A stretch of DNA of 63,057 bases, counting the filler, from Licmophora abbreviata (lineage: Eukaryota): the NCBI GenBank assembly GCA_900291995.1. It is 11 parts of 11 records of this genome, joined end to end, with 100 filler letters (N's around TTAATTAATTAA, not from the genome) between each part and the next. Parts side by side here need not be neighbours in the genome. Positions count along the whole stretch, not along the records: positions 23,372 to 29,276 come from OLMU01004054.1; 10 more parts are not named here. One strand, given 5' to 3'. Shown one piece after another: positions 1 through 63,057 of the stretch (position 1 is the first letter of the stretch; the number at the start of each line of letters is the position of its first letter). The notes beneath the pieces were generated by a model that searched no databases, was not told where the DNA came from, and was given only the letters and a program-made list of their open reading frames with translations. Made by a program: the position numbers and the translations under genes.

Positions 1-98
1 GTTTTAGTGCGTTGCCGCCTGGCTCGTTTTCAAACGTTGCTTGGCGAGCCGTTCACGGAAAACCATGATGCGCCTCACAAAAACTCACAAAACCACAC

Positions 99-1109
99 TT
101 GACAGCAGTGCCATTCGATCCCCACGCAACACCATTCATCATGGGACCAATCAAGTTCAAGAAGAGGGCGACAAACCTCAAGAAGAGCATCGCTCGAGGC
201 GTCGGAAAAACGTTTGACAAGCATCGTTTGATGAAATCAAGCGATGCCTCCTCGTCCAGCACGACTTCCTCGTTCGGTCGGCCACTGGTTCGTCGGTCTC
301 GTCGTAATAGCGACATCACCATGTCCAAGTTATACTGTTTCGGGAAAAGGACAAGTAAGGATGATGGTCCCAACATGATAGCATTCGCGACAAGTGGATC
401 GACTGTCATTGCCGAGTCCTACTCGGACGACCACAGCGAGTCGCTCAAACAACACCACATTCATAGTGACTTGTACCGCGCCTCGTCGGTATCCCGCGAA
501 AGCCAAGTCGTGCATCCTGTGATTTGCAAGCGTGATATCTACATTGGAGCCGAAGCGCAGAAAGCGTCCGGTCAAGCCAAGCTCAAAAAAGATCCAGAGA
601 CCTACAAGACTCTGGTCGCGATCGATCCGCCTGCACGCAATGATGGTAGCGGGACTCGCCGAGTTATGAGGGATGTCTCAAACCGTTCCGAGCCCAAGAG
701 CCGCCACGTCCCTTCATACTCGGTCTCCGCATCCATGCTCTACCGCAATTTGGAAAAATCCAAGACCAAGACGTCCGTGGCCAACGCCATGATGAGTCCA
801 CAGAAGCCTACTGGGCTTCCGGCGAATTCCATCATGGCGAGCATGCTCTTTCGGACTCTCGAAAGTACCGGCTCAATGCCTGATAGCAAGCTCAGCTCGG
901 ACAGTGATGACAGTGTCAACAAATCCAATATCCCTCCGCATCTCATCGGATCGAAAGGTTCGTTTCCCGAAAGCAGCGTATCGTCGGTGACGATGAACTC
1001 CGCCAGCCACGTGGACCCATTGGTGCGCGCCTCCAGTACTCTGTTGTCCCGCCTCCATGACAGTGGAGGGCTCGATGCTGAGGAACAGAGTGCATTGTAC
1101 GAAATGTAG
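99..1109 (+). CDS. Hypothetical Ser-rich, probably disordered protein (336 aa)
   Basis: Long uninterrupted ORF with natural low-complexity composition; no recognisable domain; start uncertain. Confidence 0.55.
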   Translation: MTAVPFDPHATPFIMGPIKFKKRATNLKKSIARGVGKTFDKHRLMKSSDASSSSTTSSFGRPLVRRSRRNSDITMSKLYCFGKRTSKDDGPNMIAFATSGSTVIAESYSDDHSESLKQHHIHSDLYRASSVSRESQVVHPVICKRDIYIGAEAQKASGQAKLKKDPETYKTLVAIDPPARNDGSGTRRVMRDVSNRSEPKSRHVPSYSVSASMLYRNLEKSKTKTSVANAMMSPQKPTGLPANSIMASMLFRTLESTGSMPDSKLSSDSDDSVNKSNIPPHLIGSKGSFPESSVSSVTMNSASHVDPLVRASSTLLSRLHDSGGLDAEEQSALYEM

Positions 1110-1280
1110 CATGAGCGTGCCGCATAGCAGACGGACACATCGTCGACTTGATACCATAACGCACTAGGAACGAACGTGAGACGTGTAGAATGTTTGTGAC
1201 TGTTATGCGGCCTTACAAGTATGAGGGTGGAAAATTTAAATACAGACATGAGAAAAGTGGGCAACTCTCATCGGATCGAG

Positions 1281-2950
1281 CTACCTCCTCCGCGCACGGG
1301 GAGAAGCTCCTCCACTGGCACGAGGGGACGCGCCGTTTGAGAGTCGTAGTGGAGATCGCCCTTGGGGCAGCGGGGACCGCGTCGGGGATGAAATGCGATG
1401 GCGGTTGCTTACAACCGGAGTAGGAGGTGCATCTGCTTGCGTTGCAGTTGCTGCTCCAACCAGGCTCGTCGATCCCCCCAACGACGTCGCAGCCTCCTCG
1501 ATCTCCCCTTCTGTCACCATGTCCACTCGACAACATGGACAAACATTGTGCTTTTCGAGCCATTCGAATATGCATTCTTTGTGAAAGACATGCGAGCAGT
1601 GCTTTGAAGAAATCAAAAGCTCTCCTCCGTCTGCAATATCGAGAATCGAAGAAGACTCCGTAAGCTGACTGCAAAACAAGTCTCCGCTCTTCCTGTCGGC
1701 TTCTTGGCGGAACTTACCATAACCAGAAAGGCAGATCGGACAAACATTTTCTTCTGTTTCGTCGTCTTCGTCCGTACCGCTCTCAGACTCTGCAGTAGTA
1801 CTCTCCCATTCGTCCTTGCTACAAGACGGAGATGGCTGGTCAGAGCGTTCTTCATTATCGTGAAACACTGGTAAAACAACGCCCCCGGTCGGCGGGATCT
1901 TGACATCCGTCTCTGCCCCCTCGGTTTCTTCGTCGTCCTTATGCGTCCAACGCATCGACCGGCGGATTGAGGGGTCGAAAGTGGAATCAGTCATCGTTGA
2001 TATCCCCAAGGAAGGTGCAGACGAGTTGGCAATGCTCACTTGCGAGTCAGGGAGACTCAGCGCTGGAAGAACTGCCGGCACCAGCTCTGATGCCGGTGAG
2101 CATGAAATCACAGTAGCCACGTCCCCACTCGAACGACTGTCGACCGAGTCTTGTTTCAGAGTCGTCCCTTCCAAAGGACATGGTGACACACCATCGACAG
2201 TCTGCGTCTCCGCCGACATATTTCCCTCCTTGGTTTCTGCTTTCACTTCCGTTGCATCCTCTCCTTGCTCCTCGGTGTCAAAAGTGGATTGGTGATTCGA
2301 CTCCTCGCTTTCGTCATCAAAATCGTCGAGGGAAGGCTTCGACATGCTTTCTGGCGCGGAAGCCTGTGTCACAGGTGTCACAGGAACAACATCAGGAAGA
2401 GGGTTTTCCTCGTCATTTTCCTGCTTGGATCGAGACATCCGTCGGAGTTTTCGACGTTTCTTGTTGCCGTTGATGGCAGGCTTTCAGAAAGAAAAATACA
2501 AGAGCTGTGAGTTCGGAGTCGTTTGAGCATTTATTCCAAAACATACAGCCCGGTTCTTGCGGTGCTTACTTTACTAGTTTCGGAAAAGATAGCTTCGAGT
2601 GCCGCTCGGCGCTGTTCGGAGCTCATATTGGAGATCAGCATTCCCTGGTTCACCTCTTCTGGCAATTCTGGGCTTCCAGAATAACAGAGCCAGTTCTGAA
2701 TGGTCAGCACCACGCAGTAGAAAAATCCTAAAATAAACATGCCGAGGAAGATGGACATGAATAGCAAGACAAAGTTAAACCCTTCAGCATCCTCAGCTTG
2801 CACGGTTTGATCTCCCGCAGCCTCAGGTTGGGCATCGCGAAGCCAGCGTGGAACGACTGTTCCAAAAGAAGCAGACGAAAGTTTGGAATGACCCGACTCC
2901 GAGAAATGAAACAGGGATCCCCGAAGCAGGGATGACTGTGAGGGCTTCAT
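1281..2950 (-). CDS. Transmembrane RING-H2 E3 ubiquitin ligase (ATL-like); introns 2481-2569 and 1631-1717
   Basis: Exon 1 has a TM helix (FNFVLLFMSIFLGMFILGFFYCVVLTI). Splicing GTAAGC..AAG joins it in frame to the acidic ORF. Removing the 87-nt GTAAGT..GCAG intron gives CPIC...CSHVFHKECIFEWLEKHNVCPCCR (C3H2C3). Confidence 0.85.
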
Positions 2951-3469
2951 TGTTCCTGTGGCTTCGAGAACGCTTGGGTTACACTTGAAAGGGTGTCAAC
3001 AGTGTTGAAACAGCGTTCTCTAGAATGACTCCTCTGGTGGCGGAATTCTTCCAACGCCCGGTTCGTTAGAACACGCGGGATGTAAAGCGATCAGTCAATC
3101 GCGGCAAAACCTCTGGAAGGATGCGCGCGCTCTTCTCAGGCATATCACGCTTGGAGTATATATATATATTATGAAACTACATAACATATATTTTTGCTGC
3201 CCAACATACAGTCGCGTAGGCATCATGCAAAAATTGAGGGAAAGTGACAATTTTTCATTCATACGTGTAAGAAGAACTAAAATTGTAGCTCAACGGACTG
3301 CGCACGACTAAATTGCTCGAAAACGAGGCTGCGAGCATCCGTCGTTGTAAGGTTATGAGGCAAAGTCTGAGTTTTAGTCGAGCTACTCGTACCCGGTACA
3401 TACCGTGTATCATACCGAAACGTAAATTGTGAACTTGAAATGGCATGTTCATGTGGCAGCTGGCAACGC

Positions 3470-3493
3470 CAACAACAACAACAACAACAACAA
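3470..3493 (+). repeat. (CAA)8 microsatellite upstream of the monooxygenase start
   Basis: caacaacaacaacaacaacaacaa seen directly. Confidence 0.9.
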
Positions 3494-3574
3494 AGGGCCG
3501 GTAGCAGCTGCGGTTGGAGAATCATCCTAGCATTGTGGCAAAAGTGGACGCTGTATCTGACGAGCGAACGAAAT

Positions 3575-5785
3575 ATGTCTCCAATGAAGGTCCTTCTGGC
3601 TCTCTTTTCAGTGCTGTCGGTGGTCACTGCCAAAGTCCATCCTTCCGATTTCTTCGGGGCGACGAACCGCGACGTTTACCTGGACTGGTTCGGAACGGCG
3701 AATTATACGCATGTCTTTTATACCCCCGCTACTGCCGACACGGGAGTGGCCATGCACTGGAGCATTGTAGACGATTCCATCCATCTGGCGGTCGCTGTGC
3801 GAGCTACGGGGTGGGCTGGGTTCGGATTGGCAGAAGTGGGTGCCATGCCAGGCAGCGATATGGTTCTGTACACGGCCGCTACAGATAGTGTGACGGATGC
3901 ACACGTCAAGGATGAACTTCAGCCGATTACGGATGACTGTCAAGACTGGTCGCTGATAAAGTCTCGAACGGATGGAGGTTTTTTGATATTCGAAGTCGTA
4001 CGAGCCTTGGATACGGGGGATTCTCAGGATCGAGTGATTGTCAATGATGCTGACGATGGCATGTCCCCGCACCACATAATTTCCGCGTGGGGAGATTCAG
4101 AACAACCCCTTTATCATGGTCCGAAGAATCAAGTTCGGTCCGCAGTTCGACTCTTTGGAGAACCTGGCTTTGACGAACTGCAACTTTTTCACCAGACCAT
4201 GTCGACTGCCTCCGAGGGGTCTTTTGACTTGCGCGCAATGGACTACGCTGTCCTGAGGAAAAGAACAAATTATGCCTACTTTTGTTTTTCCTATTCTGAC
4301 TTGCAAGCCCAGGGAGTACCTGCCGACGTGCCACTCCATGTTGTTGGTATCGAACCCATTATTGACGAGGACTCTGACGTGAATTTTGTCCACCACTTTG
4401 TTGTCCTCGGAAGAAACGATGACATTCGGCCCGGCGAAAAATGTGACGAGCGTACAAAGGATTGGATTGACATGGCTGCCGTGTGGACTCCAGGGCAAGG
4501 GCCCATGACTTTTCCATCCAATGTTGGCGGTCCTATTGGAACGAATAGCGGTGGATTCCTTGCATATCAGCTCGAGATTCACTACAACAATCCATTGGGG
4601 ATCGCTGGAGCGAAAGACAATAGTGGTGTCCGGTTCTATTATACTAGCCAGCTTCGAGAGCATGACATGGGTATGCTGCAGCTCGGAGACCCGTTCGTTG
4701 ATCTGAAAGGAGTGGCCGTTGGTAGTGGGACTGAGGGTCTCGCGAAGCATTCTTTTGATTGTCCTCGTACTTGCTCGTCGCTCGCGCTTGGGAAGACAGG
4801 GTCAATCACGATATTACGAGAGTTTCTTCACATGCATGCGACTGGGAGGAAGATAGTCAGGGAGCAGTTCCGGAACAAGAAGCTTATTCGGTCAGACGCC
4901 TTCGAGTTCTTTGACTTTGATACGTCGGGAGGTCCGGAGGTCCAGCAGCGGGAATACCTTGTGCTCCCTGGCGACTCGTTCAAGACAACGTGCTTCTACT
5001 CACCTGAAAGTGATACTACTTTTGGTTATGATTCGTCTCAGGAGATGTGCATCGATTTTGTCTTTTACTACCCAAAAGTAACTGTCGGTAAGGGCAAACC
5101 GTTCCAGTGCGGATACAAAGATATAAGAGCCTGCCGGGGCAAATGGAAGCGCGAGAAGGTCAGCAGCTTGTCCGACCTTGATCGGACTTTTGGAGATTCC
5201 AATGGCTCATGTGGATTGGAACAAACTGGTCCTGCGGGAGCGACACCTGCTTTCTCGGTGTCCTCTGCATCGCAGAACTGTGGTGGCTTTCAGGACACAA
5301 TCGATCTCTCACGTGGCGGGTCGACGGTCACGTTGGATTACACGGTCGAGTTGTCGGATCCTAGCGACACGTCGTACTTTCCCCAGGGAACGCTCAGCGT
5401 TCGACTGACTTATGAAGGTAAGGCATGGCTTGGCTTTGGTCTCATGTCTAATCCAGGTCGTATGATCGGAGGACATGCCGTCATTGGATTGCCGGATCAG
5501 CCGAACGGTCCCGAAAATCCTGGAAAGTATAGTCTGGATGGCAAGACGCCAAATCAGGTCGTACCCTTCGGAGAATCCGCGTCGCGGACCCTCATCAACG
5601 CGACGATTGAGCAGAATTCGAAAAGGACAATCCTGACATTCACCAAAAGCTTGGTAGAGTCAGATGAGCTTCGTATCAAAGGCAATGGTGTCAATTCATT
5701 TATGTGGGCACATGGCTTTAACAATGTCCTTCAGGGCCACAAAAATAGGGGCACTTTCGAGTTGACCCTCCGCCCCTGCAATGGG
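3575..5785 (+). CDS. Secretory DOMON + copper type II ascorbate-dependent monooxygenase (DBH/MOXD1-like) + second DOMON; runs into the gap
   Basis: Signal peptide MSPMKVLLALFSVLSVVTA. DOMON motif GWAGFGLAEVGAMPGSD. Cu ligands VHHF, EIHY, LHMH, EMC. Second DOMON AWLGFG..RMIGGHAVIG..FMWAHG..GH. Confidence 0.88.
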
Positions 5786-5885
5786 NNNNNNNNNNNNNNN
5801 NNNNNNNNNNNNNNNNNNNNNNNNNNNNNTTAATTAATTAANNNNNNNNNNNNNNNNNNNNNNNNNNNNNNNNNNNNNNNNNNNN
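5786..5885. other. Assembly linker/gap (N44-TTAATTAATTAA-N44)
   Basis: Artificial six-frame-stop spacer. Confidence 0.98.
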
Positions 5886-6581
5886 AATGGACTTTCTGAG
5901 ACATCCCCTAGTTTGTTTTTTGTACATGGTTGGCTGGCAGGCATTGCCTGGGGGGTTCTTGCGCCGCTGGCTATTGCCGCATCACTGTTGCGCGATCACA
6001 TACCTAGCAAGTGGTTTCCAGCTCACAAGGTATTGAATCTCCTTGTGTGCGTTATGACGCTTGCGGCGTTTGTGTGTGCAGTGGCAGCGCAGGAGAAGTC
6101 GACACGCGAGGGCGAGAGCGCAAATCATTTCAGCACCGAAGTGGCACATCGATCGGTAGGATTGATGATAACGATTTTCTTAACCCTTCAAGTGGCGGGA
6201 GGTTTGTTGCGACCACAAAAATCCGATCCGCGACCAGAAGGAGACGAGAAAGCAGAAGAAGGTTTGCTACTTACAGAGGCGCATGAGCCTCGACCTGAAA
6301 CAATAGGGGGCAAGTTGACGAAGGATGTCCAGAAGGCGACCCTGCGAATTGCATGGCAGCGGGTGCACAAGCTTGGCGGTTTTGCGTTGCTCGGGTGTGC
6401 TTCCTGGGAGGTGAATGAAGGTCTCGCTCTCTACGCCGCTCGATTTGGAGAGAAAGACTGGACGCCAGCTTTTTGGTGTGTTTTTGGAGGTATATGTGGC
6501 GTGGCCCTCGTGCTTCGCGTTTATTCTTACTCAGTCAGAAAGAAAGGCGAGGGGGTCCCGCTAGCGAGTAAAGAAAGCTAG
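5886..6581 (+). CDS. Cytochrome b561 transmembrane domain, probably the C-terminus of the preceding gene
   Basis: Four heme His in b561 context: VHGWLAGIAWG, WFPAHKVLN, AHRSVGL..LQVAGGLLRP, WQRVHKLGG. Five hydrophobic helices; no ATG of its own before the domain. Confidence 0.85.
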   Translation, partial: NGLSETSPSLFFVHGWLAGIAWGVLAPLAIAASLLRDHIPSKWFPAHKVLNLLVCVMTLAAFVCAVAAQEKSTREGESANHFSTEVAHRSVGLMITIFLTLQVAGGLLRPQKSDPRPEGDEKAEEGLLLTEAHEPRPETIGGKLTKDVQKATLRIAWQRVHKLGGFALLGCASWEVNEGLALYAARFGEKDWTPAFWCVFGGICGVALVLRVYSYSVRKKGEGVPLASKES

Positions 6582-6754
6582 ATATGTACTAGGTACCAAC
6601 GTAGGATGATTGTCTGATGCGGTTTTGGTATATATGTTTGTTTGTTACATATGGCAGCGTTACACTAGAAATGCCACGAACGCGGTCTTCGAGGCGGCTC
6701 TTGTTCTCCTGCAGCAACCTCGTACCGTACTCGGTACAACCTTTTACATATAAA

Positions 6755-9700
6755 CTATGAGACGACAGGATTCTCTCCCAGGCAAAGAACATAGACTCGA
6801 CCAAGACGCTCAAGATCTTCAAGCGCCGCAAGTCCTTCAGGGCCGTCACCGTGAAAGCCACCTCCCCGTCCAGTACGAGAGGTAAGAGTGCGACGAGTGG
6901 AATCCAGCATGCCCATAGTCTCGTCGTTGAGATAATTCTTGAGCGTGTTCATGAGAAACTGCAGCTCGTTAGCCATGCGATCTGCCTGGTGGACCTTCAA
7001 TTTTGTCTTTCGTGCCTTGATCTCGTTGCTTATACCTTCGGCGACACCATCTGCAGCAGTTGCCATAGCCAGGAACTGATACGTAACTTGCTCAGAACGG
7101 CGAACTTTGTTGACAAGAGCACGCTCGACTTGGGCCCTCGTCCTGACCAGCGCAAGCAGTGATGCGGAAAGATAAGGGGGGAAGGCAGAAGGCGACGAGA
7201 TTTCGCGATCTTCCGTCGGTGACGCGCTATCATTTTCTGCATCCAGCCACCCGACCCTGCAACACATAGATACATTGTGGCGTACATTGTCCAAGAACTC
7301 ATCAAACATTGCCCCCTCAAGACCCATGATATCCTCTTCCATGACTTCCTCGACGAGCTGCGCGTTTCCGCCCAAGAATTCAACCTCCCGGACTACGTCC
7401 TCAAGACTTCCGGTCAATGCATCAGCACACTCAGCCACAGCACGAAGTCGCGCCGAGTCTCCACGGTCACGGACGTAGTTTGCCAACCCTTCGCAGCAAC
7501 GCCGGACGACGAGCTCGCATCCTTTCTCAATTTCACTTGCGCACTCTTCTGCCCTCGACAACTCTTCGGAAAGAGACGTCAGGCACTTGAGGAGGGCGTC
7601 GCCATCAAAACGACCGCTTCCTGATGCGCGGGTCGCACAAGTGCGAGCACAAACGTCAAACGCAAATATGCATCTGCGACGCTCTACGGTGACAACAGCG
7701 TCCTCTGCGATAGTGCGACACTCGTCGAGCGGAGAAATCGCATAGTCAAATCCGAACTCCTTGTCGCTGGAGCGAAGTCCATTTGCGGCAGACGAGCTCT
7801 CAATGACGGCTTTGACCAGTTCGGCGAGAGTCCTGGCGCACTTGGACGACTGCGTCGGCGGAAGTGGAGATCGCAACAACGTGCGGAGCTTGTCTGGAGC
7901 ATCCATACCAAACGTCATTTTGAGTTCCTTTCCAGAATTGCCACTCGAGGATCCCAAAGCACAGAAGGTGGCATGTTCCACCAACATCGTCACACCAGGA
8001 CTAATATTTGTGAGGAACACTTCGAACGCCGTCAACTGGTTGTCTTGACTATCGTCCATTCCACTTAAACCGGCCCGGCGAGTGCCACCCACTCGAGCCG
8101 CGCGGCGCTTTTCGTCTTCCCTCGCCGCAGTACCGATGTGCAACAGCCGTGGCAGCCACGTCCTGGCAAGGTCCACGGCGCGAACTGTCGAGATAACGCG
8201 TGTGTCCAACACGTCGTACTTCCATTGATTCCCTGCATTTTTCGTCTTGCCACTGCCCGGCGTTTTCGTGCTGGCATCTTCTCCTGCTAGACCGATCTCC
8301 GCTGCAGACAGCACTTCTTCAGCCCCTTGGATTGAAGAGAGCGACTCGCCTTCATAGATACGATGGGCATTCAGATCAGCCTGGTCGATAGCTCTGGATA
8401 CCAAGCTATTGAAATGGGCTGCCTGTAGCAACAAGCACGCCAGGGCCGGAGGGTGGTGTCTCACGTTGACTTCGGACCCGCCAATCTTGAACACGCCTAC
8501 AGATGTAGACGGTGGGGGCTCTTCGAGGATGGTAGGCTCGTCTCCTCCCTTTGATTCGTCCTTACCGACGGTGCCTCTAGCCGTGGCAAGTGCAACCGTT
8601 TCAGCTTCATGTGGATCCTCGGGTACGTCTAGCTCCAGCAACTCACGCAGGTCCCGAATTCCATCCAAGAGACCGGACAACGGCGCCTTTTGCTGGGCCA
8701 GTCGCTTCTCAAGATCGCGACGAGCTTCACGAGCAGCCTCTGCTGACTTGACTTTCACATGGTTGAATACATCAATATTGCACTGCTCGTCGATAATCTT
8801 CTTAACTTGGCGGTATGCTTCCAACGCTTCGGAGATGCGTCCGTTCTCCAAGTGTGTACGCATAACGTGTGGCGTCTCAAGGATTGGTCCGACCCGCTGT
8901 AACACCACTAGTGCCGACTGCACTTTGCGAACTTCGTTGGTGTTGTCCAACAGGGGCTTAAAGCTTGTCTTGGCTTGATGAGACGCAGATTCTGCCACAG
9001 CTTCCACCCTATCAAGCCGTTCATTCATGTCAGAGCCTCCATCGTCCGCGCTGTCCTTGAAGACGTCGATTCCGTCGGCGCAGCGGACAAAGAGAGCAAA
9101 GTTGTCACGAACCAGATTTTGCAGCTGATTCATCTGGTTTTCAGTCTTGTCTGTTGAGGAGCGGGGGCAAGTGTACCAAACATATGAGTATTAGAATACA
9201 GGATACGCGGAAAGATTTGAACGGTGCCCCAACGACTTACTGCTCAATCGACCGATGGACTTGTTCAAGACATCATATGTCGCATTTCGATGAACTAATG
9301 TGAGGAATAGGAGGGGGTCAAAGTCACTGTCCGTCGGAAGAATAGACTTGTCGCCCCCTTCCTCTCTCGGCCCCAAACCATCGAGAATGGCTTCCAGACT
9401 TTCCTTTTGAGATTCCAGGCTTTTGAGGTGAGCTTCGTCCGATTTTTCCTGCTCCATGTCACGAATCTCCTCATCCAGATCTTTCAACGCCTGCTCCAAT
9501 AGTTCCACTCGAAGTTTATGAATTTCGCTCAAGTCCAAGTCACGGCGAAGCCCGAGCGGGTCCTTGCCCTGCATTTTGTGTCTCTTTTCAGCTGCCTTGG
9601 CGCGCTCCTTGGCGGTTTCCTGCGATTCACGCATCGACTCGTTCGTTGCCAAAGCTTCCTGTTCCTGTTGATTCCTGAAGAGTTCCGTATCTTCCCATTT

Positions 9701-10689
9701 CAAGGCCGGACCTTCCGGCCTTGGCGGACGAGAAGCCCGCCGGTTCTTTCGTGGAGAGCGAGACTTCCTCTTTTGTTTCACTTGTGCGGGAGACACGCGA
9801 CGCTTCTTGGCGCCTTCTTCCCCCCCTTCCTCATCCTCTTCCAGAACATCCGCCAAGGGCTGTTTGTTCACTTTGGTGGGTGATGGTTGCTTCTTTTTCT
9901 TCCTTGGGGACCTCTCCAGCGCTGTCTTGACAGCATTCTGCTGAGATCGAGTCCCCGACTGCTGGAGCCAGCCTTGAAAGGCCTGTCGCGACGCTTCCGT
10001 TGTGAGCAGATCCGTCAGATGCGGCGTTCCGTTCCTAGAAGAGCTGGTAAATGTCGAAGCCTCGTCATCTCCAGCGTCTGGGTTGCCCGTAATGAGTACC
10101 ACGACAATTTCACAGGCATCTTCCTTGGCACCGCCGCGTCGATCGCCTTCCATGTGCAAATCCAAATTCAAATGACGCATCTGCGATAACGAACAGCCGC
10201 AGAGTGCCACGGAGAAGGGATTCTGGCCTCCGTCATCGGAAGGAGCATCGCAGACAAGATACTTTAAGAGCGACATGGCATGCCTCGCACTGCGCTTGAG
10301 CATGTGTTCGTGTTCTGCAGACGGCGAGCCACATGCCTGTAGCAATCCGTACAAGTTCTCTTCATACTCTTCGGCATCGCCGCCCATAATCAAGACCAAA
10401 GAGCCCAAAAGCAGCAGGACAACATCATCGTCAAAGAACTCGGGACGGACTCCTACAGTTTCAAGTCACAAGGAGTCCCATGAGACTACGGAACAAGCGC
10501 CGACAGCCACTATATCGTGTTTCAGGAACAGCATCACGTACCTCCTGTTTTCGTTCCCTCGACATAGTTTCGGAATCGCGCCAAACGACGAACACGATCT
10601 TTGTGGTTTCCTACCGCTGGATCTAGACGACGCAAGAGCTGTCGAATCTCGGCCGCCGAGCGGTCTGGACCCGCCGCTTCGTCCGCCAT
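6755..10689 (-). CDS. SEC5: Exocyst complex component Sec5/EXOC2; introns 10453-10541 and 9151-9240
   Basis: Sec5 signature DFDPLLFLTLVHRNATY...NKTENQMNQLQNLVRDNFALFVRCADGID is restored by GT-AG splicing. The upstream exon MADEAAGPDRS... joins in frame. Confidence 0.85.
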
Positions 10690-10943
10690 GGTCAAGGTGT
10701 TTGGTTTTGGAATGGGGGAACTTTCAAGTTTGTGTACGATACCCCTTGCACGGCAATTTACTGCTGAAGGTCTACGTGCGTGAAATCGGTAGACAGTCTA
10801 CAGACCTGAAGCGTTAGATCGACTCCTTCGACTAAAACAACCTCGCGATATGCACTGGTAGCACGAAAAAGATCCAAAGATCCCATCCGGCCACATCGCA
10901 GCCACACATAAAATAAGCCGCACAACACACATCGCCGCGGTCC

Positions 10944-11871
10944 ATGATGATGCCGCCGCCGACCCAACGGGAGCTGGACTGCACAAGTTTGGCTCGAGAT
11001 GCCTTGTTTCCTCTCAAAATCAGCCGCGACGGGAGCCATCCGACCCAGTTTCCGGCTTCGGAAGCCCTTGCAAAGATGCGAACTAGCGGCATGAAAACTA
11101 TACTGCCGGATCGGGCGGCGTCGTCCTTCTTTCCGCGCCGGGTCGTGGTCGTACGAGATGTGAGCGCGTCGACATGGAAGTGGAACGGGCAACCTGATGT
11201 GGAAGGGAAGGATGCGAGTATAGAAGTCATACCAGACGTACTGTCGGTGAGGAGTCAGCACNNNNNNNNNNNNNNNNNNNNNNNNNNNNNNNNNNNNNNN
11301 NNNNNTTAATTAATTAANNNNNNNNNNNNNNNNNNNNNNNNNNNNNNNNNNNNNNNNNNNNTGTGGTGATGGACGAGAGGCTTTTGTCGAACGAGATGAT
11401 CCTTCACAGTTGCTGAGACGCATCGTCCTATGCAGCGACCGTGTCTTGCAGCGAGACTACTCGCATGCAAAAACGTCCAATACACCACGATCTTTGGCGA
11501 AAATCGAAGAGGTCCTCGCTCATCACGTAACCAGGATCGAGGAACAGCTAAAAAGTGAGCAACAGGGTGGTGCTGCGGGTGGTGGAACTGAGCCAGACTC
11601 CAGTATAAGCTGCAGTACATTTGCCGCCATGGAGATTCGGGCCGCGCGGGCTGCCGAATGCTACTACAGTAAGGCCGGAAGGGAGGTGACTCGCGGGAGC
11701 TCGCTAGGCGCTCCGGGGTACTCGTTGTTTCCGAGCCGTGTGCAGGAACTACTACGAAATCGATGTATTCGGTCGGTTGCCACACGGGCGACAGAACAAG
11801 AGTTTGGTAGTGATGGAGGCAAGTGCGTTGCGCAAGTTTTTGAGGAGGCAAATCAGGATCGAGGAGAATAG
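10944..11871 (+). CDS. Hypothetical protein interrupted by the assembly gap
   Basis: Open frames on both sides of the gap (10944-11261 and about 11410-11871); no domain recognised. Confidence 0.35.
11262..11361. other. Assembly linker/gap
   Basis: N44-TTAATTAATTAA-N44. Confidence 0.98.
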
Positions 11872-11874
11872 GCT

Positions 11875-11920
11875 GCTGCAATATCCTACGCAATATCCTG
11901 AATAAGTAGGATATTGCAGC
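11875..11920. repeat. Perfect 15-bp inverted repeat with an internal direct copy of GCAATATCCT
   Basis: gctgcaatatcctac-(gcaatatcctgaataa)-gtaggatattgcagc. Confidence 0.9.
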
Positions 11921-12519
11921 TGCCCGTTGGAGACGAGGTCCTTCGTGGCGTGCCAGTGGAGCTGCAGTGTCTTCTTCTCGTACAGACCGTGCAAACGGTC
12001 GTATGTACAGATAAATACTAGAGCTTTCGTTTCATTTTTGTTTTGGCGGATGCTTCGGCTCCTTTTGATCAAATGGGAGGAGCAGCGAGGGGATGTCTCT
12101 CGTTCGTTTGCTTGTTCTCTTTCGTCGTCTTAGACTCGACTCTGGTGCTCGTACCTGGAGCACGACGACAAAGTCTCAGGTCTCTCAGAGATATCAGACA
12201 TACAAGGTACCAGCGGCGATGATGTTAGACTATGGCCTTGCTGCTGCTTGGATCTGGCGCAGGGATGTATGATGAGATTGAAACTCGATCGAAAAAAAAG
12301 CGAAAAAATCAAGAATCGAAACTCGTCGCGGATTTAGGTTCACGAGGTCTCGAGCTCCAAATCTTTCTTATCAGCGAGACAAAGAATCTTCGGACAACAA
12401 AAAGACGACAAAAAGAGACAAGACCTCTTCCTCTGTCGTCGTGTTCGATCTCGTTCCTCTCTCTGCCCCGTCAGTTTACCCACCTTCCTTCATCAGTACA
12501 AAGAACAAACTGCTAGAGC

Positions 12520-12999
12520 ATGACAGAAATCGCCAAGGGGGTCGTTTTTGATACGATTGCACGCGAATGGCGTTGCAAGTGGTCCGAGGACAACGACAAG
12601 GCATCGCTGGTCGCTGCTCAGGCCGCGATTGACGAAGTTGTGGAGCAGCTCAAGGCCATGGAAGGTGCCAAGGTCCAGCGCGTCGTCTGTGGAGGCTGTC
12701 ATGATTTTAAGGTGTGTGTCTTCCAAGACAATGCAAGATTGTGTGGGCTTTGTCAACGAGCACGCGCGAAACTATATAGGAAACGGCGCGTTGTACGTGT
12801 CTCTCACTGGGATGACCCTCTTGTTTCCCTTTTTTTATGCAAAATGTGCTACCAGATCATCACTGCCCTTCCCATGGACAAGTTTGGTGCCTGGGACGAG
12901 AAAGGATTTGCTCCGGAAGATGCCTTCTTGGCGAAACTCAAAGCGATTGACGGGATCTCGCAGGTCGAGACTCAGACGTACACCCTCATGCCTCTCTAG
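12520..12999 (+). CDS. Small protein of unknown function with a CGGC (CxxC) motif, about 111 aa; intron 12712-12855
   Basis: FDTIAREWRCKWS...QRVVCGGCHDFK|IIT...ETQTYTL; 144-nt GTGTGT..CCAG intron with a pyrimidine tract. Confidence 0.8.
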   Translation: MTEIAKGVVFDTIAREWRCKWSEDNDKASLVAAQAAIDEVVEQLKAMEGAKVQRVVCGGCHDFKVCVFQDNARLCGLCQRARAKLYRKRRVVRVSHWDDPLVSLFLCKMCYQIITALPMDKFGAWDEKGFAPEDAFLAKLKAIDGISQVETQTYTLMPL

Positions 13000-13238
13000 A
13001 GTAGTATAGATGGCTTAGAAGTACAGTAGTAGGAGAAGAGGATATCCAGGCTCCCTTGGCTTCGTGAAAGGGGTCCTTGATAGAGCTGCTGATACGTACA
13101 CTTGAAGAATAAGCGCATCGTTCGTGTTACATCTATGATTCTTATTCCGTTGTCTCATCCACGGTCTTGTTTTCACAAGAAGCAGTAGCTCTCACTGACA
13201 ATCTTCTGTCACAGTAGTAAAGTGAAGGCCCACAATCC

Positions 13239-14429
13239 CTACTTTTTCGGAAACAACACTTCTTCAAACTGCTTCCACAAGATGCTAAAGAGAATTCCCT
13301 GCAGTCCATTGGCCAAAATCTTCGTTTCCAACCCACGAAACATCAGTCCCTGCACTCCCGACTCGGCCAAGACACGACGCACCACCTCTGGGTAGCTCAG
13401 CTGCTCTGGATGACTCTGCTTGTAGACTTTGCACACACGAATACTGTTGCTGCACGTATCACTAATGGCACTGGAGCAGAATCCCATAATGGCGCGGCGG
13501 CCGAGTTCGCCGAGCTGCGTATCTTGTTTGGGGAGCTTTTCCGAGAGGAAGTTGTACGTGAAGAACCAGGGATAGTGTCCGACAAAGGTGGCAGATGCGG
13601 CAGCGAGAGCTCCGTTGTAGAGAGCGAATGGTCCGTTCAACTTGACCTTGTCGGCGACGGCGCTGAACTTTCCAGTCACCTGCATGGTAGTCTTTACAGT
13701 GTCGACTGAATTTCACGAGAGAGAAAGAAAACGAGGGCGGGTTAGCAATGAAACAAAACTGTGTGCACTGAATACTGAACAGTGCTTTGGAGGATGGTGC
13801 AGTCAAACATACTACAGGACAAATTTCGTCACAACAAGAGATTCTTACTGGGCATGAGAAAGATGCGAAAGCAGGCTGCTGCCATACTCGCCGTGGCCGT
13901 CTTGAGTCCGACATTGAGATCCTTGGTGGATTCGTACGAGTCCATGAGTGTCAACATGCCCGTGTTGGCTGCCGTGTCGCCAAAGCGCGAGAGAGGACCC
14001 TGGATCAGAGCAGGCAAGACGCCGCGGTAAAAGCGGGGAATGCCACCGTCTGCGTACAGAGTACGAAGGGCAGTTGGGAACGTGGTACCATTTCTGTACT
14101 GGTAGTTGATCTAGTAGTAAGTATGGAGTAGAGGAGAGTGTGAGTGGTGAGATACGCGGTACCAGTGGAGGGGAAGCAATACGAGGCGGAAGCAGCTCAA
14201 TTGTGCACCCAGTTTCCAATATTTCATAGTAGTTCATAGTTCTATCTGGAAAACTTTCACACGAAACCTCGCTTACCGTCGTCCTCATCCACATGAGACA
14301 GGCAACATTGGCTCCCATAGCTGCCGCTCCAGCGGTTCCACCTCGAACAGCGCTCTTGGCTGCCTTGTCTAGAATCTCATTGAAGGTCGGCGGTTCCTTC
14401 GCTTCACTGGGTTTTTCCGCGTCGCTCAT
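13239..14429 (-). CDS. Mitochondrial carrier (SLC25) family protein; introns 14111-14276 and 13706-13848
   Basis: Spliced product contains GGIPRFYRG, MPIDTVKTTMQ (PxDxxK) and GLMFRGL, with a three-repeat architecture. Confidence 0.85.
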
Positions 14430-14871
14430 GATCCGAAAATTGTTTAAAACTCGAACTGTATGCGTTCCGTTCCAATCGAAGTCACTCGAGCGGCAAAGAA
14501 ACGACACAAGAAAAGCACTGCTTCCACCAGAGACTGCACGGGCAAGCCTAGGACAACAACAATGCCAAAACACTCTGTGGGAATGTGTTCCAAAGGGGAC
14601 GAACAAACGTCATCGCGAGCGCACGTGCGAGCAGGAAATGGTGCGCGCGGGAACAAATGCTGACGTGGCTGGCGAGGTCTTCCACGAGCTATGGTCGAAA
14701 AGAAACCCGGATCCACTGACGCACATGCCAATCTGAAATCTGAAATCTGCTTTGCGCGATGAAAGACATGAAGACAGCGACCCAACACCATGGGCGTACG
14801 ACCGGCATCACGCATCTTGATCGATTGCATTCGTTTGTAGCCTACAGTATCCCGACAAGAGATACGCACGG

Positions 14872-16908
14872 ATGTCACACTTACGCTTCAGGTCCCAGAG
14901 AATACGAGGAGGCACGCTTTGCTTGATTCTGGCACTCCCTCAGGTTTCCTCCTTCAGCCCTCACTGTGTCACCCGACACAGCTCCTCGTCACACTCCAGT
15001 GGCGTGTCTTCACTCCACGCCAAACGCAAAAAGAATCAAAGAGACGTGGACGACTTGAACCGCTGGTACGATGCCGTTGATACTGACGCGACGCCCGACG
15101 ACGTCTTTTGGGAAGAAATGGAGCGACAACGATTGTTGAGCGGTACTGCAGACAGCGATGAGTCTGGAGAGGCGACTACCACCGAACCTACAGGTAGTGG
15201 TGGCATGCCAGTGGCCAGCACGCAGTCGTCGCCAGTACACGCGTCGTCTGCTAGCTCTCTGCCCATGGCTCCGCCCCTGCAGCGCATGTCGCCGCTTGAC
15301 AGCAAAAGCATGGAGGCGACGCTCAGTGAGTATGCTGCTTTTATGGTCAAGGACAACTGGTTGGACGAAGAACTGGCGTATTTCATGCAAGAGGAAGAAC
15401 AAGAATGGAAAGAGCAAGATCTTGAAGAACAAATGGAAGAGCTAGAGTCGGACGACAGCGCTTGGATGACGAGCGACGAGCCCTGGGATCACTGGGACGT
15501 TGACGAAAGCAAGCAAGAAGGCATGGTGGAGGGCGATGCGGAGTTTCTGCTCCAAGAGGAGGAAGACAATGGCGAAGAAGCTGCTCGTCTTGAGGCTGAG
15601 CTCTTAGAGCGTCTGTCTGTACTGAAGATTCGGAGCCGTCGATTGGATCAGGCGCGCCAGAGTTCGAAAGCCAAGGCCTTTTTCGATCGCCCTCCGGATC
15701 AAGTCGAAGGATTCGATCGCATGTGGGTCAGTGCTATCGACAATGTGTGCTTCAAGAACTTGAAGGGAGTCTTTCGCAATTACGGGGTTCAATTTGCAGA
15801 TAACTTTGGAGACTGGAAGGATGGTTCTGTGGAAGATGGACTTGCTAGCATCGAAGATGTGGCCTCCTTCAAGGCACGACAAGTGTACGATGTGACAGGC
15901 CTTCCGTGTGTTGCTTCCAGAACATCGTTTGAGGTGGAGCCGGTAGCGCTTTCAATGAATAGGAGCTCGCCCGGCAAGGCCATTACCAACGCCAACCCGC
16001 GCGTCATCTCGGGATATCGATTCAATGACGTTGGGATGCATGTTGACTATATGGTAGAAGCTCTCAAACCAGTATCAGAGCCTACCCGCGTGACGCGATA
16101 TCGGACCTGCCTCTGCTACTATGATGGAGAAATCGAACTTTACGACTATGGTGTGGCAGATATCGATATCTACTTCGCCGACTCGGTCCGGACCTTCATT
16201 CCAGTAGCCGCCGCCGTCAATCAGCTCTGCACAACACTGCAGCTCACCTTTGGTCTCGAGTACGAGAAGTGGCTGAGGAAGCGGGTCAGTGACGCTCTGG
16301 AGGGACACGGTGCAGCGAGCGTCAAGTTACGAGATCGTGTGCTGAAAGAAGGCAAAGTCTTACCGAACGACATTATTGATGTGTCGGAGTTCATGGATTC
16401 GAAGGTGGATGTCAACCTCATGGACGAGTGCGCGAAGGAGTTGGCAAATCAGTTTGTTGATCGAAAGCCGTCCAAGATCTTGACAGTAGCGACGACGGGC
16501 CTTGTAATTGCTCTGCCCATGGCCAAGTACTTGCAGGTTCCTGTCGTCTACGCGCGAAAGGAACGAAATGTTGTCATGGCGGAAACCTTCAAGGCGGGGT
16601 ATTCGAGTAAGACTGTTGGAAAGAATCGCGAATTGTTGGTGAGCAAGTCGCATCTGGAAGAGGAGGATAGGATCTTGGTTGTCGATGACTTTTTGTCGAG
16701 TGGTGCAAGTCAGGAGGCTCTAATGAGGATCATATCCGAATCGGGCGCTACGGCTGTCGGGGTTGGAGTTCTTCTAGAGAAGGCTTACGATGCAGGCCGG
16801 CAGTCTCTTTCGGGCTTCGATGTCCCTATTCGCAGTCTCTGTCGCATCGCTTCTGTCAAAGATGGCGTGATTCAGCTACAAGAGGAAGAAGGATTCGACA
16901 GAATGTGA
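14872..16908 (+). CDS. xpt: Probable plastid protein: acidic N-region + degenerate Ham1/ITPase-like domain + xanthine phosphoribosyltransferase domain
   Basis: Signal peptide LCLILALPQVSS-FSP. C-terminal Xpt-type sequence LKEGKVLPNDIIDVSEFMD..KILTV..PVVYARK and PRPP motif ILVVDDFLSSGAS. Confidence 0.8.
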   Translation: MSHLRFRSQRIRGGTLCLILALPQVSSFSPHCVTRHSSSSHSSGVSSLHAKRKKNQRDVDDLNRWYDAVDTDATPDDVFWEEMERQRLLSGTADSDESGEATTTEPTGSGGMPVASTQSSPVHASSASSLPMAPPLQRMSPLDSKSMEATLSEYAAFMVKDNWLDEELAYFMQEEEQEWKEQDLEEQMEELESDDSAWMTSDEPWDHWDVDESKQEGMVEGDAEFLLQEEEDNGEEAARLEAELLERLSVLKIRSRRLDQARQSSKAKAFFDRPPDQVEGFDRMWVSAIDNVCFKNLKGVFRNYGVQFADNFGDWKDGSVEDGLASIEDVASFKARQVYDVTGLPCVASRTSFEVEPVALSMNRSSPGKAITNANPRVISGYRFNDVGMHVDYMVEALKPVSEPTRVTRYRTCLCYYDGEIELYDYGVADIDIYFADSVRTFIPVAAAVNQLCTTLQLTFGLEYEKWLRKRVSDALEGHGAASVKLRDRVLKEGKVLPNDIIDVSEFMDSKVDVNLMDECAKELANQFVDRKPSKILTVATTGLVIALPMAKYLQVPVVYARKERNVVMAETFKAGYSSKTVGKNRELLVSKSHLEEEDRILVVDDFLSSGASQEALMRIISESGATAVGVGVLLEKAYDAGRQSLSGFDVPIRSLCRIASVKDGVIQLQEEEGFDRM

Positions 16909-16955
16909 AAGATCTTAACTAAATTGACTATTGCTGTAGCAGCGGTTCGTCTATT

Positions 16956-18209
16956 TCACTGCGAGCCCAAAGAAGCAAGTTCGTCCTTGAGGTCCGAAAA
17001 CTTTTTCGCAAGCAGGTAGCAAATTACAGCGAGCAGAACTATAGCTGCGTTCAGCATGGGATCAATAAGCCACGATGCGTTCGAACGGCCGCCTGGGGGA
17101 GCTATTTGTTCCACCTCCGCGGCGGCAGGCTCGGGTATCAGCGGCTGCTCTTCCGTCTCTCGCTGCGAGCAGCAACAAGTGTCTCACATTCTTCTTGTGG
17201 TGGTTCGGCTGGTCGAGCAACAGGCGCAACTTCAGCCTCGACCTCTTGCTCTGCAGCTGTCTCCTCGTCCAATGAAGGCGCGTCCTCCTTACCCTCCGTA
17301 TCCTCTTTCTGAACCTCCGCTTCCGCTTCGTCGCCTTTTTCACCTGCTACTTCCGCCTTCATCTGCTTGTTCTTTCCTTCCGTCGCCGCTTGCAACATGC
17401 GCAACTGCTCGATCTCTTTGGCAAATCTCGGCTGTGTCTTTCGGGAAGCTTCGCCGTCTGCTTTGGTCTTGAGTTTGGGCAATAGATCCGCGACCTTTCC
17501 ACAGCGGGGACAAGAAAAACTACGCTCTTTTGTGCCAGGCGTTTGCGTTCGCTCGAAGTCCAGTCGAGAGCTCCAATCGCCCCGTCCGCAGGCGTCGGAA
17601 GAAAACTAATGAGTGCCTCGAGAATGAGACGAATGCCCCAAGCCGGTTGCCAGAGTTCAGGGTGATAGGCGCTGAAGGAAAGACAAACTTTCGTACCCGT
17701 TTCGAATCGTCCAGAGGGAGTCAGAAAGATAATATGAGGCGGCTTGAACTGAAGAACAAGAAAAGGGCGAGAAAAACGTAAGAATCTGTCGTGCCGGGAT
17801 GGCTCCTGCGCCTTTTCATCTTACCGGATATTCAGGAGGAAGCTGCGTGGACCGACGGATGCGACGCGAGGTGAGGTGCAAAACGGGAGTCACAGTTCGT
17901 TTCTCCGATCACAATGACTTACCAGAATCCTTCCATGGTAGATTCCTCCCTCAAAGTCTGTCCCATCGGCTCCTCGAATGGTGAAATGCCTAAGAAAGTG
18001 GTTCATATAAATGGAGAAAGATTTCACACGACGCCCGGATATGAGTGTGAGCGGGCAGAGCCGGGTTTTCCTCATTTTTCGTGCTCCTTTCCCACGCACC
18101 ATTCAAACATGTCATCCTCCAGCGGAGAGGCATGGTATCGATCGGAAGGATCAAGCGCAAGTTCGCGAACGTCCGCCTGGATGCGGCGCAACGACGGTGA
18201 CTTCGACAT
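16956..18209 (-). CDS. UBE2J1: Ubiquitin-conjugating enzyme E2 J1 (Ubc6 family), tail-anchored; introns 17990-18099, 17843-17922 and 17749-17824; 1-nt frameshift near 17158
   Basis: Spliced MSKSPSLRRIQADVREL...DMFEWHFTIRG...GGIYHGRILLPPEYPFKPPHI...PSGRFE..KVCLSFSAYHPELWQPAWGIR. The TM tail MLNAAIVLLAVICYLLAKK lies in a shifted frame. Confidence 0.88.
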
Positions 18210-18414
18210 GGTTCATTCACTTCGTTGTAATGTGAAAGAGTGCGATGACCCACACGGGCGCGATTGTATATGATAGTACCAGGTAGACAAGAGTACTGCA
18301 ACCCTACACACGTGTCTATTGGTATATATCCTACGTATTTTTCCTTGAGTCCACACACTCTCGCTCGCTCGTGAGAAACAATCAAACTCACTTTCAAACT
18401 TGTTCTAAATATCG

Positions 18415-19599
18415 TCAACTCCTCATCATCACAGGTGACGAGGAGCTGATTGAATGCCGGCTATTCCTGGCCGAAACGCCACACGACAGCATCCATTCCG
18501 ACCAAGAGCTAGCCCCACAATGGTTCGCCAAGTAAGAAAGCTCTTCCCGCTTGACCGTGTCATTCAAGTTGGCGGCGGCATGAATTAGATCGCTATACGC
18601 CAACACTTCATCTGCCAAAATGCAACAAAGTTTCCTCGTCACTGATTCTGAGAAAACATCCGAGCGGTGCTTCTTGTCAACCCTTTTCGTGTTGGCCGCC
18701 TGGCCTCCCATACTTCCGAAGTTTCCGTGTCCACCGAGCCACTTTTCCAAGTCTATCAGATCTTCCCACATGTGAATCGTACGGACGACCAACACCTCCT
18801 TGCCGGGGTTTTGGCCTATGGATATATCGGAGTTCCGTCGAATGTTGGCAATCATATGTGCCGCTGATGCTGTCGAAGAATTCAGGTCGAAATTCCCTTG
18901 GAATGTGTCACTCGCGAGCTGTGTGCAGTTGATGGTCGTTTTTATGGGCGTGGTCGTTGTTGCACTCGTAGTATTCGCCCAGTCCTCTAAAGTAGGGAAG
19001 CAGTGCCTGAAGAACTGCGCCGAGAAACCATTAGGGTCCTCGTTCATCGCACGAACTAATCCACAGTTCGGAGAACGCAGCTGGCCCGTTCTCGTGCAAG
19101 AGTCTACCTTGTAGATTTCCGCATTGTACCAAGACACGGCTCGATCGAGCGGGTGACGGAGATTGTAGAGATAACTGTTGGATTCGTGGACAATGTTTCG
19201 GTGTGGGTGGTGTTGCAGGCAGTGTGATGACCCCTTGACCGCGTCGCTGAGATTACTGGGTGGAAGGCTATCCAGACAAGGCTGACGTTGCCGTGGAATT
19301 CGTGCGACACAACCAGCCCTTAGAATCGTCCTAATCGTCGTTCCTCCAGCTTTGCCAATGTGCATGAACGTTACGACCCGCTCCGATGAGTTTGGTGAGG
19401 AAGTTTCGTATAGGGAGAAGTCTTTTCCTACGGATACTGGCAGCGCTGTAGTGTTGACTGTTTCTTTCTGTGACAAAGATGAATCATGTACGACGAACTT
19501 GACAAGTGGGGAATCCGTTGTTGCGAATCGAATGAGATGAAAAGCGATTGTGCAGCCCGTGCCAGCAATCAGCAGCCATTGTATGCCGCGCCTTCCCAT
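18415..19599 (-). CDS. Type II membrane (Golgi-type) sulfotransferase family protein
   Basis: N-terminal signal anchor; 5'-PSB motif FMHIGKAGGTT and 3'-PB motif LRHPLDRAVSWY. Confidence 0.8.
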   Translation of the reverse strand: MGRRGIQWLLIAGTGCTIAFHLIRFATTDSPLVKFVVHDSSLSQKETVNTTALPVSVGKDFSLYETSSPNSSERVVTFMHIGKAGGTTIRTILRAGCVARIPRQRQPCLDSLPPSNLSDAVKGSSHCLQHHPHRNIVHESNSYLYNLRHPLDRAVSWYNAEIYKVDSCTRTGQLRSPNCGLVRAMNEDPNGFSAQFFRHCFPTLEDWANTTSATTTTPIKTTINCTQLASDTFQGNFDLNSSTASAAHMIANIRRNSDISIGQNPGKEVLVVRTIHMWEDLIDLEKWLGGHGNFGSMGGQAANTKRVDKKHRSDVFSESVTRKLCCILADEVLAYSDLIHAAANLNDTVKREELSYLANHCGASSWSEWMLSCGVSARNSRHSISSSSPVMMRS

Positions 19600-20054
19600 G
19601 CTTGGCCCTAACAGCGTTGTTTCACTGCCATGGCCTTCGGTATCATATCATATTAGAACAATATGACATGTCGAATGTAGTATCCGATGCGTTGAATGTT
19701 GAGTGCATTTTCCATGGTGAAGCTTGGCAGTCATTCTGAATCCTATAAAACCTAAAAATGCTTATGCCGTAGAACGTCCTATCAGATGGCTACCGAGAGT
19801 AAATCCAAATCAGAATATGTTATTAAGTGATTACTATAAATGTATATACTGTCGGCTCGGGGTTCCGATAATTTCCGTTCGTATCATTAGTCGGGTATAG
19901 GGGTTTATAGATAAAACCGTATGTGAACGGAGCGCATCGTCGCCCACAATGTTCGAATGTCTGTTTGTTGTATGCTCGTTGCTCGTTGCTGTCTCTCATC
20001 GTCGTGAAGAGCTGAACTGCCCCGCACCAAGAAAGAGAGAGAGAGAGAAAGACC

Positions 20055-20741
20055 ATGGGGCAGGTATTACAGAAGCTTCTTGATATATTCTACACCAAGA
20101 AGCTCGACATCGTGGTGATTGGGCTGGAAAACAGGTATGATACAGTCTGCTTGCTTTCTGCGTGCTGCCGATGATGAAATTGGGAAAAGCGAGAAATTGA
20201 GCTCGATTGACACAGAAACATATTCATGAAACTTACTTCTTGCGTCATTGAACTCGCCCTATGTTGCTTCTTTTTCAAAAAATACAGTGGCAAGACAACG
20301 CTACTGTCTGTTCTGGCCCATGGACAGCCCGTCGAGACGGTCCCGACCATTGGTCTGAACGTCAAAGTCTTTAAGAAAGGACAGGTCAACATGAAATGCT
20401 GGGATATCGGAGGACAGGAACAGTATCGCAGCGAATGGAGTCGTTATACCAAGGGGTGCGATGTAGTCTTGTATGTCGTGGACGCGGCAGCTCCTCAAAA
20501 GATGGATCAGGCGAGAAAGGAACTGCACAAGCTGCTGGATGACGGCAGCATTGGGACGACCCCCTTGTTGGTGCTCGCCAACAAGATCGATATCCTTCCG
20601 CATGTGGGTGAGGCTGAACTCATTGAGCGGCTTCAATTGAATTATGTTTTGGACACTCCTTGGATTGTTTTGCCGATTTCGGCTCTCCAATGTACCAATA
20701 TTGACCAGGTAATTGAGTGGCTGACGGCACAAGGAAAGTGA
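20055..20741 (+). CDS. ARL8: ARF-like small GTPase, ARL8-like; intron 20135-20287
   Basis: MGQVLQKLL...GLENSGKTT (P-loop after splicing), PTIG, WDIGGQ, NKID, ISA. Confidence 0.88.
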
Positions 20742-20859
20742 ATAGAGTACAGAGTACGAATCAGTGCGGGTCTGTCTAAACCATAAGTATTCATGAGAAG
20801 CAGGTAGTCAATATGAGTGTCGATGTTTCTCTACATGTAATGGTGTGTGAGAACTGCCC

Positions 20860-23076
20860 CTACAGGAACCATGGGGCCTGTTCCTCAAGACTTAGTTGAG
20901 AAAGGGATGCTGTTTTCCCAATAACAAACTCCCGCGGGCGCTTATCGTCAATAAGAGCCACACGACAATCTAGTCGCACATGGCGAACAGGCCGCCCATC
21001 GACGGTCAAGACGCAATCTTCATCCGCTTCAACCTCGTCGCAGTATTCCAAAGATATGTCTTCCTGTTGCGAGAAAACCTTGATTTTACTTTCCGGACCA
21101 CACGCGGCCTGGACGGCCCGCCCGGCTAGCATCGACTGCCAAAATCTGCCTCCCACGGCATCGACTGCAAGGTGGGCTGAGACCCACTGAAAAGCACCGT
21201 CCAAGATTGCCTTGGGACCGCGATTCCCCCAGCATCCTGCCCTCCATACGATCGAGTGGTATCCGTTTCGTTTCCCCAAATGTTTGACTACTTCAATCAC
21301 TTCCTCCCCATTTATTGTTTCCACAATGACCCCCTGATCCGTCAACTTGCGCTTGAGCTCCTGTGCTGCTGCCAATTCCTTCTGAATAAACTTGGTCGCG
21401 GCAGCTGCCGCCTCCTGGCACTCGAGAGCTGCTTCCGCAGCAATCGCCGCATCGCCACTCTCCACTGCTTCCACCGCCGCCTTTGCTGCTTCGGCTGCAG
21501 ACTTGGCCGCGGCTGCAGCCGACAACGCGGCCGCCTGCGCCTGCACATTCTCACCCTTGCGCAGCAGAATTCTTGTTGGCTTGCGATTCTCGCCCTTCCA
21601 GAAGGTTTCCACGTCCATCCCACGGGGAACACTGGGGTGGTCGTTGGTGAGGGGCAAATCCTTCAAATCAGTCGCGTCCATTACCAAGATGCGTTCCACA
21701 TTGGCTGGGAGGTCTTCACCGATTGTTGCAAGCCACTTGAGACCGTTAATTCGAGGGTTTGAGTTGGCAGGACCAGTGTCGGCGCGGGGAAACGTGGCGA
21801 CAACAGCATCGCACTGCTCATACCAGGGCATCATTGGACTCGTTCCCAGACGTTCTTGGAGCTCTTCTTCTTCAAAATCCATGTCCATCAAGTTGTCAAT
21901 GTCAATGTCGTCCTCCATGTCGTCACCATCGTCTGTCGCCCAGACGAATTCCGGTGGAGGCGCCATCTCGTAGGCACCAAAGTCACGAAAGGATAGAGTC
22001 TTGCCTCCGAATGACTTTCCAAAGGCGTTTCCATGACGTGCAAAGGCCTCGACATCATCGCTATCCACCAAACTACAGTGAAGGAACCCGAGTGGCCTTC
22101 CGAATCGGCGACAATGATTACGAGCCATGGTCTGCAGCTTACTGTTGGCAAGCTCCGCATACTCTTCAATCAATTCCTCGCATTCTTCTTGCTTCACTCC
22201 TATACTGACACTAATACCCGAAGCATGCAAGGCCGCCGCTCCTTCCGTGGCACGTTCCGGTACGGGATCGGCACATCCAATCACAACACGACGAATTGGC
22301 GTCTGGTGAATCAACTGCGTCATGGATGGCAGAGCCTCGCCCTGACGCTCCGCAGAAGGTTCCAGGGTCACATACAAGGTGGAGTGTGCCAGATCTTCTC
22401 GCAGTTTTCGATTCGGGGGCCACGTGACGCACCACTCACGAAGCGGGGTGGCGACCAAGCCGGCGTCCGTGATGGCAGCCAGGACGCAATCCTGACGATA
22501 ATCCGAGCGACCCTGACCAAGCACCCTACCGTCCTGTGCAACAATCACAGCTCCAGCCGCAGGTTTCGGAAAAGGCGAACCGCCTCTGTGCATTCAACAA
22601 AATAGGAGCAAGGACGATAGGTTTGAGATACTCTTGAAAGCATTGAGACATCAAGAAGGGTGAATCATTTGTGCGCACACATACCCTGACTGAGCTAGTT
22701 CGATTGCCACGTTCATCTGTTCTTGGTCAAACAAAGCCTCGTGATCTTCCTCCTCGTCATCATCTGCCAGTACTACAAGCTGGTCGATCTCTTCGACGGC
22801 GATATCATCTTCTGGTACACCCTCTTGGACTTCGTTTAGAATCTCCTGTCCTTCCGAGGCACCGTGTGCAGCTTCCTCCACCAGCGAGCCAATGTTCAAT
22901 TCTTCTTTTTCTTGATGCTGCGGCCTGTGGCGTGCGAAGAGTGGACCGGCGCCGCTGCTCCTGATGACTGCCGATGGTGCACGAAACGGCGTTGCCCATG
23001 GCATTGAAACAAAGGCATCGCCACGCGGGAGCCAGCAGCATATTGCCGCCACCAACAGAACGTCTCTAAGAGCCAT
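20860..23076 (-). CDS. Plastid-targeted RibD-like (deaminase/reductase fold) protein with degenerate active sites; intron 22586-22684
   Basis: Signal peptide + GDA-F. RibD-like GAVIV..DGRVLGQG, TLYVTLEP, IRRVVIGCADP and G..ALHASGISV; reductase-like CDAVV and GYHSIVWRAG. Confidence 0.75.
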
Positions 23077-23271
23077 CGTTCGATGTATAGGTCACGCTGT
23101 CTTGCAAAGCTAGTAGTAGAATCAATCAAACGGTTTCTCGACCATCAGTGATGTCTGTCTGTTGCTTGCGTGTTGGGATGTTCTGAGCGAAAGGATATCA
23201 TACTACGAGTATCATAGGAGCCACACGCAAATGCTGCCACGTGGAATCGTCGGTGCGTCGAACGTTGACGG

Positions 23272-23371
23272 NNNNNNNNNNNNNNNNNNNNNNNNNNNNN
23301 NNNNNNNNNNNNNNNTTAATTAATTAANNNNNNNNNNNNNNNNNNNNNNNNNNNNNNNNNNNNNNNNNNNN
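23272..23371. other. Assembly linker/gap
   Basis: N44-TTAATTAATTAA-N44. Confidence 0.98.
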
Positions 23372-23743
23372 TCGTACCGTGGTACGCAGAGGTAGCGTTC
23401 GCATTCGCCGAATGCTTTGTTGGGCGCGGAAGCAGAACCCGTTTTAAATTTTGGCGTCTGTCCCTCTGTTCAAAGACGTCGAAGTTCCCGAAGTTGAAGC
23501 AGTCCAGCAGCTGCTACCAAATATGCATATATTCGCGTATGAATATAATACTCTCATTACGACTTCTTCAGGTCTGAAAAGTCAATACAAGAATGGCATC
23601 CGACGGAACAAGCAAGGTCTGGAGGAAGGGCAACAAAGGAATGCTTTCCTGTTTTCGTTTGCCCTCACAACAACGACGAGACTGGCACTTGTTTGACTCT
23701 CCATACTACGAAGAACGACAAAAGACCAAAAGAAAGAATCAGG

Positions 23744-26700
23744 ATGACGGCAGAGTCGAGGATTCGTCGCAGCTGGGCTGCTGCCCTGGTCAGTCTCTGC
23801 GTAATGGCTGCTCCTCTCGAGGCTTTCGCCCCGCAAAGATCCAGTCGTCGGAGAACTCCCTTCTCGGTCGGCACCAAGTCATCCTTGTTCATGTCCAGCA
23901 GCAACGAAGACAAGAAGCGTGTCGTTGTGATCGGAAACGGCATGGTGGGGCAGAAGTTCATGGAGAACCTCCTCAAGCACGACGTGGACAAGAAGTGCTC
24001 CATCTCTACTTTCTGTGAAGAACCCCGCGCTGCCTACAACCGTGTGAAACTCACTTCCTACTTTGAGACGAGGGATCCTTCGGATCTTTCTATGACGTCT
24101 GGATTCGATGAGTCTGGCAAGACTGCATGGTACGACGAGAACAACGTCGAGATCCTCCTCAACGACAAAGCTGTCTCCATCGATACTGACGCCAAGACGG
24201 TCACTGGCAAGTCAGGCAAGACCATCCCCTACGACGTTGCCGTCATGGCGACTGGATCATTCCCGTTTGTCCCGCCCATTCCAGGCAAGCAACGACCTGG
24301 TGTCTTTGTCTACCGCACCATCGAGGACCTCGAGGCCATGTTGGCGTACGCCAAGGAACACAACGTCAAGAGTGCCGCCGTCATCGGTGGTGGTCTCTTG
24401 GGTCTCGAAGCCGCCAAAGCCGTCAAGGATATGGGCGTGACGTCCCATATTATCGAGTTTGCTCCTATTCTCATGTGCCGTCAGATTGATGAAGGCGGAC
24501 ACAACGCACTTGTGGGCAAGATTGAAGAAATGGGCCTCCATGTCCACTGCAACGCGCGCACCGAGTCCTTCGTCGGCAGCGATGGCACGACCGATGCCGA
24601 ATCCATGGCGCCCGTCTCAGCTCTTCGTTTCAGCAACGAAGACTGGGATGATCTTCCAGTCGAGATGGTTGTTGTGAGTTGCGGTATCAAGCCTCGTGAT
24701 GAACTCGCCAGAGAGGCCGACATTGAAATTGGTGAACGTGGTGGAATTGTCGTGGATGAGCAGCTCCGCACATCGGCCAAGGACGTCTATGCCATTGGCG
24801 AGATTGCTCTCTACAACAACTTCATCTATGGTCTCATTGCCCCTGGATATGACATGGCGGACGTTACGGCCAAGTGTGTTGCTACTGACTTTGGTGTCGA
24901 TCTCGATCTTCCGGAGACTCCCGCCTTTACGGGCGCGGATCTCAGCACCAAGTTGAAGCTTCTCGGTTGTGACGTCGCATCGTTTGGAGTGAACCAGCCC
25001 AAGCCTGACGATACCGATGTCTCCGACCTCGTCTGGAATGACCCCGTCAGCGGCGTCTACCGCAAGCTCATCTTTAACAAGGCCGGGACCAAACTGCGAG
25101 GAGGAATTCTGGTCGGTGATGCGTCCGACTACGCCACGCTCCACAAGCTCGCCGTCGGCACGACGGAGGAGCTCACTGAGAGCCCAGCCATGCTGCTGGC
25201 TCCTCTGTCAGCTCGTGGCGGTGCCCCAGTTGAGGAGGAAGTCTCATCAGACCCTACCGCCCAGATTTGCTCGTGCAATGACGTGACTCGGGGCACCATC
25301 GCGGCGGCTGTCCAAGAGCTTGGTGTTGAGGGAGCCACGCTTCCGGAACTGAAGAAGTGCACTCAAGCTGGAACTGGATGTGGCGGATGTGAACCTCAGG
25401 TCAAGCAGATTCTGGCCCAGGAACTGGAGAATCTTGGAGGAAAACTCTCCAACAACTTGTGTGAGCACTTTGACTACTCGCGTCCGGAACTCATGGCGCT
25501 CATCCGAACCGACCCTGATCTCTCTTCGGTTGACTCGTTCGAGAAGATTCTTGCCAAACACGGTCACGGAGATGGCTGTGAGATTTGCAAACCAACCGTC
25601 GGGTCGATTCTCGCGTCTCTGGTCAACGGAGTCATCCTTGATGACAGTCGTGACGCGCTCCAAGACACCAATGATCGTGCCCTTGCCAATATGCAGCGCG
25701 GTGGCTCGTACTCGGTTGTGCCTAGGGTGCCAGGAGGTGAGATCTTGCCTGAGCAGCTTATTGCTCTCGGAGAAACCGCTAAGAAGTACAACCTGTACAG
25801 CAAAGTTACCGGAGCTCAGCGTATCGATCTCTTTGGTGCCGCCAAGCACGAGCTGCCTGACATCTGGGAAGATCTTGGAAAGGCTGGACTGGAATCTGGC
25901 CATGCATACGGAAAGGCTCTTCGTACAGTCAAGTCCTGCGTCGGGTCGACTTGGTGCCGTTACGGAGTTCAGGACTCTGTGTCGTTTGCTATTCGCATCG
26001 AGAACCGCTACAAGGGTGTCCGGTCGCCGCATAAGATGAAGAGCGCAGTTTCGGGCTGTGTCCGTGAGTGTGCCGAAGCGCAAGGAAAGGATTTCGGTCT
26101 CATTGCAACGGAAGGGGGGTATAATCTGGTAAGTTCACCCAATTGTGATCTGCGCGTGCTGTCAGATAGCTGTTTGACAAGTCGTCTAATTCTATGTTTC
26201 TTCAAAATTCGGTTCATTCCAGTACGTTGGCGGAAACGGAGGAGTCAATCCCGTGCATGCTGAGCTTCTTGCCGTTGACATTGACGAGGATACTGCCATC
26301 AAGTACATGGATCGATACATAATGTATTACATCCTTACGGCCGACAGACTTGAGCGTACTGCCCCTTGGCAACGCAAGCTGCCTTCTGGGAAGAACGGTG
26401 GCGGTCCGATCGAGCACTTGAAGGAAGTCATTATTGAGGACTCCTTGGGCATTTGCGATGAGCTTGATCGTCGCATGGAACATCTCGTCAACACCTACCA
26501 TGACGAGTGGGCGGAGGTAGTGAACACTCCCGAACTGCGTAACAAGTTCAAGCAGTTTGTCAACACGGACGACAACATTGAGAAGGAGAATATGATTGAG
26601 TTTGTCGACATGCGCGGACAGAACCGTCCTGCCGACTGGCCCAAGGATGGTGAGCATCAGACGAACTGGCAGGCTCCTGAGAACGACATTTTTTCCAAGT

Positions 26701-27254
26701 CTGAAAAGTCGTGGGTCGCTGTTGGAAAGACGTCAGACTTTCCTGTCAATGCGGGAGCGACCATTCTCTACGGAGACTCGCAGCTTGCGGTTTTCAATAA
26801 TGCCAACAAGAATGAATGGTATTGTACGCAAAACATGTGCCCGCACAAACAGGCGTTTGTCCTGTCTCAAGGTATTACAGGCGACGAAGCTGGCCAGCCC
26901 AAGGTGGCTTGTCCACTCCACAAGAAGACGTTCAACCTCCAGGATGGCGAGCTTATGGGCGAGGGCGACCTTCGTATTCTGACCTTCCCAGTCAAAGTCG
27001 AGGGCGAAGATGTTCTCGTAGAGCTCCCGGCCGTTCCTGAGCTTGATGCCATCCTGGGAACGAACGGGCTGCGGGTCATGAAGTCAGACTGTATCGACAT
27101 TACCGGTGATGCCATCAAAGTTCCTGTAAAGAAGAATGGATTCGGGGACATGCTATCCGCCGGGAACACTCTGATTACGGAGAACCTTCGGACAACGTCT
27201 ACAACAGCCTTGCGGGCCAAGGGGGGCAACGAGACTGCCGTCGATGAAGAGTAG
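23744..27254 (+). CDS. nirB: NAD(P)H-dependent nitrite reductase, NirB fused to a Rieske NirD domain, plastid-targeted; intron 26129-26222
   Basis: LEA-FAP targeting motif; FAD motif VIGNGMVG; NAD motif GGGLLG; BFD-type CSCN..CGGC; siroheme/FeS KSCVGSTWCRYG and SGCVREC; spliced NLYVGGNGG; Rieske CPHK..CPLH. Confidence 0.95.
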
Positions 27255-27526
27255 AAGGCTAGTTCCCGTACCACAGGTCGATGCTTAGATTTTGAATTAT
27301 ATAGAACTACAAGGCATTCTTGACAATTCTGCAACTTCCATCGTACCAGTACCAGGTACACGCTAATTCTAGCCTACAGTAGCCTCCCATACTGTAGGAT
27401 AGTCAGCTCTACCATAAGCTGGCTGTACCTGTAAGCAAACTCGCCGCGGAATTACCTTCTATCGATGGTGATGCAAACGTGATATTTGCACTAGTAAAAT
27501 ATTTAGTTCATACTGCAACCGAATTT

Positions 27527-27592
27527 CCAAAGTCTCTCATCGTGTCGACGGGTATTCTTCGTCCCATTCATGCACGAGTCATTCGCCTTTGG
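27527..27592 (-). promoter_or_regulatory. Eukaryotic SECIS element (form 2) in the arsS 3' UTR
   Basis: Minus strand CCAAAG gcga AUGAC UCGUG ca UG AA UGGG acgaagaaua CCCG u CG a CACGA UGAG aga CUUUGG. Helix I is CCAAAG/CUUUGG, the quartet is UGAC/UGAG, helix II is UCGUG/CACGA, followed by an apical AA and a mini-stem. Confidence 0.85.
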
Positions 27593-27671
27593 CCCACGAA
27601 AGCAGCCTTAGCTGAACTGTATCATCGATACTTCTCTCTCCAACTTATGTCTCCCACCGCACAGTGCGCAA

Positions 27672-29132
27672 CTATGCCGTGGTCCCTTGTCAGCTCGATC
27701 CCATGCCAGCCGTACATCCAAAGCAATGATTGTCATTTCGTATATTATAATCTTGCAGTTCCGTGAGCGACTCGATATCAAAGACAGTCACACCACCCTC
27801 GTGAATCTCGTCGACGCCAATCGCATAGCCGAGCTGCTGGTTGAAGTCACAATCGAAAATCTAATGGGAACGCAAGGAATGAAGAGCGTGAGCGAACGGG
27901 CGAGGATACGATGGCGTCACTGCATCCTTACATTCTCTTCCCATACTACTATCCATGATATAGTGAAACTTGTTACTTACTGTCCCGTCGTATCGTACGC
28001 TGACGGTATCGCGGCACATGAGACTCTGTGCAGTGTCGGTATTGAAATTTCGAACCAACAAGTCCATGTATTCCTTGAGTTCATCCCGGCGATGCAGAAA
28101 GTCCGCGAACCGCTTGACGGGCATGTTGGTCATGGTAAATAATGAGTTAAACAATATTCCGAAATTATCGTCCAGTACCTCATGGTATTTTGTCTCGAGC
28201 GATGCTTGGGGAGGAGGCAAGAAGGCACCGAGTGGGTTGTACACGAGATCAAGCTTCAAATTCTTGTCAATGCCATATCCAGCGTCATTCAGAGCAATCA
28301 AGGCAGCAATGGAGCGATCAAAGACCCCATTGCCACGCTGTTGGTCGACGTTTTCTTCTGAGTAGCATGGCAACGACGCAACAATGTGCACCCGGTGTTC
28401 CTTGAGAAAGTCCACCAGATCATGCTGCGACGGCTCTTGCAAGACAGTCAGATTGCAGCGGTCAATTATATCCAGGTCGGGGCGGAGTTGCCGTGCCATT
28501 CGAACTAGGAATCGAAAGTGTTCGTGTAGCTCCGGAGCACCCCCCGTGATATCCAACGTCGTGATGGAAGGTGTGTGTTTCAAGAGCTCAAGACAGCGCG
28601 CCGCGGTTTCGGCAGTCATGTGTTCGGTTCGCAGTGGACTGCTTTCGACGTGACAATGTCCACAAGCCTGATTGCAGTACAGTCCAATGTTGATCTGCAA
28701 GACAGTGGGCGTCCGTCGGTGCAGCACTCCTTTGGTTTCGGGCAATTTCTGTGAGAGAAAGGTGCTGAAGTCAGGCACCCCCAACTGATCCAGCGCGCGC
28801 CGCCGGTTGGTTCGTTCTTCTTTGCTCATCTCACTCTGACCCATTGTCTGTAATCTACGAGCCGTGTCCTGAAAGTTTTCGTCTATCTTGAGTTCCTCCA
28901 TCGTCTGGTCAAGGAGGGACGTCCCAAACAAGTCTTTACGGCGCCATTTATTGGTGAGTTTGATCTGGTCAATTTCGACGGGAGTGTTGTAGTCGGGCAA
29001 ATCCTCTCTTGCCACGTCGCTCAGCCTCCAGGATTTCAAGTTCTGACTTTTGGAGTAGTGGAGAAAGGCCTCGGACGCACCGAAGGACGCCAAGAGGCAC
29101 ACTATCCGCTCCGGGGCACCGAGCTTCCACAT
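27672..29132 (-). CDS. arsS: Radical SAM protein ArsS (arsenosugar biosynthesis/DUF3641 family), predicted selenoprotein (Sec = TGA at 27692-27690); intron 27861-27980
   Basis: CNQACGHCH (CxxxCxxC), DITGGAPE, DRCNLTVL, ASLPCY, LVYNP..FLPPPQ, TNMPVKRF. Exon 2 reads IFDCDFNQQL...HCFGCTAGMGSS-U-QGTTA*. SEA-F plastid motif; SECIS downstream. Confidence 0.92.
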
Positions 29133-29276
29133 GGTCGTCCTGCCTGCTGCCAGATCACTGATTGGAAGAGAAAGAGAGGGCGGTTTCAGCGCATAACGCA
29201 GCTCAGGCAGCCTTCGTTTTAAGAGAGCGCGACCTCGTATTCCAACGAAAACGAAAACAAAAACAAAACCAAAACC

Positions 29277-29376
29277 NNNNNNNNNNNNNNNNNNNNNNNN
29301 NNNNNNNNNNNNNNNNNNNNTTAATTAATTAANNNNNNNNNNNNNNNNNNNNNNNNNNNNNNNNNNNNNNNNNNNN
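29277..29376. other. Assembly linker/gap
   Basis: N44-TTAATTAATTAA-N44. Confidence 0.98.
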
Positions 29377-29409
29377 AGACAGTGGCGCAATACGGTAGCG
29401 ACATGGACA

Positions 29410-30630
29410 ATGGTTTTCGTCATCCTGGGGACCTTCTGCTTTTGCTTCTTGACCATTCGGATGGTTCCCCAGCGGAAGAACGCTTGCCTCTTTTTCTGTG
29501 CAAGTACTGAATCCAAGAAATCGTGGAATCTGTGGGGTGCCAAAAGTGGGCTCGAAAGCGACCAGCTCTTGCGAGAGGTACCAAATTCACAGCTGGAGGA
29601 AGTTCTTGAGCGCCACGACACCCGGCGCCAGCGGAGGGAGTCGGTCAGGCACAAGGAATGGAACGAGGAGAAGGTGGACGAAGAAGAGTGCACACTCGAT
29701 ATGAATGGAGAGTGTGCTGTGAATGCTTACGTAGGAGACAGCAGAGACACGATTCACGAGCCACACGAGACTGCACAATCGACGGGATCTCTTGCGTGTG
29801 AGAATGGAGAATGCCTTGCTGACTACCACGCAAGCGACGAAAACGAAATGACATCGGTGGATGAAAGCGTTGTTGAGGACAGGCAGATGCAAGAAACCGT
29901 TGCGTCAAATACGGGGCGATCTTCTGTCAGCATGCTAGCGGACACTGAAGAGAATAGTGGAGACCCTATTGTCGAGAGAAACGTGCCCGTTCACACTAAG
30001 TTTGACACGGCGCAGGATACCGAAAGCTTGAAAACTGAGGGCGACCAGAACATTGACAAGAAGGATCACCCAGAGGAACCTGTTCTTGTTGAAGATGAAT
30101 CGCCACTTGGCAACGGGCTGGACGAGGACACGGACACCGGCAGCCTGGATCATGAAGATCTTCCGCAGACGAGCATGGATGCCGATGCGGAGGACCTAGG
30201 AGAGCCTGGATATGTTACAGATGTCACGGAGGAGTTCGATGGGCCTGAAAGAGATGATATGCTCGTTGAAGATACGGAAAGCATAGCGGAGCCGACCCGA
30301 CCTTGCGCTCACGATGATATTCGTTGGGCGTCTTTCAGCAGGGAAGTCACGTACCTCGCCTCTTGTCTCGCTGGTGTTTCCAAGGACAACCTCGAAGAAC
30401 GTGACGAAAACGGATGGAGGCTTATTCACGAAGCAGTCGCTCACATTGGATCACCTGAGATTCTCCGATTGCTCCTAGAAGCCGGTGCCGATGTGAACAG
30501 TCGGACTGGGCAAAAGCAAAACGGATACTCCCCTCTTGCTCTCGCTATTGAGCGAAACGGTGTGAATCATCGGACGGCACAATTGTTGCAGGAATACGGA
30601 GCGGTTGAACTTTATCCGGAACAGCAATAA
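29410..30630 (+). CDS. Acidic protein with C-terminal ankyrin repeats (5' end possibly in the gap)
   Basis: DENGWRLIHEAVAH..ILRLLLEAGADVN..GYSPLALA..LLQEYGA. Confidence 0.75.
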   Translation: MVFVILGTFCFCFLTIRMVPQRKNACLFFCASTESKKSWNLWGAKSGLESDQLLREVPNSQLEEVLERHDTRRQRRESVRHKEWNEEKVDEEECTLDMNGECAVNAYVGDSRDTIHEPHETAQSTGSLACENGECLADYHASDENEMTSVDESVVEDRQMQETVASNTGRSSVSMLADTEENSGDPIVERNVPVHTKFDTAQDTESLKTEGDQNIDKKDHPEEPVLVEDESPLGNGLDEDTDTGSLDHEDLPQTSMDADAEDLGEPGYVTDVTEEFDGPERDDMLVEDTESIAEPTRPCAHDDIRWASFSREVTYLASCLAGVSKDNLEERDENGWRLIHEAVAHIGSPEILRLLLEAGADVNSRTGQKQNGYSPLALAIERNGVNHRTAQLLQEYGAVELYPEQQ

Positions 30631-30698
30631 CAATCATAACACAAGTACATTTAGTAGTATTCTCGACTGACGCCGGATTGTGCTATCCAATGGAATGT

Positions 30699-31442
30699 CT
30701 AGATCTCGAAGAGACACTGTTTCTTTGAGGCCATTCGAGGTGTCGAGCAGATAGAAGCTTCAAAGTCATCAATACTCTCCATCGATAAGGAAACCTGAAT
30801 AGAATCCGAGCACGAGGAGCCGTTTGCCTCGCTGGACGACGTCTGCCATGTGGTGGAACAAGAGGGCGAAAGAATCGGTTAGCTGTTGAAAGTCGCAGTC
30901 GGTAGGTTGCATGCGACCCTAGCGCTACTCATACCGATGAGAATGTCCAATTTCTGATATCCTCTCCTTCGCNNNNNNNNNNNNNNNNNNNNNNNNNNNN
31001 NNNNNNNNNNNNNNNNTTAATTAATTAANNNNNNNNNNNNNNNNNNNNNNNNNNNNNNNNNNNNNNNNNNNNTTTCCACCAGAGCGATTTCGATGGTTCT
31101 TGTAAACCATTGTGTTGAGACACTGGAATTGGTTCGCCCACCCGTTACAACGAGGAATAGGGTCAGCATGCCCGTGTGCAATTCAAGGGTCTGGTCCGTC
31201 ACCTGGATGGCAGTCACTGTGGCCTTCTTCTTGAGATCATCTCGCAGGGTCATTTTCCCAACGAGACTAAAGACTCGAAGGTCTTCAGCAGAAAGAGTTT
31301 GCCGCATCCCAAACAAGTTCAAGCCAACCTCAGCGTTTACACCTTCCGACTCAACGGCGGATACTCCGTTGTTGGTGGAAAGGAGTAGGATCCACATCAC
31401 TGCAAAGTAGAGAAAGGAGACGGTCGATTTCCACGCCGTCAT
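30699..31442 (-). CDS. Hypothetical secreted/membrane protein interrupted by the gap
   Basis: Signal peptide-like N-terminus. Beyond the gap there is a GTATGA..GCAG intron and a plausible terminal exon (..KKQCLFEI*). Confidence 0.45.
30973..31072. other. Assembly linker/gap
   Basis: N44-TTAATTAATTAA-N44. Confidence 0.98.
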
Positions 31443-32204
31443 GATCAAGCAGCTCCAGTTCTGCTCTCATCGGTGTTCCGCCAAGTGCGCTTGACGGAAT
31501 GGGGAGAACTCGACATCAGTCCGATTATTTCCTCGTCAGGTTGTCACGGTCACGATGTCTTTTTCCACGCTCACGACGTTTTCCTCGATTTTTCGAGACT
31601 ACATCGTCGGAGCGCAGAGTGACACTGACGCTACTCGGTCGTGCGTTTTTTTAAAATTGAAGAATACAGTCAGGAAACACAACCAGAGCGAAATGTAACG
31701 GTACCGCCGCAACAGCAACGGACGGCTCGAACGTGGAGCCGATACGCGAATGAGAAAGCGTTCCAAAAAGTGAGAGAAAGAATCGTGGATCAGAACGAAT
31801 GTTGAATGGACTCCAGAACGCATACTTTGTATAGACCTCATGGTCGTTAAATAGCGATCTCCGTTGGAGCATCGAGGATAAGTGATTTTTCAGTCGTGCC
31901 GTAGGGCGCGCGCTATTTGGAACTGGCAGCCTTTCTTTATGGAGGTGAAATGTTTCCCTATTGCAATTAGTCTTTATATGGCCGTTTTACTACAATCATT
32001 GGTTCTGCCCCCTTCAGCGAGTCGAGTCGAGTCTAGAGTCTGGTCCATCGCGGCTGCAGCGGCGTCGGTGGCTTCTCCTTCCATGGACGTCAGAGCGCAC
32101 GGTCTTTCGTCTCAGCTTTGAAGCTTGTATATCATAGTCTACCTGGTACAGTAGGTCTACTCAGCACCGGTATCGACGACGCCGTGGGACCGTCGTCGCC
32201 TCTC

Positions 32205-35200
32205 ATGTCATCCCCTGCGTACAGAGATCCAGACGAGAATCAGAATCGCCTTCAGCAGAACGCAAGTTCGACCCAGCAGCAGCAGGAAAACAGCTCGCCG
32301 GCGCAAGAGCGAGCTGCCTTTCGCACGAACGAGTTTGCGCGTTGGTCGCCGCTCGCGAGCCATAAGATGGCGTCGGCCGTAGAGCGGAGTGCCCTGGCGC
32401 CTCGGAACAGTGGAGACGCAGCTCAAGAAGGTGACAGACCGGTGTTTGCCATGGCCGACGAGCTGCCTCTTAGACCTCGGAGCGACAGCAACGACCTCGG
32501 CTCTCTGACGGATCTCATTCAGCCCAGTCGGTCCTTTGATTTTGACGCCGCTACTGCTGGATCATCGGCTGCGCCTGCAAAAAATGCGTTCAATACGACT
32601 TTCTTGCCCAAGAATCCCAGAGACACGCAAGCGTCGCCCATGCGTCGAAGTGGTCAGTCGCGGTCATCCGCGGCTCTTTACGCCTCCAGTCTCGACGATT
32701 TCAATCACAGTGCCAATGTTTCCGTTACGAGCAGAGATACTGGCGTATCTGGGCACAGCACAACTCCGGTAATACCTCCGGTGTCGCTTCAGTGGCAGTG
32801 GACAGAACGCACCGATCCAGAAGCGCAGGAACAGGCCCTCTTTGAACAACGCCTCTGTGAAGACGCGTACGGGGTCGCAGTGCGCAAAATCAATCAGAAT
32901 GGTAAATCCACTCTCCGCTATGTCAAGTGCGTTCCCATATTGGACGCTTACAGTGTCGATGGCGATGATCACACATCGGCGGCGAGATCAGTGTCTAGTA
33001 TCGTCAGGGGTCTCTCTCGACGAAAACGTGCCAGTACCTCGGCCAGGTTCGAAATAGACAACAACAGTCGCATCAGTCTGATCGATGCGCCGCACCAGAA
33101 TCCTTCGAAAATGGCTCTCACATGGGGTCGTAAGCGCGCGGCGAAGCTAGCGCTCGATCGCTTTCTTTGCGTCCGAAAAGGCAAGACGACCGACCGGACA
33201 AAACGGAACTCCCAGCCTGCCTACAGAATCTTGTCCTTGGTAACGGACGACGTTGACAATCCATCGCTGGACATAGAAGCACCGACTCGGCTCGATCGAG
33301 ACAAGTTCGCTCGAGCCTTTGCCAAATTTCTGAAAGTGCCTTTGGAGGAAGAAGACCTGCTTGGCAACGCAGCGGTCAGCGTCATGGCTAGCGCGGCGAA
33401 CAATGGCAACTGTAAGTGACGTAGAAAGTGTGCACATGGATATCGGTACGGTTTCTCGTGGTGTGTGAGGCGATACGGAGCTGACGTCTCGTTCCGCCGT
33501 AATATGCTTTTGCAGATTCGACAGCTGTGAACAGACAGAACTCGACACAGGACGTGCAGGCGGCAGCGAAGCGTAGTGCGCAAGGGATGTTGGATACTGG
33601 CAACTCAAACGTGGGGTCAACGGCAACGAGGGTGATTATGTCGGCAGCCTCCCAGGATGTTGCCGAACACTTGGAGATTCAGTTTGAAGAGCTCGCTCCT
33701 GCAGATGAAGCGGCACCGGTTGAATCGAATGTGGGCAAGGTTGAATCCGCTCCTCCAACGCCAAGTAAGGAAACTCCACTCCTGCAGGTGACGTCGCGAT
33801 CTCCGGATAACAAGGGAAAAACTAACGAGCCGAATCCCCAAGTTTTGTTGTCATTCCCGGCGCCCACTTCCAAAGTCCAAAATACGATCGATCTCACCGC
33901 CGTGAAAGAGGGTGAAGAGGCCAAGAAACATCAGGCAGAAGAGGGTACTATCGTGTCGTCTCTGACGGGGGCAGGATTCGACCAGGAGATTGTGGAAGAG
34001 TTGCATAACGCGTTGACGGAGTTGAGAGCTGAACTTGAGGACAGTCGAGCAGAGGCGGCGCGTGCCGTCAAGGTCGCGGAGCAGGCGATTCAGAGTGCGG
34101 AGAACAGCAGCAGCAAAGACTGGAGCAGCACTGTCACCCACAAAGCGGCGGAAGCCGCGGCCCTTGCGCAGAAGCGATCTGCTGAGGCTATGGCGAAGAT
34201 GCGACTTGCAGAAGAGAGACTGACAATGGAAAAGAAAAATGCTGCTTTTTGGAGAAAGCAGGCCGAGTCATCGGAAGAAGATGCCGGTATTTTGCAGACA
34301 CGTGTTGCAGCTGCGGAAGTCCAGCGAGCCTCCATGAAGAAGAGCTAGAGAGTGAACGGCACAAGCAAGTGGCCATGGTGGCATCACTCAAGGATAGATT
34401 TGCCTCAGCGGAAGATTATCAGCGCGATGCGATGGAGTCGGCCCTCGCACGAAATCGTTTATTGGAGATTGAGCTCGAAAGAACCCGACGTGAACGACAA
34501 GCGTTACCCAGAGACAAACGGAGATCTGATGAGTAAGTAACGAAGTGGGTTGACTACCAATCATGAGAAAGTCGAATCCCGATATTCTGGTGCTCACTTG
34601 CTAATTTTGTTGCGATGCCGCAGAACGGTCATGATTAGTCGGGCGACAGAAGGCGATGCTTCAAAGGGTTCATCAGCCGCACATCTTCTTGCTGTCGAGG
34701 CTGAGGCGGCTATACTCCGTAAGTGATGCCAATTTGTCGTCTCCAGATACCCCGACGAGGAAGCCTTGTTCTCTGACTCTTTTCGACGATCCTTTTGCAT
34801 TCAGGCAAGAATTTTGAGCTACTTCGGAAATCAGCCCTGGACGAGCTTCGGAAGCTTCCATCAGCAGCGCAGGCGTGGGCGACGCAGACGTCGCAGACCC
34901 TTACCTCTTCACAACAAGAAATAAGACGCCTTCGTAGTAAGCTTTCGGTAGAGAACGCTACCCGCCGGAAGCTGCTTCATGAGGTGCAGGATCTGCGTGG
35001 CGTTGTCCGGGTATACTGTCGACCCCGTCCTCCGCAGTCGAAGGCCGAGGCTTCGACGCAACTTTTGACCTTTCCCTCACAGGAAACATTGCTGCTTCAT
35101 CGCTCCGTGCTTCCGTCGTGTGAGGATAGCAGTCCTCTGAGTTTTGAGTTCGATCGTATATTCCATTCTGACTTGCAGCAGCCCGAGATATACACTGAGC

Positions 35201-48375: not shown

Positions 48376-48475
48376 NNNNNNNNNNNNNNNNNNNNNNNNN
48401 NNNNNNNNNNNNNNNNNNNTTAATTAATTAANNNNNNNNNNNNNNNNNNNNNNNNNNNNNNNNNNNNNNNNNNNN
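48376..48475. other. Assembly linker/gap
   Basis: N44-TTAATTAATTAA-N44. Confidence 0.98.
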
Positions 48476-48703
48476 ATCATAAATATATAAATACCAACAA
48501 ATTGCGCTCATTGGCGATGCGCTGGCAGCCATTCACAACCATAAAAACTCAAAGCGGCGATAGACCGGACTGACTGTGTCTCGACTGTTCGACAACCGAC
48601 ACGTCTAATACTTGAACACAGAGGAGGGGGTAAGGGTAGACTATCAAACATCAGTGTGGTGCAAAGCTTGTCGTGTAAAAAGTAACCGAACAATTGCATC
48701 GCC

Positions 48704-49642
48704 ATGTCAGTCTCGGGGGTACGCACTGCCTCGGTACAGCTCTCGCTAGCCCAGCTGGCAGTGGTGGGCCTTGGAACCTTTTGCATCGCCAATCCCGACA
48801 AGTTCGTCTCGGCGGTCCAGAAAAGCATTTTCTTGATGTCCGACACCAATCAGGGCCGGTTGCATCAACAGCAGTCTCCAATTATCATCCATCAGGGGTC
48901 GTCGGCTGGCTCATCCAAGTCTCTGTATGGTTTCGTGATTCAGCTTGCACTTGGGGCTAGCGTCTGCTGGGGCTCCTACGTTGTGCTGACGAACGCGCTG
49001 CCAGAGGCAGCCAAGGGCTTGCTGCCTGTGACCAATAATGTTTTCAACAGAGCTGTCACATCTCTAGGAAGCGCGGTGATCAATCTGAAGGATACGCTGA
49101 TGGAGCAGGTACTTGGATTGAGCCAGAAGCAGGACGAACTATCTGACAAACAGGAACAGACGCACGGTGATGTCCTGGAAGTCAAGAGCAATGTCGCTGA
49201 TCTCAAGGGTGATCTGGGACTTGTACAAGAGTCTCTGGATCTATGCCATGCCACTTTGTCCGAGTCGGAACGCAGAACATCGTATATTGCTAGGGGGGTT
49301 CAATTGCTGACTCGCAGTGTCAGTTCCGTCTTGTCAGAATCGGATAGTGGTCTCATGAATGAGCTCATTCGGTTTAGTACGGAAGGTCGACAATTTAACG
49401 ACACGGAACCATTAGATCAGCTTCAAGATGTCCTTACGACAATGCATACCAGAAGCCAAGACGAGGATGACAAGGCGAAACCTCGGGCCCTCACGTTCAA
49501 TAATAGGCCCAAAGCTGGGGCTGTCATCAGTCCTGAGAACGAGCACCCGCAAACCCCCTCAGACGTGGAACGGAGCGTTTTGGGGGTCCAGAACCTTTTG
49601 GAAAGCGTACGATGCTATAAAGCAGTGAGTCCAGTCTATTGA
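48704..49642 (+). CDS. DUF1664-like TM/coiled-coil protein
   Basis: Two hydrophobic segments, then PVTNNVFNRAVTSLG and a heptad coiled coil ending GVQLL. Confidence 0.6.
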   Translation: MSVSGVRTASVQLSLAQLAVVGLGTFCIANPDKFVSAVQKSIFLMSDTNQGRLHQQQSPIIIHQGSSAGSSKSLYGFVIQLALGASVCWGSYVVLTNALPEAAKGLLPVTNNVFNRAVTSLGSAVINLKDTLMEQVLGLSQKQDELSDKQEQTHGDVLEVKSNVADLKGDLGLVQESLDLCHATLSESERRTSYIARGVQLLTRSVSSVLSESDSGLMNELIRFSTEGRQFNDTEPLDQLQDVLTTMHTRSQDEDDKAKPRALTFNNRPKAGAVISPENEHPQTPSDVERSVLGVQNLLESVRCYKAVSPVY

Positions 49643-49904
49643 CGTGAGGTTTTTGAATGAGAAGCGGAACGTCCGGGGTGATACTGTATTTCGTTCTCGT
49701 GGTAGCTTGTGTGGTGTATTCGTCGCTGTGTCAATGGTCTTTGGAAATGAGCTTCGGCACTTGAAAATGCATTTAGAAAGCTCTGGGATATGATAAACTA
49801 TTAAAAAGAAATAAGTTGAAGTGCCGTGGGTCGAAACAAGAGACAAAGTCGTCTGGAGTGCGATCAAGGCCAAACGAAGTTCCCAGTTGCCGGCCCTGGC
49901 TGAG

Positions 49905-50004
49905 NNNNNNNNNNNNNNNNNNNNNNNNNNNNNNNNNNNNNNNNNNNNTTAATTAATTAANNNNNNNNNNNNNNNNNNNNNNNNNNNNNNNNNNNNNNNN
50001 NNNN
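49905..50004. other. Assembly linker/gap
   Basis: N44-TTAATTAATTAA-N44. Confidence 0.98.
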
Positions 50005-50263
50005 CGTTTTTGCTAGATGATAGATCGAAGCCATGACGTTATCTGGTCAGACAGTCTACAGTAACACAAGTGAAAGAAATTTCTAAACAAGTACGCCAGA
50101 GTATGTACCTTTTCCGTCTGAAACATGTTCGAACGAGCGATTTGACCTAAAAGTGATAATATCCTGTTGAAAACACAAAGGAACCAGTCGTAGAGTTTCC
50201 GGTGACAGTTGTATGCGACCAAGAGGCCCGTTCTCACCAAACGTAAAATGCGCATCGACTGCT

Positions 50264-52005
50264 CTAGTCCTTCTTCGGGAGATCAGCTTCCGTCACAAAC
50301 TCAACTCGAAGCTGCCGCTTATCGAACCATCGTCCTGCAAGATCGGAAGCACAAGATTTAGCTCCATCGATTGTTTCGAAGCTCGCAAACACCTTACCGC
50401 CTGGTTCCGAAGACATTACGACAACCGACGTGATTTTGCCGTATTTCGCACACTCATCTTCAAAGTCCAGACGAATTTCTTCACCCCAGCCTTCCTCTGT
50501 CTCTTCGTCCTTGTCGAACATGTTGTGCACGAGGACATGCTGTGTCGGAGAGTCGGCGTTTCCAATGGCTTTGGGGTCGTCAACTGCGGTAAGAGCAGCC
50601 GGTGGGGCGCTGGGGATAACGACTTGAGGTGTCACGGAGGCAATGGGGATCTCCGATGGTAGTCCAAGAGCTGCGTTGATTGCCGCTTCAGCTGCTGAGG
50701 CAATCTGGTCGCTTCCTACCGGTGTCACGGCCGCAACTGTCGCAGCAGCAGCCCCTGTCAAGCCTGAACCCGTCAATTGAGCAAGGACAAGGTGAGAATT
50801 CTGAATACGGGCTTGCGAATCGTCAGGGAATTCAAGCGAGGTCACGACTTCGACATTGGGCAGAGTAGCGGGCTGGTTCGCCCATCCAGTCTTGATGGCC
50901 TTTCCTGCAAGCAGCTGTCCAGCCATAGTTTGAATGGCCAGGTTGGCATCCTTGGGATCTCTGTAGGACAAGAAGGCAAAACCTTTTGAGACGCCAGCTG
51001 TGGGGTCCATCTGCAGATTGACCTTTTCAAGCAGACCAAACGGCGAAAACAGAGTGAACAGCTGTTCTTGCGTCACGCGTGGGTCGAGGTTCCCGAGATA
51101 CACCTTTTGCGATTCCTGTAGCTTTCCATTCGGTCCCATGACAGGTCCGGTCGGTCCTTTGACCCCCATCTGAGACGCTGTGACTGTCGCACTCGACGCC
51201 GAAATCACGTAGTTTTTCTCCGCTTCCGATGGCTTGACCAGAATCGGGAATCGCTGGAAGTCGGGTGGCTCATTGTTGACAGCGACAGCCTTCGGGACAT
51301 CCTCCAAACGGCCAAGCTCCACATAGGCAATCCCCTTGTGACGGCCCGTGCGCTTGTCACGCAGCATAATGACTTCGTTTACCTTGCACCCCACCTGGCG
51401 GCGAAAGTAGCGCCGGACATCGCGCTCGTCGGCGCGCATCACGAGCTGAGACACAAAAATTGTGCGTTGATCCTTGGTCAGGGAGGCACCCTCCTTGTCG
51501 GCGTCGCCACCGCTACCACGCGAACTTACGCTGGAAGCGTCCGAGTCACTAGAATGACTGCTGTAGCTACGAGAGCGAGAGCGGCTGTAGCTACTGCGTG
51601 AGCTGCGACTACGAGAGCGGCTTCCGGACGACTGCGTGAGCGCTGAATATCGTCGTCGCTCGAGCTGTCGTACGACCGAGGACTGTACGATCTGCGACGG
51701 CGATCCGACGATCCCCGCATCGGCGGGCCACGACCGTAGGGCGCGGGCGCTGGTCCTCGCATGGGTGGCGGCGGGCCGCGGAAGTGATGCGGACGAGGAG
51801 GGGCTCGACCGTGGGGCGGTGGCCCTCGGCCATGGCCACGTCGATGGATATCGTCGTCGCGGGGGCGCCGATCACGCTTGGATTCCTTCGATTCCTGGCC
51901 ACGACGCTCCTTCTTGTTCATGAGACGACCGCGAAGGCGTTGCTCTTCTGTCTCGGGTTGCTCGTTGTTTCCTTCTGCCATGTTGCTAGAATCGTCTCCG
52001 TTCAT
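50264..52005 (-). CDS. RBM39: Splicing factor RBM39/CAPER-like (RS region, 2 RRM, UHM); 1-nt frameshift near 51628
   Basis: KDQRTIFVSQL, KGIAYVE, KPSEAEKN, KGFAF, and UHM NMFD..DECAKYG..GRWFDKR; RS repeats upstream. Confidence 0.88.
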
Positions 52006-52528
52006 TCGTACACGACTCGTACAATCTTACGTGGACAACAACACCGAAAATGATTTCGAAAATTCCTAGGTTTCTCTTCCCACCAAGCCTTGCGAAGCCT
52101 TTGCGAGGACTATTGACCTTGCTTAACAGAGGATACGAGCAGAGAGAGGCTGAACTGATGCCAAACAGCGACGCTGTGTGTCTCAGGTACACGCTTCTTC
52201 AGTTTGTGAGCCATTCCGAATGTGTCCTTTCGTAGAATTTGGTAGAAAGTCTACGTAAAATGAGTTGGGTTCTGGGTACCATCGCACTTTTCTTGTTTGG
52301 CGCGAACTTCCGACAGCCACCGAAAATTTCAAATTCAGGTCTCCACCACATTGCAAATTCAGGTCGTCAAGACGGTTTTGTTTTGTGTTGCTGCATTGCT
52401 GTACCCCCCGGTGCATCTGGGTCAATACGACCTTTCTTGATACCCCATTGCACACATCGACGGCTTCGTACAGTCAGAAATCTCGAAAGTTCCGGATAAA
52501 AGTCGAGGTAGCTTGTTCAGTAGCTGTC

Positions 52529-55500
52529 ATGGTCCGCAAGAAGCTCGATGAACGCGTCCGTCTGTTGATTGAGCGAGGCGTCGTCACTGGCCAGCGTTCC
52601 TTGCTTGTACTGGTCGGTGATCACGGCAAGGATCAAGTACCAAATCTCCATCATCTCATGACTCGTACGTCGATTCGTGCTCGTCCGAAAGTACTCTGGT
52701 GCTACAAGAAAGAGCTGGGCTTTTCGACGCATCGCAAAAAGCGCATGAAGAAGATCAAGCGGGACAAGGCACGGGGATTGGCCAAAAATCAGCAGACAGA
52801 TCCGACGATGGATAACTTTGAACTGTTCTTGTCATCAACCGACATCAACTGGTGCTACTACAAGGACTCGCACCGTGTCTTGGGAACGACTGTCGGCATG
52901 CTGGTACTCCAAGATTTCGAAGCTTTGACTCCGAATCTCATGGCGAGAACAATCGAAACAGTCGAAGGAGGTGGATTGGTTGTTGTCCTCTTACGTACCG
53001 TCCAGAGTTTGAGGCAGTTATATGCTATGACGATGGATGTTCATGCCAGGTATCGTACCGAGGCCTCTGCCGATATCGTGCCGCGATTCAACGAACGGTT
53101 TATCTTGAGTCTGGGCAAATGCAGCAACTGTCTTGTGTGCGATGACGAACTGAACGTGTTGCCTCTTTCAAAGTCGGCCTTGAAGCGGCTGTCTGATCCC
53201 TCCATTGTTGAGAAAGGTGAGGGCGGTGAAGTGCTGACCCGAACGACTCCAGAAGAGCGTGAGCTCGAGGAACTCAAGGACTCGCTCAAGGACACTCCTC
53301 ATGTTGGTGTTTTGGTAGACTTGGCCAGAACGCTCGATCAGGCCAAAGCGCTGCTGATCTTTCTCGAGGCCTGCTCGGAACATACGTCCAAGAGTACGGT
53401 GGCTATGACGGCAGCGCGTGGAAGAGGCAAGTCAGCTGCAATGGGCCTCTGCTTAGCAGGGGCAATCTCCTTTGGGTACTCAACCATTTGCGTCACAGCC
53501 CCTGAGCCAGAGAATCTTGTGGCCGTCTTTGACTTTTGCTGTCGGGGACTGGCTGCGCTCAAGTATCAGGAACATCTAGACTATTCGCTGACTTACAATA
53601 CCGCAAGCGGTAGAGAAGCGACGAAGTGTACTACGTCCGTGCATGTTCATCGCAGCCACCGGCAAGTCATTCAGTATGTTCGACCTAGTGAAACTGACAA
53701 GTTCGCATCGTCGGAGCTGGTGGCGATTGATGAAGCGGCGGCAATTCCTCTGCCTATAGTGCGTGCCTTGATGTCTCAGTCTGATCGTTTGACATTTCTG
53801 AGCTCCACCATCAATGGCTACGAGGGAACGGGACGTGCGCTGAGTTTGAAGCTCATTAAGGAGCTAAGAGAGCGACAAGGAGGACGCCATGCCGGACTTG
53901 AAGCTGCCATTGCGGCAGCCGATTCCATTGCTGGTCCGAAATCGAAGAAAGGAGAAGCTAAGGTGCACGAGCAGAGGTGGGCGGCCGCGGCAGCCGCAGC
54001 AGCAGATCCTGGTGGCAGCGAATCGGGGCCACTTCGTGAGATTGAGCTGAACATGCCCATTAGATACTCGCTCGGTGATCCCGTGGAGTCGTGGCTCAAC
54101 AAGCTCCTCTGTCTTGATTGGTGAGTCTGAAAAATCTTTGTTGTTGCGATGGTCCAAAATCACCATGTCACTCATTCTATCTGTTTTCGCGTTTTCTAGT
54201 GTGTCTAGCGTTAGTATGAAACTGGCCGGTAGTGCCCCTGCGCCGGGAGACTGTGAACTGTACAGTGTGAACCGCGATGCTCTTTTTTCGTATCACAAAC
54301 TATCAGAAGCCTTCCTGCAGAAGCTCATGGGGCTGTATACAAGTGCTCACTATAAGAACTCACCAAATGACTTACAGATGCTCTCCGATGCACCGGCTCA
54401 TGCCGTTTTTGTACTGCTCTCCCCGTCCGCCGAGCAAGATGATGACTCTCTCCCTGACGTCTTGGCAGTTGTCCAGGTGGCACTTGAGGGGAGGATCTCG
54501 CGGAAAGCTGTTGAAGCGCAACTCGCACGGGGGCACCGTGCTGCGGGAGACCTCATTCCTTGGACGATCGCTCAGCAGTTTGGAGATTCAAAGTTTGCCA
54601 ACCTAAGCGGAGCTCGAATCGTTCGGATTGCTGTACATCCTTCAGTACAAGGGATGGGATATGGCTCTCGTGCGATCGAATTGCTGTATCGATTCTACAA
54701 CGGAGACATGATCTCGTTAAATGCTACAGAAGACGACTCTGAGGAGGAAGGAAACGAGACAGAAGAACAAAGTGTTCGATCTGATGTTGACAACACACCG
54801 AGTACAAGCCGAACGGATGGAATTCGTGGAGAAAAGCTTTCTCCCAGAAAGGAGCTGCCGCCTCTTTTACTCCCGTTGACCGAAGTCGATGCACCTCGAC
54901 TTGACTGGCTAGGAACGTCTTTCGGCCTCACTCAGCAGCTTCACAAGTTCTGGAGCCGCGCTGGCATGCACACTCTCTACCTCCGGCAGACCACGAATGA
55001 ACTCACTGGGGAGCATTCGGCCATAATGGCACGTGCGCTCCCAAAGAGAAGCGGGGTGGACGACACTTGGCTTTCGGCATTTGTAAGCGATACGAAACGC
55101 CGTTTGCTGGCTTTGATGGGAGGGCCGTTTCGAAATTTGGATGTAAGGTTGGCAATCTCACTTCTCGATAATCTGGATGCTGTTGCCGTGTCAAGCGACG
55201 GAAGGGACAAGCGTTCTGGGACGCCTGACGGGAATCTCGGTACTACTGAGCTCTCATACTTTCTAACGCAGCACGACTTGAAGAGGCTCGAGCTTTACGG
55301 TCGAAATCTATGCGATCATCACCTAGTGACAGACCTTTTTCCGAGCGTCGCGCGTCTCTACTTTACCGGTCGATTAGGGGAGGGAGTTAAGTTATCCAGT
55401 GTCCAGGCTGCTCTTCTATGCGGCGTTGGTGTCCTGAACAAAACGATTGACGCCCTCACTAAGGAACTCAGTCTTCCTTCTAACCAAGTGCTTGCCATGT

Positions 55501-56039
55501 TTAACAAAGCCATCCGAAAACTTTCGATTGCTCTCCATGTCATCTTGGAGGGACATGAAACGAGCTCGGAAGTCGGAACCAAAAAGCGACTTGAGGCACA
55601 GGAAGGTTCTAGGAGGATGCGAGATGTTGCTGAGAAAACCCTGGAGGAGGACATTGAGGCCGCTGCCAGAGATGTCATGCCGAAGCTTTCAGGGAACGAG
55701 TAAGTTCGGGAACTTTTCTTGACGTGTAATTTGTGTGGATTCAGTGCCAACACATCTGTCCGGCTTCGCAATTATAGGCACAATCTCCCTCTGGAGATTT
55801 CAAATGATGGCGAGATCATGCAGTACTCAGTCAAGGGCTCTGAAGACCAATGGAAACAGGCGCTCGAGGGGAAAGATATCTCGGGCTCCGGTACAGTGCA
55901 GATTCACAACATCCAGGCTCCTCAAAAGCGCAAGCTCTTGGATCTGGACATAGAGAAGGAGGCCGAAATGCATACGCCGAAGCTGAGTTCTTCAAAGAAA
56001 GGAAAGAAGCGGAAATCGTCGTCGAAGAAGAAGCGTTAG
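52529..56039 (+). CDS. NAT10: RNA cytidine acetyltransferase NAT10/Kre33; introns 54121-54199 and 55700-55777
   Basis: MVRKKLDER, VLWCYKKELGFS, LQDFEALTPN, AARGRGKSAA, IDEAAAIP, STINGYEGTGR, SAHYKNSPNDLQ, RIVRIAVHP..QGMGYG. Confidence 0.95.
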
Positions 56040-56387
56040 AAGTAACCAAGTTGCCTATCTTTCCGTCCATCCGATTCGATGGAGTAGTACATGAACCAAC
56101 TATGATCGTGAGGATCAATTCACTTCTCGTCCCCATGTCCGTACTTCAAAAAGAAGTGTTTTGTATCTCGCCACACTCGGTTTACAGTTGCGTGGTATTG
56201 CAGTTGCCCTACTTCTTCAGTACCTGGCATGTACTATTATATTCCTGACCTTCACACAGGCCACGTGTCGTGGTCTTCCGCTAGGTCTGCTTACACTGCA
56301 GGACCTGCGTCGGCGTCTACATTATCGGGAAGCAAATTGCTTCTTGCTTACAACGTCCAAGTCGTGACCACTGTCTACCTATTGTGA

Positions 56388-59258
56388 CTAGACGTCTTTA
56401 TCAGGGATACACCACTGATGCTTGCGGAGAGCAATCCACTCCGCGTCTCCGTCGTGTTACGTGAGGAATACGTTCGTTCCATGTCGCCGTATTCGACTCA
56501 CGGTTGCAATATAGTTCGCATCCTCTTCATCACAGTACACAGAAACCCTTAAACCAATCTTCAGATGAGCGACATCGGGCTTGTCTGGAAGGTTGGAATC
56601 GTCACCACTAGGGCTCTGGTAGCTGTGGAATCATCTTCGTGGTCAGAATCATCTTCAGAATGGAAGCTCTCCTCGTTCGCCTCTTTCTCGTTGGTACTAT
56701 CTTCGGGAATGAACCACCGGTGTCTGCGGAGATCAATCCATTCCTCCTCTCCATCGTCGTACTTAAGGAATACATACTTTCCATTTCGCCGTATTCGACT
56801 CACGGTTGCACAATAGTTGGTGTCCTCCTCTTTCCAGTATACAGAAACCTTTATACCAACCCTCAAGCGGGCAAGTTCTGGGTCCTCAGCACAGAAAATC
56901 ACCTCGGACTCCTCGTCGCAGTGCAACGCCGCCTCGACAGCGGCATCCAGATCTGCGTCGCCGCGTTTGAATATTTCAACGTCGTTGTCTTCGTATAGAA
57001 CTTTGTAGACACCTTTGTTTCTGGCAGTGATAATTCCACGAAACCAACCGTGTCCGTGAAAGAATTTTTTGACTTTCGTGCCCACGGGGTGCTTGGCAAT
57101 CTCGCGGTTGCAGTCACTGCGACGAGATAGCCCGGGCGCAACTGTTCCGTCGTTAAACGACTCATTCATGTCGGAGCGTTTGACGCGCTTTAGGTCTCGC
57201 ATAGTCTCGCCTTGGTGTTTCCTCTTTACAGCAATAGAACGTTTCTCCTCCTTGGCGTCTCTCATCGATGCACCTGCGTCGTTGTCTTCACGTCTCACCA
57301 ACTCTCTCGCTCTCTGTCGAACCAGGGCGTTTATTGATTTGTCGAATTTGTTGACTTGATATTCCTCACGCAGCGAGCCAGGCACGTCCTCGGTCGTGAC
57401 ATCGTGTGAATCGAGCATCCGCGAAAATAGTCTGTCGGTGCTGGCTAATAGTATGCCATCACGGTCTTGCTCGAAACCGAGGGGTGGCGCGGAGGTGGCG
57501 TGTCGGGTTTCATCAGTGGCCGCCTCATCGTCCGAATCATCGAGCGCATCTTCCGAATCGTGGCGTACGACGAGAATCTTTTCAAGCTCTGATTCACTAC
57601 AGTCTTCTTCGTCCCCATCCTCGTACCGGATGTGGTAGTAGTCCTCGCCGTAGGAGACCACCTCACCAGAGAATAAGCCATGTCCGTTGAAATACTGATT
57701 CAACAATGAACTATTGCGTGAGACATTCGGTGTAAAGATCTTGAGATCAGTGATAAGATTATTGGACGGGTACTCACTTTCAGAACCCTTGTTCCGACGG
57801 CATACTGTACATGGGACCCTCCAGCGGATTTGACGCTGCATCGTGTTTGGAATGCAGATCGGATGGAGCATCTGACTTCAAGTCGAAGTTTGCGTTGCGA
57901 TTTGCTTTTGCCTCCTCGTCTGCCTTTGAAGCTCTCCATTTGGAAGCCTCTCTGGCATCCCAAGAGAACTGGATCGAGTTTAGTTTCGCTTCGCGCCTCG
58001 GATCGAGACATCCATCACGTCGAGCAATGCGATGGATCGAGACCAACGTACCGAGTTCCTTGTCTTTCTGGAAAGAGTGTGGTACCCGAGAGTGTCCGTG
58101 CTTTTTCTTGAATTGCAACAGACGATCAAAGACAGCGTCCCAACGTCGCTGGTTGATACTGTGTTCGGCGTCACCGGGGTCGATCCTCCAAACGAAGCTG
58201 ACCTCTTCTAAAAGCTTCCTCCGGTCGTCCGGTAGGATCCCCTTGGAATAATCGACACGCTGCTTTCGCACCCAGCGGCCTAAATGATCTTGTATACCGT
58301 CCTTGAGGGAGTTTTTCATCATCGAATGGCCGTGTTCCTCGTAAAATTCAAGGAGCTCTTGATACCTGTCGTGAAACTGGTCATCGAGTTTCGTTACATC
58401 GCGATCTTTACTCCACAGGTAGCGCTTGTCTTTCGTCCACACAAAGCCACTCTTGTCCAATTTCTCGCGAAGATCCCTGCGCAGTATCTTTCGCTTATAC
58501 AACATTCGCTGATTGCCTACCCAGCTACCGAGCTCAGGGTCGTCCTCGTAGTGCAGCGGGACTAGGCAGTCTCCGTGCTCCTTCTTGTATGCCTTGAGTC
58601 TCTTGTATTTTTCGTTCCATTTCTGCTCGAAGAAATCCCCTGTCGCTCCCATCGAAATCCCAGTTTTCCAAAAGACGTGCTTTGTTGGGGGATAGGTTGT
58701 CGCGCCCACCCGATCTGTTCGACCGCTGCCTTGACACCCAACATCCGAGTTTTCTGGAGAAGGGATCCCGCTGGGGGACGTCGGAGTGGCCACAAAGTCG
58801 ATGGTAGAAGTTCAGCTCCTCGTACCACTCATGCAACCACGTTGGCATCTTCGTCGCGAGTTCTTTCCAAGTACGACGATCGTGTGGTGAAAAGGAAGAC
58901 AGGAACTTGCGCTGCTTCTCTTTGTACGTGTAGTCTTGGACACACGAGAAAAGGTGAAGGTGAAAAACATCAGCATCGCGCGAAGTGTGACTGTGACTCG
59001 TGACTCACCCAATCGGCTGAGTTGACTCGCTCGACTAAATTCTGAATGTTGATGCGGACTGCATACTACCCAGCGTCTGTACCTCCACTTCATTGTCATT
59101 GAGAGCTCAGAGCTCGTGTATGGAAAAGGGAAAAGTACGTAAGAATCAAATTTGACAGACAGACTGCCCGATCTCTGGTGAAGACGAACGCGGGGGATGT
59201 CAGAAGTAGGCGGCGCACCAAGCAAGAAACACAACGAACACACAGCCGTCACTTCCAT
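56388..59258 (-). pseudogene. Helicase-associated (HA) repeat x4 + Tudor-like repeat x4 protein, broken by at least 4 frameshifts and one stop (pseudogene or poorly polished sequence); intron 57695-57777; 5' end uncertain
   Basis: HA repeats GHSDVP..LGCWVSRQR, GDCLVP..LGSWVGNQR, LGRWVRKQR and GHSRVP. Tudor-like VGTRVLK|YFNGHG..YHIRYEDGDEED and VGTKVKKFFHGHGW, plus two copies of G.KVSVYW..FLKYDDG..EWIDL. Confidence 0.65.
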
Positions 59259-59355
59259 TGAACTTGTGTCTCTTCTCGAACTTCTCTTCTTGCGTTCGTA
59301 GACTAAAGGGATAGACTATCGTCTTCTTTTCATTTCTCAAATTAACCTAGGAAAG

Positions 59356-61028
59356 ATGGTATGTGAATCCTGGTGGTTTCGGATGAGCTCAGAAGTGATG
59401 CAAATGAGCAACTTCTTGCTGGTCTGAATCGAATCAAATCGAATCGTGACTTTTTGACTCCACAGTGCTCTCATCTTCGATCATTTTTCCTGCGCGCTCC
59501 AGGGTGCCCTTCAATCTGTCATGTCGGCTGTCTATCTCGGCCTGGGATACTGTTGCATGAATGCGGCTGGGTCGCTTTGCAATAGCTGTCTTGGAACCAC
59601 GGCTGCCGGTACCACCGGGCGCAAGCGTTCTGTCTTGCTCCTCAGTATGGCGATTGCTTTTGCTCTGTGGTTTCAGTATCAAGTCGGGCCTTCGATCGTT
59701 CAAGAGTCGGGATGGGTCTGGAAGACGTATAGAGCCATTCCCGGAATGGGGAAAATGGTCTTCAAGGCTTGGAAAGATGACACCTGCGACCGCTTTGNNN
59801 NNNNNNNNNNNNNNNNNNNNNNNNNNNNNNNNNNNNNNNNNTTAATTAATTAANNNNNNNNNNNNNNNNNNNNNNNNNNNNNNNNNNNNNNNNNNNNGCC
59901 ACTCTCTTCTTCCTCGTGAGTGCGGGGGCTACCAAAATGGTGCCCACTATGAACCGCGAAGCATGGCTGGCCAAGTATGTATGCTTTCTGTTTGGCGTGG
60001 GGTTCACCATGATCATTCCAAATAGCCCAGTCTTCACCGGAGTCTTTCTGTGGCTCGCTCGATTTGGAGCCGCGATCTTTGTCGTTCTTCAGCAAATCAT
60101 CTTGATTGACATGGCCTATAACTGGAATGAAGATTGGGTGGAAAAGGCCAATGAATCCGACCGACTCTCATATGGGAACGGACAGAAGTGGCTTCGGGCC
60201 ATTGTGGGCACGTGTGTCGCCCTCTACTCTCTCTCCCTGATTGGCATTTCGCTTCTCTACCAGTTCTTCAGCGGATGTCCCGAGAATAACGCAGTCATTA
60301 CACTATCGTTAATTGGAGTCTTGGCCATGACTGGGATTCAGCTATCGGGCCATGAAGGCAGTCTTTTGACCTCCGCAGTGATGAGTCTCTATGTGACCTA
60401 CTTGGCCTTTTCCATTGTTTCTAAGAATCCCAATGCGACGTGCAACCCTCATCTTGGACACAATGATGCTTGGGGTATCGTCATTGGTATGACGTTGACT
60501 GCCTTGAGTCTCGCTTGGACAGGCTGGAGCTGGTCTGCAGAACAGCGTCTCAATATCGACAGGTGAGTCACCTTCGATGAGGTACTTGGTTGCTGTAGTC
60601 TGTAGCTGGCGGGGAGGATGACTCACCCTTGATTTGTTTCTTTTCTTAACAGTGCACAAGCTCCTCGATCCATGTCTCCACCATCGTCGACCCCTGACCC
60701 TGATAGCATCAACTTGGACGTTCCATTCCTGGATCCCGAAGAGCAGCCACCGTCGGGTCTAGTCATGGAACCTTCCGCGACCGTCCGTAACGGAACGCAC
60801 CTCTGGAAGCTGAACGTAGTATTGGCACTCATTTCTTGCTGGGCCGCCATGATACTCACGGGATGGGGAACTATTGAGGGCATGGACGAGGGTCAGAAAG
60901 CTGCCAATCCTACTGTGGGTCGCGTCAATATGGCCTTGATCGGTATCTCCCAGTGGCTCGCCATTGGGTTGTACTGCTGGACTCTCTTGGCCCCTCGGCT
61001 CCTTCCCAATCGTGACTTTTCTTACTAG
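59356..61028 (+). CDS. SERINC: Serine incorporator (SERINC/TMS) family membrane protein; ATG-only first exon, introns 59359-59502 and 60563-60652; spans the gap
   Basis: MGALQS..CCMNAAGSLCNSC; GAAIFVVLQQIILIDMAYNWNEDW; GSLLTSAVMSLYVTYLAFS; AAMILTGW; LYCWTLLAPRLLPNRDFS. Confidence 0.92.
59798..59897. other. Assembly linker/gap
   Basis: N44-TTAATTAATTAA-N44. Confidence 0.98.
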
Positions 61029-61328
61029 AGGGAAGCGTCCAAACATGGTGGAGGAAGTGCCTTTGTATATTCTAAGAGTAATCTACATGACAAAGTATTA
61101 CACGCATTGTCACGATCGAGTGTTCGTCATGTGTAGCTTCCGCGCGCATCATCATCGAGACAAGATGCGAGCTCTCATCACAGTAATCGCGTAGAGCTCG
61201 AGGCCTGGGGTGAAGTTTGGAAGAAAGCGCGCTGACGATGACGTTCGTCTCCCTGAGTGGCCACCAAACTCTGTTTCCAGAGCGGCTTACAGCGCCCTGT
61301 TTTGGTTCCATCACAGTGGTAAAGGGCC

Positions 61329-62624
61329 ATGACACGTCGCATGCCTTTGATAGCGGTCACTGGCCTTCTGTTTCTCTTGTTTTTTACAAAAAGTTCTGCA
61401 GCGACGAGATCGCATGTCGTTCAGCATGACGGTGTCAACCGTTGGGGGTGGCTGTCGACAGTACCACCGAGAGGAGGTGAATCAACAGAGGAAAGTGACG
61501 TGGAAGAGACTTTCACTGCACACGAGTTATTGGGGAGTGACGAAGAGACTCTCATGGACAACGATGCTACGGAGGAAGAGGTCGACGATGACGAAGAGTG
61601 GGAAGAAGAGGAGGAGCACACGCGTTCTCATTTCGTGGATGCTGAATCTTGGTTTGACGAAGAAGAAAAGGAAAACGTTGAGGCTATCGTAGACGCGGTA
61701 CGATCTGAGATCAGCGTTGATGACGCGGAGATGGTCGAGACGTATCCGGAAGAGGGAGAGACGTTTCAAGAGCCTCCGGTGTACATTGAGGAAGATTCGC
61801 AGCTTGAAGAGGATGTATTTTATGATGCCGACGAAGATGGAGACGAGGAAGAAGAATACGAAGAAGAAGAAGAAGAAGACTTGGATGAGCTCCCTGTGAC
61901 TGGTCGGGAAGCTGAGCTAGACAATGGAACTGGTGGTGAGGAACCCGTGGAAAACGAAACCACGTTTGTTGGCTCCAGCGGAAACTCAATAGATTTGGAA
62001 ATGGCGCACCATCATACAACTGATGATGACAGTGCGGCGTTTGTGGATCGTATGGAACTTGCCGACGCCTACGATGAGGGAGAGCCTCCGATTGACGACG
62101 TGCTGGAACAGACGGCTCCTCCCGTGACCCCAAACTTGGCCGAAGAAGAACTGACCGCGTCACCTGCAAACGAGGCTGTGTCGCCTCCAGCTCGGAGAGT
62201 AGCTCCAACTTTTCCTACTGTGATTGACAGTGCTACGAAACGAGTTTTGATGAAGGACCTCAAATTTCATCGGTACGAAGTAGTGGCCATGAAGCCGGAA
62301 ATAGCGTTCGTCGTTGCACAGAAGGGACTGCGGAGGCCGCTTGAAGGGATGCCGCGGAACTGGTACAGAGCAGATGCTGACATGAAGAGACAGAAAAGAA
62401 GGACTGGCGTCTTGTCGGCAATATCGAAAGCGGAACTGATTCCTCGGTATACAGTCCCAATTGTTTTTGGTGGGTTGGCGTTATGTGGCTACCGGTACTT
62501 TGATATGACAGAAAGGGTGTCGTCAAGGAGGAAGCGCCCAGACGAACGAGAAAACCGCACCAGCTCTTTCCCAACTACTAGCAGCACCAACTCTTTTCCA
62601 ACTACGAGCAGCACAAGGGACTGA
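61329..62624 (+). CDS. Secretory-pathway, highly acidic single-pass membrane protein of unknown function (C-terminus possibly frameshifted)
   Basis: Signal peptide, PRGG motif, long D/E tract, C-proximal hydrophobic helix YTVPIVFGGLALCGY. Confidence 0.65.
   Translation: MTRRMPLIAVTGLLFLLFFTKSSAATRSHVVQHDGVNRWGWLSTVPPRGGESTEESDVEETFTAHELLGSDEETLMDNDATEEEVDDDEEWEEEEEHTRSHFVDAESWFDEEEKENVEAIVDAVRSEISVDDAEMVETYPEEGETFQEPPVYIEEDSQLEEDVFYDADEDGDEEEEYEEEEEEDLDELPVTGREAELDNGTGGEEPVENETTFVGSSGNSIDLEMAHHHTTDDDSAAFVDRMELADAYDEGEPPIDDVLEQTAPPVTPNLAEEELTASPANEAVSPPARRVAPTFPTVIDSATKRVLMKDLKFHRYEVVAMKPEIAFVVAQKGLRRPLEGMPRNWYRADADMKRQKRRTGVLSAISKAELIPRYTVPIVFGGLALCGYRYFDMTERVSSRRKRPDERENRTSSFPTTSSTNSFPTTSSTRD
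62558..62614 (+). repeat. 27-nt tandem duplication within the CDS end
   Basis: caccagctctttcccaactactagcag / caccaactcttttccaactacgagcag. Confidence 0.85.
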
Positions 62625-63057
62625 AGCTGCGAGTGGGACTCGGTACTTCGAAGAACCCGTAGAAAAACGTACAGTTGTGTCTGAAGATGGCGAGGATCTA
62701 ATGCGCTCGTGTCCGGACCTGTCTGTCGACAAGTCGGCGTTGGACGCACTGGAAAGGCCATTCAAGGCGTTCTGGGAAATGAAAAAGAAGCATCTTAAGT
62801 CGTTAAGCTACCTGATAGTCTAGTGCAGGTTGCAGTTGACACATCCTTGTCTTTTCGCCCTGCGGGCGAGCGAAATAGGTCCAACTTACCGGGTGTCGAG
62901 CCCTTGCCAACAATGGCCTTGAGCTTTGACTTTAGTCGAGTGAGTCAATTCAGTCCTGTCGAGACTGACTGACTCTCGACTCACTCGACTTGACTCGACT
63001 CTCGTCATCACGTCGCCCCGATGTTATGAACCAGCTTCGCTTAAAACATCCGTCACG

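Follow-up and report, generated by a model that had tools for sequence, protein, structure and literature searches.

A probable selenocysteine-containing ArsS gene in the diatom Licmophora abbreviata, with a SECIS-type element in its 3'UTR and a conserved hairpin next to the UGA codon

The DNA analysed, referred to below as the window, is a stretch of 63,057 nucleotides from Licmophora abbreviata (assembly GCA_900291995.1), in which 11 parts of the genome are joined end to end. On its minus strand is a nuclear diatom gene with two exons (27981-29132 and 27672-27860) for an ArsS/DUF3641 radical-SAM protein of 446 aa. Exon 1 (27981..29132, minus strand), placed by its translation and family matches, comprises 384 codons from the ATG and covers a presequence-like N-terminal stretch, an extension that eukaryotic homologues also conserve, the radical-SAM core and the first part of DUF3641. 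It is followed by an intron of 120 nt in phase 0 (27861..27980, minus strand; GTAAGT...TTAG), retention of which would give an in-frame TAG end. The coding part of exon 2 (27672..27860, minus strand) reads IFDCDFNQQL...NHCFGCTAGMGSS-TGA-CAA GGG ACC ACG GCA-TAG, and thus includes the rest of DUF3641, the segment HCFGCTAGMGSS, the proposed selenocysteine (Sec), QGTTA and the TAG terminator at 27674-27672. An earlier note on this DNA had claimed both the intron and the reading of the last exon through the TGA to QGTTA-TAG, and every sequence feature that it listed is found in the window. The splice junction is gap-free against all five homologues tested, the TIGR04167 profile is continuous across it, passing from position 246 to 248, and the protein is 71-77% identical to the five aligned homologues over its full length, with the ORF otherwise intact. 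Many database gene models run into the intron at the matching place, after DGK.

Profile searches place the protein in the ArsS family. Against NCBIfam TIGR04167 (ArsS; curated cut-off 300 bits) exon 1 by itself reaches 341 bits, over profile positions 2-246, and exon 2 gives a further 52 bits over positions 248-302 of 303, so that the family profile extends beyond the TGA. There are Pfam matches to PF04055 (Radical_SAM) and PF12345 (DUF3641), and CNQACGHC (28653..28676, minus strand) is the CX3CX2C motif of a radical-SAM [4Fe-4S] cluster, its cysteines (C153, C157 and C160) being invariant in a 46-sequence alignment (A1). The C-terminus, HCFGCTAGMGSS-U-QGTTA, has the form CxGCTAGxGSS(C/U) plus a short tail. 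Score, domains and C-terminal motif agree, and the radical-SAM ArsS identity put forward earlier stands. Among solved structures the search matched nothing closer than remote radical-SAM cores (YydG, E about 5e-4), and the structure bank contains no ArsS. ArsS is described in passages of PMC13598754 as adenosylating dimethylarsenite to 5'-deoxy-5'-dimethylarsinoyl-adenosine, and by homology the diatom protein would be expected to do the same.

The in-frame TGA (27690..27692, minus strand), which we read as Sec at residue 441 of 446, comes directly after CFGCTAGMGSS and is followed by QGTTA-TAG. For comparison we used 80 related metagenome loci, of which 68 have the motif visible; the codon at the Sec column is TGA in 33 of these, TGC in 27 and TGT in 8. 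In all 33 TGA loci the frame is open past the TGA for a tail of 5-8 residues (QGTTA, QGATA and similar) and the terminator after the tail is TAA or TAG, a TGA terminator being found in none of the 33 Sec loci as against 9 of the 35 Cys loci. The QGTTA of our gene is identical to the tail of Cys-form diatom proteins (GSSCQGTTA). The column is thus a Cys/Sec column with conserved residues after it, the two points that the earlier note had proposed to check. The apparent stop codon almost certainly encodes selenocysteine, and we infer from these comparisons that Sec is inserted at codon 441.

Downstream, with its core 110 nt after the UGA, is a SECIS-type element of form 2 (27525..27594, minus strand), assigned by a model built on orthologues and by covariation in the seed alignment of that model. 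Inspection of the sequence shows helix I, CCAAAG/CUUUGG (27592-27587 / 27532-27527); the 5' core AUGA (27582-27579); helix II, UCGUG/CACGA (27577-27573 / 27544-27540); an unpaired AA (27568-27567) 10 nt after the AUGA; an apical mini-stem, UGGG/CCCG (27566-27563 / 27552-27549); and the 3' core UGAG (27539-27536). All the parts of the complete form-2 SECIS claimed earlier (AUGA-N10-AA, quartet, helices and mini-stem) are therefore present. Published type II SECIS elements are given with a UGAN/KGAW core and an unpaired AA in the SECISearch3 description (PMC3753652), and the UGAG departs from the KGAW consensus at its last base. Helix II has only 5 contiguous pairs, and the region is not thermodynamically unusual (z +0.38 vs shuffles).

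The covariance model (R1) has as seeds 10 orthologous 3'UTRs, with the window left out; they come from a 15-locus MAFFT alignment (A2) after removal of L018, L019, L003, L045 and L024, in which the 3' core was misplaced. Searched over both strands of the window, R1 has its best match at 27594-27525 (27.5 bits, E 8.3e-5), the second-best having 13.9 bits (E 0.27). When the 80 loci are added to the window there are 18 matches with E<=1, 17 of them at the expected 3'UTR site in TGA loci or the window, and none in the 35 Cys loci. R1 recovers the site in only 16 of the 33 TGA loci, and 12 of those 16 are seeds or near-duplicates of seeds. Paired cells make up 77.6% of the seed alignment (10 orthologues), as against 59.7% in shuffled alignments (0 of 500 shuffles equal) and 37-66% in slid controls. 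A SECIS pattern of our own making gives a score of at least 10 in 24 of the 33 TGA loci and in none of the 35 Cys loci; it has no candidate in four TGA loci (L007, L013, L017 and L079). L007 extends for just 106 nt after its TGA. The element is present in L009, which has a run of A at its end, 242 nt after the TGA, and so looks like a polyadenylated transcript. The combination of TGA and SECIS looked for in orthologous loci was thus found, the element occurring in Sec loci only, with gaps in coverage.

The Rfam SECIS models have no match at E<=10 in the window sequence searched (601 nt and 91 nt), and also none in 20 orthologous TGA loci or in two single orthologous elements. The earlier note had named failure against SECIS covariance models as evidence against its proposal, and formally the element does fail the Rfam models while matching the orthologue model R1. 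However the Rfam models miss every orthologous element tried as well, and for this reason we do not count their failure as refutation; we treat them as insensitive for these sequences, a treatment made with no established SECIS as positive control.

A second RNA structure, seen in Sec loci but not in Cys loci, lies next to the codon itself. The UGA-proximal hairpin (27654..27682, minus strand) consists of CCACGGCAUAGU, the loop UGCGC and ACUGUGCGGUGG, with 11 base pairs and one G.G mismatch; it starts 7 nt after the UGA, and its 5' arm is formed by the last codons and the stop codon. The folding energy is -17.2 kcal/mol (z -2.92), with 1 of 200 shuffles as stable. For the 60 nt after the codon the mean folding z is -2.32 in 30 dereplicated Sec loci, with 15 of the 30 below -2 and the window at -3.24, as against a mean of -0.26 in 26 Cys loci, none of which is below -2 (Mann-Whitney p 2.7e-4, for mutually related loci). 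Most Cys loci are from other lineages, so that contrasts between Sec and Cys loci are partly phylogenetic. Pairing is also seen in alignment A5, where 90.6% of cells are paired as against 72.8% when shuffled and 9 of the 11 pairs change on both sides; its 13 rows were picked for showing a local hairpin.

Of the 30 Sec loci, 21-29 have a paired base at positions +10 to +16, the number depending on the position, and the 5' edge of the stem is at a fixed distance from the UGA, being at +10 in most loci. Compensatory changes at wobble positions keep the stem while the GC content of the lineages ranges from 0.36 to 0.72. The hairpin is absent from the closest eukaryote-like Cys loci, L015, L029, L030 and L053 (z -0.12 to +1.56). 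A derivation of the hairpin from a bacterial SECIS was considered and rejected on comparison with 47 prokaryotic Sec-ArsS genes. In these the stop codon, at about +15 or +16, marks the start of the stem and the loops are of the GGU type, whereas the algal stems start at +10 in the coding tail and vary in loop size and sequence.

The hairpin resembles the proximal recoding elements of SelN and SelS, and it may stimulate Sec insertion. We suggest, tentatively and at rather less than even odds, that algal Sec-ArsS mRNAs have a two-part recoding signal, in which a proximal covarying hairpin acts with the distal SECIS and is kept across diatoms and GC-rich algal lineages, and that ArsS and ArsM are both selenium-dependent. 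On this proposal the hairpin would be kept because the Sec codon is only five codons before the true stop. An alternative of about the same standing, which we take seriously but would not bet on, is that the gene is a true Sec-ArsS gene in which SECIS alone directs Sec insertion and the hairpin is irrelevant to recoding; it could be an element for mRNA stability, 3'-end formation or localisation, or an evolutionary leftover. There is a precedent in human SelS, where passages of PMC6844570 describe a proximal stem-loop without an active role, deletion of which raised Sec incorporation, and 9-11 of the 30 Sec loci have either a 3' arm 60-150 nt off or no predicted partner. The confounding of the Sec/Cys contrast by lineage also favours irrelevance. 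However irrelevance does not readily account for the compensatory wobble-position changes, the fixed +10 edge or the lack of a hairpin in the closest eukaryote-like Cys loci.

The remaining explanations deny Sec insertion altogether. It is very improbable that the TGA is an ordinary stop, with the enzyme ending at ...GSS and the conservation downstream and the 3'UTR element serving some other purpose. This would fit the lack of Rfam matches, and gene callers do end the protein there: 62 of 120 database proteins in a first search and 60 of 117 in a second end exactly at GSS, and 7 and 47 respectively continue as C-QG.... The 62 cut short in this way include entries at NCBI from Cylindrotheca closterium, Seminavis robusta and Epithemia. 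Truncation of this kind had been foreseen in the earlier note. However an ordinary stop is hard to reconcile with a frame that is open in every TGA locus and a tail equal to that of the Cys forms, with a family profile that passes the TGA, with U at the matching position of the prokaryotic family, or with an AUGA..AA..UGA element of kink-turn type that is confined to TGA loci.

Reading of the UGA as Cys or Trp by a near-cognate or suppressor tRNA has equally little to recommend it. The homologous position is indeed Cys in about half of the loci. However the TGA is accompanied by a SECIS-type element in orthologues, and elsewhere in the window TGA behaves as a stop: it is absent from stop-to-stop ORFs of 800-900 codons, and so is not a general sense codon here. 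Diatoms are moreover documented users of Sec, with 16-44 selenoprotein genes according to passages of PMC2375036 and PMC7539508. Least probable of all is that the TGA is an error of sequencing or assembly, or that the gene is a pseudogene in decay. In favour of this one could point to the assembly gap (N runs around the TTAATTAATTAA linker, 29277-29376), which lies some 145 nt upstream from the start codon; against it are the matching TGA in 33 independent loci, the otherwise intact ORF and its full-length identity to homologues.

The best overall explanation is thus a Sec-containing ArsS gene with a SECIS and a proximal hairpin, to which we give a probability of about 0.85; a tRNA scan of the 63-kb window, which could have lent it support, gave 0 genes. 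For expression of such a gene, sequence and comparison indicate that the 120-nt intron would be spliced out, and the ribosome would then meet the UGA at codon 441. The 3'UTR SECIS would recruit the eukaryotic Sec-insertion factors, and with the UGA in the A site the hairpin would be at the mRNA entry of the ribosome, where it probably favours Sec insertion over termination. After insertion of Sec, five residues (QGTTA) would be added before the stop at UAG. As for the enzyme, family membership suggests that the CX3CX2C cluster cleaves SAM and that the 5'-deoxyadenosyl radical attacks As(III); the most likely role of the Sec, in the Cys-rich HCxGCTAGxGSSU, is in binding of the arsenic substrate or in a neighbouring redox or cluster step.

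With regard to earlier names, algal members of this family (Coccomyxa, Tribonema, Klebsormidium, Chrysophaeum and Seminavis) carry the name 'Fe-S oxidoreductase' in NCBI/UniRef, and passages of algal surveys list a selenoprotein 'Fe-S oxidoreductase' (FeSoxR), in Aureococcus (PMC5917014) and in PMC7539508. Given the shared name, the survey family is probably ArsS; in the prokaryote tables of the Gladyshev group 'Fe-S oxidoreductase' is GlpC, and 'Radical SAM domain protein' has a separate row. Words beginning 'arsen' are absent from the main text of PMC7539508, and the papers available to our literature search included none on a eukaryotic radical-SAM/ArsS selenoprotein. The earlier description of this selenoprotein as hidden overstated its novelty, as the family is probably already in the surveys.

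Public gene models miss six C-terminal residues, including a selenocysteine that is probably a key residue, and with the name ArsS comes a biochemical role for a family that in surveys seems to go by no more than 'Fe-S oxidoreductase'. A Sec-containing methyltransferase, equated with arsM, has been reported in Thalassiosira and Ostreococcus; inspection of the window's 27 large ORFs gave no methyltransferase as a partner for ArsS. Taken with the reported Sec-ArsM, a Sec-ArsS suggests a need for selenium in diatoms both for the methylation of arsenic and for the making of arsenosugars. If so, both known committed steps of arsenosugar formation in such phytoplankton would depend on selenium, and marine selenium supply would be coupled to arsenic detoxification. 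The conserved proximal hairpin is also a clean candidate for work on eukaryotic recoding of a UGA that is closely followed by the true stop.

Other known systems are available for comparison. With eukaryotic type II SECIS elements (PMC3753652) the diatom element shares the AUGA core with an AA 10 nt beyond it, the 3' UGA, both helices (I and II), the apical mini-stem and the 3'UTR location. It differs in the last base of the 3' core, which is G here and C in five of the ten seeds, and not A/U, in the shortness of helix II, and in that the element and its orthologues are missed by Rfam models. The SelN SRE (passages in PMC3541580) and the SelS proximal stem-loop of the SPUR region (passages in PMC6844570) have in common with the algal hairpin a conserved stem-loop immediately 3' of the Sec codon, and in SelS, as in diatom ArsS, the Sec is near the C-terminus, so that the structure is partly or wholly in the 3'UTR. 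However these elements have no sequence relation to the algal hairpin, the families and lineages differ, and the SelS stem-loop is itself, on that account, not stimulatory.

The prokaryotic family, TIGR04167, is already recognised as a selenoprotein family and appears in lists of prokaryotic selenoproteins as 'Radical SAM domain protein, GxxU'; our set of prokaryotic Sec-type ArsS genes (47 of 119 pattern matches, after filtering) has U followed by x-G in all 47. The diatom and prokaryotic proteins share domain order, CX3CX2C, the position of the Sec and the HCxGCTAGxGSS(U/C)-x-G tail of about 5 residues. The diatom gene differs in its intron, in its distal 3'UTR SECIS and in an N-terminal extension of about 136 residues that the profile does not cover. 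The prokaryotic Sec-ArsS genes have a bacterial-type hairpin that begins at the stop codon or close to it, as in UAG-CAGGC-GGUC-GCCUGC, whereas in the diatom proximal hairpin it is the last four codons that make up the 5' arm.

We consider the gene on the window minus strand at 29132-27672 to be well supported as a eukaryotic gene for a selenocysteine (Sec) form of ArsS, as the earlier note proposed, on comparative evidence from the UGA column, the tail that follows it and a SECIS-type element. Exon 1 runs from the ATG at 29132 to 27981 and encodes 384 residues. It is followed by a 120-nt intron (27980-27861, GTAAGT...TTAG), which has an in-frame TAG at its end if read through, and by exon 2, with coding sequence IFDCDFNQQL...NHCFGCTAGMGSS, TGA at 27692-27690, CAA GGG ACC ACG GCA, and TAG at 27674-27672. 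The intron, the continuing exon 2 frame and the in-frame TGA were all seen, as previously described, in the minus strand of 27300-29400. Exon 1 matches NCBIfam TIGR04167, named 'arsenosugar biosynthesis radical SAM (seleno)protein ArsS', at 341 bits (curated cut-off 300) over profile positions 2-246, and exon 2 covers positions 248-302 of 303, with the profile reaching past the TGA, so that removal of the intron restores the profile exactly. The Pfam Radical_SAM and DUF3641 domains are present. Joining the exons by coordinates gives a 446-residue product, in which the junction is gap-free against all five homologues tested, at 71-77% identity. The best-ranked named relatives are diatoms (Nitzschia, Cylindrotheca, Seminavis, Epithemia and Attheya), and many of the relatives' database gene models enter an intron at the equivalent place, after DGK.

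Evidence that the TGA is a Sec codon comes from the column after the C-terminal motif CxGCTAGxGSS. Among 120 database homologues from a first search, 62 stop exactly at ...GSS and 7 go on as GSSC-QG(T/A/S)T..., while in the other 51 the motif is absent, mostly from gene models that read into the intron. Of 117 proteins from a second search, with a GC-rich Sec locus as query, 60 end at the motif and 47 go on with C. At the DNA level the motif was detectable in 68 of 80 related metagenome loci, and it is followed by TGA in 33 of these and by a Cys codon in 35 (TGC 27, TGT 8), which bears out the expectation that this column would alternate between Sec and Cys. The tail is also conserved. Past the TGA, every one of the 33 TGA loci has 5-8 further in-frame codons (QGTTA, QGATA, QGVTA, TGATA and similar) before a TAA or TAG stop, and Cys-form relatives have a tail identical to the QGTTA of the window. 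TGA is the true terminator in 0/33 Sec loci against 9/35 Cys loci, perhaps because a second UGA five codons beyond the Sec codon is avoided.

Judged from protein ends alone, Cylindrotheca closterium, Seminavis robusta, Epithemia clementina, Attheya, the haptophyte Haptolina and the pelagophyte Chrysophaeum probably have Sec forms, and by the same evidence Cylindrotheca fusiformis, Nitzschia inconspicua and Mayamaea have Cys forms. The difference within Cylindrotheca, where the C. closterium protein (P0053) ends at GSS and is probably Sec and that of C. fusiformis (P0054) has GSSCQGATA, suggests a recent Sec/Cys exchange. Two other records are worth mention. In metagenome locus L059 (1151-1171) the Cys codon is followed by TAG, where all relatives have a CAA or CAG Gln codon, and then by GGG GCA ACC GCG TGA, as if its source organism translated TAG as Gln and used TGA as stop. 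An ArsS homologue on a chromosome-scale scaffold (~115 Mb) of the pearl oyster Pinctada imbricata (P0222) has a predicted protein ending exactly at ...GSS, and may be an animal Sec-type ArsS gene or foreign DNA in the assembly.

The SECIS-type hairpin (27594-27525, minus strand) lies about 100 nt after the TGA and has all of the parts first reported for it: AUGA at 27582-27579, AA ten nt later at 27568-27567, UGAG at 27539-27536, the CCAAAG/CUUUGG and UCGUG/CACGA helices and a small apical stem. The 3' core UGAG deviates at its last base from the published consensus UGAN/KGAW (PMC3753652), which speaks against a SECIS. Two further results do so too: the Rfam SECIS models gave no match at E<=10, either on 601 and 91 nt of the window, on 20 TGA loci or on two single orthologous elements, and the region folds no better than shuffled sequences. 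In favour, a model built from orthologues (R1) has 27594-27525 as its best match over the whole window, at 27.5 bits and E 8.3e-5, the runner-up being at E 0.27. For this model 15 elements were aligned and 10 kept, the window not among them, after MAFFT had misplaced the 3' core in 5. In these 10, pairing in helices I and II is 77.6%, compared with 59.7% in shuffles (0/500 reach it) and 37-66% when slid, and 11 of 15 pairs have changed on both sides. Over the window and the 80 loci R1 gave 18 matches at E<=1, 17 of them at the expected post-TGA site and one elsewhere in L026, with none in the 35 Cys loci or in 12 motif-less loci; those beyond the window, the seeds and seed duplicates are weak (L018, L003, L024 and L027, E 0.1-0.7). 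Conservation of the TGA with a SECIS-type element in orthologues is also supported by our own pattern score (AUGA, downstream GA, helix II, helix I), which is >=10 in 24/33 TGA loci and 0/35 Cys loci. A GAAUGACU...AA...GAUGA element recurs 100-220 nt past the TGA in diatom-like loci, with GC-rich versions in other lineages. Locus L009 ends in an A-run 242 nt past the TGA with the element included, as expected of a polyadenylated mRNA. The related Sec loci L013 and L017 (tail QGATA) have the UGA-proximal hairpin described below and no AUGA-type candidate within ~300 nt, and their SECIS may be further downstream or have another core.

The gene has a second RNA element, absent from the earlier note. 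This hairpin (27682-27654, minus strand) starts seven nt after the UGA, with the last codons and the stop as its 5' arm (CCACGGCAUAGU) and its 3' arm (ACUGUGCGGUGG) in the 3'UTR. It has an MFE of -17.2 kcal/mol (z -2.92), and 1 of 200 shuffles folds equally well. For the 60 nt after the codon mean z is -2.32 in 30 dereplicated Sec loci (15 below -2) and -0.26 in 26 Cys loci (none below -2), a difference with Mann-Whitney p 2.7e-4 between loci that are mutually related, most of the Cys loci being from other lineages. The hairpin is missing from L015, L029, L030 and L053, the nearest of the eukaryote-like Cys loci. A cruder contiguous-stem test gave p<=0.05 in 12/30 Sec and 2/26 Cys loci, and when 160 nt are folded to the MFE structure, pairing at positions +10 to +16 is seen in 21-29 of 30 Sec loci, depending on position. 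There is wobble-position covariation at +14 (A-U 10, G-C 10, C-G 5, U-A 1) and +17 (A-U 7, G-C 8, C-G 5, U-A 3). In an alignment of 13 loci, chosen for having a local hairpin, 90.6% of cells are paired (72.8% in shuffled and 30-58% in slid controls), and 9 of 11 pairs have changed on both sides.

We propose that the spliced mRNA would encode the 446-residue precursor, and that with the UGA in the A site the stem seven nt downstream would sit at the mRNA entry channel. This is the usual site of recoding stimulators, from frameshift and SRE spacing. The SECIS would recruit Sec-specific factors for insertion of Sec, and the ribosome would melt the stem while adding QGTTA and stop at the UAG. By homology the enzyme's cleavage of SAM at its CNQACGHC cluster would yield a 5'-deoxyadenosyl radical for addition to dimethylarsenite, the reaction described for ArsS (PMC13598754; bioRxiv 10.1101/2024.02.01.577332). 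Sitting at the flexible C-terminal end of the Cys-rich motif, the selenolate of Sec441 would suit As(III) binding; we found no ArsS structure in the Protein Data Bank. Residues 1-27 (29052-29132, minus strand) form a hydrophobic N-terminus, MWKLGAPERIVCLLASFGASEAFLHYS and then ...SEAF, and in a 46-sequence consensus an AF is likewise kept about 20 residues from the start. We take this to resemble the signal-peptide motif for plastid targeting in diatoms, and the protein may be plastid-targeted. Residues ~45-136 (28725-29000, minus strand) are a conserved extension outside the TIGR04167 profile, with the sequence DLPDY...KWRRKDLFG...MSKEER..RRRALD.LGVP.F, common to diatom homologues and GC-rich locus L031.

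Elsewhere in the window the large ORFs belong to ordinary eukaryotic genes, for kinesin, exocyst Sec5, NAT10, an RRM protein, Serinc and a nitrite reductase of NirB type, with no methyltransferase among them. The NAD(P)H nitrite reductase gene (23549-27254, plus strand), with a C-terminal Rieske/NirD domain, is in two overlapping frames (23549-26263 and 26190-27254) and is convergent with the ArsS gene; the two stop codons are separated by 417 nt, which the 3'UTRs of both genes share. About 145 nt before the ArsS start codon, just past the end of record OLMU01004054.1, two N runs flank a TTAATTAATTAA linker (29277-29376), which we read as an assembly gap that leaves the ArsS promoter and 5'UTR incomplete, and a GTTTT-type simple repeat comes after them.

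Diatoms are Sec users, and Thalassiosira has 16 selenoproteins including a SAM-dependent methyltransferase (PMC2375036), of a family that a later paper equated with arsM (PMC2398784). A 'Fe-S oxidoreductase' (FeSoxR) selenoprotein is listed in Aureococcus papers (PMC5917014) and in 'The algal selenoproteomes' (PMC7539508). NCBI and UniRef label algal ArsS family members with exactly this name, so FeSoxR is probably the ArsS family, and Sec-ArsS has probably been catalogued already under a generic name. In prokaryote tables from the survey's research group the name stands for GlpC, and in the main text of PMC7539508 no word starts with 'arsen'. Our literature search found no eukaryotic radical-SAM or ArsS selenoprotein. 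The functional naming as ArsS, which would make ArsM and ArsS both selenoenzymes, may be new.

Published tables of predicted prokaryotic selenoproteins include TIGR04167, under the name 'Radical SAM domain protein, GxxU' (PMC9312934, PMC13188914). A pattern scan of species genomes gave at least 119 loci, and among the matches listed 47, belonging to Nitrospirota, Gemella, Parvimonas, Dehalococcoidia, Lachnospiraceae and others, passed a filter for a true ArsS C-terminus with TGA next to it. Every one of these shows U-x-G with a short tail, and their hairpin, which begins at the stop codon and has small loops rich in G, is like a bacterial SECIS. In contrast the algal hairpin has an earlier start, one arm made of the coding tail, and loops that vary, and for these reasons we take it not to be a retained bacterial SECIS. 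Proximal recoding structures are known for SelN (PMC3541580) and SelS (PMC6844570), and the conserved UGA-proximal hairpin of Sec-ArsS may be a new one.
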